Positions 1-64,000 of a stretch of DNA of 64,000 nucleotides are shown piece by piece. The stretch comes from Bacteriovoracaceae bacterium (GTDB taxonomy: Bacteria > Bdellovibrionota > Bacteriovoracia > Bacteriovoracales > Bacteriovoracaceae). A program made the translations under genes and the position numbers. The notes beneath the pieces are model-generated. The model was given only the letters and a program-made list of their open reading frames with translations, was not told the DNA's origin and made no database searches. The stretch lies in the NCBI GenBank assembly GCA_018649885.1, contig JABIHA010000084.1, forward strand, positions 1 through 64,000, read 5' to 3'. The first letter of the stretch is position 1. Every line of letters starts with the position of its first letter.

Positions 1-234
1 AGGTCCTGGTTTTTTAGGTCCTGGTTTCTTAGGTCCTGGTTTCTTAGGTCCTGGTTTCTTAGGTCCTGGCTTTTTAGGTCCTGGTTTCTTAGGCCCTGGT
101 TTCTTTGGTCCTGGTTTCTTAGGTCCTGGTTTCTTTGGTCCTGGTTTCTTAGGCCCTGGCTTCTTTGGTCCTGGTTTCTTAGGTCCTGGTTTCTTAGGTC
201 CTGGTTTCTTAGGCCCTGGTTTCTTAGGTCCTGG
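1..234 (-). repeat. 15-bp tandem repeat (about 15.5 copies) encoding PKKPG
   Basis: Unit aggtcctggtttctt; the variants are synonymous in the minus-strand frame of the 1..1770 ORF. Confidence 0.95.
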
Positions 235-1770
235 ATGTTTAGGCTTATGCTTTTTCACACAAGTGCCGTGGTGACTAGACCACTTATAACCTGGCTTACA
301 AGAAATATTTTTCTTCTTCTTAGGCTTGTAGTTAGGTACACATCTGTTTTTCCCTGGAGAGTAATGGTAACCGGCGCTACAAGTTTTTTTGTATGTCTTT
401 CTAACACATCTGTTTTGTGAGTAATTCCATTTGTATCCAGCGCTACAGTGCTTTCTAGCTCTTTCACATCTTCTGGTGTGGCTATCCCAATACTTACCAG
501 CACCACAATACCTTGATGTTCGGACACATCTTCCTTTGGACTTACTGTAATATTGACCAGCAGAACAATACTTATGATTAGATACACATCTATTTTTTGA
601 ATAACTCCAGTGTCTTCCTATTGAACAAGTCTTTCCAACCCACTCACATCTCTTGGAGTACCAATTGTATTTTTGGCCATAATTGCAAGTATAAGGCTGT
701 CTTACACATCTATTGTAGTAGCCATCCCACTTGTAATTTTGTGGACATCTGTATGAGCCAGCTCTAACACATCTATAAAGAAAGTGATCATAGTATGTTC
801 CAGCAGGACAGTAGATTCCACTTGGAAGCCACCAAACTCTACATCTGCCTGAGTCCCAATCGTAATAGGTTCCTTTTCCACAAATAGATCCTCTTTCTTG
901 TACGCAGTAGCCCATTGTGGAGTCATAGTAGTAGCCCCTTGGACAAAGGTAACCTCTAGAAACTCTTTGATCTACATTTACTTGAAGTTGTTTGAAAATC
1001 TCTTGGGTATAATAGGCATCGTATTCGTCATACTCGTCGTATAGTTCCTCATCTTTTGAAGCTTTTACTATAAATTTAAATACACCTTCTTCAGTAGGTG
1101 TTCCGTATAGCTCAAGAGATTTACCAGCGTTGTATTGATAAAGCTCAAGTCCAGTTGGAACGTTACCATCATAAAAAGAAAGTTTAAGTTCACTGTAGTC
1201 ATCATTTTCTAAACTAATTTCTGAAGTGTAGTGGCTGCCTACTCTTGCACCACTAATATGATAATCACTCTTTATTTTAGGTGTGTCGTAGTCGTCTTCG
1301 TCAACATTTGAGTAAAGACAAACATACCCGCTTGTTAATTTTTCAAGTGGCTGCATATCCCAGCCTTGATTTTTTGTGCTCTTTGCTTGAAGAACAAAAC
1401 ACCATTTGCCCTGAAACATTGGAGAGCCGAATAAAATGGCCTTTGAACCATAAGTTCCTTCGAGCTCAAGTCCCACTGGGTGGTAAGGCTCTACAATAGT
1501 CCATTCAATTTCAGTAAATGATTCGGCACCGATGAGGCTGAATTCAATTTCAGTATCTTCACCATAGTTAAGGACGCCATCGTCTTGATTAAAATAAATA
1601 AAAGGTTTTTGTGAATAGTCGCTGTAGCTGTCAGCTACTGCTTGGAAGCTTTTAAAATCAAATCCACTTTGGACTAGTGAAATTGTTAAAAACCAAACTA
1701 AAAAATGTTTTCCAAATTGTAATAGTGGTTGAAACGGTTTTCTGGGCCACGGGCCCTTCTTTCTACTCAT
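1..1770 (-). CDS. Secreted/surface repeat protein, 3'-truncated by window edge: signal-like N-terminus, two putative Ig (He_PIG-like) domains, 11 CX12C Tyr-rich repeats, (PKKPG)n tail
   Basis: Absent from the ORF track; translated by hand. ATG at 1770 with GAGAGGAG RBS and an open frame to base 1 (590 codons): MSRKKGPWPRKPFQPLLQFGKHFLVWFLTISLV... Ig-like motif VPTGLELY..ELYGTPTEEGVFKFIVKA; repeats such as CPAGTYYDHFLYRC. Confidence 0.9.
   Translation of the reverse strand, partial: MSRKKGPWPRKPFQPLLQFGKHFLVWFLTISLVQSGFDFKSFQAVADSYSDYSQKPFIYFNQDDGVLNYGEDTEIEFSLIGAESFTEIEWTIVEPYHPVGLELEGTYGSKAILFGSPMFQGKWCFVLQAKSTKNQGWDMQPLEKLTSGYVCLYSNVDEDDYDTPKIKSDYHISGARVGSHYTSEISLENDDYSELKLSFYDGNVPTGLELYQYNAGKSLELYGTPTEEGVFKFIVKASKDEELYDEYDEYDAYYTQEIFKQLQVNVDQRVSRGYLCPRGYYYDSTMGYCVQERGSICGKGTYYDWDSGRCRVWWLPSGIYCPAGTYYDHFLYRCVRAGSYRCPQNYKWDGYYNRCVRQPYTCNYGQKYNWYSKRCEWVGKTCSIGRHWSYSKNRCVSNHKYCSAGQYYSKSKGRCVRTSRYCGAGKYWDSHTRRCERARKHCSAGYKWNYSQNRCVRKTYKKTCSAGYHYSPGKNRCVPNYKPKKKKNISCKPGYKWSSHHGTCVKKHKPKHPGPKKPGPKKPGPKKPGPKKPGPKKPGPKKPGPKKPGPKKPGPKKPGPKKPGPKKPGPKKPGPKKPGPKKPGPKKPGP
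259..945 (-). repeat. 11 protein-level repeats C-x2-(G)-x2-[YW]-x6-C
   Basis: CPRGYYYDSTMGYC, CGKGTYYDWDSGRC, CPAGTYYDHFLYRC, CPQNYKWDGYYNRC, CNYGQKYNWYSKRC, CSIGRHWSYSKNRC, CSAGQYYSKSKGRC, CGAGKYWDSHTRRC, CSAGYKWNYSQNRC, CSAGYHYSPGKNRC, CKPGYKWSSHHGTC. Confidence 0.9.
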
Positions 1771-2085
1771 GGTTGTTCTCCTCTCTCAAAGCTATTTTTA
1801 GCGTGTTCGGCGCTGAATGTTTGATCTTCCCTGTGTTTCTACTGACCGCGTCTTAATTATTATTTAATGTTGAATAAGTAAACAGGCCTCAAGGAGTACA
1901 GGGGCATAGGGGCCAATTGACAGAAAGTGTTAGAGAATCGGGGTCACAACTACCCCTAGCAGCATATACTTGTTACACAGCGTGCCGCGCATTATTAAGA
2001 AAGCATTAATTAGTAAGACTTTATGACTAACTGCATCAATTGTCTGATATGCATTCCTTGCACATAAAATAGGAAACGGTAGGTC

Positions 2086-2991
2086 ATGAAATTTTTAATA
2101 TCAGCGAGTCTCCTCGCAATTAGCTTTTGGACTTTTAGCTCATATGCTGTCGTGGTTAGAAAAGATCAAGCAAACATGAGTAAATCAGAAAAGGCATTAT
2201 TCAAGAAGGCCTACCTGGCCTTGGCAGAAAATGGAACCTTGAGTGAATTTGTAAAAATTCACGCTAAAATGAAAGAATATAAAATGCACAGTCTAATGCT
2301 CTACCCTAATGGAAAGATCAAATGGTTTCCAAAAAATATTGAAAGGTTTCTTCCATGGCATAGGGCCCTACTCTCTGTCTTTGAAAGAGAACTACAAAAA
2401 ATTGAACCGGATGTAACAATTCCTTATTGGGATTGGTTGAAGGATCGTGAGATTCCCAAATGGTTGCTTGAGTTAAAACCAACTGGAGTCCTGACGGCGC
2501 CACAAAAAGATTGTTGTGATTTTTGCACTGTCAGAGAGCCTATTGTCATTAATAGATTTCCTGGAACACATCCATTAGCACATCACAAAGTTTCTAGAGC
2601 AAATACTTTGAGGATTGTTAATTCAACTTGGGGATATAAAAGATTTACAAAACATTTAGAAGGTCATCCCTTTGGGCCACACAATCATATTCATCTTTGG
2701 GTAGGAGGTAAGAAGAAAGGTAGAGTAGGAACGATGGCGGACGTAACAAAGGCCCCAGCAGATCCTATTTTTTGGTTGCATCACTCTATGATTGATAGGC
2801 TGTGGGCCATTTGGCAAAAAAATCCGGCGAATGTAAACAAAAAGCCAAACCTTAGAGAAGCTGAAGCAGTAATGGCGCCATTTTCTAAAAATGGTGATGA
2901 ACAAAGTGGCTTTCATACTAGTGAGAGCTCTAATGATATAGAAGACCTTGGCTACACCTACGATAATTTTAAAACAAAAAGTTGGAAATAA
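2086..2991 (+). CDS. Secreted tyrosinase (type-3 copper protein)
   Basis: Sec signal peptide; CuA His residues (KIH, KMH, FLPWHR); IPYWDW; CuB PHNHIHLWVGG and APADPIFWLHH. Confidence 0.93.
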   Translation: MKFLISASLLAISFWTFSSYAVVVRKDQANMSKSEKALFKKAYLALAENGTLSEFVKIHAKMKEYKMHSLMLYPNGKIKWFPKNIERFLPWHRALLSVFERELQKIEPDVTIPYWDWLKDREIPKWLLELKPTGVLTAPQKDCCDFCTVREPIVINRFPGTHPLAHHKVSRANTLRIVNSTWGYKRFTKHLEGHPFGPHNHIHLWVGGKKKGRVGTMADVTKAPADPIFWLHHSMIDRLWAIWQKNPANVNKKPNLREAEAVMAPFSKNGDEQSGFHTSESSNDIEDLGYTYDNFKTKSWK

Positions 2992-3191
2992 TATGCTTAG
3001 TAACTAAATTTTTTAATCAACTTTTAAATTAAGGCCATATTTTGCATTAGTCGCAAAGCGTAGATTTTAGCATTAAAGAGCTCACTAATTTTTTACACGA
3101 TCAGTACAAGCAAAATAAGTTAAAAAAACATGAGCACCATTATGTTTTTCATAGAATGTACTTCATCCTTCATCAAAAATAGTTTTAAATT

Positions 3192-3302
3192 ATGATCAAA
3201 ATCATTCTTTAAATTAAATGATTACGTTTTTCAAACGTAAACTTCAAATGGTACAAATAAGAACAAGCTATAAACATCAGAGTTAAAAGTGATTCGCATC
3301 AA
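3192..3302 (+). promoter_or_regulatory. Two FNR/CRP-like boxes and a palindrome upstream of the cox operon
   Basis: ATGAT-CAAA-ATCAT (3192-3205) and GTGAT-TCGC-ATCAA (3289-3302) versus FNR consensus TTGAT-N4-ATCAA; TTACGTTT-N3-AAACGTAA (3222-3240). Confidence 0.45.
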
Positions 3303-3455
3303 GGAAATGGATTGATGGCAGCGTGTTGGTTTCCTCTTATTAATTTTTCCCGGGAAAAATGGATTTGTGAAGGAAGAAAAGTTTGTGCAACTCATCCTAA
3401 CGAAAATCATAATATTAATGGAATAAAAGTTTAATGGTTAAAAAGGAATATAGTC

Positions 3456-4145
3456 ATGCTTGATTGGATTGTCGGTTATATGCCGGAAAACATCGCTACA
3501 TTTGGTGAAGACATTGATTATGTAATTAATCTTATTGGTTACATCGTTTTTATCTGGTGGATACTAGCTGAAGGTGTTCTCTTTTATTTTCTGTTTAGTT
3601 CAAGGAAAAAAGAGGGAGTAAAAGCTACTTATGAAGATGGTAGCACTATGAAGGCCATGAGCTGGGTTTTAATTCCAGTGGTACTCGTCTTAGGCTTTGA
3701 TTTGTTTATTGATTATAAAAGTCACAGTGCTTGGGACAAAATAAAAATACAATTACCCAAGGCTGATGTTGTTTACAGAGTAATGGGACAGCAATTTGCC
3801 TGGACCTATACACACCCAGGAGTTGATGGGAAATTTGGGACAGGAGATGATTTTGAGCCTGACGATTTAGTCGTTCCCGTTCATCAAGTTGTTCACACTG
3901 TCATAAGTGCACTGGATGTTATTCACAGTCTTTGGATACCCAATCTACGTTTTAAGCAAGATTCTGTTCCCGGTAGGATTATCACGGGATGGTTTGAGGC
4001 TACCAAGACTGGGGACTATCCAATTGCATGCGCAGAACTTTGTGGAACAGGTCATGGAGTAATGGCATCAACACTAAAAGTTCTTGAAGCTGATGCTTAT
4101 AAAAGTTGGGTTGCTCAGCAATCTGCAGCAGCTTTAGCACAGTAA
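3456..4145 (+). CDS. coxB: Cytochrome c oxidase subunit II
   Basis: Two TM helices, GQQFAWTYT, DVIHSLWIP, CuA motif CAELCGTGHGVM. Confidence 0.95.
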   Translation: MLDWIVGYMPENIATFGEDIDYVINLIGYIVFIWWILAEGVLFYFLFSSRKKEGVKATYEDGSTMKAMSWVLIPVVLVLGFDLFIDYKSHSAWDKIKIQLPKADVVYRVMGQQFAWTYTHPGVDGKFGTGDDFEPDDLVVPVHQVVHTVISALDVIHSLWIPNLRFKQDSVPGRIITGWFEATKTGDYPIACAELCGTGHGVMASTLKVLEADAYKSWVAQQSAAALAQ

Positions 4146-4180
4146 AACCAATATTAAACTTCTAAATTGAGGAATTTTTT

Positions 4181-5848
4181 ATGACAAGTCATCAGAGTAA
4201 TTTTTGGAATTATTATATTTTTTCCAAAGATCACAAAATGATCGCAAAACAGTATTTGATCACAGGCCTCATCATGGCACTGCTTGGTGGACTTATGGCC
4301 TATGTGTTTAGAATGCAATTGGCCTTTCCAGGCGAAGCTGTTCCTGGTTTTGGCGATGTTGATTCAGGAACCTATAACCAATTAATCACACTTCATGGAA
4401 CCATTATGGTTTTTTGGGTTGGGATGCCCATTTTACTGGGGGCGTTTGGTAACTTTTTAATACCTTTAATGATTGGTGCAGATGATATGGCTTTTCCGAC
4501 ATTAAATATGATGTCTTACTGGACTTTTTTTGTCAGTACTCTTGTTCTGCTTGCTTCATTTTTTGTGGAAGGAGGACCGGCTTCTTCGGGCTGGACTGCA
4601 TACCCACCACTTTCGGCAAGGCCTGAATATTCAGGTGTGATGTGGGGTATGAACTTATGGATCTTGGCAGTGGCCTTGGAATTTTTCTCAGTTTTAATGG
4701 GTGGTGTAAATTATCTAACGACTACTTTTAATATGAGAACCAAGGGAATGAAGTTTTCAAGGATGCCGATGTTTGTTTGGATGCAACTGGCAGCGACTGT
4801 GAATTTCATGTTCAGTGTGGGACCTCTGATTGCTGGAGCGTTGATGCTTCTCCTAGATAGAACTATTGGCACTTCATTTTTCGTACCAGATAAAGGTGGG
4901 GATCCTCTTTTATATCAACACCTTTTTTGGTTTTTTGGTCACCCTGAGGTGTATGTTCTATTACTTCCCTCTCTTGGTATTGTGGCTGAAATCATTCCTA
5001 CCTTTTCAAGAAAACCTCTTTTTGGTTACAAAATGATTTTGATTTCAACGGCATTTTCAAGTGTCCTGGCCTTTATGGTTTGGGCCCATCACCAGTTTAT
5101 AAGTGGAATGGACCCGAGAATGGCCATGCCATTTGGACTGCTGACTATTATTATCTCAGTGCCATTTGCAGTTGTTCTCTTCGCTTATATTGCAACCTTA
5201 TGGAAAGGCTCGATTACGTTTACAACTCCATTTCTGTTTGCCATTGCCATGATTGCGGAGTTTTTAATTGGTGGTGTTACAGGGATTATTAATGGTGCGG
5301 CAGCTGCTGATATTTACGTCCATGACACTTATTATGTTGTAAGTCACTTCCATTTTACACTGGTACCAATTACGATTTTTGGAATGCTGGCTGGTGTTTA
5401 TTATTGGTTTCCAAAATTCTTTGGAAGGATGATGAATGAAACACTTGGTAAAATCCACTTTTGGATAACTGCAATCACCTTTAACGTTATTTTCATTCCT
5501 CTACTTCAAATGGGAATGGGTGGGCATCAAAGAAGAATTCCAGATCCGACTGAATTTGAGTATCTAAAAGGTATGATGGGAATGCACAAAACAGCGACCA
5601 TCGCACTCATTATACTCCTAATAGCTCAAGCCTTCTTTATATTTAATTTCTTCTACTCAATGTATAAGGGGAAAAAGGCAGAAGCGAATCCTTGGAAATC
5701 TACAACACTTGAATGGGATGCACCGTCACCGCCAGTGGCTCATGGCAATTTTGAAGTTATACCAAAGGTTTATCGGGGTCCATATGAGTATAGCGTTCCT
5801 GGATGTAAGCAAGATTGGTCACCACAGTCGGCAGAAACTGTTAATTAA
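4181..5848 (+). CDS. coxA: Cytochrome c oxidase subunit I (A-family, A1-type GHPEVY motif)
   Basis: TLHG, DMAFP, GWTAYPPL, WFFGHPEVY, WAHH, HDTYYVVSHFH and RR motifs. Confidence 0.97.
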   Translation: MTSHQSNFWNYYIFSKDHKMIAKQYLITGLIMALLGGLMAYVFRMQLAFPGEAVPGFGDVDSGTYNQLITLHGTIMVFWVGMPILLGAFGNFLIPLMIGADDMAFPTLNMMSYWTFFVSTLVLLASFFVEGGPASSGWTAYPPLSARPEYSGVMWGMNLWILAVALEFFSVLMGGVNYLTTTFNMRTKGMKFSRMPMFVWMQLAATVNFMFSVGPLIAGALMLLLDRTIGTSFFVPDKGGDPLLYQHLFWFFGHPEVYVLLLPSLGIVAEIIPTFSRKPLFGYKMILISTAFSSVLAFMVWAHHQFISGMDPRMAMPFGLLTIIISVPFAVVLFAYIATLWKGSITFTTPFLFAIAMIAEFLIGGVTGIINGAAAADIYVHDTYYVVSHFHFTLVPITIFGMLAGVYYWFPKFFGRMMNETLGKIHFWITAITFNVIFIPLLQMGMGGHQRRIPDPTEFEYLKGMMGMHKTATIALIILLIAQAFFIFNFFYSMYKGKKAEANPWKSTTLEWDAPSPPVAHGNFEVIPKVYRGPYEYSVPGCKQDWSPQSAETVN

Positions 5849-5862
5849 TAAGGAGTATTATA

Positions 5863-6444
5863 ATGAGCGCAAGTACAGCGACAAATACCGTAGAAACAGA
5901 ACCCATGTTAGCTCCCCATGGACGCTTGGGAATGTGGATGTTTTTGGCATCAGAAGTTGTCGTCTTTGGAGGACTTCTCGCATCTTATATCTTTGCAAGG
6001 TTAAGACATTCGAGCTGGGATGAATTTGCTTCACAAACTATGACTTCAATAGGATGTATCAATACTGTCCTTCTACTAACTTCAAGTTTATTTATTGTTC
6101 TCTCACATCACTGGGCCGAACGTAAGGATATTAAAAAATCTGGCAAATATATGTTGTGGGCCATTTTACTTGGAGTCTTATTTTTAGTTTTTAAAGGCTA
6201 TGAGTATCAACATGAATTCGCCAAGGGTATTACACCTCTGACGAACTTATTTTGGTCATACTATTTCTTTATCACTGGACTGCATGCTCTGCATATTGTG
6301 ATAGGGCTTGTTATAAATGCTTTAACGTTAAGGGAAATTAGAAAAGGGCAAAATCTCCAAAGAGTCGAAGTCGCAGGACTTTATTGGCACTTTGTAGATG
6401 TTGTTTGGATTTTTGTTTTCCCACTCTTTTATGTGGCTTCTTAA
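5863..6444 (+). CDS. coxC: Cytochrome c oxidase subunit III
   Basis: GMWMFLASE, TGLHALH, YWHFVDVVW. Confidence 0.93.
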   Translation: MSASTATNTVETEPMLAPHGRLGMWMFLASEVVVFGGLLASYIFARLRHSSWDEFASQTMTSIGCINTVLLLTSSLFIVLSHHWAERKDIKKSGKYMLWAILLGVLFLVFKGYEYQHEFAKGITPLTNLFWSYYFFITGLHALHIVIGLVINALTLREIRKGQNLQRVEVAGLYWHFVDVVWIFVFPLFYVAS

Positions 6445-6469
6445 CCTTTTGTAAAATGGAGACTGTGTT

Positions 6470-6769
6470 ATGTCATCTGATCAAGTAGATATGGGTCATC
6501 TCACCCCTAAAACATATACGATTATTTGGGCCATCCTATTGGGACTGCTCTTTTTAAGCCTCTTTGCTGGTATGGTAAAAAGTCCAGTACTCGCAACAGT
6601 AATGATTTTTGGTGTGGCGATTATTAAAGCAGTGATGGTGATGTTTTATTACATGCACCTGAAAGTTGAAATTGTGTATGTAAAAGTTGCTGTGCTTGCA
6701 GGGTTTTTGGCACTATTCTTTTTTGTCGTTGGGGTATATCCCGATGTTGTTGGGCAATTTAGCAAATGA
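6470..6769 (+). CDS. coxD: Cytochrome c oxidase subunit IV
   Basis: Three TM helices, KA..V...YMHLK motif, operon position. Confidence 0.85.
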   Translation: MSSDQVDMGHLTPKTYTIIWAILLGLLFLSLFAGMVKSPVLATVMIFGVAIIKAVMVMFYYMHLKVEIVYVKVAVLAGFLALFFFVVGVYPDVVGQFSK

Positions 6770-7359
6770 GTACAGCCGATCTTGAATTAAGGGAGCGGGC
6801 AATCGTTCCTAAAAATATGTTTGGACTAATATTGGCCCTTTGTGTAGAGGTGATGGTTTTTTCAGGGCTTCTCACTTCTTTTGTTGTTCTTAAGTACCAC
6901 CAAGTGGTGTGGCCACCTGTTGATCAGCCTAGGTTCCCGGTTTATGTAACAGCTATAAATACGCTAATTATAATTTTTTCTGGTATTGCTTGGAATCGAA
7001 TTTTTAAGTTTAAAGACAACGCAAACCGCGCTGAAGCTGCAAAATTTGCGTTGATTTCGGTTTTATTTATGATGACCTTTTTTGTTGTCCAAGGAGTTGA
7101 GTGGTTTATGCTTTTTAAGCATGGACTAACACTTTCTGATGGTGTGTATGGAGGGATCTTTTGCACTATCATTGGTTTTCATGCTGTACATGTAGTTATT
7201 GCTATAATCACCTTATTAATTACAAGAAATAAAATTTTAAATACAAATATCGATGACGTTAAGTTATTTGGATCAGATGGTATTTTGAATCTTGTCAGAC
7301 TTTACCTTTGGTTTGTTATTGGAGTGTGGCCTTGCATTTTTGCTATCGTATATTTCTAG
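6766..7359 (+). CDS. Second, divergent subunit III-like protein
   Basis: EVMVFSGL, WPP, INT, GFHAVH; ATGA overlap with coxD. Confidence 0.85.
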   Translation: MSTADLELRERAIVPKNMFGLILALCVEVMVFSGLLTSFVVLKYHQVVWPPVDQPRFPVYVTAINTLIIIFSGIAWNRIFKFKDNANRAEAAKFALISVLFMMTFFVVQGVEWFMLFKHGLTLSDGVYGGIFCTIIGFHAVHVVIAIITLLITRNKILNTNIDDVKLFGSDGILNLVRLYLWFVIGVWPCIFAIVYF

Positions 7360-7559
7360 TCATTCTCATCTTACTACCCATTCAGGCAATTGCCTGCCCG
7401 TATTGCTTTTCTTCAAATGGCGAGGATTCCATAAAGGCATATATTGGAACCACCTTAGCTCTTATTGCTTTGCTGGTTGTATTATTTGGCAGTGTGGCCT
7501 TTTTTGTTTATAAGAATTATAAAAAGGCGCATTCAGTAGGTGAATCAAAAGAAGATTAG
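7326..7559 (+). CDS. Small membrane protein with CPYC motif
   Basis: Signal-like segment, AIACPYCFS, one TM helix, basic tail. GTG at 7326 (track start 7308); overlaps the end of the second subunit III gene. Confidence 0.7.
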   Translation: MALHFCYRIFLVILILLPIQAIACPYCFSSNGEDSIKAYIGTTLALIALLVVLFGSVAFFVYKNYKKAHSVGESKED

Positions 7560-7600
7560 CCTGCATCGTTAATTGCTGCGCCTTGTGGTTAAGGTGTGTG

Positions 7601-8398
7601 ATGTCCATTGAAGATGAATTCCAAAAATGTGTTTATGGTCCAGTTAGATCTTGGCGATTTGGTCTCTCCCTTGGAATTGATCCTATCTTTCACAACTCAA
7701 CCTGTTCTTTTAGCTGCATCTACTGCCAGTTGGGAAATATCCAAAACATAACAGATAAAAGAGATGAGTTCGTATCAACTAGTAAGGTTGTAGGTGATTT
7801 TAGAGAATTCTCACAAAAAAATATTCCCTATGATGTCATCACGTTCTCAGGAAATGGTGAGCCAAGCCTTGCCAAAAATTTTGCACAGATGAGCTTGGGC
7901 ATCAGAGAACTGGCGACCCATAAACCGCAATTTATTCTCACCAACGGAACGCTTTTAAATGATAGTGAAGTTCGTGATGATTTAAAGCTAATGGACAAAG
8001 TGATTATTAAATTAGATGCATGTAGTGAAGAACAATACAGTGCTGTTAACCGACCTGCCGGGGGCTTGAGCTTTTTAAAATTAATTGATGGGATCATAAA
8101 ATTTAAAAGTGAGTACAATGGAGAGATTGAAATTCAATCAATGTTTCTACCAATCAATTCAAACCAAATTGAAGAATTTGCAGACTTGGTAAATCAAATT
8201 TCCCCACAATGTGTTCAAGTTAATTTACCAAAAAGGCCTTATCCCAGTGTTTGGAGCAGGCATCACCGTGGAAATCATGAGCTAGAATTTAAATGTGACT
8301 TCAATTGGCTTAAAACTATTAGCGAAGGCCAAGTGAAGTCCATTTTAAAAACTCTTTCAGAGAAAACAAAAGTCGAGCTTATTTCCCCTCTTAGATGA
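7601..8398 (+). CDS. Radical SAM protein (COG0731-like)
   Basis: VYGPVRSWRFGLSLGID, CSFSCIYC, FSGNGEP, LTNGTL. ATG at 7601 preferred (track start 7583). Confidence 0.9.
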   Translation: MSIEDEFQKCVYGPVRSWRFGLSLGIDPIFHNSTCSFSCIYCQLGNIQNITDKRDEFVSTSKVVGDFREFSQKNIPYDVITFSGNGEPSLAKNFAQMSLGIRELATHKPQFILTNGTLLNDSEVRDDLKLMDKVIIKLDACSEEQYSAVNRPAGGLSFLKLIDGIIKFKSEYNGEIEIQSMFLPINSNQIEEFADLVNQISPQCVQVNLPKRPYPSVWSRHHRGNHELEFKCDFNWLKTISEGQVKSILKTLSEKTKVELISPLR

Positions 8399-8466
8399 CA
8401 ACGCTTTGATTACTGATAAGTATGCATACACCAACGGCAATTAGGTCTTTGTATAGGACAGTCCTT

Positions 8467-8835
8467 CTAAATGGATATACCCGAATCTGCCTTTATCTCG
8501 CTTTCTTCAGCCTCACTTAGAACTGGATTACAGGCCTTATCAACACCTTTCATCGAGTAGCTACTGAGTTCTGAGCAATCGGAATTTCTTTCAAAAGGGT
8601 ATAACTCTTCATTGGGTATTTCACTTTCTATTTTTCCAAACATTTCAATCATTTCTTCCAACTTATTTTTCGTATAATCTTTTCGAGGACCCTCAATATA
8701 GCTTGATGATCTGTTTGGGTCTGTAGACATATCTTCAGAAGAGTTTTGTGCTGATGCATTGATAGCAGTTAACAGGCTAAAAGTTACCATTAAATGAATT
8801 TTGATAGTATTAAATAAATATTCTTTAAATTTCAT
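8467..8835 (-). CDS. Hypothetical secreted protein
   Basis: AAGGAG RBS, signal-like N-terminus. Confidence 0.7.
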   Translation of the reverse strand: MKFKEYLFNTIKIHLMVTFSLLTAINASAQNSSEDMSTDPNRSSSYIEGPRKDYTKNKLEEMIEMFGKIESEIPNEELYPFERNSDCSELSSYSMKGVDKACNPVLSEAEESEIKADSGISI

Positions 8836-9027
8836 CTCTTTCTCCTTCGTTTCTCTCTTAGGAATATCTTAGCTGATAAGGTAGAGAAGAAAGGGGGAGA
8901 AATTGTTAGGGATCAATAGTTATTATTTAGAAGATAGGGTGCTAAGTGCTGTGACTTAAGTTGGTGTGTTACTTTACTGGCTTTTCTGGGAGAAAAATAG
9001 AATTCTTTAAGCTAAGATAATTTTTGA

Positions 9028-10041
9028 TTAATCAGGAGTGATTTCTGGAATGAGTGTCTCTAGTTCAAAATTGTCACTATTTAGAAATATAGGATCTCTA
9101 CCATCGAAAAATTTGATTTGAATTTCACCTTTGGCAAATTTTGTGTTGTGGACCAAGGATTTTTTTCTAGAAGGGTGGTCGTATACTAGGTGGCCCCATT
9201 GTTTTTTATTTCCATCAATTTTTACACTCATTTCACAATCTGATGATTTGAATATGGCCTTCCAGCTCTTTTGTTCTAGGTCCAAAACATCTGGTTTGAA
9301 TGAGGAGAGTACGTCATTAAAGTGGTACCAATTCCCGTGGGCCTTTACAGAGCAACCTGAGAGAAATGGTGATTTGATGACTTTTCCTAGAACAATTTTT
9401 GCACTAAATCCATCAAAGTAGGCACTGCTATCTTCTTTAAATTGATTGCAATTGGCGTAGCTATATTTATAGGCGTGCTCTGTGCCCCAGTTATGTCCGT
9501 TCATCCCGATGAATTTATTATTTACAGTACGACCTTCAATATTTACCTGGCCGTTAAAATGCATGAAAATAGCATTGGTGAGAATTTTTTTCTTTGGGAA
9601 AAAGCCAGTATAAAACCAGTCTTTGGAGAAATGGTAATATGTGCCCCCATCATAATTGACATCTAAATTCCAACTGACCTTGCCACTGTCAGTGGTGATC
9701 TCACCTTCTAGTTTTTTATCAGAAATTTTGTAAAATGATCCATTATTAAAAGTGAAATTAAATTTTTTCCAATCTCCAGCGCATTCTTTTTTTAGCTCTA
9801 AAAATTTTGCAAGAGGCACCGCTTCAATCAGCTTATAGGTTTTTGCATTGTCGGAGGCCTTATCAAAATCTATGAAAATAGATTCGATGACCACTTCATC
9901 ACTACCTTTGTACAAAAGTAGATTGTGTTTTAGCCAAAATGAATAACTTCCATCCTCACTATTACCTCTAAAGTAAAATGATTCATAGAGGCCTTTGCGA
10001 GTGCTATCAGCACATGTTTCAATATTATGGGGAGCGATCAT
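9028..10041 (-). CDS. Tocopherol-cyclase/AttH-like beta-barrel protein
   Basis: YESFYF near the N-terminus and GMNGHNWGTEHA.Y motif; ATGA overlap with the GMC gene. Confidence 0.6.
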   Translation of the reverse strand: MIAPHNIETCADSTRKGLYESFYFRGNSEDGSYSFWLKHNLLLYKGSDEVVIESIFIDFDKASDNAKTYKLIEAVPLAKFLELKKECAGDWKKFNFTFNNGSFYKISDKKLEGEITTDSGKVSWNLDVNYDGGTYYHFSKDWFYTGFFPKKKILTNAIFMHFNGQVNIEGRTVNNKFIGMNGHNWGTEHAYKYSYANCNQFKEDSSAYFDGFSAKIVLGKVIKSPFLSGCSVKAHGNWYHFNDVLSSFKPDVLDLEQKSWKAIFKSSDCEMSVKIDGNKKQWGHLVYDHPSRKKSLVHNTKFAKGEIQIKFFDGRDPIFLNSDNFELETLIPEITPD

Positions 10042-12416
10042 AAGCGAGTGTCCTGGATGAAGTTTGCGATTCTTAGAGCGTTAGACATAATTGTTACCTG
10101 AGGATTTACTCCGAGTGGTCCAGGAATTGTTGATCCATCTGCAATAAATAGGTTTTTGACTCCCCAAAATTCACCGTGTTCATCCACTACTGATACTTGA
10201 GGATTTTTTCCCATTTTACAAGTACCAAGTGGATGATGAGCTGAGAGAGTAAAATTATAAGCAGGTATATATGAATCAAGGTAGCTGAGTTGTTCCATCT
10301 TAGTAACTTTTTCAAGTCCTGAGATTGGAGTATAGACACGGCTTGCTTCAGCTTCAAGCAGTATCTTGGCAATCATTTTTGAAGAGTTACGGATAATTTG
10401 ATTCATACTTCTGTCAATCTTATAGCTGGGAAGAGATCCCCATTTTTTTAAGATAAGGTGACCTTTTACAGAATCAGACATCATTGAGGCAAAGTTTGTA
10501 AATTGCTTTGCATTTTTCATCAAGTAGGTAAGCTCTTTTCCATAACAAGAAAAGGCCAGAGGAATACTATCTATTGGAATAGTATATCCTTCTAGAACAA
10601 AGCCATGAAAAGTTTCATCATCAATATGAAGAGATTGTGGTGCAAATAGTTTAGCTTTATTTATATATGGGAAAATCCCGCCCAAGTTAATAGCAGGATG
10701 GATTGTGAGGTTTTGTCCAATGTTTTTGTTTTTTGAATGGAGACCATTCTTATAGAGAAGGTGTGGTGTTCCAAGTGTTCCAGCTGCTAAAACTACAACT
10801 TTAGCTTTTATATTGAGTGAGAAATTTTCGCCGTAATTTTCTAAACCAGCTCTAATGCCAACGGCCTTACCATTTTCAATGATCAGTGAGTTTGCACGGT
10901 AGTGTGTGAATAAGAAAGCATTGTTTTTTAGTGCCTCGGCCATATAGGAAACGTCAGTACTTCTTTTGGCCGAGATAGGGCATCCAAGTATGCAGTAGGA
11001 TTGACCATCGCAACCAATTTCAGCCCGCTTTAGTGGATGGTATTTAAGGCCTAGCTTTTTGGTCCCAAGATCTAGCACTTTGGATATTTCACCTTGGATT
11101 TTTTCTTCAACTGGGTTATTACCCAACATTTGTTCTACTTGAGGAATATATTTTTCGAGATCTGTAAGCGATCCTCCAATTTCATCTCCCCACTTCTCCA
11201 CCATCTCTTTTTTTGGCCTCATACTTGTGCCACTATTGATAACAGTGGTACCTCCTACTGCTTTTCCAGTGGGAATCCATAAGGGAGCATTGGATAGGGC
11301 AAAACTTCTTCCTCCATTTCTATACAATTTGTGCATCATTTCGATGCGGTCCCCTGTAAAGTCAGGCCTTTTAAAGTAGTGTCCCTCTTCGACAACTGCG
11401 ACGGCATTGCCAAGCCTGGCTAGCTCATACGCTAGAGCTGCTCCTCCAGCACCTGAACCTACAACTACAACATCCACTTCAACTTCTTCTTTAGATAGGT
11501 CAGTAATAGGAGTTTGAACTAATTGCATCCAGTTTTCTTCTTCAGCATTTACAGGAGGCTCAGGGATATTTTGATCGGTTTTTTCAAAAAAGCTTTTCTG
11601 AGAATAAATGGCACCAATAACATTTGTTAAAAGTGGAAGTATTAGAATGTGAAAAAAACGATGCTTTAGAAATAAACTACAAAGTTTTTCTTTTTGAGCG
11701 GAACTTAATTTTGAAAGTGATCTTCTGAATTTCAAAACCGTGATAAAAGTGATTAGGTAAAAACAAACCACCATGGCCTTATAAGTAAAATAGGGAAGAT
11801 CTATCATTTGCTCTAATATTCTTTTTTCAATGTCATCTTTTTTTGCAATCTCTTCCCAGTTTGGTGTGATAATGGGAACAAGGCTTAGTAATTTTTTTGA
11901 AAATGGTCCTCTTGGGTTATACGCCAGTTCTTTTGATGTGACTCTTACTCCAAAAGGAAAGTGATAGAGTGGATTTAGGTAGTGCATGAGACCACCACCA
12001 ATTGTTTTACCATCCAAACTGACTTCTATGGGAAGAGTGATCAAAGAATCGATTACTATTTTTGGGTTATAGGTTTTGAAAATGTATTTTTTCATTCCCT
12101 TTATGACAACGGTTCCAAGCCCCTCTATGTGGCAGGGAAAATCATAGCTAACACCATCATGGGAAATACCCATGTCTCCTTCAATATAAGGCCTTGAGTG
12201 ACTCTCTGAAAGTTTTGGATTTAGTGGTAGCCCTGGAAAATAGGCATTTCCAATAAAGCGAAAGGGGAAGGGGTAGCGGCGTCTTTCACAAAAAGCTTTA
12301 ATATTAATTTCGAAAGGATATTCAACACCGGTTTGAATTTGAGTCGAATTGGAAGGGAGTTCACTAAAACTAATAGTTCCGGCCATTCGCTCATTAATTC
12401 TGACGCCAAAAGACAA
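10038..12416 (-). CDS. GMC-family FAD oxidoreductase with a long N-terminal extension
   Basis: VVVVGSGAGG, GKAVGGTTVINSG, C..GCP, HPLGTCKMG, GVNPQVTIM. Confidence 0.92.
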   Translation of the reverse strand: MSFGVRINERMAGTISFSELPSNSTQIQTGVEYPFEINIKAFCERRRYPFPFRFIGNAYFPGLPLNPKLSESHSRPYIEGDMGISHDGVSYDFPCHIEGLGTVVIKGMKKYIFKTYNPKIVIDSLITLPIEVSLDGKTIGGGLMHYLNPLYHFPFGVRVTSKELAYNPRGPFSKKLLSLVPIITPNWEEIAKKDDIEKRILEQMIDLPYFTYKAMVVCFYLITFITVLKFRRSLSKLSSAQKEKLCSLFLKHRFFHILILPLLTNVIGAIYSQKSFFEKTDQNIPEPPVNAEEENWMQLVQTPITDLSKEEVEVDVVVVGSGAGGAALAYELARLGNAVAVVEEGHYFKRPDFTGDRIEMMHKLYRNGGRSFALSNAPLWIPTGKAVGGTTVINSGTSMRPKKEMVEKWGDEIGGSLTDLEKYIPQVEQMLGNNPVEEKIQGEISKVLDLGTKKLGLKYHPLKRAEIGCDGQSYCILGCPISAKRSTDVSYMAEALKNNAFLFTHYRANSLIIENGKAVGIRAGLENYGENFSLNIKAKVVVLAAGTLGTPHLLYKNGLHSKNKNIGQNLTIHPAINLGGIFPYINKAKLFAPQSLHIDDETFHGFVLEGYTIPIDSIPLAFSCYGKELTYLMKNAKQFTNFASMMSDSVKGHLILKKWGSLPSYKIDRSMNQIIRNSSKMIAKILLEAEASRVYTPISGLEKVTKMEQLSYLDSYIPAYNFTLSAHHPLGTCKMGKNPQVSVVDEHGEFWGVKNLFIADGSTIPGPLGVNPQVTIMSNALRIANFIQDTRL

Positions 12417-12488
12417 GGTGGGCCCCTCGTTAAGTGTTTTTAGTATTACTACTAAAAAGTTCTCAACTCAGCGAGTAATCGTCAAGTC

Positions 12489-12980
12489 CTACGTAAGCGT
12501 TGGTTCATTAATACTTTGAAATTTAGGGAGCATGATTTCGTCACCATCACCAACATCCGCATTAACTTGCTCGGCCATTTGATATAGGACATTGTTTTCT
12601 TTATCAATATGGGCCCTGATCAAATCAATGAAATTGGTCAGAGATTCTTTAACTTGCTCTTCACTATGAGTAGGATCACTTTTTATTTTATCCATCTCGG
12701 CCACGGCCGTTTTGATGAAAGATCGCCCCTTATTGTGTTCATCGAGCATGCAGTGAATAGGTCCCCCCTCAAACATGGGGTTTTTATCGATCATCCATTT
12801 AAAATAAATATCTTCTTCTTTGGCGTGGTGAAATTCGTCAGCGTATTTTTGGATAAATTCAATGGTCTTATCAATTGCTTCAATATTTTCACTTACCTTT
12901 GACTCCAGTGTCTGCTCAAGCTGGGAAACTCTGGCCAAAATAGTTTCATGTTCTTTCATTAGTATTTCAGTGCATTGCAT
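12489..12980 (-). CDS. Hemerythrin HHE domain protein
   Basis: LMKEH, HHAKEE, EH, HIDKEN. Confidence 0.9.
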   Translation of the reverse strand: MQCTEILMKEHETILARVSQLEQTLESKVSENIEAIDKTIEFIQKYADEFHHAKEEDIYFKWMIDKNPMFEGGPIHCMLDEHNKGRSFIKTAVAEMDKIKSDPTHSEEQVKESLTNFIDLIRAHIDKENNVLYQMAEQVNADVGDGDEIMLPKFQSINEPTLT

Positions 12981-13041
12981 ATAACTTCCTTTAAGGTAAA
13001 CACCTTTGTATCATAAACCGGATAAAATTCAGTGATCCATC

Positions 13042-13689
13042 TCATTGAAAAAATGGGTTGTTCATTTTTTCAAAAGAAATAGTCGTATTTGGGCCGTGCC
13101 CCGTTATAACATTTGTTTCATCTGGCAGCACAAATAGCTTTTCTCTAATAGATTTGAGAATGAGCTCAGAGTTCCCGCCTGGTAAATCAGTTCTCCCTAT
13201 TGATCCCTGAAAGAGTGTGTCGCCACTAATAAGCAGCGGAGGGGTGAATAATGTGTTGTTGTAAAAACAAACTGATCCTTGTGTATGGCCGGGTGTAAAA
13301 ATAACTTTAAAGAAATTTTTAAACTCACCATCATTAAATGAAAGGATGTCCCCGTCTTCAAAATTATGATCTATTTTAGCGGATAACATTGGCTTCATCC
13401 CCATCATTAGCGCTTGTGCAGGTAGGCCCTTGTAGAGTGTAAGATCTTTTTTATGTAGTGAAAGGGGAACCTTGTATTTCTCTTTTAAGTATTTACTCGA
13501 GCCAATATGATCGAGATGAGCATGAGTGTGAATAATGGATAAAACATTTAAATTTAAATTTTCTATTTTTTGCTCTGCGGGCTCTGGGTGTGCGCCGGGG
13601 TCGATAATGATTGCATCTTTGCTGCTCTTAGAAAAAATAATGGTACTCTTCGTCTCAAAAGTGCCTACGGGGAAGGTCTCTATAATCAC
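13042..13689 (-). CDS. MBL-fold hydrolase (glyoxalase II-like)
   Basis: THAHLDHIG, TPGHT, SGDTLF, GRTDLPGG, GHG. Confidence 0.92.
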   Translation of the reverse strand: MIIETFPVGTFETKSTIIFSKSSKDAIIIDPGAHPEPAEQKIENLNLNVLSIIHTHAHLDHIGSSKYLKEKYKVPLSLHKKDLTLYKGLPAQALMMGMKPMLSAKIDHNFEDGDILSFNDGEFKNFFKVIFTPGHTQGSVCFYNNTLFTPPLLISGDTLFQGSIGRTDLPGGNSELILKSIREKLFVLPDETNVITGHGPNTTISFEKMNNPFFQ

Positions 13690-13846
13690 AGCATTCTCCT
13701 ATTGAAAGCCCCTTTATATCATGTTTTTACTGCTTTCAAATCAAACAAGTTTATTCAAATTATCCTCTTTATTTTTAACAGTGGTCATGGTGCCTATACT
13801 TATTTCTAGAGAACATTTCGTGCACATTCAGGGAAGGGAGGTATGA

Positions 13847-14725
13847 ATGAGAGGAATATTATCTATCGTGCTGCTTTTCACATCAGCGCTTGGTGGGAAA
13901 GCAAAAGCTTGTGACCGTTATGGAAAAACGGGAATCATGGAAGACAATGATCTCAGGATCTATGTCGGTCAGAAAGGGGGTTCGAAAATTGATGAGGCGA
14001 GTTTTAACAAAGTAACTGGTCGGTTAGAGAAGATTTATCGACCAATAATTGCAAAACGAGGAGGAGATCTCCAGATTTTGAGAAAGTGGGAAAATCCCAA
14101 AGTTAATGCTTATGCACTTCAGCGTGGCGGCGTATGGTATGTCTCCATGTTTGGTGGACTTGCAAGACATTCAGCTATAACAGAGGATGGCCTTGCCCTT
14201 GTAATGTGCCATGAAATTGGTCACCACATTGGTGGCGCTCCCAAGAAGACTGAGCAATCTGGCCAGTTGATTTGGGCCACGAATGAAGGCCAGGCTGATT
14301 ACTTTGCAACCCTTAAGTGCCTTAGAAGGTATTTTGAAAGAGATGATAATGTTCGCATCGTCAGAAGGTTGAAGGTGCCAAAAGCTGTAGAAGCACTATG
14401 CAAGCAAACATTTAAAGACCCTACTGAGAGGGCGCTCTGCACGCGGTCTCAGCTTGCAGGAAGATCAGTGAGTGGACTATTTCACTCTCTTAGGAAGTTG
14501 AAAGACCCACTAAGCTTTGTCAAAAAGAGCAGAGCTAGTGTGGTGGAAACTTACCATGGTCATCCACAGCCTCAATGTAGACTAGATACTTATATATCTG
14601 GTTCCATCTGCAAGGCTGATTTGGAAGTTCCCCTTGTTAGCTACGATGCTGATCAAGGTGTGTGCAGCAGAAGACTGGGTGAATCTGAGGGTGTCAGACC
14701 AACTTGTTGGTATAAACCTGAGTAA
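13847..14725 (+). CDS. Secreted M48-like zinc metallopeptidase
   Basis: Signal peptide, VNAYA, CHEIGHH, EGQADY, HP..QCR. Confidence 0.8.
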   Translation: MRGILSIVLLFTSALGGKAKACDRYGKTGIMEDNDLRIYVGQKGGSKIDEASFNKVTGRLEKIYRPIIAKRGGDLQILRKWENPKVNAYALQRGGVWYVSMFGGLARHSAITEDGLALVMCHEIGHHIGGAPKKTEQSGQLIWATNEGQADYFATLKCLRRYFERDDNVRIVRRLKVPKAVEALCKQTFKDPTERALCTRSQLAGRSVSGLFHSLRKLKDPLSFVKKSRASVVETYHGHPQPQCRLDTYISGSICKADLEVPLVSYDADQGVCSRRLGESEGVRPTCWYKPE

Positions 14726-14746
14726 ACCACCTAAAAAAAGTACATT

Positions 14747-14783
14747 GCCGGGTCTCCATCCCTTTGGAGATCCGGTTTTTTTT
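14747..14783 (+). terminator. Intrinsic terminator
   Basis: gccgggtctcca...tggagatccgg hairpin followed by T8. Confidence 0.85.
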
Positions 14784-14833
14784 AGCGCGAATTTGTGGAA
14801 TGAATTATAATTAGTTGTACACTTTGATCATGG

Positions 14834-16060
14834 ATGATTGTAATGACTAGCTATATGGTACCCCCTCCAAAAAATATCCCCCTATCAGAAATTTTACCAA
14901 CTGAGCCACTACTTTTAATGGGAGCAGGTCCTGTTCCAATTCCACATGCTGTTGCCAGTGCTAATGGGGTTGTCATTAATCACATGGGTGACACCATGAA
15001 TGAGATTATTAGCCGAGTGAAAACCATGGCCAAGTATGCTTTCCAAACTAGTAACGATAAAATTTTTGGAATATCTGGTCCCTCCAGTGCCGCTATGGAA
15101 ATGGGGATTACTAATCTATTATGGCCGGGTCGTTCAGCTTTAGTTTGCAGTATGGGAACCTTTAGCCACAGATTTTCTGAGCTCGCCAGCGGTGTTGGAA
15201 GTGACGTTACTATTATTGAACCTAAGGAAAACAAACCTTTTAGTGTAGAAGAAGTTGAAAAGGCTTTTGAAAGCAAAAGTTTTGATGTGCTGACAATTGT
15301 TCAAGGTGAGACATCTTGTGGAATCCTCAATACCAATTTAAAAGAAATTGTTAGAGTCGCTAAGAAAAACAATTGCCTTGTTATTGTAGATGCAGTTTGT
15401 ACTCTTACCACGATGCCGCTTTCGATGGATGAATGGGGAATTGATGTTGTGGTTACTGGAGGACAAAAAGGTTTATCTTCCATTCCAGGAGTTTCACTAA
15501 TTGCATTTTCAAATGCAGCCTGGGACGTCATTGAAAATAGAAAAGTTAATTGTCCTCATTGGTGTCTCGATGCTAGGAAGGCGAATATGTTTTGGACTGA
15601 AAGGAAGTACCACTACACAGCTCCTGTTCCTGGGATTTTGGCCATGTACGAAGCACTAAGGCTTATAACCATTGAAACTCTAGATAAAAGATTTGAAAGG
15701 CATCATATGAGCTCAAGAGCTCTACAAAAAGGTCTTGAGGCCATGGGGCTTACACTCTTTGTTCCAGAGGAATATAGGCTTAACTCAGTGGTTGCAATTG
15801 ATCTTCCCAAAAAAGCAGAAAGCTCCAAGATTTTGAATTACATGATAGATAAATTTAACGTAGAAATTTCTGGAGCGTTTGGTTTAAATATCATAAGAAT
15901 TGGGCAAATGGGTGAGCAGTGTAGATCACAAAATCTTTTTAAAGTTTTGTACGCCCTGGGAATGAGTTTTCGAAAAAATGGGTTTGAAGTTGATATTGCC
16001 AGCGGAATGGCAAGGTTAGAAGAAAACCTTGTTTTAGACCTTGAGCATTTTGTGGAATAG
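14834..16060 (+). CDS. Alanine-glyoxylate/serine-pyruvate aminotransferase (class V PLP)
   Basis: LLMGAGP, ETSCG, DAV, GGQKGLS.PG, RIGQMG. Confidence 0.92.
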   Translation: MIVMTSYMVPPPKNIPLSEILPTEPLLLMGAGPVPIPHAVASANGVVINHMGDTMNEIISRVKTMAKYAFQTSNDKIFGISGPSSAAMEMGITNLLWPGRSALVCSMGTFSHRFSELASGVGSDVTIIEPKENKPFSVEEVEKAFESKSFDVLTIVQGETSCGILNTNLKEIVRVAKKNNCLVIVDAVCTLTTMPLSMDEWGIDVVVTGGQKGLSSIPGVSLIAFSNAAWDVIENRKVNCPHWCLDARKANMFWTERKYHYTAPVPGILAMYEALRLITIETLDKRFERHHMSSRALQKGLEAMGLTLFVPEEYRLNSVVAIDLPKKAESSKILNYMIDKFNVEISGAFGLNIIRIGQMGEQCRSQNLFKVLYALGMSFRKNGFEVDIASGMARLEENLVLDLEHFVE

Positions 16061-16062
16061 CA

Positions 16063-17936
16063 CTATGGAGTGTTAATTAAACGTGGGTAATCCCCTGGAG
16101 TAAATTTCCAAATAGTTGCGTTCCATATTGACATCGGTTGGCCTGTACCATTACCCATAAATGTTGACTCTAAAACAGCCGTTGAGATTGCACCTGCATT
16201 ATCTGTGCAAGTGCCGACGCCACCACCATTTGCTTCACAATTAACATCACTTGCATAATATAGATTGGAAACAGAATCATTTCCGGTGCTAAAAGCAATT
16301 GTATAGTCTGTATTATTGCTAGTGCCATTGGCCTGAGCTATTTCCACTGCTACAAAATTGTCATTGACCACACAGTAATCGCAATATCCAATTAGACCTG
16401 CCATATTACTTCCAGTTCCTGAAGCAAGGGCAGCGTAACCACCTGAATAAGATTTGGTTAATGTGGAATCATCCGATGCTGTACCTAAAAGCTTGCCTGC
16501 GAGAGCACCAAACCAGGTATCCGTTAAGACGCTTGTGCTCATTTCTGAATAAGAATTGAGTATATAACTGCTTCCTGGAAATGTTGCATCTGTTTCAAGC
16601 TCTGCTACTAGACCGCCCACAAGAGAAGCTCCCCCCTGGCTATTTTGATCAAGGGTTCCCGATGTATAATTTTCACTGATGGAAGTATTTAGTGCATACC
16701 CTACTAAACCACCAAGGTAAACATCAACACCCCCTGAGTCTGTTGCCACTGTTGCATTGACTGAATTAAAAAATATTCCACCACTAGACCCACCTGTGTC
16801 ATGACAGGTATCTGAGTTTCCAACAAGGCCGCCGATTGCATACTGGTTTCCTAAAACACTGACAGTTGTAGAGGTGTAAGCAATTTGGGTTCCGTTAGAC
16901 ATTTTTCCGATAGCGCCACCAACATCAGTTGTATTGGCCTGTACATTGCCTGATAGGCTTATGTAGGCAATACTTGAGTTAATCGCTGTTCCTGCAAGGC
17001 CTCCGACTTCATTATTTCCAAAGATATCCACGTTGGATAAATTGAGGTAGTAAATTCCTGCGCCACTAACCTGCCCAAAGAAACCAGCACCATTACTTGT
17101 AGGTGCGTAGTTAAAGCTAAAATCATAAATCGTATGATCGTTTCCAACAAATGTACCAGTAAAGGGGTTAGCACTACTGCCGATCGGTATATCATTGTTG
17201 GTGCCGTCATCATCCATATGGATATCATCTGCAAGAAGAAATTTTTTGTTCATTGCCGATGGGGTTTCTGAGATAGAGTTAATTTGATCTGCTGTACACA
17301 AAATATATGGGTCATCAGATGATCCTACTCCTAATTCATTGTAGGAAGTCATTCCTGTGTGTAATTGGCACAACTCACCATCATAATTAAAGATCCCTCC
17401 AGAGCAGTCTTCAATAAGTTCTGCGCCTGATAAACTCGCGATGATTTCAACTGTATTATCTCCACCTTCAATTGTGGAACTGGCACTACCTATAATTTGA
17501 GGTTGGGAGAGATTGGGAATATGGGCATCAATATCACTAAAACTCACAGGACAATATTCAAGGGAAGTGGCCTTAAAAGCTAAAAGGTAAAAAACTCGAT
17601 TTTCACCAATTGGAACTTCAAGGCTTGCAGTGCCACCAGAGGTAATAAATTGGCTGGCTACGGCAGCAGTCGCAACAACAGAGCCCGCATTATTAACACA
17701 TTGGTTACCGCCACCACCTTCCCAATCAGCAAGAATTACAAAGCAGTCAAAATCGGCAATATTAGTTGGATCTGTTTGGCCCCAAAAATGCTTAGTAGGT
17801 TTCTTTGAGCTAGTCCTAGATTGTGATGACTTAGGAATTGTAATGGAAACTAAGGCCATTTTTTATCTTCACTACCTCTTGAGCAAGAAGCTAGCAAAGC
17901 AGTAATAATTAGAAGTAGCGGTAAAAGCTTTCTCAT
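16063..17936 (-). pseudogene. GLUG-motif surface lipoprotein, frameshifted at an A6 tract (body ORF 16063..17859)
   Basis: Repeated VGGLAG/IGGLVG motifs, PY..TADQ, FTGTF.G. The upstream ATG 17936 encodes MRKLLPLLLIITALLASC (lipobox) but is 77 nt from the body ATG, 1 nt out of frame. Confidence 0.75.
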
Positions 17937-18039
17937 ATTTTATCCATTTATACTTTTTGTAATTTTCTGATAAATTATATTAAAGCACATCTTGCTTCGC
18001 TTCATACAGCACCATTATGGGAATACTTGAGTAATAGAA

Positions 18040-18426
18040 TTGGGAATTATGGAAGAGAGGATTAAAATTCAAGTGGAAACAATTAGTGGGAATCCCACTA
18101 GTGGTGAAATTATGATAACAAAGCTTAGTAAGAACCAGAGAATGAAAACTGCTTTTAAAAAATTGTTTTTTTTTGGGGGGATCGCTATTTTTAGTGTTTT
18201 TCTACCAGTGCTTCATTTTTTTCTGGTGCCTCTATTTCTTATTTTGGGTATCGTTTTTGGAGTGAAAAGTTACCGTGTGGATTCGTGTCTTGTGAGTGGA
18301 AATGGAAGTTGCCCACATTGCAAAGAGGGTATCAATTTCAAATCAAATGATTTAGTGTGGCCCATATTGGTGAAATGTCATAAATGCTCTAGAGACTTAA
18401 ACATTTCTATGGCTACTTATAATTAA
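18040..18426 (+). CDS. Membrane protein with C-terminal zinc ribbon
   Basis: Two TM helices, CPHC...CHKC. Confidence 0.75.
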   Translation: MGIMEERIKIQVETISGNPTSGEIMITKLSKNQRMKTAFKKLFFFGGIAIFSVFLPVLHFFLVPLFLILGIVFGVKSYRVDSCLVSGNGSCPHCKEGINFKSNDLVWPILVKCHKCSRDLNISMATYN

Positions 18427-18453
18427 ACTAAAATATTATCGATAGGAATAATC

Positions 18454-19863
18454 ATGGAACAACAATTACTTGAAGTCTTCAACAAGCAAAAAGAAAATCG
18501 TTGGGCAATTTCTCAAACGGGTGCAGAGGATCGAATAAATAAGTTAACTAGTCTTAGAGACTCTATTATTGCAAGACAAGCTGAATTGCAGCAGGCTATT
18601 TATGATGACTTCGGAAAAAATCCTTCAGAGACGGACTTAACAGAAGTATTTCCAACAATTTCAGAGATAAACCACACTATTTCTCACCTGCGTTCCTGGA
18701 TGAGACCGACAAAGGTTAAAACTCCTCTAACTTTGTTTGGAACCACAAGCTATGTTCGATATGAGGCCAGGGGTCTGGTACTAATTCTCTCGCCTTGGAA
18801 CTATCCATTTAATTTGTTGATTAATCCACTTGTTGCTGCAATCGCAGCTGGCAACTGTGTAATTGTTAAACCCTCTAGTAAAGTTCCGCATACCTCCAAA
18901 TTTATTAAAAGTTTTCTTGGTGATTTATTCGACGAAAATGAAGTGGCAGTATTTGAAGGAAGCTCACAAGTATCAAATAAACTTTTAGAATTTCCATTTG
19001 ATCATATATTTTTTACAGGAAGTCCAAGAATTGGAAAAGTTGTAATGGAAGCTGCTTCTAAAAACCTAGCGACAGTGACTTTGGAGCTGGGAGGTAAATC
19101 TCCAGTAATTGTTGATCAGAGTGCTGACCTAGAAAAGGCCGCTGAGAGAATTATGTGGGGGAAATTTATTAATGCAGGACAAACTTGTGTGGCACCTGAC
19201 TATCTTCTCATTCATAAATCTCGTGAGAGTGAGTTTATCTCTCGGGCAAAAAAAATCATTGCCGCAAGATATGGAGAGACTGAAACCGATAGAAAGGAAA
19301 GTAAGTGTTTTGCCAGATTAGTGAGTGAGGGAAGTCTGACAAATTTAAAAGCAATACTCGATAAAAGTGTAGAGCAAGGTGCAAAAATAGAAATTGGTGG
19401 AGAGTTTGATCAAGACTCCAGGTTTCTTTCTCCAACGCTTTTGTCAGGAGTTAAAAATGATTCCTGCATTATGGAAGATGAAATTTTTGGACCCATACTC
19501 CCCATAATCACCTATGAGAAGACGGATGAAATTTTTGACATTATAAGACAAAGAGAAAAACCTCTCGCTCTCTATATTTTCAGTGAAGATGAATCAAAAG
19601 TTGAAAAAATAATGTCAGGAACGACTGCTGGTGGGACTTGTATAAATTCTCTTATTCTCCACTTGGCCAATCCTGATCTTCCTTTTGGGGGAGTAGGTAA
19701 TAGTGGAATGGGTAATTACCATGGGCTTTTTGGTTTTAGGACCCTCTCGCATGAAAGGGCCGTGCTAAAACAAACTAAAATTTTCGATTCACTTAAGCTT
19801 TTTTACCCACCTTACACCCCTACAGTGAAGAAGATGATCCAATTTGCTACTAAGTATCTCTAG
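18454..19863 (+). CDS. Aldehyde dehydrogenase (ALDH3/fatty-aldehyde-like)
   Basis: SPWNYP, FTGS, LELGGKSP, NAGQTCVAPD, EIFGP, PFGGVG. Confidence 0.95.
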   Translation: MEQQLLEVFNKQKENRWAISQTGAEDRINKLTSLRDSIIARQAELQQAIYDDFGKNPSETDLTEVFPTISEINHTISHLRSWMRPTKVKTPLTLFGTTSYVRYEARGLVLILSPWNYPFNLLINPLVAAIAAGNCVIVKPSSKVPHTSKFIKSFLGDLFDENEVAVFEGSSQVSNKLLEFPFDHIFFTGSPRIGKVVMEAASKNLATVTLELGGKSPVIVDQSADLEKAAERIMWGKFINAGQTCVAPDYLLIHKSRESEFISRAKKIIAARYGETETDRKESKCFARLVSEGSLTNLKAILDKSVEQGAKIEIGGEFDQDSRFLSPTLLSGVKNDSCIMEDEIFGPILPIITYEKTDEIFDIIRQREKPLALYIFSEDESKVEKIMSGTTAGGTCINSLILHLANPDLPFGGVGNSGMGNYHGLFGFRTLSHERAVLKQTKIFDSLKLFYPPYTPTVKKMIQFATKYL

Positions 19864-19927
19864 CGAAAAGACGCTGTGCATGTCGGTTTTTTTTGTCAAA
19901 GAGAACTTCAGTGCATACAATTCATGA

Positions 19928-20926
19928 GTGGGACCTAAAGGTATTTTAAAACTTTCATTTTCATTTTTGCTTCTTCTACTATTTGGAAGTTACACCTATC
20001 ACTATCTTGAAGGCTGGGGCCTTCTAGATTCTCTTTACATGACCTTTATTACTCTTAGTACAGTCGGTTACGGAGAAGTTCATGAGTTAAGTGATAGTGG
20101 AAGAATTTTTACCATGTTTTTGATTCTGGGAGGAGTTGGGCACATGGCCTACTTCATGGCAGTTATTTTTCACCTCATTATCGATATGAGGTTTAATACA
20201 TTTTTTAGGAGAGACAAAATGAGTAAGTCCATCGAAAAGCTAAAAGGTCACACAATTATTTGTGGATACGGGCAAATGGGAAAACTTATCTCTGAGGAGA
20301 TGATAAAAAATCATCACCCATTTGTAATCATCGATAGTAATTCTGAGTTAGAAGAGGAATTAAAAAAAGCTGGGGTGTACTACGTTATAGGAAATGGTTC
20401 TGATGACTCTATTCTGGAAACAGCAGGAATTGATCGTGCAGCTAGCCTGGTAACTACTGTCACAAATGACTCTGAAAACGTATTTATTACCTTAACTGCA
20501 AAAACTCTCAATAAGGATATTAGAATTATTTCGAGAGTATTTGATGACTCTACAATACCTAAACTTAAAAAGGCTGGTGCTTTCAAAATCATTTCGCCTT
20601 ATGCACAGGCTTCACAAAAGATGGCACAAAGCATTATTAATCCAGCTGTTGACGATTTTCTTGAAGTCATTTCTAACGAAGGAAGAACTGAGTACCGAAT
20701 TGCAGATATAATAGTAAAAGATAAAATGCAATGTGCAGGAAAGGCCTTAAAAGATATCAAACTTAAAGAACAAGGTGTCATTATTGTAGGTATTCGAAGA
20801 GAAAATGGTGAAAGAATATTTGCACCTCATAAAGATGTCACTATTGAGCTTGGTGATCAACTTATTGCCATGGGCTCCGGAGCGAATTTTACAGAGCTAA
20901 TAAGCTCAATGACACAAGAAAACTAA
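19928..20926 (+). CDS. Potassium channel with RCK (TrkA-N/C) domains
   Basis: Filter TVGYG, two TM helices, ICGYGQMG Rossmann motif. Confidence 0.93.
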   Translation: MGPKGILKLSFSFLLLLLFGSYTYHYLEGWGLLDSLYMTFITLSTVGYGEVHELSDSGRIFTMFLILGGVGHMAYFMAVIFHLIIDMRFNTFFRRDKMSKSIEKLKGHTIICGYGQMGKLISEEMIKNHHPFVIIDSNSELEEELKKAGVYYVIGNGSDDSILETAGIDRAASLVTTVTNDSENVFITLTAKTLNKDIRIISRVFDDSTIPKLKKAGAFKIISPYAQASQKMAQSIINPAVDDFLEVISNEGRTEYRIADIIVKDKMQCAGKALKDIKLKEQGVIIVGIRRENGERIFAPHKDVTIELGDQLIAMGSGANFTELISSMTQEN

Positions 20927-21006
20927 TTTTTAGTTGTAGAAAATACAATACCGTCTAAAAACTCTTTTGAGTATTTAGCAGCGGAGCTTAAAAAAAGAAA
21001 ATAGAC

Positions 21007-21918
21007 TCAATCTTTAATTAAATCCAGGCCTTTTTTTTCAAAGACTTCTCGATGGATGAGCTCATCTGGTTCGTAGATATCAGCAGCTCGTCCAATTATA
21101 GATGGATTTATAGCTTTGACAGTTGCTTCATCACGACCATCATAATTTATAGAGTTAAGCACATACCTTAAGGTATTTAGTCTTGCTCTTTTCTTATCAT
21201 CACTTCTAATTACGATCCAGGGGCAATCAGGAGTATCAGTAAAGAAGAACATGCTTTCTTTGGCCTCTGTATATTTTGACCACAGACTGAGGGAAGCTAT
21301 ATCCATAGGGCTGATTTTCCATTGTTTAAGGGGATCTAAAATTCTTCCAATGAATCGTCTCAGCTGTTCTTCTCTGCTCACTGAAAACCAGAATTTATAA
21401 AATGTAATTCCACTGCTGATGAGCATTCTTTCAAAATTTGGTGTTTGAGCTACAAAATTCATATATTCGCGCTCGCTACAAAAGTCCATTACCTTTTCAA
21501 CGCCTGCTCTATTATACCAAGATCGGTCAAATAAGACGATTTCACCATGAGTTGGAAGTTGTGAAATATAGCGCTGAAAATACCACTGTCCCTGTTCTAC
21601 ATTTGTGGGTTTTTCGAGTGCCACAACTCTTGCCCCCCTGGGATTCAAGTGTTCTGTAAATCTTTTAATGGTACCACCTTTCCCGGCAGCATCTCTTCCC
21701 TCAAAAACCATGACCAAGCGGTTTCCCGTTTTTTTAAACCAGTTTTGCATTTTAACAAGTTCAACTTGGAGTAGTTTTTTATCTTTTTCGTATTCAACAC
21801 GTCCCATTTTCTTTTTATAGGGATAGTGAGCACTGATAATATCGTTTTTTCCAGCACCTTTAATTTTATTGATAATTTTTTTTGGAACGAGTTCTTTTTT
21901 GATCAGATAATCATACAA
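21007..21918 (-). CDS. ppk2: Polyphosphate kinase 2
   Basis: EGRDAAGKGG, FDRSWYNRAGVE, WKISPMD. The frame is open further upstream, with a possible ATA start at 21972/21978. Confidence 0.95.
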   Translation of the reverse strand: MYDYLIKKELVPKKIINKIKGAGKNDIISAHYPYKKKMGRVEYEKDKKLLQVELVKMQNWFKKTGNRLVMVFEGRDAAGKGGTIKRFTEHLNPRGARVVALEKPTNVEQGQWYFQRYISQLPTHGEIVLFDRSWYNRAGVEKVMDFCSEREYMNFVAQTPNFERMLISSGITFYKFWFSVSREEQLRRFIGRILDPLKQWKISPMDIASLSLWSKYTEAKESMFFFTDTPDCPWIVIRSDDKKRARLNTLRYVLNSINYDGRDEATVKAINPSIIGRAADIYEPDELIHREVFEKKGLDLIKD

Positions 21919-22225
21919 GGCTTCATCGCCATCTTGTGCATGTATTCTTATTTCTTTAACTAAGTCTTCTATTTCTATTCTTCCTTGCTATAGCGATATA
22001 CCACTATTTTACACAATATTGGCCAATAAATATTAAAGAGAAACTATTTCCAGGGCTAATCACCGAAGCCAAAATAAGTTGGCGCAATTGAAAAGATCAA
22101 AGTAAAGACGATTCATAAGATCTTGAAAACATGAATGATCGATGAAAATTATTTAGGGCCAGATTCTCATATGTTACTATTTGCCTTGGTAGGGAAAATG
22201 AACTCTGATCAGTTTGGGATGACAA

Positions 22226-22984
22226 ATGTCAATGTTGAAGCGATTAAAAAAAGATGGAGCTGATGGCTTTAAAAAAATGGTGAAAACTATTGAAACCATC
22301 GATCCCACAAAGCAAAGAGATGTGGTAACTGCAGGAATTCTTGAAGATGCCAATTATATGATGTGGGTTCAAAAAAACTTAATAGATATTGGTGATGTTT
22401 TAGGACTTTCAAGTGAAGAGTTCCAAACTCTTGTTGATCAAACTCCAAACTTCCCATTGATTTTAAATATCGCTTTTAGAAATCACCAGCTAGAAGAAAA
22501 AATGCTTTCTTTGATTGATTTAAAGCAAAGGAAAAAATATGAAGAAGAAAAAGAATATACACTGAGTGTTACAGTATCCCAACAAAGAAGTGCTCAAATA
22601 ACATTGCTAGAAAGAGTCAGGCACCTGCAAGATCAGGGATTAATTAACTCTATTTTTTGGAAGTTTCCCAGCACTGATGTTCTCTATGGAAAATGTGCAT
22701 TACCCTCAGATGGTGTATGGTCACAAAAATTTGAAAATGGATCTCCCAGTGCAGTAGGTCCTCTTGCTCTTTATGAAAGGCATGGCAATTGGGTTCATTT
22801 CTTTCCCGATGGTTCTATTATGGCCAAAGGAGGCTATCTTCGAGGGCAAAAAAGTGGAAAGTGGGAGTTCTATTCTCCTGCGGGTGAATTGGTTGCCCAG
22901 GGCCTGTATGAGTCTGACCATAAAAAAGGGGAGTGGCTTATTTGGGACGATGACGGTAAATTGATAAAACAAAAAGTGGCTTAA
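22226..22984 (+). CDS. FliG C-terminal-like domain fused to MORN-variant/YwqK repeats
   Basis: Helical N-terminal region ending AQITLLERVRHLQDQGLI, resembling FliG-C; C-terminal repeats G.W..F..DG...AKG.Y..G.K.G.W. Confidence 0.6.
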   Translation: MSMLKRLKKDGADGFKKMVKTIETIDPTKQRDVVTAGILEDANYMMWVQKNLIDIGDVLGLSSEEFQTLVDQTPNFPLILNIAFRNHQLEEKMLSLIDLKQRKKYEEEKEYTLSVTVSQQRSAQITLLERVRHLQDQGLINSIFWKFPSTDVLYGKCALPSDGVWSQKFENGSPSAVGPLALYERHGNWVHFFPDGSIMAKGGYLRGQKSGKWEFYSPAGELVAQGLYESDHKKGEWLIWDDDGKLIKQKVA

Positions 22985-22987
22985 GTA

Positions 22988-23710
22988 TTATTGATAGAGA
23001 CAGGATTCCAATCTCTTTTGACAAGCATCATGCTGCCTTGAAAGTCTTTCTACATATTTTGCCCGTTCAAGTAATTTTCTCATCTGGTAGTTAAAAGGTA
23101 TAAACCTATCTTTTTCAGTTAGTTTACAAGTGATGGTAGGAAAAATAGTCTTTGCTCCTTCAACATCATAAACAACTTGTTTTTTTATCTGACGACAAGA
23201 CATTTTGGGCTTAACAAGGGAAAAGTATTGCATATGGTCTTCATCAGAAAATTGATTCTTCTTTCCCCTTATACCACATTTCATTTTACTGATCTTGGAC
23301 TTACAGCCTGCTATTCCATCAATATACTTTTGCCCCGGCTTAAGGTAATCAAAGAGTTTTTGTAATCCGACCTTGTATTTTATAAAGTCAAAGATGATAT
23401 CTTTCCTTGCACATCTAATCAGTGATGTCGCAAATTTTCTAGCTCCAATATTGTATTTGAAATGACCAATACCATAGCAGTATAAGCTTTTTGGGATACT
23501 CTTTACGTGGGGAAGCTCTGATAATGGAGCATATATATTACAGCCCTCGTTATTTCTCAAAGATTTTTGGTCCTGACTAATACAGTTCTTTGGCGTGCAA
23601 AACCCATTGAGGTAATATGCCGTCTTGCTTGAGTATGCCAACTTACACTTTTGAAGAGCAAATGCGTTGGAAGCTCCTAAAATAATTATCATGGTAAATA
23701 ATTTGATCAA
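22988..23710 (-). CDS. Hypothetical secreted, Cys-rich basic protein
   Basis: GGAG RBS plus TTG, signal peptide (AFA), many Cys. Confidence 0.75.
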   Translation of the reverse strand: MIKLFTMIIILGASNAFALQKCKLAYSSKTAYYLNGFCTPKNCISQDQKSLRNNEGCNIYAPLSELPHVKSIPKSLYCYGIGHFKYNIGARKFATSLIRCARKDIIFDFIKYKVGLQKLFDYLKPGQKYIDGIAGCKSKISKMKCGIRGKKNQFSDEDHMQYFSLVKPKMSCRQIKKQVVYDVEGAKTIFPTITCKLTEKDRFIPFNYQMRKLLERAKYVERLSRQHDACQKRLESCLYQ

Positions 23711-24113
23711 AAAATTCTCCTATGACTATATTATGAATTTTAAACATAATTTGCAAAGAAAGGTGTTTGCTCTAAATAATCTATTTCTGAGTATTTCAGT
23801 TTGGATTGGTTCTAAGACTTGCATAAAATTTAGAAATGTGGAAAACTCATTTTTTTAGCCCCACTAGTGCAAGAACTATTAATCTTGTTAACTCCTATTT
23901 CAATGGATATTGGCAGTAAAGTAATGGTAGTTACCCTACTTTGCAGAACTCTGGCTCTTCAATAAATTAACCTGTTAGAGTTAGCCTTTGTTATAATTGT
24001 GTATATTAATTAGACACCATCAGTAATGTTTTCTAAAGACCAGCTTCGAGTAGATTTAAACTCTTGATGATACTAAAATTACCTACTTTCTATAACATGG
24101 CTGGGGGGCTGAC

Positions 24114-25499
24114 TTGAAATTTACTTTCATCTCTATTTTGGTATTTTTGACGTCTGGCTTGGTCTTTGCTGGATCTGATAGTGCAGGAGGTGGCGGATCA
24201 CAAAAAATGAAGTCCCACAGATTTTCAAAAGATCCAATCAGAAAAATTAGTTTAAAAAAATCCATAACTCTTTTAAGAGAAAAATTAAATGAAAATCTTC
24301 TAAAAGAATGTGATGTCATTGAGCCATTTTACCTGCCAATATATAAAGATTGTAAGTATCCAAAAAGCTTTACCACGGCGGTTTTAGATGATTTGAATAG
24401 GCTTGAAGCGATGAATGATTTTTTCTTTTTGAAGAAACATTTCAGTGTTGGATTTCAAGGTATTTATTCTCATACTCCGAGTTCTCACTCAGCATTTACC
24501 AAAAAACTTCCTGGTTCAGCAATTTACTTTGGTAAAAGTGTGCGGAAGACCATGCTCAAAAAATATCAATTTGCGAAGTTGATTTTACATGAAATATTGC
24601 ATCATGTTTTACTGGGTAAACTTGGCTCAGATGAGGCCTTAATTGAAGATGTCGCAGAGGATATTATTCTAAATAAAGGCCTTCGAAGTTCAGGTCTAAA
24701 GACTAAAATTTCGGAGCAATTTTTCTATCAACGAAATCACACCAAAGATTACCAAGACCAAGCATTGAAATTTGTTAAAGTGGAGAAGAATTTTTTTGAA
24801 AGTCTATCAAGTCTGCTAGGTAGAGAAGTGGCTTTTGAGAATTTTTCATGGAGTGATCTAAAGTTTATTTTAGATGAAAGGCTGGGACATTCTTTAAAAA
24901 TATTAGCTCCATCTGGAGTTCCAATAGGTGGATTTAGGTTTTCTAGTAAAGGGATTATTACATCAGCCTATTTATGTGACTCAGGGATATTTTGTCATAT
25001 AACAGAAATAGAATCTACAAAATGGAACATTTCATTATTAAAGACTAATTTAATAGAGACTGCCTCTATTTATTCAACTGCCTATTCCTTTCAAAGTGAT
25101 AATATCTTTTATAGAAGTGCTCAAACTTCGAGTGATGCACATTATTCAATTGTCATGAAATATCTATTTGGCGAAGTTCCTTCAACCCTTGCACTTTCTT
25201 ATCCTGGCATTAATGCTTTAATCGATCAAACCAATGAAGTAGTACATAAGTCAGATGGAATTATTTTTTATCGTAGAAGCCTAGGCGAAATTCAATTTTC
25301 TGTAAGTGTTGATCTGATGGGGGAAGTCACCTCTATTAGCTTCACATCTAATATTGGATTTTCATCAAATTTGATGGGCCTGTGGTCACAACTTTACCTT
25401 TTTGATTCAAGCCTTGAAGTTGGTAGCCCTACAATGAATTATATGATGAGATGTATTTTAAAGGGAGAGAATAGGAAGTCTTGCCAAGTGATATATTAG
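24114..25499 (+). CDS. Hypothetical secreted protein with HEXXH motif
   Basis: Signal peptide, GSDSAGGGG, LILHEILHH. Confidence 0.75.
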   Translation: MKFTFISILVFLTSGLVFAGSDSAGGGGSQKMKSHRFSKDPIRKISLKKSITLLREKLNENLLKECDVIEPFYLPIYKDCKYPKSFTTAVLDDLNRLEAMNDFFFLKKHFSVGFQGIYSHTPSSHSAFTKKLPGSAIYFGKSVRKTMLKKYQFAKLILHEILHHVLLGKLGSDEALIEDVAEDIILNKGLRSSGLKTKISEQFFYQRNHTKDYQDQALKFVKVEKNFFESLSSLLGREVAFENFSWSDLKFILDERLGHSLKILAPSGVPIGGFRFSSKGIITSAYLCDSGIFCHITEIESTKWNISLLKTNLIETASIYSTAYSFQSDNIFYRSAQTSSDAHYSIVMKYLFGEVPSTLALSYPGINALIDQTNEVVHKSDGIIFYRRSLGEIQFSVSVDLMGEVTSISFTSNIGFSSNLMGLWSQLYLFDSSLEVGSPTMNYMMRCILKGENRKSCQVIY

Positions 25500-25500
25500 T

Positions 25501-26205
25501 CTAGTTACTTGATTTTCTTTTTCTTTTTCTTTTTTTTCGGGCCCTCTTTTTTTGTCTTTCATCCAATTTCATATGGCGATCGAATAATCTTGAAGCCTTT
25601 GTCTCTTTGCGCTTTTTTTTCTCTGGGGATTTGGCTCTTTCACTACTGTCTTGTACCCTGCCTATCCTATTAACTGCCCCTTCCCATCTCTTCTCAGGCT
25701 TGCTCTTGCCCTGTCTAAACTCTCTTCTTTTTTGCCTCTCACTTAGCTTTATAGACCGGCTGAAAGCTTTTCCAAGTCTCTTTTCACGCCTTGCCTTTTT
25801 CTTGGGATCAGTTGTGGCTTCAAGTCTTGTGGCCTTTTTATCAAACCGGTTAAAACTCCGCCCCCACCGTTTTCCCTGTCTATGTGAGAGACCCTCTTTC
25901 TTTTTCTCTGCACGCGATTTTCCCAGTCTAGATTCTCTTCTTTTTTGTCTGTCACTGAGCTTGATATGTCGGCCGAAGGCCTTTCCAAATCTATTTTCAC
26001 GTCTTGTCTTTTTCTTAGGATCAGTTGTGGCTTCAAGTCTTGCAGCTTTTTTATCCATCCGATTAAAACTCCTGGCCCACTTTTTATCTTGCCTTTCTTT
26101 TAGTCGAGCTTTTCTTTCTTCAACTTTTTCAGCATTTGCTTCAACCGGTTGGTAAATAAATAGTATTGAACATAAAAGAACTAGAACCACCTGATTTAAA
26201 TTCAT
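25501..26205 (-). CDS. Extremely Lys/Arg-rich secreted repeat protein
   Basis: Signal peptide and three ~60-70 aa repeats (W.RSFNR.DKKA.RLEATTDPKKK.RRE); GGGGGG RBS. Confidence 0.85.
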   Translation of the reverse strand: MNLNQVVLVLLCSILFIYQPVEANAEKVEERKARLKERQDKKWARSFNRMDKKAARLEATTDPKKKTRRENRFGKAFGRHIKLSDRQKRRESRLGKSRAEKKKEGLSHRQGKRWGRSFNRFDKKATRLEATTDPKKKARREKRLGKAFSRSIKLSERQKRREFRQGKSKPEKRWEGAVNRIGRVQDSSERAKSPEKKKRKETKASRLFDRHMKLDERQKKRARKKRKRKRKSSN

Positions 26206-26241
26206 TTAACTGCCCCCCTATTTATTAATTGATTATATAGG

Positions 26242-26269
26242 TTATCGGCTGACTGAAAGAATATATTTA
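26242..26269 (-). promoter_or_regulatory. sigma28 (FliA)-like promoter
   Basis: Minus strand TAAA-N16-GCCGATAA, about 37 nt upstream of ATG 26205. Confidence 0.7.
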
Positions 26270-26300
26270 TGTAAGGTCATATTTTTCTAGGGAGTTATTT

Positions 26301-26663
26301 ATGGAGCCTGCATCAATTGTTTACCTCGAAATTCCGGCACCTGAGCCTAAAAGATCTGCTGAATTCTATCAAAGTCTCTTTGGTTGGGATGTAAGCTCCA
26401 GTAACCTAACTGATAAGCAGTACTGGATCTTTCGTTGTGGTGAAGGACAGTTGATGGGAGCCTTCGACTCAACAAAAGTTGTTTCTTCAGATGGAGTCAT
26501 TCTCTATATTAAGGTGGACGATATTGAGAGGGCCCTTGCGAAGATTAATTCTCAGGGTGGTGAAACTATCAGTGGGCGTTCGGAGATTGGGGGCGGCTTT
26601 GGTTACTCTGCCATGTTTCGAGACCCAAATGGAAACACCATTGGGCTTTGGGCCAAGGAGTAA
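26301..26663 (+). CDS. VOC/glyoxalase family protein
   Basis: FY..LFGW, V.DIE.AL, FRDPNGNTIGLW. Confidence 0.92.
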   Translation: MEPASIVYLEIPAPEPKRSAEFYQSLFGWDVSSSNLTDKQYWIFRCGEGQLMGAFDSTKVVSSDGVILYIKVDDIERALAKINSQGGETISGRSEIGGGFGYSAMFRDPNGNTIGLWAKE

Positions 26664-26775
26664 TTACCTACGAGATGCGTTATTTGGGAATTGGATCATA
26701 ATTTTAAGTTTCTTGTAGGCGTGTTTTGATCTTTATGTTAGCAATGCAGTATGACCTCATCGGAGTTATTCTAGT

Positions 26776-27954
26776 ATGCGACCATTAAATGCGCCTTGCG
26801 TCTTTTTGCTACTTCTTTCTACTACCACTCTACACGCAGTGGTAAACAAAATAGATATTCGTGTTGAACCATCAGAGTTTAGATCTCACCTTCAAATTGA
26901 AGACAAATTTGAATTTTCTTGGGCCAAGGCAAGTGTCAATGGGCAGCCTGAAGCCGCAGCCGAGCTTTCGACCAGAGGCAATTCTTGTCTTGGGGCACCC
27001 AGGAGATGTTTTAAAATAAAATTTGCTGAGGATATACGACTTAAAATAAGCGAAACCAAATTTTGGGAAGTGAAGAACTTCAATTTGACTAGTATGTGGC
27101 AGGACAATGGATATATTAATCACAAGATTGGTATGGGCCTGGCCAAAAAATTAAAGCTTTTAAGCCTTAAAAATACTTATGTTCTTTTGACTGTGAATAA
27201 GAAGCCTTATGGCCTCTACATAGCACTCCAAAAACCTACCAAAAATTTAAAAACTTCACCTTATGTGGCCAGAAGACGCGAAGAGGGTGAAGCGGACACT
27301 AAGAAATACCGGTCTAAAATTGCCGGCTCATACTCCGAGGCTGATTTCATCACTGCCTATGAGTCAATGTATGAAAGAATACAAAATAGAAACGACGAAA
27401 CTCTCTACGGCTTTTTGAAAGAGAGACTCAATATAGAAAATTATTTTAAGCTACTGGCCCTGCATACATTGCTCCGAAACGGAGATTATACAGATGAGCT
27501 CTTCTTTTATGCGAGGCCCCTAGAGCAGACACAGGGAAAAATCTATTTTGATATACTGCCATGGGACTTTGAGGACCTATTCTCTTCACCCCATGATGGA
27601 AAGCCAAACAAGAAGGCGGGGAAGAAGGGTTATTTTAAAAAAACCATTCTCTATTCTTTCGAAGATCCACTAGATATGGCAATAGCAAGAAACTCTAGCT
27701 TGTACCGTAAATTTTTGGCCCGCGCTAAAAATACACTTGAAATAGAGCTCACTGATGAAGTCATTGATCAGGTGATCAAAAAAGTTCACTCAAAAATAAC
27801 ACCATATCTCGACTTCCCAGGCGTTTACAGCGCTTCTAAAAGAGATGAGATCCATGATGACCAGGTTTACTCAAAAGGTTATATTTTAAACCTGCTCGAA
27901 AAAAGAAAGTCTGAACTTAAAAGTAGAAGAAAATTATTACTTAGAAAAATATAA
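26776..27954 (+). CDS. Secreted CotH-family kinase-like protein
   Basis: RGNS...RR.FKIKF, YGLY, N.D, LPWDFE; signal peptide. Confidence 0.8.
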   Translation: MRPLNAPCVFLLLLSTTTLHAVVNKIDIRVEPSEFRSHLQIEDKFEFSWAKASVNGQPEAAAELSTRGNSCLGAPRRCFKIKFAEDIRLKISETKFWEVKNFNLTSMWQDNGYINHKIGMGLAKKLKLLSLKNTYVLLTVNKKPYGLYIALQKPTKNLKTSPYVARRREEGEADTKKYRSKIAGSYSEADFITAYESMYERIQNRNDETLYGFLKERLNIENYFKLLALHTLLRNGDYTDELFFYARPLEQTQGKIYFDILPWDFEDLFSSPHDGKPNKKAGKKGYFKKTILYSFEDPLDMAIARNSSLYRKFLARAKNTLEIELTDEVIDQVIKKVHSKITPYLDFPGVYSASKRDEIHDDQVYSKGYILNLLEKRKSELKSRRKLLLRKI

Positions 27955-27965
27955 GGAGAGTAAAA

Positions 27966-28679
27966 ATGAAATTGGTACTATTAGTTTCTCTAATATTTTC
28001 ATCAAGCGTATTTGCTGGTGGAATTTGCGACAGAGGCGAAGATGTAAGAAACAAATTATTAAAAAATCTTGGAATGAAAAGATGTGCTGATGTTACAGCA
28101 AAAGACCTTGAAGAGGTTACAGATCTAGTGATCATTTATGATTGGGGAAATCACAAAGGTGATAAAACCAAAATGAAAACGATTACTAAAGAAGATCTTG
28201 CAGGACTTGTTAATTTAAACGAGCTCGTTATCCAATTTTCTGAAATTGAATCCCTTGCAGAAGATACTTTTTGGCACCTTAAGAACTTAAGAATGTTAGA
28301 TTTTTCTCATAACCTACTTAAAAAATTTCCTAAGAAATTATTCGCAGGACAAAAAGATCTAAGATATCTTGAGCTTGACTCTAACCCTATGGAAGGCGGA
28401 AAATTTCCAGTGGGACTATTTAAAGGACTTGAGTCAGTAGTTGAATTGGATCTAGATGAATTGGGTCTTACTGAAATTCAACCAGGACTATTTTCTGATC
28501 TCGGAAATCTAAAGTCTCTAGATTTAACTGAAAATGAATTAAATACATTTTCAGCTGATTCCTTTATGGGTCTTAGAGCACTTGAAGAGCTTGAGATACA
28601 AGGTAATCCACTTAAAGGACTTGATAAGAGTGTTTTTTCAAAATTTCCTAAGGGAACAGTTGTTTACGAATGGGAATAA
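27966..28679 (+). CDS. Secreted leucine-rich repeat protein
   Basis: Signal peptide and about six 24-aa LxxLxLxxN..F repeats. Confidence 0.92.
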   Translation: MKLVLLVSLIFSSSVFAGGICDRGEDVRNKLLKNLGMKRCADVTAKDLEEVTDLVIIYDWGNHKGDKTKMKTITKEDLAGLVNLNELVIQFSEIESLAEDTFWHLKNLRMLDFSHNLLKKFPKKLFAGQKDLRYLELDSNPMEGGKFPVGLFKGLESVVELDLDELGLTEIQPGLFSDLGNLKSLDLTENELNTFSADSFMGLRALEELEIQGNPLKGLDKSVFSKFPKGTVVYEWE

Positions 28680-28701
28680 TAGTTTAATTATTTAGAATTA
28701 G

Positions 28702-28721
28702 GGGCCCTGAGCATAGGGCCC
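28702..28721 (+). terminator. Hairpin terminator after the LRR gene
   Basis: gggccct-gagcat-agggccc. Confidence 0.6.
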
Positions 28722-28823
28722 TATCCTTGTCTTTTATTCCTTCAAATATTCAGCTTGTTGCTCATATCCGACCAGATTGGACAGGTACATTGGTCCATAC
28801 CATCCCTAGATAATAATCTGAGT

Positions 28824-28850
28824 TAAGAACTATAAAAATAAAGCCGAAAT
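28824..28850 (+). promoter_or_regulatory. sigma28-like promoter
   Basis: TAAG-N15-GCCGAAAT, 30 nt before ATG 28881. Confidence 0.5.
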
Positions 28851-28880
28851 ATTGTTTAGAACCTAACAGGTGTATTAAAA

Positions 28881-30233
28881 ATGATATTTTTTAAAAAAAC
28901 CATTCAGCTTATACTCACAATGTTTTCGCTTACATTTAGCCTGTATGCAGGAGGCAACTTCGATAAGGCTTTAGGTGCACAAAGTAAGGGGTACTATTTT
29001 GAAGCAATCCAGTACTACAGACTTGAGCTGAAAAGGCATCCTGAAAATCACCAGGCCCGCTCGAATATGGCCGTATCGCTTTTTCAAGTTAATGATTTGA
29101 AAAAAGCAGAAATGGAAATGAAAAGAAGTTTAAAGGGAAATCCATTTTCAGTTGATTCAAATTACAACTTAGGACTGATGCTAAAAAAACTTGGACGTTT
29201 CAAAGAAGCCATTACTAGATTAGAGTATGCAAAGAGATTAAGACCCTCATTTTTTGAGTCTTACTCTCAATTAGCAGATCTTTATGAAAAGGTTGAAAAC
29301 TACGCGCACGCAGAAAGCACATATTCTGAAATGTTAAAGATGAAGCCAAAAAATCCCTCTCTTTTATTTAAGTTTGCCAACTTCTTAGTAAGAGCGACAA
29401 AGTATCTTGAAGCCGATAAAAGGTTTGTACAAGTGCTAGGTCTAGCAGGGACTGATTTTAATTACAATTTTGCTTATGCACTCTTTCTCGATCACAAGAT
29501 CGATAGGTCTGAAGAGGCAATTAAACGATATAAAATAGCACTTAAGCTAAAACCGGGCCATGTTGATTCCAGGTTAAATCTTTCTTTAAGGCTAGCAAAA
29601 GCAGGAAAAGTAGATGAAGCCAAAAAGAATTTAAAAAAATTGATTGGAAAGTATGCACCGAAGTCACCACATGGGTATTTCCATCTGGGAAGATTATATA
29701 AAGATGAAAGTCATTACAAAAAAGCTATTGGACTATTTAACAAGGCCATTGCCTTAGATCCTGGTGGTAAAAAGCCATATGAAGAAAAAGCTTCAATTTA
29801 TGTTGTTCAGAAAAAATATGATTTAGCGGCAGCTCAATATTTGAGCATTTCTAATTTTGATCCCAAGTATATAAAATCCTATCTTTTTAGAGGATGGGCA
29901 TTTGAAACGATGGGAAATCCTCAGGGGGCCCTTAGTTTGTATCAAGAAGCACAACAAATCTCACCTCTAGATTTAGATGTGAATTTAAGTTTGGGTAATA
30001 TATATTTCACCATGAATAGGAAGAAAGAGGCCATCACAGCTTATTCAAAAGTATTGAGCATAGTGGATACTCATGAACTTGCTAGATATAGATCTGGAGT
30101 TTTAAATTTCAAGATGGGTGACTACGATGCTTCAAAAGATCATTTTGAGAAAATAGCAAGTGAGTCAAAGTTCTACCAAGTGAGCCGTGAGTATATTAGC
30201 GACAAATCGAGACTTCCCTCCTCAACAGATTAA
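28881..30233 (+). CDS. Secreted TPR repeat protein
   Basis: Signal peptide and many 34-aa TPR-like repeats. Confidence 0.92.
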   Translation: MIFFKKTIQLILTMFSLTFSLYAGGNFDKALGAQSKGYYFEAIQYYRLELKRHPENHQARSNMAVSLFQVNDLKKAEMEMKRSLKGNPFSVDSNYNLGLMLKKLGRFKEAITRLEYAKRLRPSFFESYSQLADLYEKVENYAHAESTYSEMLKMKPKNPSLLFKFANFLVRATKYLEADKRFVQVLGLAGTDFNYNFAYALFLDHKIDRSEEAIKRYKIALKLKPGHVDSRLNLSLRLAKAGKVDEAKKNLKKLIGKYAPKSPHGYFHLGRLYKDESHYKKAIGLFNKAIALDPGGKKPYEEKASIYVVQKKYDLAAAQYLSISNFDPKYIKSYLFRGWAFETMGNPQGALSLYQEAQQISPLDLDVNLSLGNIYFTMNRKKEAITAYSKVLSIVDTHELARYRSGVLNFKMGDYDASKDHFEKIASESKFYQVSREYISDKSRLPSSTD

Positions 30234-30305
30234 AAGACTCAGGTTCTCACTATTTTCTTACTGGCCTGTAATCTGCTCTATGAGATAAAATATGTTTAAT
30301 ATACT

Positions 30306-31025
30306 TTGAAAGGAAGTGGTATTTTGAACATATATACGATTTCTAAATTATGGATTTGGCTTACAATTGCTTTATCCAGTGGAGCCTTGTTATCAGCTGA
30401 ACACATCGTTAGTTCTGGAGAGTCTTTGATGACAATTTCACATAGGTACTACCAAACACACAAGTGTTGGCGTCTAATTCGTGATGAAAAAAAACAAAAA
30501 GTTGTTGGCGAGAGTATTGAAGTTGGCCAAAAACTATTTATTCCCGAAAAATCTGAATGCGCATTACTTCAACCTTGGATTTTAAAGGCTTCATCAAGTG
30601 CGGGTTTAGTTAAAAATAAGAAGAAGGTATCAATTTTAGAAAAAGAAGATCGATTTATTATTTTCAATGAAAAGGGCGAGGGTTTTAAGATGAAGCCACT
30701 TGCCAAAAGAAAGCCACTGAAAAAACAACTCAAAAAAACTGTAATAGAGAAGAAGTTTCATCAAAAAAATTATGAAATTCAAATTGCAGCCTTTAGTACT
30801 TGGGATGAAGCCTATTTTTTCAAGAATCAACAAGAGAAAAAAATCCAAGAAGATATGAGAATTAATAGACCTATGGAAGGAGAAAAAATCAAGTGGTATC
30901 GTTTGAAACTTGGACATTTCTTAAATTCAAAACAGGCCATGAGTTTTGCAAATAAAATGGGTTTTAGTAAGCAGTATCCAGGATTCTTCATTACAAAAGG
31001 CGATGGTAGCGGGATTGGTAAATAG
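30306..31025 (+). CDS. LysM + SPOR peptidoglycan-binding protein
   Basis: HIVSSGESLMTISHRYY...IEVGQKLFIP (LysM); YEIQIAAF...WYRLKLGHF (SPOR). Confidence 0.85.
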   Translation: MKGSGILNIYTISKLWIWLTIALSSGALLSAEHIVSSGESLMTISHRYYQTHKCWRLIRDEKKQKVVGESIEVGQKLFIPEKSECALLQPWILKASSSAGLVKNKKKVSILEKEDRFIIFNEKGEGFKMKPLAKRKPLKKQLKKTVIEKKFHQKNYEIQIAAFSTWDEAYFFKNQQEKKIQEDMRINRPMEGEKIKWYRLKLGHFLNSKQAMSFANKMGFSKQYPGFFITKGDGSGIGK

Positions 31026-31028
31026 TAC

Positions 31029-31436
31029 TTATTCGCTAATCTTTTTCCAAACGGCATCTTTAAAAAAATAGATTTTCGTAGGAGTGGGATAACCTTGCTG
31101 GATTTCTCCCGATTCACTGACTGCTGGCGCCCCCATTTTATATTCTAGAGTTCCAGTCACTTCAACATCCACCTTACTGTGAAAGTCATCTGGCCAATTA
31201 CCGACATTTTCTAAAAGAATATAGTCCTGATCAACCATTACTATGGCTCCACTTTTTTGATGGTAAGCCTTACCTTGAACTGTGATATTTTGACCAATGT
31301 GTTCAGATAAATTTATCATATTTCCACCTTTATTTATTTTTTTGCTATGAGAACAGCTCAGTGAGAGGAGAAGGATAGATAAACCACAAAACAGACTAAT
31401 TTTACCAGTTAAGTTCAAAGAATCTCCCTGCGACAA
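31029..31436 (-). CDS. Hypothetical protein (possible lipoprotein, OB-fold-like)
   Basis: LSLSC followed by GQNITVQG...VEVTGTL; an internal ATG at 31319 is an alternative start. Confidence 0.6.
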   Translation of the reverse strand: MSQGDSLNLTGKISLFCGLSILLLSLSCSHSKKINKGGNMINLSEHIGQNITVQGKAYHQKSGAIVMVDQDYILLENVGNWPDDFHSKVDVEVTGTLEYKMGAPAVSESGEIQQGYPTPTKIYFFKDAVWKKISE

Positions 31437-31468
31437 AAAATAATTTTTGCAATGATTCGTAAGGTATA

Positions 31469-32419
31469 TTGTATAATACTCAAGATACCATAGTTTTCAA
31501 AAAATTGAGAGATATGAATAGATTATTCTTTTTAACTTTTATCTTTATAGGCTTCACCATTGACCAAGTAACGAAGTATTGGGCGAGATCAATGGCTTCG
31601 CCTATTCCTGGGAAATTGGTAACTATAGATCTTCATAAAAACTTTGCCTTTGCACTTGGAAGTTTTGAATTTATTGATGCTAAAAAACTGGCATTGTTTT
31701 CAGGTTTATTATATTGCTTAATTGGAACATTTTTATTTTTTCTAGTTTTCTTTGTTTTAAAATCTAAGAAGTATTCAAAAGTAAATTGGCCACTGGGATG
31801 TCTTCTTGTGGGAGTGAGCGGAAATGCCATTGACAAGATATTCAATGGATTTGTTACAGATTTTTTAATTTTTGAATTACCTTTTCTAAATCAATCAGTC
31901 ATAAATATAGCAGATATCTATTTTTTAATAGGAGTAATTTCTCTTGTGGTAATTATTCTTTTTCAGTCTGCTAATATCTGGTATGAAGGCAATAGAAGAA
32001 AAGTGATAATGGTTGATCATAGCTTCCAAAAAGAATTTGGAATCAAATTAATGTTTATTGCCCTAATTTCCACATTTTTTGCCAATATAATTACAATTAT
32101 GGTTTTTAACTTCTTAAAAGTGAATATTTCCCATTCAATAATTTTTATTTCTCTACTAGTTCAATTCATTTTTTTGATATTTTTATGTTTCACGACTTAC
32201 CTATTTGGGCTTCTAGAGTCTCATAAAACCAGTGGCGCCCTCTTTTCTTATAAAAGATCACTAAAAGCGGCACTATCCCAGTCAAAAACTCATGATTTCA
32301 AACTCAGGGAGGGAGACTACCATGTGGAAATCCTTACTGACTGCATGGACCAGGTTTCGGATTACATTGATGCTAATGCCACAAAGAATTCTCATCTCTC
32401 TAGTGGTTCTGACTCTTAA
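31469..32419 (+). CDS. Signal peptidase II (LspA)-like domain fused to a C-terminal two-TM domain
   Basis: DQVTKYW, N.AFALG, GNAIDK, VTDF, NIAD, then RRK...FQ, two TM helices, SHKTSG. ATG 31514 is the likely start. Confidence 0.75.
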   Translation: MYNTQDTIVFKKLRDMNRLFFLTFIFIGFTIDQVTKYWARSMASPIPGKLVTIDLHKNFAFALGSFEFIDAKKLALFSGLLYCLIGTFLFFLVFFVLKSKKYSKVNWPLGCLLVGVSGNAIDKIFNGFVTDFLIFELPFLNQSVINIADIYFLIGVISLVVIILFQSANIWYEGNRRKVIMVDHSFQKEFGIKLMFIALISTFFANIITIMVFNFLKVNISHSIIFISLLVQFIFLIFLCFTTYLFGLLESHKTSGALFSYKRSLKAALSQSKTHDFKLREGDYHVEILTDCMDQVSDYIDANATKNSHLSSGSDS

Positions 32420-32555
32420 CATTTTCCTGATTATAGTTTCTTAGGTCTTTATTTTTTGTTTCATATGAGTTTCTGCCGATAATAAAGTGGATTAACAATA
32501 ATTCATTATTTATCAATACAAATACTAATAACTACAATCGTAGATAGTAACAATA

Positions 32556-32578
32556 TGAGGGGGGATTTATCCCCCTCA
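32556..32578. terminator. GC hairpin, likely bidirectional terminator
   Basis: tgagggggga-ttta-tccccctca. Confidence 0.6.
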
Positions 32579-32926
32579 ATATTTAATTAGTAGTCATAGA
32601 ATTGGTATTTTTTGCCCTTGCTTCCAGGTGTGCTTTTACATTTTTTCATTGGTTTCAAATTGATATCACCGTCGGGATCGGCCATGCCACCATGACCATC
32701 ACAAAGAGCAGGCCCGATACCTGATAGTTTTGCAATGGAGAGGCCAACAATATGTGGGGCTATTGGGGTAATTTAGACTATATGAGTTCTAATGTGCACC
32801 TTGTAGTGCGGAAATTTACTCTTAGGGTGACACCAATATTTTAAGTAGCGCAACGAGACAGAGGTTGAATTAGTTTTGCTTCTTCACCCTAAGGCCTTAA
32901 AATAGATTTTTTAAGAGGAGATTATT

Positions 32927-33685
32927 ATGAAATCTGGAAATCCAGCATTATCCGATAAAGTATTTAACAAATCAATTACTCGTAGCATTGGTGAGTCCAT
33001 GACTCTTCAAGGGACTATCAACAAAACTTTTATACTTCTTGCCTTGGTTTTTGCCACAGCTATTTTTACTTGGGAAAAAACAATGCCGGCGTTTGGTGAC
33101 GTAGCACCTGGTGCTGGCTCTTATGGATATGTAATGGCCGGTGTGATTGGTGGACTTATTTTTGCCATAGCAACAATTTTTAAAAATAACTGGGCGCCTA
33201 TTACGGCTCCAGCTTATGCATTGTTTGAGGGCCTCGCCCTTGGAGCGATTTCCGCGATCTATGAAATCCAGTACGGCGGAATTGTTTTTCAAGCGATCTT
33301 TTTAACCTTTGGAATTTGTCTGGCCCTTTTACTTGCTTACAAATCAAGAATTATTAAAGTAACCGAAAAATTTAGGATGGGTGTAGTGGCCGCAACGGGC
33401 GGAATTTTTATCGTATATATGCTTTCATTTGTTTTATCCTTTTTCGGAGTCACTATTCCCTACATCCATGGCTCAGGTTTAATTGGAATTGGCTTAAGTG
33501 TTTTTATTTGCATCGTCGCCAGCCTTAATCTTGTATTAGATTTTGATTTTATTGAAAAGGCTTCATCAAGGGGAGATGTTCCCAAGTACATGGAGTGGTA
33601 TGGTGCTTTTGGATTAATTGTGACACTTGTTTGGCTCTACCTTGAGATTTTAAGACTTCTATCAAAACTAAATAGTAGAGATTAA
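32927..33685 (+). CDS. Bax inhibitor-1/YccA family membrane protein
   Basis: SGNPAL, MT..GT..KT, YALFEG, LDFD.IE, WLYLEILRLL. Confidence 0.92.
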   Translation: MKSGNPALSDKVFNKSITRSIGESMTLQGTINKTFILLALVFATAIFTWEKTMPAFGDVAPGAGSYGYVMAGVIGGLIFAIATIFKNNWAPITAPAYALFEGLALGAISAIYEIQYGGIVFQAIFLTFGICLALLLAYKSRIIKVTEKFRMGVVAATGGIFIVYMLSFVLSFFGVTIPYIHGSGLIGIGLSVFICIVASLNLVLDFDFIEKASSRGDVPKYMEWYGAFGLIVTLVWLYLEILRLLSKLNSRD

Positions 33686-33708
33686 TTTAAATTTGTAAGG
33701 GGTGGAAT

Positions 33709-34998
33709 TTGAAAATATCTAAGCTCTGTATTGCGGTCTTTAGTCTTTTATTTCTCTACTCTTGTAGCTCTGATAAAGAGAGCACTCCTGGTGAGGATCA
33801 AGCTCCAACTTCACCTGTTCCCACTGAGGAGGTTGCCTCACCCATGATTACTGCTGGAGCTAGTGAAGAAAGTAGTGCAAGCAATGAATCCTATAGCGAT
33901 TGTGCAGTAGATGTTCATCAGCACCTTTCAAATGGTGTCAATTTCTCTGTAGGTTCAGCTACTCTTTTAGAAGTGATGTCTTCAACTTCTGATAAGTCAG
34001 TTTTAGTAAATGGGCATAAAGGGCTCTCAAAAGTTATTTTAATGCCGCCACCAGAAACGGGAGATGGTTCGGGCCTTGGTGCAAATTATCAAATTGATAC
34101 AAATATGCATCCTAGTCTAGTTCAAGCTGTAGCGGATAATTCAGATAAGTATTTCTTGGCCGCTGGTGGGGCTGCTTTAAATCCAATTATTCACAAGGCC
34201 CATATTGATAGAAGCGCCGGTGATGCGACTGCCTTTCGTGCAGAAGTAAAAAGGTTAGTGGCACTTGGAATAAAATCTATTGGTGAGATGGCCGTACTGC
34301 ATTTATCCATTACTGGTACCCATCCTTATATTGTGGCGCCAGCTTTTCATCCCCTTTACCGAGTGCTGGTTGAAGAAGCTGCCATTGCAGGAATCCCAGT
34401 TGATATCCACCTTGAGGCCATCGATACCAAGAAACACTACAGCCTAAAGATTCCGGAGGATATGCCCAAGAATAGTGAAGGGGTATCTTGTTTTAAGACT
34501 GTTGATGGAGTGGGCGCGGATAGAGGGTTAAACCCATCTGAGATAAAGTCCAATATCATGGCCTTTGTTAAGCTATTAAAATACGCCAAGGACTATGCCT
34601 GTAATACAGTTGGTGACTGCTCAAAATCAAAGATTGTTTGGAGCCATGTGGGATGGGATAACACCAGTGATCTGAATACCACTGTTGTTGGTGATCTAAT
34701 GGGGAACAATTCCAATTTGTACGCGGCCTTAAAGATGCTCAATAGTCCTGGAAATTGCCAAAGTATTGAAAATAGACCACTAGATGCCTCTGGAAATCTT
34801 CAGGCACACTGGAAGAGCCTATTTGAAAAATTCCCAGATCGTTTTGTTATTGGCTCAGATGAGTTCTTTGGGGAGAGCGCAGATCTCACAATTGGCTCTG
34901 CCAGCACCCAGGGAAGCTGGGATCTCATAGAAAAACTTCCAAACGAGCTGAAAAAGGCCTTCGCCTGCGATAATCCTCGCCGGATCTATAATCTATAG
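33709..34998 (+). CDS. Amidohydrolase-family lipoprotein
   Basis: Lipobox LYSC; DVHQH, IGE, DIHLE, WSH, IGSD. Confidence 0.8.
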   Translation: MKISKLCIAVFSLLFLYSCSSDKESTPGEDQAPTSPVPTEEVASPMITAGASEESSASNESYSDCAVDVHQHLSNGVNFSVGSATLLEVMSSTSDKSVLVNGHKGLSKVILMPPPETGDGSGLGANYQIDTNMHPSLVQAVADNSDKYFLAAGGAALNPIIHKAHIDRSAGDATAFRAEVKRLVALGIKSIGEMAVLHLSITGTHPYIVAPAFHPLYRVLVEEAAIAGIPVDIHLEAIDTKKHYSLKIPEDMPKNSEGVSCFKTVDGVGADRGLNPSEIKSNIMAFVKLLKYAKDYACNTVGDCSKSKIVWSHVGWDNTSDLNTTVVGDLMGNNSNLYAALKMLNSPGNCQSIENRPLDASGNLQAHWKSLFEKFPDRFVIGSDEFFGESADLTIGSASTQGSWDLIEKLPNELKKAFACDNPRRIYNL

Positions 34999-35094
34999 CA
35001 TTTTGAACCAGATCATTTTGGCCCCAGGGGCCATAATAGAATACTAAAACAATAAGATTTATTGAGTTTTCAGTGGCTTAGCTGTGCCAAGTTT

Positions 35095-35110
35095 TGGCCT
35101 GGGGCTTGCT
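35095..35110 (+). promoter_or_regulatory. sigma54 -24/-12 promoter
   Basis: TGGCCTGGGGCTTGCT with GG at 35096-97 and GC at 35108-09, canonical spacing. Confidence 0.65.
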
Positions 35111-35120
35111 TTATAGAGAG

Positions 35121-35321
35121 CATCCGGGTTGAAGACGACTAATTAAATAAGTCGCCTGGTCCAAGATAATTGAAAGATTGTCCATCACACACACCTACCT
35201 TCTTCAACCCATTACCCGAGAGCAAGCGAATGTAAGCTCTCTCCCAACAGATCTACTACCCCACCTTTAGGACAAATACTTTTAACCCCGGACCAGGCCA
35301 CACTTATTTGTGTGACCTTTT
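35121..35321 (+). ncRNA. Candidate structured small RNA of unknown family
   Basis: No ORF. Hairpin cgact/agtcg; long stem cctggtcc/ggaccagg plus ttgaaag/cttttaa and ttgtcc/ggacaa; inner gagagc/gctctc hairpin; terminal cacac/gtgtg hairpin plus TTTT. Confidence 0.55.
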
Positions 35322-35423
35322 ACTGATCCCAGTTTGAATTTCAAGTGGCGTATTCCTCATCGGAGTGTGCTACACGCCTTCTTCGTCATCCACCACTTGA
35401 AATCCAAACTGGAATCAGTAAAA
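35318..35423. repeat. 31-bp inverted repeat (2 mismatches) with 44-nt spacer
   Basis: ttttactgatcccagtttgaatttcaagtgg (35318-35348) and ccacttgaaatccaaactggaatcagtaaaa (35393-35423). Confidence 0.9.
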
Positions 35424-35536
35424 CTGCCATAGCTCATGTTTTAGAATGACTAATTTTTCCTTACTCTCTTTTAACTTTCGCTCCAGTCAGATCGCTCTAT
35501 AATATAAAGCGGTAAACTTATATATTAGGAGCTGAA

Positions 35537-35983
35537 ATGAAAGCTGAAGACTTCATGACAAAAAATGTTATTTCATGCAACGAAAATAGTACTGTAAAAC
35601 AAGCAGCTGAAATTATGCTAGAGCATGGTGTTGGCGGCCTACCCATTGTTAACGATGCTGGAGATTTGGTAGGAATTCTTACTGAGTCAGATTTTGTGGG
35701 AAAGAAAGTTGATATTCCCCATGCGCTTGTCTCTATGAAACAGCTCTTTGGTGAAACCTTTTTCCATGGAAGCGTTGATGATATTTTTGCCAAGGCCAAA
35801 GATTATAAACTCCATGATGTTATGACTAAAAACCCAATCACCGTTGCACCGGACGCTAGCCTAACTGAGGTCAGTACTCAAATGCTTGAGAGAAAAATCA
35901 ATAGATTGCCGGTGGAAAAAGATGGAAAGCTTATTGGCTTTATCACTAGAAAAGATCTTTTACGGGCATTTATAAAACTCTAG
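35537..35983 (+). CDS. CBS domain pair protein
   Basis: MTKNVIS, GLPIV, LVGILTESD, RLPV, GFITRKD. Confidence 0.93.
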   Translation: MKAEDFMTKNVISCNENSTVKQAAEIMLEHGVGGLPIVNDAGDLVGILTESDFVGKKVDIPHALVSMKQLFGETFFHGSVDDIFAKAKDYKLHDVMTKNPITVAPDASLTEVSTQMLERKINRLPVEKDGKLIGFITRKDLLRAFIKL

Positions 35984-36110
35984 TCCCCAATAGGAACACG
36001 ACCTTTTTTCTGAGGAACACTTTTGGTTACGAATGAGGCGTCGCGCCTTGGCGTCAACTAGATCCCTTTGTTAGCTCTATGAATTCAATCAAATTCGAGG
36101 AGAATTTCTA

Positions 36111-36500
36111 ATGAAAAAAGTAATATTAATGTCAGCATTTTGTTTTTCAGTGGCCGCCAGTGGGCAAACTTGTTTTCAACTTTCAAAAGATGGGACTGCT
36201 TTTGCTAAAACACCAGAGCTTCTTTGTATGGAAGAAGTAGGCGACGCCAAGTACAGCTTTACTTTAGAGACGGGACTCTTTGCAAGAGAAGTTCATGTGA
36301 GTTATCAGCTAGATTTAATATCTCAAGCTGAATGTTTGGCCTGCAGAGTTTCAAGCTACGCAATTAGAAACCCTTCAAATTCTACTTATTCTGAATCAGC
36401 TCAAATTAGCTTTAATGGAAAAGTTAATATTTGGGATGGTGCTAAAGAAAGTGGAACTGTAACAGTTGCAGGAAAAAAATATTTTTACAGATCATTTTAG
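36111..36500 (+). CDS. Hypothetical secreted protein
   Basis: GAGGAG RBS, signal peptide. Confidence 0.8.
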   Translation: MKKVILMSAFCFSVAASGQTCFQLSKDGTAFAKTPELLCMEEVGDAKYSFTLETGLFAREVHVSYQLDLISQAECLACRVSSYAIRNPSNSTYSESAQISFNGKVNIWDGAKESGTVTVAGKKYFYRSF

Positions 36501-36516
36501 GTTAGTACCTAATAAA

Positions 36517-36541
36517 CTGAAGGATGCTTTGCATCCTTCAG
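36517..36541. terminator. Hairpin between convergent genes
   Basis: ctgaaggatgc-ttt-gcatccttcag, a perfect 11-bp stem. Confidence 0.85.
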
Positions 36542-36551
36542 CTTCTGCCAT

Positions 36552-36923
36552 CTAGTTAACACAAAGACAGTTAAATTTTGTATACATTCTGGTGATCCCA
36601 TTGCTTCCAGCTGCCAGACACACTGGAGTCAGAGTATTTCCATTTTTGTAATAATTATTACCAAATACAGTTCCTCTTCCAGGTTTTCCTCTTCTGGCCA
36701 CAACTACCCTGCATAGGTAAGTAGAATCAATACCACTAGGTACTGTGTAGGTACCTTTTTCAGCAATGTAGGTTTCATTTTCACGACAAGCAATGTGGCA
36801 AGCCTTACCAGCATTTGGAATCCAAACCACATCTTTATTAGATACAACACTAGTTTGAATGGGGCTTGCAAATGTTAGCGGTGATAGGCCCGCTAGTAAT
36901 AGAATTAATAATGTTTCTTTCAT
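36552..36923 (-). CDS. Small secreted Cys-rich hypothetical protein
   Basis: ATG 36923 with GAGGGAG RBS (track start 36959), signal peptide, six Cys. Confidence 0.75.
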   Translation of the reverse strand: MKETLLILLLAGLSPLTFASPIQTSVVSNKDVVWIPNAGKACHIACRENETYIAEKGTYTVPSGIDSTYLCRVVVARRGKPGRGTVFGNNYYKNGNTLTPVCLAAGSNGITRMYTKFNCLCVN

Positions 36924-37059
36924 TTTCTCTCCCTCTTTGTGCAGAAGACACTTCTGCAATATTTTTGCTATAATGACACCAGCGTTTATTCAAGATCTCT
37001 TGGGATATTGATGAGAAGATCGTGGTAAATTAATGAAACCATAATGCTAGGAGTGGGTA

Positions 37060-37533
37060 ATAAAGGTATTAATAGAATTAGAAGAGCAACTTAGTTTTGA
37101 CGATGCAAAAGACTTACTTTTGTTATCTGAGCCTTGGAAAACCCTTAATTTTAACGAAAGTGATATTCAAAAAATTGTCGCCGACTCCAAGAACTCTTTT
37201 TTATTAGTTACCAGAGACTCTGAAAAACTAGCGGGCTTTGCACTATTTAGTGAAGGATTTTTAAAAGGGTGTTATCTCAAAATTTTGGCCGTTGATTCAG
37301 ACTATCGAGGCAAAGGAATCGGGGGGCAACTACTTAGAGAATTTGAAAAAATAAGTTTTAAAAAATCTCCCAATGCCTATTTGTGCGTAAGTGATTTTAA
37401 TAAATCTGCAGTTGGGTTTTATCAAAAACATGGCTATGAGGAAATCGGAACACTTACTGATTTTCTGGTAGAGGGAAAGGGCGAGATCTTTTTGAGAAAG
37501 AGCATTGGCAGTATCGCCAGTTTTGAAAAGTAA
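37060..37533 (+). CDS. GNAT acetyltransferase
   Basis: LAVDSDYRGKGIGGQLL, N..A..FY.K.GY. Track start is TTG 37120; an in-frame ATA at 37060 follows AGGAG. Confidence 0.85.
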   Translation: MKVLIELEEQLSFDDAKDLLLLSEPWKTLNFNESDIQKIVADSKNSFLLVTRDSEKLAGFALFSEGFLKGCYLKILAVDSDYRGKGIGGQLLREFEKISFKKSPNAYLCVSDFNKSAVGFYQKHGYEEIGTLTDFLVEGKGEIFLRKSIGSIASFEK

Positions 37534-37630
37534 TTTTGAAAAGAGCAATGCGTTAATTAACGAAATATTTACAGTCACATTCTTTTTTAAAAACACTCGT
37601 GCTAGCTAAGGCCTTTGGAGAAGATTAAGT

Positions 37631-39007
37631 ATGTGGGACATTCTTTTATTAACGCTCATTGTTATAAATAGCGCCTATGGTGCTAATCATTTCTGCAGAA
37701 GTCCGCTGGCCACAGAGGTGTTGGGAAATGGGGCTAGAGTGACTTCAGCGGCTCGGCCATCTGCCGGTAGAGCTTCACTTATCTCAAGTGCTAGAGGCTA
37801 TGCAGATGGCAACCTCGCCTCACACCTAATGAAAGACGACTCGCTTTGCTCTTCAGTTATTGATGTTCATGACATTGCTAGGAGAACGTTAGCTGAGCAA
37901 AATCTAGCTCGGATTCTAGTAGAGTCAAATTCAGCCAGCCGGTTTAATGCCATAAAAAATTTCCCCATAGAAAGGATAATGGCAGCACCTGGACATTCCA
38001 TGCTTAGAAGTCCTGAAAAGGTGCTGGGACTTTCCGATTATATTGCTGGAACTGCACGGGCCAGCTTTAGCGAAGACAAATTAATTTTGAATATCATCAC
38101 TGATGAAAGTGGCAATATTAAATTCGTTGATGGATGGAATGGCCACCATAGGCTAGTGGCCTATTTAAAGGCCGGGAAGAGTAGAGTTTCCGATATTTTA
38201 GAAGAAAATTTAACTATTTTAGTAAATGGTAAAACTACTGAAGACGATGTTTGGAAGCATTGGGTGCCAGCACATGGAGTAGATTTAAATACTCTCTTAG
38301 GCTACACAAGGGCACAAGGCGCGGACTTTGCGACACTTTCAGTTTCAGGTGAGCTTTCAAACTTTGCCATGGGTGCCAGAACTACAGTTGCTGGTCTTTT
38401 ACGAAATACACTTGGAAGGGTAAGGCCGAAAATTGGCGTCTTCTTTGGCTCTTTTGATCCACCACATCTTGGGCATATGGAAACAGCTTCAGCTGCGATG
38501 GAAAAGTTTGGACTAGACCGTGTGGTTTTTATTCCCAATAGAATGCCACTTCATAAACCCAATATAACAAATATAGGGACGAGACTTGAAATGCTGGGAG
38601 ATCTCATTGGTCCTAGTGAGCGGCTAAATCTCTACATAGGAGACAATAGTAAATTGGTAACAGAGATGGGGAATGAATCTCTTTTGAGACGAATTGGTCA
38701 GCTCTATGGAACTAATAATATATTTCAAATTCAAGGCTCTGATGCCATGGGAAAGCTAATGGGTCTACGGCAAGTAAATCCAGAGGGCTATAGTAAATAT
38801 TTAGTACTGCCAAGAGATCAGGCTTCAAGAAGCTTTTTTATTCCTGAAAATTTAAGACAGGCCATTTTTTATATAGATGATTTAGTTCCACATGCTACAA
38901 GTTCATCAAAAATTAGGGCATGGATTAAAGAGGGAAGTCAGCTGGCAAAGCGATTCCTTGACCCTGCGACTTACCGCTATATAACCGAAAGGCAAATGTA
39001 TCGCTAG
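37631..39007 (+). CDS. Signal peptide + ParB/Srx-like region + NadD-like nucleotidyltransferase
   Basis: VDGWNGHHRLVAY; GSFDPPHLGH, P.HK, GSD, SSSKIR, YI....MY. Confidence 0.75.
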   Translation: MWDILLLTLIVINSAYGANHFCRSPLATEVLGNGARVTSAARPSAGRASLISSARGYADGNLASHLMKDDSLCSSVIDVHDIARRTLAEQNLARILVESNSASRFNAIKNFPIERIMAAPGHSMLRSPEKVLGLSDYIAGTARASFSEDKLILNIITDESGNIKFVDGWNGHHRLVAYLKAGKSRVSDILEENLTILVNGKTTEDDVWKHWVPAHGVDLNTLLGYTRAQGADFATLSVSGELSNFAMGARTTVAGLLRNTLGRVRPKIGVFFGSFDPPHLGHMETASAAMEKFGLDRVVFIPNRMPLHKPNITNIGTRLEMLGDLIGPSERLNLYIGDNSKLVTEMGNESLLRRIGQLYGTNNIFQIQGSDAMGKLMGLRQVNPEGYSKYLVLPRDQASRSFFIPENLRQAIFYIDDLVPHATSSSKIRAWIKEGSQLAKRFLDPATYRYITERQMYR

Positions 39008-39038
39008 CTGCTGTGGATGCTAGACAAAGCATCTATAG

Positions 39039-39821
39039 GTGAATAGATTTTTAGCTATGAAAAATTGTATTTATTTCTCCATTTTCATCTTCATTTTCGC
39101 CGTGCTGCCTTCCAGCTCTAAAGCTATGGGTATTTTCTCAATGAACTTGCACTGTTTATTTGATAGCTGGGAAACGAGGCTTGGCAATATTTTAGACAAG
39201 GCAATTGAACTCGATTCCGAAATATTAAATTTTCAAGAAGTGTGCGTAGATGATGACAATGATATGTCTGTATTCATTGCAGACTACTTGAGAAAAAAAA
39301 CAAAGAAGCACTGGGAAATTGAAAAAGTCTTCACTCACAAATCGTGGGGGAAATACGACGAATATATTTTAATGGCCACTACAAAGCCAGTTGAGAAAAC
39401 TGTAATGGGAAGTCTTCCATACTCACCCCTTAGAAGATCTTTTCTCGCAATGAAAATTAATGGAACCTTCTATATCAATATTCATCTAGAGCATAAAGCT
39501 GATTACCATCGTTATCGAGTTCAGCAAATTAAGTTTTTAGTTGGCAGCTTTAAGGGAACAAAACATCTTTTTATGGGTGATTTTAACTCCTCTCCAAAGG
39601 ACTATGAGCAGAAAAAGTTCTATGCCCATGGATACCAGGAGTACTTTCCAGGAAAAAGCTATCCAAGCTCTAATCCTCGAAAGGCGATAGACGGGGTATG
39701 GCTGTCTAAGAATTTTTTTAAAGCAAAGAAAGACTTTCCAGATCACGCTAAATTAGTATTAGCAAAACCCATCAAAGGGCTACAATCAAGTGATCACCTC
39801 GGTTTATTTATCGATCTTTAA
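39039..39821 (+). CDS. Secreted endonuclease/exonuclease/phosphatase family protein
   Basis: SMN, FQE, NIHL, GDFN, ID, SDH. Confidence 0.9.
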   Translation: MNRFLAMKNCIYFSIFIFIFAVLPSSSKAMGIFSMNLHCLFDSWETRLGNILDKAIELDSEILNFQEVCVDDDNDMSVFIADYLRKKTKKHWEIEKVFTHKSWGKYDEYILMATTKPVEKTVMGSLPYSPLRRSFLAMKINGTFYINIHLEHKADYHRYRVQQIKFLVGSFKGTKHLFMGDFNSSPKDYEQKKFYAHGYQEYFPGKSYPSSNPRKAIDGVWLSKNFFKAKKDFPDHAKLVLAKPIKGLQSSDHLGLFIDL

Positions 39822-39823
39822 AT

Positions 39824-40885
39824 TTAGAAATGTTTGATAAACTTCCAAGTCATTTCAGAAGTTTCTTTAACAATGCTAGGTATACGTGACTTTGATGGAT
39901 ACTTGCTGGTAGTAAGCTCAATTCCAAGTGCCAATGATTTAGTTTTCCAGTAGTAGTAATCAGCACTAGAGCCCTTGGCCACATAAATAATTTTTGAGAT
40001 TTGACCGTAACGATATCCGTTAGATTTCGCCATATCTTTTGTCAGGTTTTGAAACTCTACACTGTCGTGAGATTCAACTTTTCCTCTAGTATAGGCCCAG
40101 GGATACATAATTAGTTTTCCATGAGCATGAAAATCAATTGATCCACTAAATTTAATTTTTTCGTAAAATTTAATAATTGATGTAACACATGAAAGAGTAG
40201 AGACATGACCAGACTTTCCAGGCCATGGGTACTGCCTATTAGGGTCTATGCCACTGGCATACCTTGAGCGCCTAGCAAATCCGTCAGGGTTGATATTAAA
40301 AATAATATACAGCTCTTTAGTGTTCACCATATCAGTAAACTTTAAATCACTTTTGTAGCCTGCGAGTATTTGCTTGGTGAGCTCCATCAAGACTTCAACG
40401 GTAATGAGCTCATCTCCATGGGTCGCAGCTGTAAGGAGAACTTTTGGCTCAGCCTCATCAGTAGCAACATTGTCGGAAATTTTAAGTGCTAGAAGCTCCC
40501 TGCCTTTGTTTGATTTTCCGTATTTAATAACCTTGGCGAGACCGGGATAGGACTTTTCAAGATCATAGGTCATATCCTTTATTTGCTGATAGCTGTGGTA
40601 GCCACTCCTCAGTAGCTGCGACGGGGAATGTAGTTTGGCATTTATGTCTTGTTCCAAAATCACTGCACCGGGAGCTAAAGACTTAAATTTGTTAATTTTT
40701 TGTTGAAGAACATAAACAGTGTAGAAGCCGTCACTGCGGTCGACTATTTCAAATTCTTCCGCAATTTTATCAATGACTTTATTGTTTACTGGAACCTTAA
40801 AGCTTGCGATAATCTCCGCTGAAAAAGAGTGAATGGGCAAAAGTAGAATTAAAAAAATAACAAGATTTCTGACAAATATGCTCAC
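39824..40885 (-). CDS. Secreted M14 zinc carboxypeptidase
   Basis: HGDE, NPDG, DPNRQY, DFHAHG, IEL. Confidence 0.92.
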   Translation of the reverse strand: MSIFVRNLVIFLILLLPIHSFSAEIIASFKVPVNNKVIDKIAEEFEIVDRSDGFYTVYVLQQKINKFKSLAPGAVILEQDINAKLHSPSQLLRSGYHSYQQIKDMTYDLEKSYPGLAKVIKYGKSNKGRELLALKISDNVATDEAEPKVLLTAATHGDELITVEVLMELTKQILAGYKSDLKFTDMVNTKELYIIFNINPDGFARRSRYASGIDPNRQYPWPGKSGHVSTLSCVTSIIKFYEKIKFSGSIDFHAHGKLIMYPWAYTRGKVESHDSVEFQNLTKDMAKSNGYRYGQISKIIYVAKGSSADYYYWKTKSLALGIELTTSKYPSKSRIPSIVKETSEMTWKFIKHF

Positions 40886-40986
40886 TTAACAAATCCTTTA
40901 TTTGACGCTTTCCTGGATTTTAATGATGAATTGGGGTGTCTGTCCACAAGTGTCATTTTTTTAAAGAATATAACCAAGGTAAAGAT

Positions 40987-42414
40987 ATGAAACAAGAGTT
41001 ATTAAAAGCTTTAAGTACTATAAAAGGCGAGGGTGACTGGGTTGCTCTTAGGCATGTAAGGGAAAAAGGCCACTATTTCATGGCCCGTGATGCCAGACTT
41101 GATAATACCACTATGTGGAATGATGCTGGCGTTATGGTCGAAGTGATGATTAATGGCCAAATTGGATACGCCGCCACCCCTGATTTATCTACCACCAGTT
41201 TGCACGCAGCTGCCAAAAGAGCGAGAGAACAGGCATTTGCAGCATCAAAAAGAGGTGTTTTTACTTTTGATCAATCTGTTAGACCTCCAAATAAAGGCAG
41301 TTATAGAACGCCTGTGGAAAAGCCATTTGCAGATGCAGACTTGGCTAAGCTAACTGAAGTTCTGATCAAAGGGACAGAAAAGTTAAAGTCTAACTCGTCG
41401 ATAATTTCTACAAATGCCATGGCCATGAATTATGATATTGATATGGTCTACGTCAGCTCAAATGGAGCCGAAATTGAGCAGAGCTTATCTCAAATTTGTC
41501 TTGAGTCTCTTGCTACTGCTTCAAAAGACGGGGAGACACAAACGCGCTCAAATGGTTTCATCTCTAAACAAATGGGTCTTGAGCTTTTAAATGAAAATGA
41601 ATTCTACACAGATTGCACAAGGGTGGGAGAAGAGGCCTACGAATTGTTGTCAGCAGAAAATTGTCCAAGTGGGACAATGGATCTTTTGATGGCACCCAAT
41701 CAATTATATTTGCAAATTCATGAATCGATTGGTCACCCTCTCGAACTAGACCGAATTTTAGGTGATGAGAGAAATTATGCTGGATGGAGTTTTATTAACC
41801 CAGAAGATTTCGGAACACTTCAATATGGTAGCAAGCTTTTAAATGTTACTTTTGATCCCACACTAAAAAGTGAGATGGCTTGCTATAATTTTGATGATGG
41901 TGGCGCTAAGGCTGAAAAAGAATTTTTAATTAAAGACGGTCTTCTTGTAAGAGGTCTTGGAGCTCTTGAGTCTCAAAAACGATCTGATATTCCAGGAGTT
42001 TCAAATTTCAGGGCTTCCCATTGGAATCGTCCTCCAACTGATAGAATGGCCAATCTCAATATTGAGGCTGGCACAAGTAGCTTAGAGGAAATGATTAGTG
42101 GTGTAGAAAAAGGTGTTTTTATGAACACCAATAGATCTTGGTCCATTGATGATTATAGAAATAAATTTCAGTTTGGCTGTGAATACGCCCAAATGATTGA
42201 AAATGGAAAAATTACCAAGACACTTAAAAATCCAAACTACAGAGGTGTCACCACTCCATTTTGGAATAATTTAAAAATGGTTGGCGACAAATCAACTTTT
42301 GAAATTTGGGGTTCCCCTTATTGCGGTAAAGCAGAACCCAACCAAGTAATAAGAGTTGGACACGCTTGCCCAACATGCTTATTTGAAAACATTGAAATTT
42401 TCGGAGGACAATAA
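40987..42414 (+). CDS. tldD: TldD metalloprotease
   Basis: IHESIGHPLELDR, DDGG, RMAN, CGK. ATG 40987 preferred (track start 40936). Confidence 0.9.
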   Translation: MKQELLKALSTIKGEGDWVALRHVREKGHYFMARDARLDNTTMWNDAGVMVEVMINGQIGYAATPDLSTTSLHAAAKRAREQAFAASKRGVFTFDQSVRPPNKGSYRTPVEKPFADADLAKLTEVLIKGTEKLKSNSSIISTNAMAMNYDIDMVYVSSNGAEIEQSLSQICLESLATASKDGETQTRSNGFISKQMGLELLNENEFYTDCTRVGEEAYELLSAENCPSGTMDLLMAPNQLYLQIHESIGHPLELDRILGDERNYAGWSFINPEDFGTLQYGSKLLNVTFDPTLKSEMACYNFDDGGAKAEKEFLIKDGLLVRGLGALESQKRSDIPGVSNFRASHWNRPPTDRMANLNIEAGTSSLEEMISGVEKGVFMNTNRSWSIDDYRNKFQFGCEYAQMIENGKITKTLKNPNYRGVTTPFWNNLKMVGDKSTFEIWGSPYCGKAEPNQVIRVGHACPTCLFENIEIFGGQ

Positions 42415-42416
42415 AA

Positions 42417-43757
42417 ATGACTACTATGAAAAAGCATGAAGAAAATTTCTATAAATTCTCGGATGATTTGTATTCAAGTCTATCTGAAGGGGAAGATCTA
42501 ACCCTTTCACTTCATTTGGAAGATACTTTTTTTGCAAGATTTAATCAGGCAAAGGTAAGACAAACCACTTCAGTGGTAGAAGGTGAGCTTGGTTTAAGCT
42601 TTGTTCGTGGAAAAAAGAAAATTGAGTACAATGTTGGGTATACAGGCGATAGAGAGGTTGATCTTGCAGCTGCCACAGTGGCACTTAAAGAATGCCAAGC
42701 TCTTGCACCAAATTTAATGGATGATCCCTTCTGTCCGGATACTATTAATAATGGCACAAGTTCTGAAAACCATACGGCTACCCTACCAAGTCACGAATCA
42801 TCTATGGAGAAAGTTTTAACTCCTGCAAGTAGTTACGATTTGGCCGGCATTTACACCTCGGGCTGGGTTGTTAGAGCAAATACCAATTCCAAAGGGCAGA
42901 AACATTGGTTTAGCACTGAATCTTGTTCTATGGATTATTCTCTTTATACGGCCAAGCAAAGAGCTGTTAAAGGAATGTATGCTACAACAAACTGGTCTGA
43001 TGAAGAATATCAGCAAAATATTTCCGGACAACTGGCTCAGCTTGAATTAATGGACCGAGAGAAAAAAATTGTACCAAGAGGAAAGTACCGGGTTTACCTA
43101 TCCCCTGGTGCTGTAAGTGAAATTGTAGGAATCATCAACTGGCAAGGCCTAAGCTACAGCTGCTTCAAGCAGGGAAGATCTGCATTCAAAAAAATGTCTG
43201 ATGAAAATCTGAAGCTATCTGAGAAGTTTTCTCTATCAGAAGATTTTTCACTGGGTATGACCGCGCGTTTTAATAATCTAGGAGAGCAGGCTCCCGAAAG
43301 ACTTGCTTTAATTGACCAGGGTGTGCTTGAAAATTATCTCGTAAGCTCTAAGGCCAGTAAAGAATATGGTGTGGAATCAAACTTTGCTAATCAACAAGAA
43401 AGTATGAGATCTCCAAACATGTCCACAGGGGATCTTAAAAGAGAAGATATCTTAAAAGAAATTGGCACAGGCCTTTATCTTTCTAATCTTCACTACCTCA
43501 ACTGGAGTGATATCAGACACGGCCGAATAACAGGAATGACTCGTTTTGCCTGCTTTTGGGTAGAAGATGGCGAGATTATTTCTCCCATTCAAGATATGAG
43601 ATTTGATGAAAATATGTATCACTTTTTTGGAGATGGTCTTAAGAGAGTCACTGATTTTTCTGAGATCGCACCAAATACAAGTACATATGGTCATAGGTCC
43701 ATTGGAGGAATGAAAACTCCTGGTGTTATCGTAGACGATTTTTCTTTTACTCTATAA
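42417..43757 (+). CDS. TldE/PmbA-like subunit
   Basis: RFNQAKVRQ, LHYLN.SD, TGMTR; no HEXXXH; directly follows tldD. Confidence 0.88.
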   Translation: MTTMKKHEENFYKFSDDLYSSLSEGEDLTLSLHLEDTFFARFNQAKVRQTTSVVEGELGLSFVRGKKKIEYNVGYTGDREVDLAAATVALKECQALAPNLMDDPFCPDTINNGTSSENHTATLPSHESSMEKVLTPASSYDLAGIYTSGWVVRANTNSKGQKHWFSTESCSMDYSLYTAKQRAVKGMYATTNWSDEEYQQNISGQLAQLELMDREKKIVPRGKYRVYLSPGAVSEIVGIINWQGLSYSCFKQGRSAFKKMSDENLKLSEKFSLSEDFSLGMTARFNNLGEQAPERLALIDQGVLENYLVSSKASKEYGVESNFANQQESMRSPNMSTGDLKREDILKEIGTGLYLSNLHYLNWSDIRHGRITGMTRFACFWVEDGEIISPIQDMRFDENMYHFFGDGLKRVTDFSEIAPNTSTYGHRSIGGMKTPGVIVDDFSFTL

Positions 43758-43894
43758 AAAATGAGAAGGGCACATGGATTGTGCCTCTAACTCATTGAAA
43801 ACCAATGTATTTTTAAGTGTCTAAATAATAGTCACCACCTTCGATTTTACACTCGCTATCTCATGAATATCAGGACTCCTCTATAATAAAATCT

Positions 43895-44896
43895 ATGGAG
43901 TATGAAATGAACAAGATATTTTTTAAAAAAATCAATCAGGTGCTAATAATTTTAGCATTACTACTTAATTGTCAGTTTTTGCTTGCTGACGATCAAGTTG
44001 AGATAGCTGCAGAAGGGTCTGTCGGGACCATTACCGAAGAAGTAGCTGAGCCAGTTGCAAATGAAGTTGAACCACCAGCTGTTGTTGCACCTATTGAAAC
44101 CACTATTGAAGAAGTAATAGAGGCTCAAATTCTTCCCGCGCTAATGGATACAGAAGAAGTAAAGCGCGCTTTGGAAAGTGAAGGTGGCGGTGATTTAGAA
44201 ATTGAATTCCATATTGGAGCCCCTGCCGAGGAAGTTGAAATACAAAATGATACACCTGTCACTACCATTGAGTCGAGTACTGAACCAGTAGAAGAACCCA
44301 AGAAAGCTGTTAGTTTTTCTGAGTGGCAACACCAAAAAAGAAGAACAACTGTTGGGTTTGGGATACCTATAGGATTAACAGGCATAGGACTTGAACTTCA
44401 TTTGACCCCCAAAATTTTGATTGGGACTCCCATAACATTTTCAATAAGAGGTACCACTACTGGATTTACTTATACTGTGGGCGCCCAAATTCAAGTAAAT
44501 ATCTTGGGAACTTTTGGTATAAAAACACCGATTGATATTACAGGTCATGTAGGTCTTTCAAGGACAGCTCCAACAGGACTTCTTATAAATGATTTGAGTG
44601 AAGATGATCTCACTGTATTTGATGACCTAATGGTAAACCCTAATTTTGTAAGTTGGAATTTAAACTATGGTTTAGGACTCGAGTACAAAGGTATAATGGG
44701 AAATGGTATTTATCTTAAAATAGGGCTAACTGATATGTTAAATACTCATCAGGTGGTTGAGGGATCACAGGTTATTGAACTACATAGCTTAAGGCTCCCT
44801 ACAGCTGAAATAGGCTTTAGATTTTCCTTTGGTGGAAGAAAGCACAAAAAAGCTAGAAGAGAAGAAAGAAAGGCAAAGAGGAGGTCTAGAAAATGA
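43895..44896 (+). CDS. Hypothetical exported protein: acidic N-terminal region, beta-barrel-like C-terminal region, basic tail
   Basis: Signal peptide, E/P/V-rich stretch, alternating hydrophobic strands ending EIGFRFSF. Confidence 0.7.
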   Translation: MEYEMNKIFFKKINQVLIILALLLNCQFLLADDQVEIAAEGSVGTITEEVAEPVANEVEPPAVVAPIETTIEEVIEAQILPALMDTEEVKRALESEGGGDLEIEFHIGAPAEEVEIQNDTPVTTIESSTEPVEEPKKAVSFSEWQHQKRRTTVGFGIPIGLTGIGLELHLTPKILIGTPITFSIRGTTTGFTYTVGAQIQVNILGTFGIKTPIDITGHVGLSRTAPTGLLINDLSEDDLTVFDDLMVNPNFVSWNLNYGLGLEYKGIMGNGIYLKIGLTDMLNTHQVVEGSQVIELHSLRLPTAEIGFRFSFGGRKHKKARREERKAKRRSRK

Positions 44897-45834
44897 GAAC
44901 ACTTCTAAGGCACAGTATATTTATAGTATTTTTTCTGACACTTATAAGTTGTAAACCAAGTGATTGGAATATTTTGCAAGGTGGGTTTAATATCACAATT
45001 TCAACTCCTTTTATTGTGATCCCCAACAAGAATGATATAGGTATTGATGAAATACTTAGCAATAGCCAAATCGCTTCATATCAATCTCTAATTGATTTGT
45101 TGGGAGTAGAAAATTTAAATGAACAAGGACAAGCAGAGCTTAGAGAGTTGATTGCCATCGCTATTGAAAACCAGATAATTTCTGAAATTGAAAGTGAGCT
45201 CACTGAAGAATCTCTGATTAGTATTAGTAAGGTTGATACACTAGATATCGTCAATCAAATTGACTTAGGTGATATTGAGGGAAGTTTTGAAGATGCACTT
45301 ATAAATGGAAAAATTGTTGTCGAAGGGCAAATGATTGTAAAGGATATTGACGAATTATCTGAGAAAGTAGATGAAACAATTTTAACGGGGGTAAAGGAAG
45401 TTTATATAGAGGAAATTTCTCTGAGAACACTTACTGAGTCGGAAAAAGTTGACCTCGCACCTGATGAAGGCAAAGAGTTTACAAATCTTGCGTTTATTGA
45501 TGGTGATGAACAATATGAGGTTTGTAAAAGTGGTCAAAGTCAGATTAATTGGCTTAAAAACCTTGATATTGATTTTGAGTCTATTGATGGAGACATAACT
45601 CAGAATGCCTTGATTTTTGAGAATGACCAGAATTCCACTTGTGCAATTTCATTGATATTTAATGCAGATAATAATTTGAGAACTTTTATGGATGAAGGAG
45701 CTTATGCGAATTTTAAAATAGGGATCTCGCTTCCAAGTGAAAGAAGCACTCTTGCTGGCAGAATTGTCATGGGTCTAATTGGAGGTCTTAATTATGAGGA
45801 TGCCTCGTCTTTAATAATGGGTCTTTTTGAATAA
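44893..45834 (+). CDS. Acidic hypothetical lipoprotein
   Basis: LISC lipobox, ATGA overlap with the upstream gene. Confidence 0.75.
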   Translation: MRTLLRHSIFIVFFLTLISCKPSDWNILQGGFNITISTPFIVIPNKNDIGIDEILSNSQIASYQSLIDLLGVENLNEQGQAELRELIAIAIENQIISEIESELTEESLISISKVDTLDIVNQIDLGDIEGSFEDALINGKIVVEGQMIVKDIDELSEKVDETILTGVKEVYIEEISLRTLTESEKVDLAPDEGKEFTNLAFIDGDEQYEVCKSGQSQINWLKNLDIDFESIDGDITQNALIFENDQNSTCAISLIFNADNNLRTFMDEGAYANFKIGISLPSERSTLAGRIVMGLIGGLNYEDASSLIMGLFE

Positions 45835-47047
45835 TCGTTTTCGCCTATTGCTATTCATTTTTTGTCTTTCTTCAGTTTGTAATGCTGAGGTAGATATTAG
45901 GGGAGAGTTTGAACGCTTCTCTCCTGGATATAATAAGAATCGAAAAAAGCTGAAGAAATCTTTAAAAAAATATCTCAAAGCAATTCAGAAAAAAGAGAAA
46001 AAAGGTGAGGCCACGATTTGTGTTAAACAAGTCTATAATGAAGCTAAATGGTTTATTAGCTATACAGCTCTTCTAGGTGAGGCCCAAAAACGGCTAAATC
46101 GAATTGAAAAACTACTTGCTGGTCAGGAGAAAGACTCTTTTAAAGATGAGCAAAGCCCTGTTGATGGTAGTTGGGGCAGGTGCTATGAGCTTTGGTTTTT
46201 AAAGCTCGATGTTACAAGCAATCACATTGGAGATCTTCATCACCAAAAGAAACTGCCAAAGTACGCAGTGAAATTATTAGATAAGATAAATGGCCCAGCT
46301 CTTTTAAAGGCTGAACTTAATAGAATTTTGATTTCAGATATTAGAAAAGATGGAGTCTTTCATCGAAAAGAGTTAAATCTCGTTGTCTCTGCACTTTTGA
46401 GACTAATCACCAGATCAAGGCCTTCAAATTATTCTTATCACCCTAAATTGAAAAAAACTCTGTTAGATTTCATTAACCCTAGTTGGCAAGATGAGGAGAC
46501 TGGGTTTTGGGGAGCTTGGATTAAAAGTGGAGATAAACTAGAGAAACTTGGTGATTTAAGTATCACATTTCATATTGTCAGCTACCTAAAGGGCAAAGTT
46601 CCTAGGCTAGGTAGAATTGCTTGGAATACATACCAAATTAGAGACGATCCCTACCCCCTCGGATTAATAGAAGAGGGCACTTATATGAATCATCATAATT
46701 ATGATGCAGTTAGATTGTTCTCCTATGGTTGGCCTACTCTTGATGTAAATAAGAGAAAGCTTATATCTTCTGAGATTAATAAGATGCTAAATTGGTGTCT
46801 TGCGAGCTCTTTGCGTTCAGATGGATCATTCCCACTTACTCCATCAGAGGACTCACCCGCAGAGGCTTACTATTTTGGAGTTTCCTTTTTAAATGAAACA
46901 GGTTTTTTCCAGAAATCTAAAAGGTTTTGGACAGAAAAAGAGTTTCCACAATCGGCGAAAATTAAGAAATTAATCCTGAAGCAACTTCATAAATTAGAAA
47001 GTAGTGAGTTGTTTGTAAGGGACACCATCAAGATCTTAAATAAATAA
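45827..47047 (+). CDS. Hypothetical secreted protein (possible alpha/alpha toroid)
   Basis: Signal peptide; QW-like motifs QSPVDGSWG, WQDEETGFWG, LRSDGSF. Confidence 0.7.
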   Translation: MNNRFRLLLFIFCLSSVCNAEVDIRGEFERFSPGYNKNRKKLKKSLKKYLKAIQKKEKKGEATICVKQVYNEAKWFISYTALLGEAQKRLNRIEKLLAGQEKDSFKDEQSPVDGSWGRCYELWFLKLDVTSNHIGDLHHQKKLPKYAVKLLDKINGPALLKAELNRILISDIRKDGVFHRKELNLVVSALLRLITRSRPSNYSYHPKLKKTLLDFINPSWQDEETGFWGAWIKSGDKLEKLGDLSITFHIVSYLKGKVPRLGRIAWNTYQIRDDPYPLGLIEEGTYMNHHNYDAVRLFSYGWPTLDVNKRKLISSEINKMLNWCLASSLRSDGSFPLTPSEDSPAEAYYFGVSFLNETGFFQKSKRFWTEKEFPQSAKIKKLILKQLHKLESSELFVRDTIKILNK

Positions 47048-47170
47048 CGCAAAGCCTCCTCGTCCTCTATCAGCCACTTAGCGCTAATGTCCTACTTGTC
47101 ATACAAAAGTCTTGCTTGTCGGACATGGCGGTGCTATTTCTCTTTCACTTTATAAATTTGAGAGGAAAGT

Positions 47171-47449
47171 ATGAACTCAATTTTTAAACAAGGCACAATG
47201 GATGCCATTAGCATTACCACTGATTCAAATCCAGGAATCATTGTTTTAATGCTATCTCTTTTTTGCATTCTCATTTTGCTCGTTTTAATTCTCAAAGTTT
47301 TGTACAGCCTGAGAAGCTGGATCAAAGATCCCTACAACCATGACCACGTAATCAATAAATTATTAGAAGAAAATATCTTAAGAGTGCTAAGAGAAAAAAT
47401 ACTAGGCCTTAAAAAAAGAGAAAAACCTAGGCTTGAGCTAGTGGAGTAA
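47171..47449 (+). CDS. Small single-TM protein
   Basis: GAGGA RBS, one hydrophobic helix. Confidence 0.7.
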   Translation: MNSIFKQGTMDAISITTDSNPGIIVLMLSLFCILILLVLILKVLYSLRSWIKDPYNHDHVINKLLEENILRVLREKILGLKKREKPRLELVE

Positions 47450-47454
47450 ATACC

Positions 47455-47766
47455 GTGGAAAGAATATCGGCAAGAGTTACTAAAGAACACAAAGAGTTCA
47501 TGACAGAGATTGGAGACGGATCTATTTCTAATGGGATTAGAGTATTGATTGGAAACTACAATCCAAAGTCGACTCATGTGGGAGAAGTTCAAAAAATAAA
47601 AGAAATTGAAGATGAGATTAATTCACATCTTCGAGATGAGTACTTATTTACGAGTGACGACTCAAAAAAAGAACTCCATAAATTACTAGAAGAATTAAAC
47701 CAAAAGAAAAAGCAACTTGAAAAAGAGCAAGTATTGCGTATTCAACGAGGGATTAGAAACTCATGA
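47455..47766 (+). CDS. Ribbon-helix-helix-like DNA-binding protein with coiled coil
   Basis: MERISARVT..HKEFM.....SISNGIRVLI pattern; GGAG RBS plus GTG. Confidence 0.6.
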   Translation: MERISARVTKEHKEFMTEIGDGSISNGIRVLIGNYNPKSTHVGEVQKIKEIEDEINSHLRDEYLFTSDDSKKELHKLLEELNQKKKQLEKEQVLRIQRGIRNS

Positions 47767-48500
47767 AAAACTTAACTTTGATATTATTTGTTATACTACT
47801 ATTAACTTCAACGCTTTCTTTTGCAGAAGACAGCATCAGCTACGATAGCAAACCAATTGATGTTGAAGGTCTAAGTAAAACCAAAAAAGAAAAAAATACT
47901 GAAAAGCAGTGGTATCTTAAAGAACTTGATAGAAATAAATTAATGCTTAAAGATACAGAAGATACTGAAAAAGTTGTGGTTGAGCTAAATGATGTAATCG
48001 ATGACCTTACGGTTAAGAGAAAATCATTTTTCAACGTCAATCATGGCTACAGAACCAAAGTTGATGGCTTAAATAAAGTACAAAGTTGTTTTGAAAACTC
48101 TGAAACCGAATTTTGCAATAGTCTTTTGGCAAAAAATGAGAAAGTTGGAAAAAACCATGCAAAAGGAAATTTCCTAGCTAACGCCTCAGCTGTTTTAGCA
48201 CAGATGAAGGACCGATTTAGAGGATGTTACCTCAGAGAAGTTGAAGCTGATAATTTAGGATTAACAGCAAAGCTTATGGCCTATATTAAAATAGGAAGTG
48301 AAGGAGAGGTTAAACACATCCATTTTGAGAAAAATGATCACGAAAGAGGGAGCATTGTTCCACTAGGAAGGTGTATCGCTGGCTATATTTACAAGCAAAG
48401 ATTTCCTATTCCTCCTAAGGACACAGTTCGAATTATTCAAGAAATCTCATTCAATTTTCATGAAATCAATGATGAGTTTGAAATTGTGGCGCTAAGATAA
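47763..48500 (+). CDS. Secreted protein with AgmX/PglI (TonB-C-like) C-terminal domain
   Basis: FRGCY, I...GEV, RCI......FP.PP, FNF. Confidence 0.75.
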   Translation: MKNLTLILFVILLLTSTLSFAEDSISYDSKPIDVEGLSKTKKEKNTEKQWYLKELDRNKLMLKDTEDTEKVVVELNDVIDDLTVKRKSFFNVNHGYRTKVDGLNKVQSCFENSETEFCNSLLAKNEKVGKNHAKGNFLANASAVLAQMKDRFRGCYLREVEADNLGLTAKLMAYIKIGSEGEVKHIHFEKNDHERGSIVPLGRCIAGYIYKQRFPIPPKDTVRIIQEISFNFHEINDEFEIVALR

Positions 48501-48507
48501 AAACTGG

Positions 48508-48542
48508 AAACTGGTACCTCTTCTAGAAATAGGTACCAGTTT
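48508..48542. terminator. Hairpin between convergent genes
   Basis: aaactggtacct / aggtaccagttt, a perfect 12-bp stem. Confidence 0.8.
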
Positions 48543-49387
48543 TAGAGTAGACCTAATATGATGGCCTTCATTCTGTAGACGTGGTGAACTTCTCTTTTAT
48601 AGGTCTCGGCCATCTCTAGTACCTCATCGTCTTTTTTTTGAATATTTGAAAAAGTCCTGTTGGAAACATCATGTTCAAGCTCTTTAAAAACTGACTCCAC
48701 AGGATAGATTCGTGGGTCTTGAGGGTCATTGTGCTTTAAGTAGAGAATTAGGTTTTTTGTGTAAAGTGCTAGCTCGATTAGTGATACTGAATTTCCAATG
48801 AGGCTTTTAAGCTCACTGAAGATATCTTTTTTAAAATCACCACCAGGGCGGGCCTTTAACATGACTTTAAAAAATGAATGGAAATCAAAGGTAGCTGGAC
48901 GGGAATAGTTTTTAATAGCGTAAAGGTAGTTTTCCTCATTTAAGAAAAATTGGTCAATAGTTTCAATATCAAAAGCTTTAATTGAACAGTTTTGTGAGAA
49001 GTTTTGGAGGATTTCTTTTATCTCGGACTTTGGAAGAGCAGTAAGGTCAATGTCATCAAAGTATTCGGCAACGTGTTTTTCACGAAATTTTTTAATGAAA
49101 GCGTTGCACTTTTTAACTATCAGATTATGAGTCTCAATAGACTGTTTAAAACTATTACTGATTTTTTGTGGCGGTACTTCAACCATCGCTTTTTTTACTA
49201 TTTGTTTTTCTTTAGGCTTGCTAGTTGCAGGGATTGTATCATTTTTTTTAATTATTTTTGGAGGTTGAGAATTTATGTTGGAACTCTCATTTTTTTTGCC
49301 TTTTTGAATTTCATTTTTAGACAAGTAAATCCACAAAACAAAGAAGAATGAAATAACAAGCGTGAAGAAAATGATAAACTTTTTCAT
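48542..49387 (-). CDS. Hypothetical N-terminally anchored protein
   Basis: N-terminal TM helix, K/P linker, helical domain. Confidence 0.75.
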   Translation of the reverse strand: MKKFIIFFTLVISFFFVLWIYLSKNEIQKGKKNESSNINSQPPKIIKKNDTIPATSKPKEKQIVKKAMVEVPPQKISNSFKQSIETHNLIVKKCNAFIKKFREKHVAEYFDDIDLTALPKSEIKEILQNFSQNCSIKAFDIETIDQFFLNEENYLYAIKNYSRPATFDFHSFFKVMLKARPGGDFKKDIFSELKSLIGNSVSLIELALYTKNLILYLKHNDPQDPRIYPVESVFKELEHDVSNRTFSNIQKKDDEVLEMAETYKREVHHVYRMKAIILGLL

Positions 49388-49401
49388 TTTTATTACTTTT
49401 T

Positions 49402-50064
49402 TTAACTTTGGTTTAAAGAGCAGACATCTAATCCTGTAATTGTTTTGGGTCTAGAAAATATTGATTTAGTCCATCTATTGACTTCATTAAATTCTGCAAC
49501 ATTTAGAAACTCATAGGCACCATAGCCAGTGTCAAGGCATCTAACCCAAGGAGCGATCGCCATGTCTGCGATCGAGTAGCTCTCTCCCGCTATAAACTCT
49601 CTTCCCTTTAATCTCGTATCTATAACTTTAAGAAGTCTTCTTGTTTCATTCTTATATCTTTCAACAGGGTAAGGGTGATCACATTTTTCAGCTGCAAATT
49701 TATAGAAGTGACCAAATTGTCCAAACATTGGACCTGCTCCACCCATTTGAAAAAATAACCATTGAAGGGTTTCCATGCGAGTGCGTGCATCAGTTGAGAG
49801 AAATTGTCCCGTTTTTTCTGCTAAGTACAATAATATGGCACCAGATTCCATCACAGCAATTGGTTTTCCATCTGGTCCGGCTGGATCAGAAATTGTGGGA
49901 ATTTTTGAGTTTGGGTTAAGTTTGATAAACTCTTCAGTGAACTGGTCACCAGTTAATATATTGATTGTGTGGGGAGTGTACTCTAGGCCCATTTCTTCAA
50001 GGGCTATTGATACTTTTTGACCATTGGGAGTAGCTAACGAATATAGTTGTATTTTTTCACTCAT
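49402..50064 (-). CDS. Glutathione S-transferase, YfcG/YghU-like
   Basis: TPNG, NPNSKIP, ESGAILLYLA, SIAD. Confidence 0.93.
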   Translation of the reverse strand: MSEKIQLYSLATPNGQKVSIALEEMGLEYTPHTINILTGDQFTEEFIKLNPNSKIPTISDPAGPDGKPIAVMESGAILLYLAEKTGQFLSTDARTRMETLQWLFFQMGGAGPMFGQFGHFYKFAAEKCDHPYPVERYKNETRRLLKVIDTRLKGREFIAGESYSIADMAIAPWVRCLDTGYGAYEFLNVAEFNEVNRWTKSIFSRPKTITGLDVCSLNQS

Positions 50065-50147
50065 TTTAAAATCCTTCTTTAAACGACTTATCCATTTTTA
50101 ACATGAATTGGCAGGCAAGAATAGGGGATTGTGTGTATAATCGGCTT

Positions 50148-50528
50148 ATGATTTATTGGATCAAATTACTAGGGATGTTGTGGTTTTTAAACCCCGCCTT
50201 TGCGGATGAGCAGGCCCAGAATCATTTACTTGAAAAGGCCAATGGTTTTTCTAGTCACTGGAATAAACACCTTTTTGCGGAGCCAGGATTGAACCCCATA
50301 GAATTTAAATTAAAAGGTGATTTAAGAAAATATTCATACACTTTAATTGATCATAAGGTGAGTTTGGGGAAAATTTGGGTAGAAATAGAAAAATTATTTG
50401 ACCACGAAAAACCATGTGATTCAGGAAAAAGAATTTTTCTCCCCATAGAAAAAGTTTGGGTTCTCTTAAAAAACCATGAAGGTAATTACAATATATTAAA
50501 GCTTCCTAAAACCATGGAGTGTTCGTAG
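50148..50528 (+). CDS. Hypothetical secreted protein
   Basis: Signal-like ..PAFA; track start 50103, ATG 50148 preferred. Confidence 0.6.
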   Translation: MIYWIKLLGMLWFLNPAFADEQAQNHLLEKANGFSSHWNKHLFAEPGLNPIEFKLKGDLRKYSYTLIDHKVSLGKIWVEIEKLFDHEKPCDSGKRIFLPIEKVWVLLKNHEGNYNILKLPKTMECS

Positions 50529-50536
50529 CTTTGGTA

Positions 50537-51028
50537 CTAAACTAGTGCTTTTTTTTCCATTTCAATAACTTTCTCAAGAGATTGGTGATGAAATTTTATT
50601 GCACAGTCTGAAAACTTTATGACAAGCTCTGGGTTGATTTTTTTTGATAATCCCTTTTGATCGAAATTACTGTGGGGGTATTTTTTCATTATCTCCTCAA
50701 AGCTTGTATCAATGACTACTTCAATATGCTCATAACCCTCAGGTGTAACTTTTCCATTTTTGGGAGCAGGTACTTCAACAAGGGCTATATTTCTTCCCTT
50801 GTAAGAGATAGGCTCATTTAATTTGTAGGTGGCAATGGGTCTTCCGCCCACCTCACTTTCAATTAAACATTCTCCAAGCTCAGCAAAGACAGATTTAATT
50901 TGCAGATAGTTTTCAGCTGACGAGGTTCTGTAGCAAATATGGTCAATTTCCAAATTTTCTATATTGATTGAGTTAGATTTTAAGGTATGGAAGATTTTAT
51001 CAAGAAATGTATGAGCTTTTGTGAGCAT
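50537..51028 (-). CDS. YecM-family VOC metalloprotein
   Basis: DHICYR, GGRPI, EVPAPK, GYEHIE, IKFH..SL. Confidence 0.9.
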   Translation of the reverse strand: MLTKAHTFLDKIFHTLKSNSINIENLEIDHICYRTSSAENYLQIKSVFAELGECLIESEVGGRPIATYKLNEPISYKGRNIALVEVPAPKNGKVTPEGYEHIEVVIDTSFEEIMKKYPHSNFDQKGLSKKINPELVIKFSDCAIKFHHQSLEKVIEMEKKALV

Positions 51029-51110
51029 GAAATCCTCTTAAAATTTGTGCCTGATTAAGTCAGAATTTATCAGAGGTGCTCCCAATTTGGTAGGGATGTG
51101 CGGCGTTTGG

Positions 51111-51914
51111 CTAGCCGTAGCGTCCTTCAATATAATCAGCAGTTTCTTTGTGCCTTGGTGTCACAAACATTTGTCCAGTTTCTGTATGTTCTACAACTTT
51201 ACCCATAAGCATAAAAATACTTTCTTCACTAGCACGTCTGGCTTGGGCCATATTGTGAGTAACAATTAAAATAGTAAATTTGCCTCTCAGCTCCCAGATT
51301 AATTCTTCAACTGCTTCAGTGCCCTTGGGATCAAGCGCCGAGCAAGGTTCATCCATTAAAAGCACACTGGGCTTGACAGGAAGAAGCCTTGCGATACATA
51401 GCTTTTGCTGTTCTTCAAGGGACAAGGAGATGGCGTCTCGGTGAAGGCGATCTTTCACCTTATCCCAAAGAAGGACATGTTTGAGGGCGTCTTCCACTAT
51501 CGCATCTTTTTCTTCTTTGGAGGATTTTTGATTTTTGTGGTGAATTTGGTGCCCAAAGAGAATATTTTCTCGAATTGAAATGGGAAGTGGGTTTGGTCTT
51601 TGGAATACCATTCCTATTCGCTTTCTTACCTGGATTAATTCTACTTCTGGTGCATAGATATTTTGGCCTTCTACATGAATTTTACCGTTTATACGAACAT
51701 AGTCGAACCTCTCATTAATACGATTTACACATCTTAAAAGGGTAGACTTACCACAACCAGAAGGACCAATAAGGGAAGTGATCATTCCTTTTTTTATTTT
51801 TAGATCTATATTTTCAAGTGCTTGGAAATTTCCGTACCATAAGCTTAAATTTTGCGTCTCAATGGCAGGAGCATTTTCTGGTGCTGTAGTGAAATTATCA
51901 GTACTGGCGTTCAT
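51111..51914 (-). CDS. pstB: Phosphate ABC transporter ATPase (degenerate signature motif)
   Basis: GPSGCGKST, GMVFQRPNP, DEPCSALDP, VTHNMAQA; signature reads LSLEE. Confidence 0.93.
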   Translation of the reverse strand: MNASTDNFTTAPENAPAIETQNLSLWYGNFQALENIDLKIKKGMITSLIGPSGCGKSTLLRCVNRINERFDYVRINGKIHVEGQNIYAPEVELIQVRKRIGMVFQRPNPLPISIRENILFGHQIHHKNQKSSKEEKDAIVEDALKHVLLWDKVKDRLHRDAISLSLEEQQKLCIARLLPVKPSVLLMDEPCSALDPKGTEAVEELIWELRGKFTILIVTHNMAQARRASEESIFMLMGKVVEHTETGQMFVTPRHKETADYIEGRYG

Positions 51915-51944
51915 TTTTCGCCTATCCTTTTTGCAAAAAAACTA

Positions 51945-52712
51945 CTATCCAAATTTACCTTGGATATAGTCTGTAGTTCTTTGATCCATTGTTTTTCCTG
52001 TAAATAGATCTTCTGTATTACCGATTTCGACACATTCTCCGTTTAGAAAAAATGCTACTCGCTTAGCAAGTCTTCTTGCCTGTTGTACTAAGTTGGTTAC
52101 TAAAATTATGGTCATATCTTTTTTAAGATCTTTTAGAATATCTTCAATTCTCATGGTTGTTACAGGATCAACAGCTATGGAAAATTCATCTAAAATTAAG
52201 AGTTCCGGCTCCTGTGAGAGAGCTCTAGCAATGGTTAACCTTTGTTGTTGTCCACCTGAGAGAAGACTTCCTAAAGTATGCAAGCGATCTTTAACTTCAT
52301 CAAGTAGTGCTGCCCTTGTTAAACATCGTTCTACTATTTCATCGAGTTCTTTTTTATTTTTGATTCCTCTAAGCCTTGGGGAGAGCGCAACATTATCATA
52401 TATTGACATCGGCAATCCTACTGGGAGTGGAAAAACCACACCAATTCTTGACCTCAAGGCATAGATATTTTTTAAATGTCTTACATCTCTTCCACTGAAA
52501 TGAATATCTCCTGAATAGTGCATGCCTTTGGTAAATTGATCCATTCTATTAATGGCCTTAAGAAGCGAGGTTTTTCCCGAATTGGCTGGGCCAATAATAC
52601 CAAAAATTTCATGCTCATGAATATCTAGATTGACTCCACTAAGTGCAACTGTATCTCCATATGAGATTTCTAGATTTCTAACTTTTAGTTTAATACCATT
52701 TTCATTTACCAT
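51945..52712 (-). CDS. pstB: Second phosphate ABC ATPase (no switch His)
   Basis: GPANSGKTS, LSGGQQQRL, DEFSIAVDP, VTNLVQQA, GKFG end. Confidence 0.9.
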   Translation of the reverse strand: MVNENGIKLKVRNLEISYGDTVALSGVNLDIHEHEIFGIIGPANSGKTSLLKAINRMDQFTKGMHYSGDIHFSGRDVRHLKNIYALRSRIGVVFPLPVGLPMSIYDNVALSPRLRGIKNKKELDEIVERCLTRAALLDEVKDRLHTLGSLLSGGQQQRLTIARALSQEPELLILDEFSIAVDPVTTMRIEDILKDLKKDMTIILVTNLVQQARRLAKRVAFFLNGECVEIGNTEDLFTGKTMDQRTTDYIQGKFG

Positions 52713-53581
52713 TTCTTTTTCCCGCGAAGGTAGAATCTAAAGGCGATTGAAACGCTATTCATAATAAGAACCATTCCTATAAGAGTAAGTGCTACACCAT
52801 AAGGTAGATTTTCGGGAACACCCGGAACTTGGGTAGCTACCACAAATAAGTGAAGTGACATGGCCATGGTTTGGTCAAAAACTCCTTCTGGAAGAAAGGG
52901 AGAGAAGAAAACTGCACCAGTGAACATAATGGGAGCCGTTTCTCCAGCGGTTCTTGAAACTTCTAAAATAATCCCAGTTAATATTCCTGAAAGAGAGTTT
53001 GGTAAAACAACTTTTTTAATAGTTTGCCATCTTGTTGCTCCCATATTCCAACATGCCTCCCTAAAGGCGATGGGGACTGCTTGAAGAGATTCTTTGGTGG
53101 CGACAATGACCACTGGCATTGTCATAATGGCCAGGGTGAAACTGGCAGCAAGTATTGAGGTCCCAAATTTGAAAAACATTACAAATGCACCCACTCCAAA
53201 TAGCGCATGAACAATTGAGGGGACACCTGCAAGATTAATTATAGCGAGGTTTATGATTCGTGTGAGAATATTATCTCCCGCATATTCGTTTAAATAAATG
53301 GCTGCTGCTACTCCTATGGGTACAGAAATTAAAAGAGCTACAGAAACCAACCATATTGTGCCAAGAAGCGCTGGGAAAATTCCTCCAGCTGTCATCCCAT
53401 TAGTAGGATTCTCAAGAAAAAAATCAAGTGAAAGGACCGAACCACCTTTTACAATTAGTGTTCCCAGTATCACCAAAACTGGAAGAATAAGTATTAGTGT
53501 CATGCCCAGAAAAATAATTCGAAAAAGTTTTTCAACCCTCTTGCTTTGAATATTCGTTTTGCTAATGCCGAATCCTTCCAT
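52706..53581 (-). CDS. pstA: Phosphate ABC permease
   Basis: AIYLNEY, LAGVPSIV, GETAPI. Confidence 0.94.
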   Translation of the reverse strand: MEGFGISKTNIQSKRVEKLFRIIFLGMTLILILPVLVILGTLIVKGGSVLSLDFFLENPTNGMTAGGIFPALLGTIWLVSVALLISVPIGVAAAIYLNEYAGDNILTRIINLAIINLAGVPSIVHALFGVGAFVMFFKFGTSILAASFTLAIMTMPVVIVATKESLQAVPIAFREACWNMGATRWQTIKKVVLPNSLSGILTGIILEVSRTAGETAPIMFTGAVFFSPFLPEGVFDQTMAMSLHLFVVATQVPGVPENLPYGVALTLIGMVLIMNSVSIAFRFYLRGKKKW

Positions 53582-54534
53582 TATTTTTTCCTCACTCCGC
53601 GAATAATTAAATCAGCGCTGAGATTGATGATGAAAGTTATTAAAAATAAAAAGATTCCAATGGTGAATAGAGCGCCATAGTGTTCAGAACCCTGAGCTGT
53701 CTCTCCAAGCTCTGCAGCTATAGTCGCAGTAAGAGCGCGTACCGAATCAAAGATACTGGTAGGAATATTAATAGAATGACCTGTGGCCATTAATACCGCC
53801 ATAGTTTCACCAAATCCGCGGCCAACTCCTAATAAAACAGCACCTAGTAATCCATTTTTTGCAGCAGGAAGAACCACTTTATAGATCATTTGCCACTTTG
53901 TGGCCCCCAGGGCTTCAGCGGCTTCACGGTAGTGATCGGGGACGGCTTTTAGTGTATCCTCTGCAATGGAAGTCATAATTGGAGCAGCCATTAGTCCAAG
54001 TATAACGCCTGCGTTGAGAATATTTAATCCAACGGGAACATTGAATAATTTAATAATAATAGGGTTCATAATGGTAAGACCTATAAATCCCCAAACTACG
54101 GATGGTATGGCTGCGAGTAACTCTACTAATATTTTTAGGAATTCTTTAGTTCTTCCGGTGGCAAATTCACTAATATAGATTGCGGTTCCAAGTGAGAAGG
54201 GGATCGCTATTAGCATTGCTAAGCCTGTGACACTTGCGGTACCAAGTATAAGTGCTAGGATTCCATATTCAGGTGCATCTTCATCAGAGGGTTCCCAGTA
54301 TGGAGATGTGAAAAACTCTGTGAAATCCATATCTTTAATAATAAAAGAGAGACCTTCTTTTGCGATGAATAAAAAAATCCCAACAATGAAAATGATTGCA
54401 GAAATTCCGGCGATAAAGACAATCATTGATACAGCTTTATCTATGTACCAATCAAGGTTTCGCTGATCAAGTTGATCACTCCCAATATTCTTTTCATTTT
54501 GAGAGTTAAGAGAAATGGAATTCAGATCTTCCAT
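53581..54534 (-). CDS. pstC: Phosphate ABC permease
   Basis: ELLAAIPSVV, EAAEALGAT, GETMAV. ATG 54534 preferred (track start 54573). Confidence 0.94.
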   Translation of the reverse strand: MEDLNSISLNSQNEKNIGSDQLDQRNLDWYIDKAVSMIVFIAGISAIIFIVGIFLFIAKEGLSFIIKDMDFTEFFTSPYWEPSDEDAPEYGILALILGTASVTGLAMLIAIPFSLGTAIYISEFATGRTKEFLKILVELLAAIPSVVWGFIGLTIMNPIIIKLFNVPVGLNILNAGVILGLMAAPIMTSIAEDTLKAVPDHYREAAEALGATKWQMIYKVVLPAAKNGLLGAVLLGVGRGFGETMAVLMATGHSINIPTSIFDSVRALTATIAAELGETAQGSEHYGALFTIGIFLFLITFIINLSADLIIRGVRKK

Positions 54535-54536
54535 AT

Positions 54537-55649
54537 TTAGCTTTCTCCACAGCAATTTTCTGAAGGGCCACATAGCCGGTTCATAAGATCTTGAAGCTCA
54601 AGGGAAATTGAGCGGTAAAGGTTTTCATATTTTTGACATGCATCTTCACTACTAAGGTCAGCCATCGGTGCTTCTCCTACATTCCATTGTAGCGGGATGG
54701 TGTGAAAGGGAACTGAACCAACGGTATCTTTAACTGGTCCTTCAAGTCCTACAATAATATAGAAATCGGCGAGCTCTCTTTCCATACCATCAAAGCCTTT
54801 AGGAATTAATTTATCATTTTTTATTCCTCGATCATTTAAAAAGCTGATTAAATTTGGATCAACATGTTTACCTGGATTTTTACCTGCAGATTCAAAATGG
54901 CCACATCCATTGTATTTTTTTTGAGCAATGGCCATGGTTAATTGGCTAAGGGAGCTATTACTTTGATCAGTAAAAAGTATTTTATATATTTTTTCAGGTT
55001 TTCCTTCACCTGTTAGGAAAAAAACAGTTTCTGTACATATATTTCTTGCTTGATCTGAAACACGCAGAAGCATATAGAAAATAATTAAGAAAGTGAATTG
55101 ATCCTTTTTTTCCCAATTTTCATTATCAATTAGATCTTCAAAGAAAGTGTCAAAATTAGTGGATGCATTTTTGGAAGTATCAATTGTTTTTTCTGCTTTT
55201 TTTCCATCTTTTTCTTTAAATGCAATAAGTGCATTTTTGAGGGCTTTTTTTGAAAGCACCCCCATTCTTTTTATTTCATCAGATATAGCTCCTTTATGAG
55301 GAGCACGCGATAGTTGAACCGTCTCTCGACAAATGGTACTAGCGTAATCACCAATTCTTTCAAGCTCAATACCTGCTCGCATCGCTGATGAGACAAAGCG
55401 AAGGTGCTTCCCCGATGGGAGATGGGTGGCTATAAACTGCAAACAGATCTTGTCGAGTTCTTTAACCTCTCTATTAACTAATCTATCACCAATTATCGTT
55501 TCATAAGACAAGTCGTGATTTCCATCCAAAAGTGCTTGAATTGCACATTCATAGGAGTTAAGTACTAGTTCACCAATTTGGAAAACAGAATCACTAACCT
55601 TTTTTAAATCAGCTTCTAGACGTTTTTCATAATGTCCCATACCTCTCAT
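54537..55649 (-). CDS. phoU: PhoU fused to a degenerate LMW-PTP/ArsC-like domain
   Basis: LR...ELERIGDYA (PhoU); C-terminal KILFTDQSNSSLSQ, FESAG. Confidence 0.85.
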   Translation of the reverse strand: MRGMGHYEKRLEADLKKVSDSVFQIGELVLNSYECAIQALLDGNHDLSYETIIGDRLVNREVKELDKICLQFIATHLPSGKHLRFVSSAMRAGIELERIGDYASTICRETVQLSRAPHKGAISDEIKRMGVLSKKALKNALIAFKEKDGKKAEKTIDTSKNASTNFDTFFEDLIDNENWEKKDQFTFLIIFYMLLRVSDQARNICTETVFFLTGEGKPEKIYKILFTDQSNSSLSQLTMAIAQKKYNGCGHFESAGKNPGKHVDPNLISFLNDRGIKNDKLIPKGFDGMERELADFYIIVGLEGPVKDTVGSVPFHTIPLQWNVGEAPMADLSSEDACQKYENLYRSISLELQDLMNRLCGPSENCCGES

Positions 55650-55681
55650 ACTCCTTATACATTGGTCTCATTTCCTATTGA

Positions 55682-56557
55682 CTATGAGCACACTCCATTT
55701 TTAATGGGAGCATATCCCTTTTTAAGAATAATACACTGACCAGTATTAGATTTAATCCAGTCTAAATAGACCTTTATTTCACCTTTTGGCTCTCCATTAG
55801 TGTACATAAAAAGTGGTCTTGCGATTGGGTATGTTTTATTTATTGCTGTTTTAACTGATGGCATAACGCAATTTCCATCCTCAGACTTTGAGATGCATCC
55901 AACGCCAACGTGCTCAGTTGCATAGGCAAGTCCGCTATAACCAATTGCACAAGGCGTTTTTTCAACAAGATCTACTACATCTTTTGAACCGTGCATATCT
56001 AGTGTACCCATTCGATATTTTCCTTTTTTGCCAAGGATGATTTTTTTAAAGTAGGCATATGTTCCAGAGTTATTTTGGCGACTTACGGCTACAATTTTAT
56101 CACTTGGGCAGCCGGGAATAGTAATACCTAATTGACTCCATTTTTTGACAGTTCCCTTTCTTCCAAAGATCCTTGCTAGAGTTGGGATTGAGATATTTTT
56201 CTTAGGGTTACTCTTGTGGACGTAAACGGCAAGGGCATCAAAACCAACTACATGTTCAATTGGATTTTGGCCCTTCGATTTAGCTAGTTTTATTTCCTTA
56301 GCTTTCATCTTCCTACTAGCATTTGCAATATCAACTGTACCGTTTATCATTGCAGCAATCCCTGTCCCCGAACCACCTCCAGATACGGCTACTGCCACAT
56401 TTTTGTTCTTCTTGCTATATTCTTCTGCCCAAGCTTGGGCCACATTAACTAAAGTGTCTGAACCCTTATTTTGAATCGCTAGTCGTGCAAAGCTTGAGAT
56501 GTTAATTGTCAAAATGAGCCCAGCAATAACTGTAGATTTTATGGTTGTGATTTTCAT
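55682..56557 (-). CDS. pstS: Phosphate-binding protein
   Basis: KGSDT, GGGSGTG, ASR, SRQNNSGT, YPIARPL. Confidence 0.95.
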   Translation of the reverse strand: MKITTIKSTVIAGLILTINISSFARLAIQNKGSDTLVNVAQAWAEEYSKKNKNVAVAVSGGGSGTGIAAMINGTVDIANASRKMKAKEIKLAKSKGQNPIEHVVGFDALAVYVHKSNPKKNISIPTLARIFGRKGTVKKWSQLGITIPGCPSDKIVAVSRQNNSGTYAYFKKIILGKKGKYRMGTLDMHGSKDVVDLVEKTPCAIGYSGLAYATEHVGVGCISKSEDGNCVMPSVKTAINKTYPIARPLFMYTNGEPKGEIKVYLDWIKSNTGQCIILKKGYAPIKNGVCS

Positions 56558-56639
56558 TTAATCAACTCCTATGTAGTAGCAATGTATACCTTACTTTATA
56601 GGCCTATTGTAGTCCAGAGTCGGGAAATTGGTTAATAAA

Positions 56640-56716
56640 GCTTGTGTCAGAGTTTATTTAGGAGGAAGTTACATTCGAATGAAGCTTTTGTTAGTGTCTA
56701 TTCAATATTGTGTTAA
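56640..56716 (-). promoter_or_regulatory. Pho-box-like array of 11-bp direct repeats
   Basis: Minus-strand hexamers at exact 11-bp phase: ttaaca, ttgaat, ctaaca, ttcatt, gtaact, ctaaat, ctgaca. Confidence 0.5.
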
Positions 56717-56754
56717 GGCTCTTAGTAGATAGGCCAACTAAGACAAAATTGTGT

Positions 56755-57246
56755 TTATCTACCCAAGTAGCTTTTGAAATCAAATTGTTCTTTGAAGTAT
56801 TGATAGTTTTCAAAACAATGATTTAGCTTGTTACCAACAACAAGGTCTTTAGTGAACACGGGCATATGTGCGATGATTAAATTGTAGGCATTCTGGGCTT
56901 TCATCATTTTCGCCTTTTCCTCAAGGACTGAAAAATTGGGAAAGGCAACGTATCCCATTTTGTTGGCATCGGGGTGGTCGGGTATATAATGGAGCATGGG
57001 AGGTGTTTGATCAATTTCGATTTTACAGTGGCCATCTTTACAACTTGAGATGAGTTCTCTTTTAAAAGGACCACCCTTCGCTGTTCGTGTGGTTTTGTGA
57101 TTTGCAATGTTAAAGGAAGCTATGTTTACCCGCTGAAGGATTACATTTATATCTTGGCAAAATAATTCGACGTCATAGTTTTCTTCGTTGTGGTCCAGTG
57201 CATCAAATGGTATGAGAAAAGCTAATAGAAGGTAGGTTATTTTCAT
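56755..57246 (-). CDS. FlgC-like basal-body rod protein (orphan paralog)
   Basis: NIAN..TTRT..GGPFKR, Y.PDHPDA...GYV.FPN, A..AY. Confidence 0.8.
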   Translation of the reverse strand: MKITYLLLAFLIPFDALDHNEENYDVELFCQDINVILQRVNIASFNIANHKTTRTAKGGPFKRELISSCKDGHCKIEIDQTPPMLHYIPDHPDANKMGYVAFPNFSVLEEKAKMMKAQNAYNLIIAHMPVFTKDLVVGNKLNHCFENYQYFKEQFDFKSYLGR

Positions 57247-57409
57247 ACATTCCCTTTTGAGTTTAATATTATCTAGGTATTTACCCTAGTATTAAAGCCA
57301 CTCCAGGTTACGGAATATATTTCTTGCATGGTGCAAAAAACTAATTTTTGACTGCTTTTCGATAGATATATCCACCGGCATAAATAAGGCCACCCATGAT
57401 CAGTATAGT

Positions 57410-59386
57410 TTATTGGTAAGTGAATGTCTGGCTATCAAGTCCATCCGAAACATCAAGTTTTCTATAAAGACTGCGTTTCTTCTCTTGATGAAACTCCATC
57501 TTGCTTAGAATATTTCCTAGAGTCTCAACGGCCAAGTCAATATATGGTCCCTTATTTAGCATCACACATTCGGCCCTCACAGACATTGCAGCATCTGTGA
57601 TTTCGGCCCTAGATGGGAGACCGGTACGGGCCAGATTTTCCAATACTTGGGTGGCCCAAATGACTGGGATATGACAAGCTTCACACAACCACAATATTTC
57701 TTCTTGAAGCTCAGCTAGTCTTTCAAAACCACACTCTACCGCTAAGTCTCCTCTGGCGATCATTACACCAACATTCGGATGTTTGAGAGATGATAGAAGA
57801 ATACGCCCTAGGTTATTAAAACCGGAGTTTGTCTCAATTTTGAGGTAGATACCAATATCTCTACTAGTAATCTGTGCCAGTTTCTTTAGGAAACTTTCAA
57901 CATCTTCATGACACCTAACAAATGATAAACCGATTAAGTCTGCATATTTTGCGGCAAACTCTAAATCTTTTAGATCTTTTTGTGTAGGCCACTTAATTAA
58001 AAGCTCAGAGTCAGGAAAATTGACACCCTTGAAGGATTTGAGCTTACTTCCCTCAATTTTGGCCCGAGTAATATTTAGAGTAAAGCGTGGGAAATCGATT
58101 TCTTTTATTTGTCCCGCAATTTTTCCATCATCGAATAGGATGCGGTCTCCGATTTTTAGTGAACGCAACTCTTCGTTTAGATTGCAAGTGACTTGGGCTG
58201 GAGTGATTTTCTTTCCTGTTTTTTTAGAAAATCTTGCATTGGCACCTAAGATATTTGAGTTTTCACCGCAGGCCCAAAAGTATATGTCTTCGCCGACATT
58301 TAGCTCAACATGGCCCAAATCGTGTGTTGGGAATACAAGTTTGAATTGAAAGACTTTTTCTCTGCTTTTTAGATACAGATCTGAGGATCTAGTGAGATAG
58401 ATTGATTTTTTACTTTCTACTACAACTTCACCAGGATGAACTTCACAAACACATAGTTTTCTCTTTTTCTTCCTACAGTCTTTTAGGTAAATTCGATCAC
58501 CTTTTTTGAAATTCTCAAATGTCTCATCTTGAACATAAAAAATTGAGGGAGCAATAGACTTTGCTTCTCGGTTTTTAAATGAGAGTGGTCGAATAGAAAA
58601 TTTTCCCGCTTCAGAAATTTTTCCATAGATATCTTTTCTGGATTTGAGTCTAAAGACCTGATCTTCCTCGGCAATTTGGCCGGTTCTAATTTTGGGGCCG
58701 GCGAGATCCATGCCTACCTTGCACTCACGCCCTTCCATACTTGAGGCAGTTTTTAATTGCTCAATGATACTTTTCCACTGCTCGGGACCTTCATATGCAC
58801 AGTTGACTCTAAGGATATTCATTCCCGCTTTCAACTGCTTTCTAAACCAATTGATATCAACTTCACTTGATTTAGGACAAGTCACCATTATGCTAATATG
58901 TCTGTCGCTAGGAATTTCACCCAAAAGTTTACTCGCATTTTCTGTTAGAATTTCTTGGCCTTTTTCGAAGCTGAGAGAGTGATTTCCATCAATTTCATTG
59001 TCTAACGTATTTTGTTCTTCCTCACTCAGACCATACATTTGTGAGACTCTTTTAATTACGTGCTCAAGTGTATTCATCACACTCGCTTCAGATCGACCCA
59101 GTGAAGAGAGGCCGTATTTGGGAAGCTTATGTTGAAGATGTCTAAGGTCTACTCCTCTTAAGGCCATATAATGAATAAAGTTCTTAGCACTTAGCTGTTT
59201 TGTTTCTCCCAGACTCGAAAAAAGGTGAGAGTGTTCAGTTGCATAATTTTGGATGTACTTTCTTAATTCGATCAAGTCACTTAGTAGAACTTGAAGCTCA
59301 TTTACTTGACCTTGGGGTGGATGTTGAAGATTCACTTTCTTCCCCTTCTTTATAAATCTTAAACTTGGTAGGATATTGCTCCTCAA
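57410..59386 (-). CDS. pyk: Pyruvate kinase (long variant)
   Basis: RVNCAY, DLAGPKIRTG, DDGKI, KGVN.P, SFVR, KIET, ARGDL, ATQVLE, RAEITD. GTG 59335 is a possible start. Confidence 0.9.
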   Translation of the reverse strand: MRSNILPSLRFIKKGKKVNLQHPPQGQVNELQVLLSDLIELRKYIQNYATEHSHLFSSLGETKQLSAKNFIHYMALRGVDLRHLQHKLPKYGLSSLGRSEASVMNTLEHVIKRVSQMYGLSEEEQNTLDNEIDGNHSLSFEKGQEILTENASKLLGEIPSDRHISIMVTCPKSSEVDINWFRKQLKAGMNILRVNCAYEGPEQWKSIIEQLKTASSMEGRECKVGMDLAGPKIRTGQIAEEDQVFRLKSRKDIYGKISEAGKFSIRPLSFKNREAKSIAPSIFYVQDETFENFKKGDRIYLKDCRKKKRKLCVCEVHPGEVVVESKKSIYLTRSSDLYLKSREKVFQFKLVFPTHDLGHVELNVGEDIYFWACGENSNILGANARFSKKTGKKITPAQVTCNLNEELRSLKIGDRILFDDGKIAGQIKEIDFPRFTLNITRAKIEGSKLKSFKGVNFPDSELLIKWPTQKDLKDLEFAAKYADLIGLSFVRCHEDVESFLKKLAQITSRDIGIYLKIETNSGFNNLGRILLSSLKHPNVGVMIARGDLAVECGFERLAELQEEILWLCEACHIPVIWATQVLENLARTGLPSRAEITDAAMSVRAECVMLNKGPYIDLAVETLGNILSKMEFHQEKKRSLYRKLDVSDGLDSQTFTYQ

Positions 59387-59598
59387 TGTCGCAAATTGTA
59401 ATGATTTATCTCACTTTGGGTAGAGTTTACAGACAGCTTTGTAGATGATTCGTTTTGCACTGGGCGAGAAATCAATTGAGTCAGCTATAGTCATGTATTT
59501 TTTTCAAAAACAAGCTCAGGGGAAGCTCCAAGGTCTGTCCGTTAAAATCGACAATTTATAGGATCTATGTAACTGTAATTGATCTGATTAAAAGGAAT

Positions 59599-61113
59599 TT
59601 GAATATGGGCGTTAAATGGATTTTCCCGCTTCTTTGGGTCTTACTTATTACTCAAGTTGTTTCTTGCTCTTCTGTGGGACGAAAGCAAACTGCCAAGTTT
59701 CGCCAACTTGTTAAAACTGGGCAGTACAAAGCAGCTAGTAAAATGGCCCATGGGGAGAAATTTCATTCCTCTAAAAAATCAGCACTTCTACGTTTGATCG
59801 AGACGGGACTAGTTGATCATTTTGCTGGCTATCATCATCTTTCAGCTCAAACATTTGAGAAGGCCCGCGAGCTAGGGAATAAATTATTTACAGTTAGCAT
59901 AAGTAAAAAAATAAAAACAGTTATAGTTGATGATACTTCAGATAATTATTATCCCAGCATGATGGTGCAATCACAGATTCGATTTTATCTAGCACTAAAT
60001 TATTATCTCGTTTCCACTCAGAAAAACTATCTCGCTCAAGCAGTTAACGATAAAAAAGATGAAAGTGAACAGGATTGGCAAGATAAACTTGTGGCAACTG
60101 AGCTCTCTGATGTTGATCGTAAAAATTATTTAATGAAATCTAGAGCCATACTTCTTGAGTGGGATTCGTTGATAAAAAACTTTCTTTCCCAATTTAAAGG
60201 AGATCCTGTTTTTAAAAATGATATGTCTCACAAATTATTGGGTGCTATTATCCATGAATCGGTTGGAACAAATATTGATCGTACAATCGCTAAGAATTTA
60301 CTGTTAGATGCTAAAAAATTACTCAACCGCAATTATGCTATGTACGACTATTTTAATCTAAATAATAAAAAATACATAAGTGATTTTGATACACTTCATA
60401 ATCTTAAAGAAAGCGAATTCAAAAAAAACTATATCGCTCCCACTTCCAGATATCACCAATTGATATCTTATGTGGATCAGCAAGTTAAGAGGCTTAAGAG
60501 TAAAAAGAATCGATCTAATTTCTCCTTGATTTTACAATACGGAATGGTTCCAGCAAAAGTTCAAAATGTGACCTATGTACCACTACCTGTCACTACCGGT
60601 CTTTCTATGAGTTACACAAATATTAAATTGCCAAAAATTACGCGCAAGAATCATCTCTACGATTTTTCACTTGAAATTCAAAAAAAAGGTAGTGAAAAAA
60701 AGGAGTTGATTCCTCTTGTCACAATGAATCCTATTTCAAGCATTGTGTATCGTGAATTTACAGAGGAGCTACCAGGAATCCAGGCCAAAACAATCGCCCG
60801 CTTTGTTACGAAACAAGTTGCAGCAGCAGCTTCAGGTGTTGCGGCCACTAATACCAAAGGAGGAGTCGCAGCAGGATTTGCTGTTTTGTCTTTAGCAAGT
60901 ACCATTTCTCAAGCTGTAGAGCAGGCAGATACTCGTCAATGGTCGATTCTTCCTCATGAGGCCCTATTGGGCAGGACCTATTTAGACTCAGGGGAATACC
61001 TTGTTCATTTAATCTCCATGAAAAATGGTAAAGAACTTCATCGAAAACTCATAAAAGTCGCCACAATTAATTCTGAAACTTCAAATGTATTAAATATAAA
61101 GATAGGTGATTAA
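59599..61113 (+). CDS. COG3014-like lipoprotein
   Basis: VVSC lipobox, TPR-like N-terminal region, EQADTRQWSILP. Confidence 0.75.
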   Translation: MNMGVKWIFPLLWVLLITQVVSCSSVGRKQTAKFRQLVKTGQYKAASKMAHGEKFHSSKKSALLRLIETGLVDHFAGYHHLSAQTFEKARELGNKLFTVSISKKIKTVIVDDTSDNYYPSMMVQSQIRFYLALNYYLVSTQKNYLAQAVNDKKDESEQDWQDKLVATELSDVDRKNYLMKSRAILLEWDSLIKNFLSQFKGDPVFKNDMSHKLLGAIIHESVGTNIDRTIAKNLLLDAKKLLNRNYAMYDYFNLNNKKYISDFDTLHNLKESEFKKNYIAPTSRYHQLISYVDQQVKRLKSKKNRSNFSLILQYGMVPAKVQNVTYVPLPVTTGLSMSYTNIKLPKITRKNHLYDFSLEIQKKGSEKKELIPLVTMNPISSIVYREFTEELPGIQAKTIARFVTKQVAAAASGVAATNTKGGVAAGFAVLSLASTISQAVEQADTRQWSILPHEALLGRTYLDSGEYLVHLISMKNGKELHRKLIKVATINSETSNVLNIKIGD

Positions 61114-61177
61114 TATTCTAGCTTAAAAATTGATCTTAAATTATATATACGCTACATTTTTATATTGTAAAAATTAG

Positions 61178-61705
61178 ATGGGAGTAAAGATGGAACTTAC
61201 GAGATTTTTATTAGTGCTAGTTTTTTGTTTTTCAGGAAATGTTTTTTCTAGCGAGTTAGAATTTAAAAATCTTCAACTAAATCCAACCACAGCGCAGTCT
61301 AGAAATATAGCCTCAAGTGGATCTAGCTCAGGAATATTTTCTACAACTAATCTCGCATGGACTACAATGACTTTTATTGCAGCAACGGCCCTTACAGGAA
61401 AAGAGAAAACGGCCACCTCTACACACCTTTCTCTAGCTTCTCTTGCAGGCTTAAGCTACGGTGCTTTCATTCACTCATATTTTAATGATGACGAGGCCAA
61501 ATCTCATACTGTCGCCGGGTGGTCTAAATGGTTTCACATCCCAGCAATGGTTCTTCTTCCAATTGCAGGTGCTGTTGCTCAAAGACAATTTGATAAGAAA
61601 GGCAAAAATTCAGCTTCTGGAATTGGATCTATTCACAAGCCAGCGGCACTAGCAGCTGTAGTGGCCATGTCACTTACTGCTCTTTCACTGACTTTCGAAT
61701 TCTAA
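61178..61705 (+). CDS. Hypothetical membrane protein with His-bearing TM helices
   Basis: Signal peptide, RNIAS, about four TM helices with His. Confidence 0.7.
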   Translation: MGVKMELTRFLLVLVFCFSGNVFSSELEFKNLQLNPTTAQSRNIASSGSSSGIFSTTNLAWTTMTFIAATALTGKEKTATSTHLSLASLAGLSYGAFIHSYFNDDEAKSHTVAGWSKWFHIPAMVLLPIAGAVAQRQFDKKGKNSASGIGSIHKPAALAAVVAMSLTALSLTFEF

Positions 61706-61706
61706 A

Positions 61707-62141
61707 TTAGCGGTTAAAGTTTTTTTCGCCATCATCGTCGTAATTAAATTTCTTACCACTTTTTTGCGGTTTTTTAGATGGCGATGGTGAAGGTGAGTGC
61801 TTTTTTGATTGTGTATTCTTAGCATTAAAATTCTTAGTGGGACCGTACTGCCTTCGGTATGTTTTTGATTTAGAAAATTCACTTTGCTGAGTTGTTCGAA
61901 AGTCATCATGAATTTCTGATTTATCAGCACAGTTAGAGCAGATCCATTCGGCGCTAATGAGAGCATTTTTGTGAACAAAGCGCTCAACATCTCGTTGATA
62001 ACAATTGCATATCTCACAGAAGTTTCTATCTTCTTGGTGTGATTCACTTTGCTTTTTTTGTTTTGTGGCCTTTACCGTTCTTTCATTTTGCGCTTTGGTA
62101 CTATTGTATCCAGCTTTTTTTAGTGCATCTTTCATAGACAT
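61707..62141 (-). CDS. Hypothetical basic protein with two CxxC motifs
   Basis: AGGAG RBS, CEIC and CSNC. Confidence 0.8.
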   Translation of the reverse strand: MSMKDALKKAGYNSTKAQNERTVKATKQKKQSESHQEDRNFCEICNCYQRDVERFVHKNALISAEWICSNCADKSEIHDDFRTTQQSEFSKSKTYRRQYGPTKNFNAKNTQSKKHSPSPSPSKKPQKSGKKFNYDDDGEKNFNR

Positions 62142-62363
62142 ACTACTTCTCCTGCTATGCCGATAGATCTGTAATTACACTACTTTATACTAATAAAGCC
62201 CTGGTTTTTCAATATTATGATTGATTCAAGGTTTCAAAGCTCATTCGCCCCGATGCAAAAAAACTACGAATTATCCACATTATGGACGCTAAGTATGTAG
62301 ATTTTTTAGACTCTTAGGCCGTTTGATCATTAATTTGTTAATTAAGTTTTGAGGATAGAGATT

Positions 62364-62620
62364 ATGAAATATTTTACTAAATTACTTTTTTGTAGTGGCC
62401 TACTCATTTGCTGGGTTGCCCAGGGCACAGAACTCGATAGTCTTACATTAGGGATGCCCAGCTGATGGACTCTCTTGAAGTTATTGACGAGGAAGTTAAC
62501 CGGAGGATGGAGCTAGCACTGAGTGAAATGAAAGATGGAGGTGATTGTAAAGCAGGCCATATTTTACACGCCGTTGGCTCAAAACTCGCGGCCCCTTGGC
62601 TTTTAAATCCAAATTTTTAA
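62364..62620 (+). pseudogene. Frameshifted, truncated secreted-protein gene remnant
   Basis: GAGG RBS, MKYFTKLLFCSGLLICWVAQGTELDSLTL, stop at 62463-65; the shifted frame continues RDAQLMDSLEVIDEEVNRR... to TAA 62620. Confidence 0.55.
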
Positions 62621-62628
62621 ATAGTTTT

Positions 62629-63315
62629 TTATTCAACAGTAAGCTTAGCTTCTTGGAGAAGAGTGGAGTATTTATAGTTGTAGCCAAAGTCTTTATCAAT
62701 GACGACTTTTCCTGAAACAACGATTGTATCACCAACTTTTACCGTATCATTTGTAGTCACAGTTAAGTCGTGGCTTCCATTTTTTCCACTTCCATCTTGC
62801 ACATGAACCCAATTGAGCTTCATGATTTTTGGAGAAAATTTAACAACTTTCCCTCTCACCTGAACTGTTTTATTTACTAGTTTTTTTCTTTTTGTGTGTA
62901 TTTCAGAAACTAAGTATTGAGCCTTTTTAATACTGCCCATTTTGACTTTAGAGCTTACTCCGCCAGCTTTTTTTTGCAGTTGGATAAAACTGGTGAAATA
63001 GATTTTCTTAAAAGTTCTACCGAGTGTCTTACTGGTGAAATTCACCATCGGGTTTCCTTTAATAAACTCTACCTGATCACCTTTTTGTAGTGAAACCTTT
63101 GTGGCAGCTGTCCACAGTTTTTCCTTTTTATTATCAATAAGCACATAGGTGTAACCACCAGAGTTCATCGTTTCAACTACAACACCTTTGTGTAATAGTT
63201 TTGGATCTATCTTGCCTGCTTTTTTTGCAACTTTATCACGTGGAAACGCGTATAGAGTTGAAGAGAAAACAATTACTAGAAGTAAAAAAACTGATTTAAG
63301 AGAAGACATATTCAT
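62629..63315 (-). CDS. Periplasmic tandem OB-fold protein
   Basis: Signal peptide, VVETMNSGGYTY..W.A, V.VRGKVVK..IM..NWVH.QDG. Confidence 0.8.
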   Translation of the reverse strand: MNMSSLKSVFLLLVIVFSSTLYAFPRDKVAKKAGKIDPKLLHKGVVVETMNSGGYTYVLIDNKKEKLWTAATKVSLQKGDQVEFIKGNPMVNFTSKTLGRTFKKIYFTSFIQLQKKAGGVSSKVKMGSIKKAQYLVSEIHTKRKKLVNKTVQVRGKVVKFSPKIMKLNWVHVQDGSGKNGSHDLTVTTNDTVKVGDTIVVSGKVVIDKDFGYNYKYSTLLQEAKLTVE

Positions 63316-63475
63316 ACCACTACCTTGAAAAGTTAATAGTTATTGTTTGATCACGCAATATAGCAAATTCTTGTGACTTTGAGATAGGGTTTTCTTAACT
63401 TTTAATTTTTGCAACGCGATGAATTTGGGCAAAAACCTGCCTTAGACCATGCTTTTTGGGCCTCTATCAATACTT

Positions 63476-64000
63476 CTATAGATTTAGCGAGAGCGACCAA
63501 GCAAAGACAAGTTGTGCTCCGTAATATAAAGGAAGCCCGATCAGTCGATTTACAAACTCTTCTTTTACAAAGCGATTTCTCGCTACTGCAATATCAGAGA
63601 AATAAAATAGAAGGGCAGCCATAAGAATTACCTTTGGTGCTCCAGCCCCTACGACAGAAAATGCTGAGATCACCATCAAGGAGATCACGCTTATGTAGGC
63701 AATAACAGGAATCTTAAAATCACTTGAGATACTTTTTGAAAGTTGGGTCCAAATTAATTTTCCTAGTACGGTGATGAAGGCAAGGCCCACAAGCATCCAG
63801 GTAGCACTAAATACTTTTTGACCGAGGATAAAGGCTACCATGTAAAAGAGATGACCAATTAAGAAAGAAGCAATCCCCATTTTAAATATTTTTTCTTTGG
63901 GAGAGAGAAGAAATAGATCTCCAAAGAGACAAAAGACCATAGAGATAGCAATTCCTTTTCCATAAAAGCCTTTATCCCAGGCTCCCAGTGATAGTGCCAA
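63476..64000 (-). CDS. YhhN-family lysoplasmalogenase, 5' part outside the window
   Basis: GDLFLL, FLIGHLFY, FYFSD, YY.AQ. Confidence 0.88.
   Translation of the reverse strand: MALSLGAWDKGFYGKGIAISMVFCLFGDLFLLSPKEKIFKMGIASFLIGHLFYMVAFILGQKVFSATWMLVGLAFITVLGKLIWTQLSKSISSDFKIPVIAYISVISLMVISAFSVVGAGAPKVILMAALLFYFSDIAVARNRFVKEEFVNRLIGLPLYYGAQLVFAWSLSLNL

Follow-up and report, generated by a model that had tools for sequence, protein, structure and literature searches.

The operon analysed here, from a marine bacterium, encodes an intact A1-type cytochrome c oxidase in which, judging from the aligned residues, the classical K-channel is filled by hydrophobic side chains (CoxA Phe329, Val332 and Ala269, and CoxB Ala67). 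It has gained three polar residues that are absent from canonical aa3 oxidases, CoxA Glu167, CoxA Ser326 and CoxB Asp82, the last with a 4-residue insertion. The reading that best explains the whole, to which we assign a probability of about 0.5, is that of an accessory, O2-reducing A1 cytochrome c oxidase with a rebuilt interface proton route and a retuned gate. Judged separately from the sequence, the enzyme very probably reduces O2 to water, and a rebuilt proton route at the subunit I/II interface has somewhat better than even odds.

Within the window, the whole 64,000-nucleotide stretch of DNA that was analysed, an intact five-gene operon has the order II-I-III-IV-III; all features given here lie on the forward strand. 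The genes are coxB (3456..4145; subunit II with a CuA site, Asp82 in helix II and no entry Glu), coxA (4181..5848; A1-type subunit I with GHPEVY and all six His ligands), coxC1 (5863..6444; subunit III-like), coxD (6470..6769; caa3-type subunit IV, TIGR02229 above cut-off) and coxC2 (6766..7359), the second subunit III-like gene. The GC content of the operon (38.9%) is close to that of the genome (38.3%) and thus gives no sign of recent transfer.

When aligned to PDB sequences, CoxA retained the metal ligands, the cross-link Tyr and the RR pair, as an earlier note on this DNA had claimed; the residues kept are H72, H254, E256, Y258, H303/H304, H389/H391, R451/R452, D102, N91, N109, S112 and N177. 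The HPEVY motif (4940..4954) supplies the CuB ligand His254, the D-channel Glu256 and the cross-link Tyr258. The CuA ligands of CoxB are intact, and the sequences carry a complete redox chain from CuA through the low-spin heme to the high-spin heme, CuB and His-Tyr site. The predicted fold of CoxA was A-type (pLDDT 91), with TM scores of 0.85-0.89 and 35-42% identity to the canonical A1 aa3 oxidases of P. denitrificans (1ar1/7ate), R. sphaeroides (1m56/2gsm; K362M mutant 3om3) and bovine mitochondria (1occ). The six His, HPEVY, the D-channel entrance, the Asn gate, the RR pair and CuA are common to these enzymes and ours, whereas K319, T316, S255 and subunit II E62 are replaced here and S157 is Val. 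A b-type high-spin heme, with a vacated farnesyl groove, was considered and found unsupported, as the helix IX glycines are conserved and the genome has a ctaA match.

The A1 K-channel is defined in PMC3084760 (Table 2) as K354, T351, S291 and Y280. Only the Tyr was kept in CoxA, the other positions being V332, F329 and A269, and the lower K-channel is wholly hydrophobic. In helix VIII (5156..5185), Ser326, Phe329, Val332 and Ala335 stand at bovine A313, T316, K319 and S322, and in helix VI Ala269 (4985..4987) takes the place of S255. The replacements of K319, T316, S322 and S255 had been proposed by eye and were confirmed by phmmer against PDB sequences, in which helix VIII aligned without gaps (IIISVPFAVVLFAY in the window versus IIAVPTGIKIFSW in 7jro and 1ar1 and AISIPTGVKIFNW in 6kob). 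No alignment that placed Lys or Thr in register was seen, and the ungapped helix VIII ruled out a register error for the lost Lys. Sequencing or assembly error was also ruled out, since contigs from other runs covered the codons of helix VIII (runs X3 and X4) and of CoxB helix II (runs X3, X4, X6 and X10) with 0 differing letters. Glu360 (5258..5260; bovine L347, helix IX) was rejected as a general replacement for the Lys, as it occurs in 40 of 120 homologs and, among the 155 clade rows, both Glu331 and Glu360 are missing from 93.

CoxB has likewise lost the K-channel entry Glu (bovine E62, P. denitrificans E78), as first noticed from the sequence: the position holds Ala67 (3654..3656) in the MAFFT alignment and Lys66 in a gapped phmmer alignment, and Glu in neither. 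The entry Glu is kept in 59/59 Lys-bearing CoxB pairs. It is absent from 11 of the 18 clade CoxB paired with CoxA, so that its loss is not clade-wide; nor is S322->A, that column holding A in 79, S in 34 and C in 7 of the 120 homologs.

Asp82 (3699..3701) lies within the predicted CoxB helix 62-96, which is 4 residues longer than the corresponding helix of Lys-bearing relatives. Asp or Glu occupied this column in 18/18 clade pairs versus 0/59 Lys-bearing pairs, and in 26/28 other Lys-less pairs, the remaining 2 having an acid aligned there in another alignment. Two Lys-less lineages, the HPWVY type (0/30) and the Lys->Gln type (0/3), lack this acid, which indicates that it is not required in general. 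Its covariation with Lys loss was counted in only 4 independent pairs, of which 2-3 agreed (p 0.25-0.5). A further acid, Glu39 in helix I (3570..3572), is common, not invariant (13 of the 17 clade rows listed).

The Lys was absent from all 120 best homologs (61-80% identity), and close homologs retaining it, which would have pointed to isolated decay, numbered 0 of 120. The cofactor residues (H72, H254, H303, H304, H389, H391 and Y258) were invariant in these 120 and in 53/53 further homologs, the 173 having been picked by score. Ser326 is invariant in the clade, whose branch had an SH-aLRT of 100. These sequence counts support a conserved, distinct clade rather than decay, in line with what the earlier note had suggested. 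A redundant paralog in decay, or an artefact of assembly or alignment, has the second A-family oxidase of this genome in its favor and is of negligible probability: the alignment is ungapped, other runs gave an identical sequence, the operon is intact and the pattern is common to the score-selected homologs, the conservation counts refuting it.

The clade is a widespread branch known from genomes alone. Its distribution is patchy, since of the other genomes 3 of 300 in the phylum and 0 of 67 in the family have it, and a plasmid collection gave no match of at least 60% identity, the best being 48.5%. CoxA grouped with A-family subunit I and is encoded with a CuA subunit II and subunit III; its TIGR02891 score was 601, below the cut-off of 671. 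Several homologs are named 'cbb3-type' by NCBI. The cbb3 (C-family) enzymes are marked by an HNAV motif, a helix VII Tyr and cytochrome c subunits; this oxidase, with GHPEVY and CuA, is not one of them, and true cbb3 paralogs show HNAV.

The D-channel of A1 enzymes comprises D124, N199, N113, N131, Y35, S134, S193 and E278 in PMC3084760 (Table 2), and 7 of these 8 residues were kept and invariant. The claim that the D-channel is retained thus held for N91, D102, N109, S112 and E256; the exception is P. denitrificans S193 (bovine S157), which is Val171 here and Ser in 0 of the 153 clade rows with a residue. One turn above Val171, near the D-channel top, is a new acid, Glu167 (4679..4681; bovine A153, P. 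denitrificans S189). This acid is diagnostic of the clade, its column holding Glu in 152, Asp in 1 and gaps in 2 of 155 clade rows and Glu in 0 of 194 Lys-bearing rows. Helices IV and V around it are remodelled (V171, G214-P215), and the D-channel entrance, the Asn gate, E256, D377/H381/D382 and the RR pair are all conserved.

The K-channel normally supplies one or two protons on reduction. In the favored reading these would instead enter through a rebuilt polar site between subunits I and II. It would consist of Ser326, which lies a turn above the missing Thr and hence close to Tyr258, and of CoxB Asp82, whose helix has one extra turn; CoxB Glu39 and CoxA Glu331 or Glu360 would be optional acids. 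Helix register and the general structure of such oxidases would put Asp82 near Ser326 and Tyr258. Glu167 would form a second carboxylate beside Glu256 that retunes the gate, probably lowering pumping below 1 H+/e-. The three gained residues, all missed by the earlier note, point to a rebuilt route, though an enzyme that uses the D-channel only is possible, if doubtful. All chemical and pumped protons would then pass from D102 through E167 to E256. Glu167, acting as an additional internal donor, would allow the D-channel to supply the reductive phase, and Ser326 and CoxB Asp82 would do no more than restore packing and the hydrogen bond of the Tyr. The conservation of the D-channel, the restriction of invariant Glu167 to Lys-less rows and the hydrophobic lower K-channel of this gene all speak for such an enzyme. 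However, Lys-less oxidases of the Oligoflexia, Elusimicrobia and Acidobacteria types have Ser/Thr326 and the CoxB acid without Glu167, and a buried carboxylate that arose repeatedly would be a costly means of packing.

Position 326 was Ser or Thr in 32 of 35 Lys-less representatives other than those with Gln or His, whereas a single one of the 91 Lys-bearing representatives had Ser there; among independent pairs, 6.4 of 7 agreed and none was opposite (median p = 0.016). A single origin of all Lys-less rows in the supergroup was rejected (p-AU 1e-64), which indicates that the pairing of Lys loss with Ser/Thr326 and the CoxB acid recurs. Loss of the K-channel in A-family oxidases is itself already catalogued and not new. 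Supplementary Tables 1 and 3 of PMC8239418 record many A1 and A2 subclades that lack the Lys and have also lost subunit II E78, and the Lys was missing from 50 of 141 scorable 50%-identity representatives; the near-invariance of the K-channel assumed at the outset was thus contradicted. The table in that source scores neither positions 153 and 313 nor the subunit II mid-helix acid, and Glu167, Ser326 and CoxB Asp82 as clade marks were not found in the literature searched.

Among the Lys-less A1 subclades in PMC8239418 (Degli Esposti et al. 2021), 'Oligoflexia' (Halobacteriovorax, Bacteriovorax) and 'KC channel' (Elusimicrobia, bacterium HR19, Methylacidiphilum) share with this gene the A1 motif, the K354 loss and usually the E78 loss. 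Oligoflexia- and Elusimicrobia-type rows fell in the same supergroup, on one branch side with the Glu167 clade (support 79), and the clade is separate (support 100) from these rows, which are without Glu167. Elusimicrobia-type rows as its sister had a p-AU of 0.50, neither rejected nor demonstrated. Bacterium HR19, which had no match by name among the homologs and was compared by its published row alone (Y F T F S E versus Y A V F A E here; PMC8239418), has T351->F in common with this gene. A1 subtype a-III, or CoxMNOP-like, operons (PMC6431628; Ralstonia wenshanensis L113) also have two subunit III-like genes and a subunit IV, in the order II-I-III-III-IV in L113, and belong to the same supergroup (44-49% identity). 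Unlike our enzyme, they retain the Lys and the entry Glu; our operon has the COX3 doublet of a-III but no canonical K-channel, and its clade does not nest with a-III sequences and is apart from the Lys-retaining L112, L113 and L114. The Aeropyrum A-type COX1-3 and Acidithiobacillus rus-operon oxidases also lack both the Lys and the subunit II Glu (the row of A. camini reads Y A A F S D); these lineages are distant, and Lys-less rows of the archaeal I+III type are placed well away from this clade. An oa3 enzyme of A. pernix, 'likely' that of the A type, oxidized TMPD at 132 umol/min/mg in the available part of PMC3062577, a comparison that assumes the same residues as in A. camini.

Bovine residue 153 is 10 A from E242, and Ser->Asp at this site in R. 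sphaeroides eliminated pumping, with protons taken up from the periplasmic side (available part of PMC7341133, which cites Namslauer 2007 for the mutant). These data speak for the retuned gate of the favored reading. Glu167 mimics this change, and genes of the patchily distributed clade are usually accompanied by other oxidases or NORs, as would suit an uncoupled enzyme, either an electron sink or an O2 scavenger, with little or no pumping and with some of its chemical protons entering from the periplasm via Glu167 or Asp82. We regard this as quite unlikely: Glu is not Asp, the helices around Glu167 are remodelled, and both the conserved D-channel and other residues listed above and the two subunit III genes are kept, as a pump would require. 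A more speculative proposal, with a modest chance of being right, is that Lys-less A-family oxidases repeatedly evolved a third kind of proton entry, in which a subunit II carboxylate shifted from the cytoplasmic mouth to mid-membrane is paired with a helix VIII Ser/Thr, and that the position-153 acid makes this clade partly uncoupled, with some periplasmic chemical protons. If true, it would be an energy-spilling or O2-scavenging oxidase on a pump scaffold.

That NO or H2O2 reduction is the main job of the enzyme, as the earlier note envisaged, is very unlikely. Lys mutants of A-family oxidases retain peroxidase activity, which speaks for such a role. So does the slow NO reduction by A-, B- and C-family oxidases described in the available part of PMC11214002. 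Nevertheless, CoxA has intact CuB ligands and an intact His-Tyr site with an invariant Tyr that NORs lack, the FeB Glu ligand is absent, and the Tyr and A-family placement set CoxA apart from the NO reductases (cNOR, qNOR, bNOR, eNOR, sNOR, gNOR and nNOR). The genome encodes a separate qNOR, and no NO- or peroxide-related gene was recognised among the operon neighbours listed. A related Lys-less A1 oxidase is the sole PF00115 match in four near-complete genomes (G044, G005, G032 and G049), none of them with a recognised cytochrome bd. This sole-oxidase argument holds for the sister lineage, not for the Glu167 clade: no genome at least 90% complete was found to have the clade enzyme as its sole O2 reductase, additional ones being an A2 oxidase in G231, cbb3 in G280 and bd in G287. 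The present genome (92% complete) has 3 PF00115 matches. A canonical, Lys-bearing coxA, for which a check had been advised, was not among them; the second A-family oxidase, on C132, is also Lys-less, is 43-44% identical to this CoxA, has the 'Oligoflexia' pattern Y S F S N D and groups with Bacteriovorax-type COX1, neither of which holds for this gene, and does not differ from the published row for Halobacteriovorax at any of the ten subunit I positions.

The need of A-family oxidases for two proton channels and the pump gating at the D-channel top have long been questions in the field, and nearly all work on them has relied on impaired point mutants. The clade is an evolved, conserved counterpart of two such mutants together, Lys loss and an acid at bovine position 153, with Ser326 and subunit II Asp82 plus one helical turn as candidate second-site suppressors. 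It offers a natural test case of proton uptake and pumping in heme-copper oxidases, and classifying A1 enzymes by their residues, or assuming that 4 protons are pumped per O2, may fail for such environmental oxidases.

An Rfam search of the window gave no match. A weak FNR/Crp-like palindrome (3289..3302), 154 bp upstream of coxB, has 1 mismatch to the consensus and is not clearly beyond chance, with 12 matches in the window versus 6.9 expected and 7 of 100 shuffles reaching 12. At the other end of the operon, a small membrane protein with a CPYC motif (7308..7559, start uncertain) has weak BLAST matches 3' of the operon in L006, L007 and L075.

The oxidase genes form a compact + strand operon, in which coxB (3456-4145) and coxA (4181-5848), each identified by ORF call and profile match, are accompanied by two subunit III-like genes (5863-6444 and 6766-7359) and a caa3-type subunit IV gene (6470-6769), all on the + strand and identified by profile match. 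A small + strand ORF with a CPYC motif (ORF call) lies at the operon end. The predicted fold of CoxA was that of an A-type subunit I (pLDDT 91.2; TM 0.85-0.89 against solved aa3 and bo3 enzymes). The window DNA occurs in marine metagenome runs, and no letter differed in the helix VIII codons of coxA in contigs from two other runs or in the helix II codons of coxB in contigs from four. Directly 5' of the operon is a gene for a tyrosinase-family copper enzyme (2086-2991, +), directly 3' a radical SAM gene (7583-8398, +), and nearby a hemerythrin-domain gene (12489-12980, -).

Residue register was taken from phmmer alignments of CoxA to PDB chains, in which helix VIII, without gaps, reads IIISVPFAVVLFAY in CoxA versus IIAVPTGIKIFSW in the PDB chains. 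The K-channel Thr, Lys and Ser of this helix are replaced by F329, V332 and A335, and the helix VI Ser by A269, as the earlier note had reported by eye; its missing subunit II entry Glu was likewise confirmed for CoxB by alignment to known subunit II proteins. Its claim of a retained D-channel held only in part: D102, N91, N109, S112, N177 and HPEVY are kept, as are all His ligands and the RR pair, but two substitutions had been overlooked. S189 of P. denitrificans (numbers counted from the phmmer alignment) is Glu167 in CoxA, and S193, part of the D-channel as defined in PMC3084760, is V171. The electron path is complete, as is the site of O2 splitting; F329, V332 and A269 plug the classical K-channel.

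None of the 120 best-scoring homologs of CoxA (61-80% identity) had Lys at position 332 or Thr at 329 (F 97, V 15, I 7, L 1), and Glu167, Ser326 and every cofactor ligand were invariant. A second search, seeded with one clade member, added 53 proteins with the identical residue outcome. Judged from these sequences, Lys loss in CoxA is not decay, and the proposed distinct subfamily stood. The Glu167-bearing Lys-less homologs (the clade) were monophyletic, with support of 100 in both FastTree (170 rows) and IQ-TREE quick (55 rows), so that the suggested alignment and tree did recover one shared Lys-less group. It nests within a supergroup that also holds a-III, Acidobacteria-, Elusimicrobia- and Bacteriovorax-type enzymes. 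The members with names are MAGs of Deltaproteobacteria, Myxococcota, Binatia, Eisenbacteria, Latescibacterota, NC10, Bacteroidota, Spirochaetales and Oligoflexia, with no cultured member seen among the named homologs. Within the host phylum the clade is rare, occurring at E <= 1e-190 in 3 of 300 further genomes and in none of the 67 from the same family. Among the clade loci listed, the gene set II-I-III-(IV)-III recurs and no adjoining tyrosinase homolog was seen. Proteins P0006, P0009, P0014, P0016, P0042, P0064 and others are A1-type, and their NCBI name, 'cbb3-type cytochrome c oxidase subunit I', misleads.

K-channel loss as such is already known. According to the parts consulted of PMC8239418 and preprint 10.1101/2020.03.01.968255, many A-family subclades have hydrophobic residues for K354 and lack E78 of subunit II; the former tabulates Lys-less A1 enzymes of Elusimicrobia, bacterium HR19, Methylacidiphilum, Halobacteriovorax, Bacteriovorax and Aeropyrum. 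Lys was also missing from 50 of 141 scorable 50%-identity representatives (150 returned minus 9 with gaps or no Pro anchor), and the near-invariance assumed for the K-channel in the A-family was thus not upheld. In PMC8239418, HR19 shares the Thr to Phe change with CoxA and, by this residue, may be an already tabulated clade member. The window enzyme is family A by descent but departs from the K-channel residues by which type A is defined; in function it most likely resembles an A1 cytochrome c oxidase.

The K-channel gives about two protons on active-site reduction and the D-channel the other six (passages of PMC6934443 and PMC8239185). Protons normally taken from the K-channel would need another donor here. 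Position 167 was Glu in 152, Asp in 1 and a gap in 2 of 155 clade rows (identity at least 51% and no Lys; protein P0215 and locus L017 removed by hand). Among 305 rows of other groups one had an acid there, and none of 194 Lys-bearing rows had Glu. The bovine and R. sphaeroides numbers used here are in part those of the earlier note. Bovine residue 153, the equivalent of Glu167, lies 10 Å from E242, with the D-channel on one side and a water cavity on the other (PMC7341133). The same paper reports that in R. sphaeroides a Ser to Asp change here put an end to pumping and opened a way in for protons from the periplasmic side. Delivery through the D-channel only, by way of Glu167, is a possible but less favoured route. 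An uncoupled enzyme that draws part of its protons from the periplasm is an unlikely account of the clade.

We favour, at a probability of about 0.5, a rebuilt site at the interface of helix VIII and subunit II helix II, with Glu167 retuning the top of the D-channel and pumping probably reduced. The site would be formed by Ser326 and a subunit II acid that appear as Lys goes, and which, by helix register, would lie near the Tyr. Ser326 sits one turn above the lost Thr. Of 35 Lys-less representatives other than Gln/His ones, 32 had Ser or Thr at position 326, whereas a single one of the 91 with Lys had Ser; on the tree, with Gln/His rows left out, 6.4 of 7 independent pairs agreed with Lys loss and none opposed it (median p = 0.016, range to 0.125). 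Subunit II helix II was compared in 138 paired operons. In all 59 Lys-bearing pairs the segment was 19 residues long, with the entry Glu in place and without an acid in mid-helix. Asp or Glu occupied the column of CoxB Asp82, which lies inside predicted helix 62-96, in every one of the 18 clade pairs and in 26 of the 28 Lys-less pairs outside the clade, the acid of the remaining 2 aligning there in a smaller alignment; the acid-bearing segment was 4-6 residues longer in nearly all (20 residues in clade row L019). A single origin of all Lys-less supergroup rows was rejected (p-AU 1e-64), and two Acidobacteria-like Lys-less rows grouped with Lys-bearing rows (support 99). The covariation of the subunit II acid with Lys loss is weakened by its only 4 independent pairs (p = 0.25-0.5), and against the pairing count the absence of the acid from Lys-less HPWVY (0/30) and Lys to Gln (0/3) lineages and an entry-column Glu kept in 7 of 18 clade CoxB proteins. 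The full-text literature searched, which leaves out most subscription journals, yielded no account of the clade, of a naturally occurring Glu at 153 or of the Ser326/subunit II Asp pairing.

Other clade-specific changes lie in helices V and XI (F209, G214-P215, and Phe for the usual His at 442, Leu in CoxA), and optional acids Glu331 and Glu360 are limited to subclades. One subclade (L006-L014, L016, L119, L122-L125, L129) has Glu331 beside the lost Lys and, in subunit II helix II, a His that follows the Pro; some members also retain the entry Glu, and the subclade possibly has a Glu-based K-channel. Loci L164, L194 and L017 are separate, Acidobacteria-like Lys losses, each with Thr at 326 and Glu in subunit II helix II. 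L036, L044 and L065 (Methylococcales and related MAGs) each hold two different Lys-less oxidases, one HPWVY (Trp for the D-channel Glu), the other Lys to Gln with extra helix IV glutamates.

The window's genome has three PF00115 genes: coxA, a second A1 oxidase (contig C132) and a qNOR (C112:3430-7559). A check for a second canonical coxA thus found an enzyme that is itself Lys-less, with Phe at the Lys position and a CoxB Asp in a lengthened helix; no Lys-bearing oxidase or cytochrome bd was found in this genome. The NO or H2O2 chemistry raised earlier was not borne out and is very improbable, since the Tyr is invariant in the clade, NORs lack it (PMC11214002, in part) and the cell has a separate qNOR. 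The genes on either side of the qNOR, named by inspection only, are for an NnrS-like membrane protein and a regulator of the Rrf2/NsrR-like kind.

Neighbours of the second oxidase operon (C132:57651-63629) resemble, by inspection, heme O synthase, diheme cytochrome c, SCO protein and subunit IV. At all ten tabulated residues the C132 enzyme is identical to the Halobacteriovorax row of PMC8239418, which suggests that the host is Bacteriovoracaceae-like. Among 29 relatives' loci fetched, all 23 C132-type oxidases of the order were Lys-less, the others being 3 Lys-bearing and 3 Lys to Gln enzymes. Genomes G044 (one contig, 99% complete), G005, G032 and G049 gave no PF00115 match other than the C132-type oxidase, and a search of them for cytochrome bd found none; a Lys-less A1 enzyme thus very probably acts as the main O2 reductase of a cell. 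The partly purified, 'likely' A-type A. pernix oxidase was an active TMPD oxidase according to PMC3062577. The window-clade enzyme looks like an accessory oxidase: in the three other phylum genomes with the clade it occurs alongside an A2 oxidase, cbb3, or bd plus qNOR. Further PF00115 matches occurred in 14 of 15 other host genomes searched, those at fetched loci being the ones classified.

Elsewhere in the window, a stretch of about 2.6 kb (34999-37630) had no ORF of at least 150 aa and no Rfam match. A 658-aa protein (57410-59386, -) matches the pyruvate kinase barrel (PF00224) in some parts only. At 1-1770 (-), a protein running off the contig end has Cys-rich repeats (chitin-binding-like, PF01607, E 2e-11) and, after them, 14 or more PGPKK repeats.

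Follow-up and report, generated by a model that had tools for sequence, protein, structure and literature searches.

A structured RNA family preceded by a sigma54-type promoter and without an Rfam counterpart in the Bacteriovoracaceae

Does a long gap between two coding sequences of a Bacteriovoracaceae bacterium hold a gene for a small RNA, and of what kind? The window (the whole stretch of 64,000 nucleotides that was analysed) contains an ORF-free gap of 538 bp at 34999-35536, as an earlier note had stated, flanked by an amidohydrolase ORF and a CBS-domain ORF. The same note predicted a -24/-12 promoter with a start near 35121, about 415 nt before the next coding sequence. Both boxes are there (TGGC at 35095-35098 and TTGC at 35106-35109, which we take to be sigma54-type from their consensus) and place the predicted +1 at approximately 35121, which leaves 416 nt to the CBS start. 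A search of 34900-35600 turned up no sigma70-type site. Among 67 aligned copies, the -24 TGGC reached a weighted frequency of 1.0 at all four positions and the G and C of the -12 box 1.0 and 0.98 respectively; the covariance search model included the promoter. The features of the locus are collected in Table 1. The MITE-like element, absent from the earlier note, begins right after the U-run; its copies include the window's, a related family with other ends exists, and no longer parent element sharing its ends was seen in the genome. A terminator-like hairpin (35365-35377) lies inside this repeated element and a TATAAT (approximately 35499-35504) upstream of the CBS gene, which suggests that this gene may have its own promoter.

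Table 1. Predicted features of the locus (window positions).
Feature	Position	Strand	Basis
Two upstream half-palindrome sites (GG-rich N5 palindrome), predicted activator sites	35009..35043	.	motif from homolog upstream regions
Sigma54 -24/-12 promoter	35094..35111	+	box conservation across 67 aligned copies
Predicted small RNA	35121..35321	+	fold, homolog family, strand test; ends predicted
5' leader strand of pseudoknot (or folding-intermediate) helix	35126..35135	+	pairs with 35201-35210; covariation
5' hairpin	35137..35153	+	fold; lineage-specific, missing in many homologs
Closing and inner stems, 5' strand	35154..35183	+	partner 35270-35298; covariation
Left G-free arm	35184..35217	+	holds seed-like motif 35194-35201 and pseudoknot partner 35201-35210
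Apical hairpin, GAAU tetraloop 35228-35231	35218..35241	+	loop conserved, closing pair covaries
Right G-poor arm	35242..35269	+	holds second motif 35260-35267
Inner and closing stems, 3' strand	35270..35298	+	fold, covariation
Terminator-like hairpin and U4, specific to window copy	35299..35321	+	hairpin 35299-35314, U4 35318-35321
100-bp TA-flanked inverted-repeat element (MITE-like), separate from the RNA	35321..35420	.	17 full-length copies

The fold of 35115-35325 has a free energy of -48.8 kcal/mol (z=-3.5), a stability that none of 200 shuffles matched. It contains all of the elements described from the letters alone, namely the hairpins, the interrupted stem, the inner hairpin and the terminal hairpin followed by U4. 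The arms were said to be almost G-free and to carry anti-SD-like motifs, and this is borne out: one contains no G in its 33 nt and the other a single G in its 28 nt, and the left motif CCUACCUU and the right motif CCCACCUU are both unpaired in the folding ensemble of the window copy (p=0.8-0.99). The perfect complement between 35126-35135 and 35201-35210, proposed to give a pseudoknot or an alternative fold, is exact over 10 nt; taken alone it is within chance, some perfect 10-nt inverted match appearing in 15.5% of 2000 shuffles, and it is covariation among homologs that supports the predicted helix. The RNA is approximately 200 nt long in the window copy, has a family median of approximately 161 nt as aligned, and measures approximately 120 nt in its minimal form. 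In most homologs a U-rich run directly follows the closing stem (47 of 67 rows have four or more U there).

A second copy is present in the window's genome (G000:C25:28330-28539, 74% identity), with its own sigma54 box and compensatory changes. BLASTN against 40 relatives gave only short matches, none of the 9 inspected being the RNA, and covariance models were therefore needed. The two-sequence model retrieved a handful of homologs and the 15-sequence model many more. The 67-sequence model matched 101 of the 151 Bacteriovoracaceae genomes at E<=1e-4, spanning 54 of 69 genera, and 82 of the 151 at E<1e-8; some matches weaker than E<1e-8 are promoter-only, and at least three loci (L179, L183 and L185) are not the RNA. 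The 67 alignment rows (mean pairwise identity 51%) come from 64 genomes; several close relatives of included genomes were left out, two of the 67 loci supplied were below threshold, and about six poorly aligned bottom rows were retained in all counts. Within the family, this model did not find the RNA in genera g19, g20, g21 and g41 and found it, with a modest score, in only one genome of g52. Ten syntenic regions of 15-16 kb from genomes without a model match did not yield it either. Outside the family, 8 of 127 genomes of the phylum gave weak, promoter-driven matches (27-39 bits) at 9 loci, and the core of the RNA did not appear in the alignments of 8 and the folds of 7 of these. A first pattern gave 0 matches in viral contigs; the 2 matches to a second pattern (16-18 bits) were discarded as chance matches to promoter plus leader. 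At L202:1501-1687, L203:1501-1650, L208:1501-1646 and L212:1501-1652, which belong to other families of the phylum, a sigma54 box precedes long hairpins whose loops are rich in C; these possibly represent separate or distantly related sRNAs.

Conserved and covarying homologs, a test that the earlier note had itself named, were found. In the 67-row alignment all 26 tested pairs show double changes, and 84% of the cells in these pairs are paired, compared to 67% in shuffled and at most 51% in slid controls; 0 of 500 shuffles reached any of the measures. Because the closing stem and the apical hairpin guided the fitting of the alignment, their counts lean favourable (in the closing stem, 12 of 12 modelled pairs have double changes and 90% of cells are paired). 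Three results are independent of this bias. The pseudoknot helix, absent from the model, has double changes in 9 of 9 pairs (equalled by 1 of 500 shuffles), and its pair 47:134 surfaced unprompted by mutual information (z=9.0). In a plain MAFFT alignment of 15 copies, the two top-ranking helices were the closing stem and the leader helix. Finally, a model-free alignment of 11 minimal-form copies recovered the same rod, with double changes in 20 of 25 pairs. On a neighbour-joining tree, the closing stem, apical hairpin and pseudoknot helix had 58, 30 and 11 compensatory branches (null means 1.4, 2.2 and 1.3) and 58, 39 and 43 pair-breaking branches, respectively; most of the pseudoknot helix core does not vary, and a single pair accounts for 7 of the helix's 11 compensatory branches. 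As aligned, the three predicted helices, including the GAAU-capped hairpin, all show compensatory changes. Moreover, GU/UG combinations outnumber AC/CA in paired columns (79 vs. 37), which favours the plus strand. The locus is very probably a real non-coding RNA gene.

Neither the window stretch nor any of 16 homolog loci had an Rfam match close to a gathering score. Together with the covarying homologs, this supports the earlier description of the locus as an undescribed structured RNA with a sigma54-type promoter; the RNA in the window belongs, as one of several copies, to a structured RNA family that is conserved and has no Rfam counterpart. In the literature searched (large motif-discovery supplements aside) there was no Bacteriovoracaceae small RNA and no description of this one. 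SRP RNA, RNase P RNA and tmRNA, from which the locus had already been set apart, were rejected because the genome's own copies of all three lie elsewhere. Y RNA/YrlA was also rejected, with no Rfam match and with PF05731 (Ro60/TROVE) not found in the window's genome (92% complete).

All forms share the promoter, the closing stem and two G-poor arms (5.7% G on average over the 67 rows) and usually the GAAU loop, which is present in 53 of 60 ungapped rows and has a covarying closing pair. The predicted fold thus consists of a closing stem, a large two-armed G-free loop and the GAAU hairpin, and long forms add a leader that would pair with the left arm. The minimal form lacks the leader helix, and the core is therefore the rod with its two G-free arms. 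In variant forms (L051, L057, L180 and L169; genera g63 and g84) the 5' leader pairs with the extreme 3' end and a side hairpin is added. The motif YAYCU occurs in the left arm of 41 of 67 rows (17 in shuffles) and in the right arm of 43 of 67 (17.5 in shuffles); a clean motif is missing in about a third of the rows. Aligned against AGGUG, the motif columns that face G vary mainly between C and U (column 124, C39/U20/A5; column 281, U42/C18/A3; column 285, U41/C19/A2; column 286, C57/U7), the pattern that wobble pairing, if it takes place, predicts. The right-motif column facing the A of AGGUG is U in 56 of 67 rows, while the left-motif U column is noisy (U41/C14/A11). The motif A is changed to G in 0 of 67 rows in both motifs, though wobble would allow G.

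The genomic setting bears on whether the RNA acts on a neighbouring gene. The RNA and a gene for a 207-aa orphan protein (L010:2043-2666, on G000:C25) occur together in 81 genomes and on the same contig in 71; the RNA is downstream of the orphan gene in 70 of these 71, at most 20 kb away in 69 and convergent with it in 66. The C25 copy occupies this syntenic, ancestral site, which makes the window copy a relocated duplicate, and the two copies have different neighbours. Duplicates also exist, in tandem or nearby, in G045, G047, G145 and G124. The earlier note had offered a switch as one possibility. As a cis-regulator this is not supported: the downstream neighbour of the RNA is not conserved, and in 66 of the 69 syntenic cases the marker gene converges on the RNA. 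A cis-acting role is unlikely given the convergent synteny and the duplicates at other sites, and a riboswitch or cis leader was rejected for want of a conserved co-oriented downstream gene. An Rrf2 (IscR-like) gene or a cysteine-desulfurase-like gene (the latter label assigned by eye) was upstream in four loci inspected early. The orphan gene is present in 137 of the 151 family genomes and its named relatives are labelled Bacteriovorax, family Bacteriovoracaceae. Its product had no usable family match in Pfam, NCBIfam, PDB sequences or Atlas; it is predicted to adopt a stand-alone RecA/SF2-like fold (pLDDT 80, Z approximately 10; structure matches with rmsd 3.5-4.4 over approximately 150 residues), a predicted fold that says nothing on function.

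Upstream regions complete the conserved unit, which, as read from the aligned copies, comprises putative activator palindromes, the sigma54 box and the structured RNA. The palindrome occurs at -130..-30 in 58 of 65 copies compared to 6.3 in shuffles, the motif having been trained on those same upstream sequences, and a site is present in 12% of random genome windows. Of 23 inspected family loci outside the training set, 18 carry the palindrome too. In the window copy it scores 10.6 bits (35009-35025) and 9.3 bits (35027-35043). Presumed IHF-like sites cluster 30-50 bp upstream (25 minus-strand matches over the 67 rows). The conserved palindrome points to one shared sigma54 activator, as yet a predicted one. 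Six enhancer-binding proteins were identified by motif in the window's genome, and no activator gene adjoining the RNA was seen at the inspected loci. The idea of PilR as the activator gained no support, the sole pilin gene found by motif having neither a sigma54 box nor the palindrome within 330 bp upstream. Across this genome, many strong sigma54 boxes precede genes for secreted or lipoprotein-like products (N-termini, judged by eye).

How might the RNA act? The reading that we put forward, tentatively and at close to but short of an even chance, is a stand-alone, trans-acting, Hfq-independent and sigma54-induced sRNA with two seeds directed at ribosome-binding sites of the AGGUG type. One sigma54 enhancer-binding protein would switch the RNA on, and its stems would hold the two arms permanently open. 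The two redundant YAYCU seeds would then need neither Hfq nor ProQ to pair with these sites on many mRNAs, whose translation would be blocked; the timing, a predatory-cycle switch or a stress response, is a guess. The seed model is favoured because of the C/U variation facing G, because AGGUG and AGGUA are enriched at start sites of the window's genome (125 vs. 48 and 154 vs. 59 in control positions, respectively), and because neither Hfq (PF17209) nor ProQ was found in this one genome, which is 92% complete. The arms also carry an unpaired conserved motif complementary to ribosome-binding sites. Against the seed model, none of 4351 genes of one genome stood out in a target scan, and two candidates failed: among relatives, AGGUR was present at 1 of 30 PilZ genes and 4 of 30 FHA-GGDEF genes, compared to a background of 8.8%. 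Nor was any gene class enriched in AGGUR (sigma54 genes, p=0.12; FliA genes, p=0.17; signal-peptide genes, p=0.79). Many of the 30 PilZ-gene upstream regions (L218-L247) carry a CCGATAA box, presumably FliA-like.

The arms may serve a protein and not mRNAs. The motifs and the GAAU loop could be a fixed-geometry platform that titrates a pyrimidine-binding protein, a decoy or scaffold role that is the main rival reading, though rather unlikely. The sigma54-driven sponges CrcZ/CrcY are a precedent, and candidate partners are proteins of the cold-shock, RRM or KH type (the genome encodes 3 cold-shock and 3 RRM proteins) or, speculatively, the tightly linked orphan with its predicted RecA/SF2-like fold, although that orphan also occurs in genera where the RNA was not found. 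The left motif begins 30-32 nt before the GAAU loop in 29 of the 39 rows bearing it, and the right motif 28-34 nt after the loop in 32 of 34. This spacing is partly circular, as the rows were chosen by an indel-penalising model and the search windows were bounded. Fixed spacing and an invariant loop on a covarying stem fit a protein partner at least as well as they fit seeds, and the duplicated copies and the failure to find a conserved target for the two tested candidates also agree with titration. On the other side, the RNA has two motif copies only, whereas known sponges carry many, and CsrA is present (over cut-off in 57 of 61 genomes), yet the arms are about 6% G. A CsrB/RsmY-type sponge was rejected, since multiple single-strand GGA motifs are absent from arms so poor in G. 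An unlikely extension of protein binding is that the sigma54-gated rod, by showing two anti-SD-like elements and the GAAU loop at fixed distances, might capture a dedicated protein or machine and so switch between hunting and growth post-transcriptionally; candidates for the captured partner are some form of RNA polymerase, a translation factor and the linked orphan with its RecA-like fold.

A divergent 6S RNA had been left possible by the earlier note. We consider it improbable that this is a second 6S/Ms1-like RNA, whose rod and bubble would mimic an open promoter and bind RNA polymerase, be it the core enzyme or the sigma54 or sigma28 holoenzyme. The rod, the central bubble and the pairing of 5' and 3' ends are indeed shared with 6S (RF00013) and Ms1, and the RNA is family-wide, usually single-copy and strongly syntenic, as a housekeeping RNA would be. 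Nevertheless, the genome's canonical 6S lies at C73 (47.7 bits), RF00013 matched neither the window stretch (E<=10) nor any of 16 homolog loci (E<=1), the promoter is sigma54-type, and the RNA was not found in several genera. The bubble is larger (strands of approximately 25-34 nt) and the apical arm shorter (approximately 9 bp) than in what we take to be the proportions of 6S. In favour of the 6S-like reading, a truncated 6S with short arms is reported to cycle in vitro all the same (PMC8876501).

More improbable still is a conformational switch acting in trans, in which refolding between leader helix and rod, or processing, would gate seed exposure. In the window copy the two folds are at most 2 kcal/mol apart (-48.2 vs. 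-46.2), the leader helix prevails in growing prefixes until 165 nt and the rod once 180 nt is reached, and both helices covary; but both motifs are unpaired in either fold, and minimal forms have no leader helix. That the locus is no functional RNA, being a DNA-level feature, a convergent-gene terminator or a short coding sequence, is highly improbable: the RNA is often within 150 bp of the end of a convergent gene, but promoter, palindromes and three covarying helices move together, including to new sites and into tandem duplicates, the wobble asymmetry favours the plus strand, and the longest closed ORF per row ranges from 0 to 42 codons, with none in 9 of 67 rows.

A family-wide RNA of this kind would give access, through one small locus that can be deleted, to the post-transcriptional control of predatory bacteria that appear to be without Hfq and ProQ. 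Its activator sites point to one enhancer-binding protein, and the unusual fold exists in two natural versions, with and without the pseudoknot, which are swappable built-in controls.

Several known systems resemble the RNA in part. The sponge CrcZ is sigma54-driven and has C/A-rich single strands, and both CrcZ/CrcY and CsrB/RsmY have paralogs. The present RNA shares with CrcZ/CrcY a sigma54-type promoter, C/A-rich single strands and paralogous copies, and differs from CrcZ/CsrB in having two motif copies only, arms without GGA repeats and a genome in which Hfq was not found. APsRNA5 of B. bacteriovorus (176 nt; PMC3627812) is of similar size and shows a few motif-like resemblances by eye; it was rejected as a homolog, scoring with neither of two models, and in the strains inspected it differs by having a FliA-like box and, preceded by an SD, a short ORF. 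For the sRNAs of Bdellovibrio, homologs are reported to be lacking beyond B. bacteriovorus itself (PMC3627812). The APsRNA5-like region of B. bacteriovorus strains (L189:5980-6110, minus strand; L188:5910-6045, plus strand), with its presumed FliA-like box, SD and short ORF of fewer than 30 codons, could be the mRNA of a small protein and not an sRNA. CJnc230, a precedent for the seed model as NfeR1 is, depends on RpoN and contains a predicted anti-SD segment (PMC11187230). The Pxr sRNA of myxobacteria, named earlier as a precedent, holds as such for the promoter type and not for the structure. Pxr has a predicted sigma54 promoter with an upstream enhancer region, an Hfq-less host, a clade-restricted distribution and three consecutive stem-loops beside the activator gene pxrR (PMC5684412). 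The present RNA shares the sigma54-type promoter with upstream enhancer region, a host without detected Hfq and the restriction to a clade, but its predicted fold is a bubble-bearing rod, with a pseudoknot in some forms, and it has no Rfam match. NfeR1/alpha-r14 of rhizobia is Hfq-independent and approximately 120 nt long; it has three hairpins whose loops display CCUCCUCCC, variable stems that keep these redundant, C-rich, anti-SD-like motifs single-stranded, and no sigma54 signature (PMC10746234). Length (approximately 120 nt, here in the minimal form), redundant anti-SD-like motifs kept unpaired by variable stems and, putatively for the present RNA, independence of Hfq are common to both; the CCUCCUCCC hairpin-loop motifs were not found in the present RNA, where a sigma54 box is present and the two motifs, YAYCU, lie in the two arms of a single large internal loop. 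Judged from its predicted features, it is a new RNA family of a known kind, that of putative sigma54-type trans-acting sRNAs, with an unusual fold.
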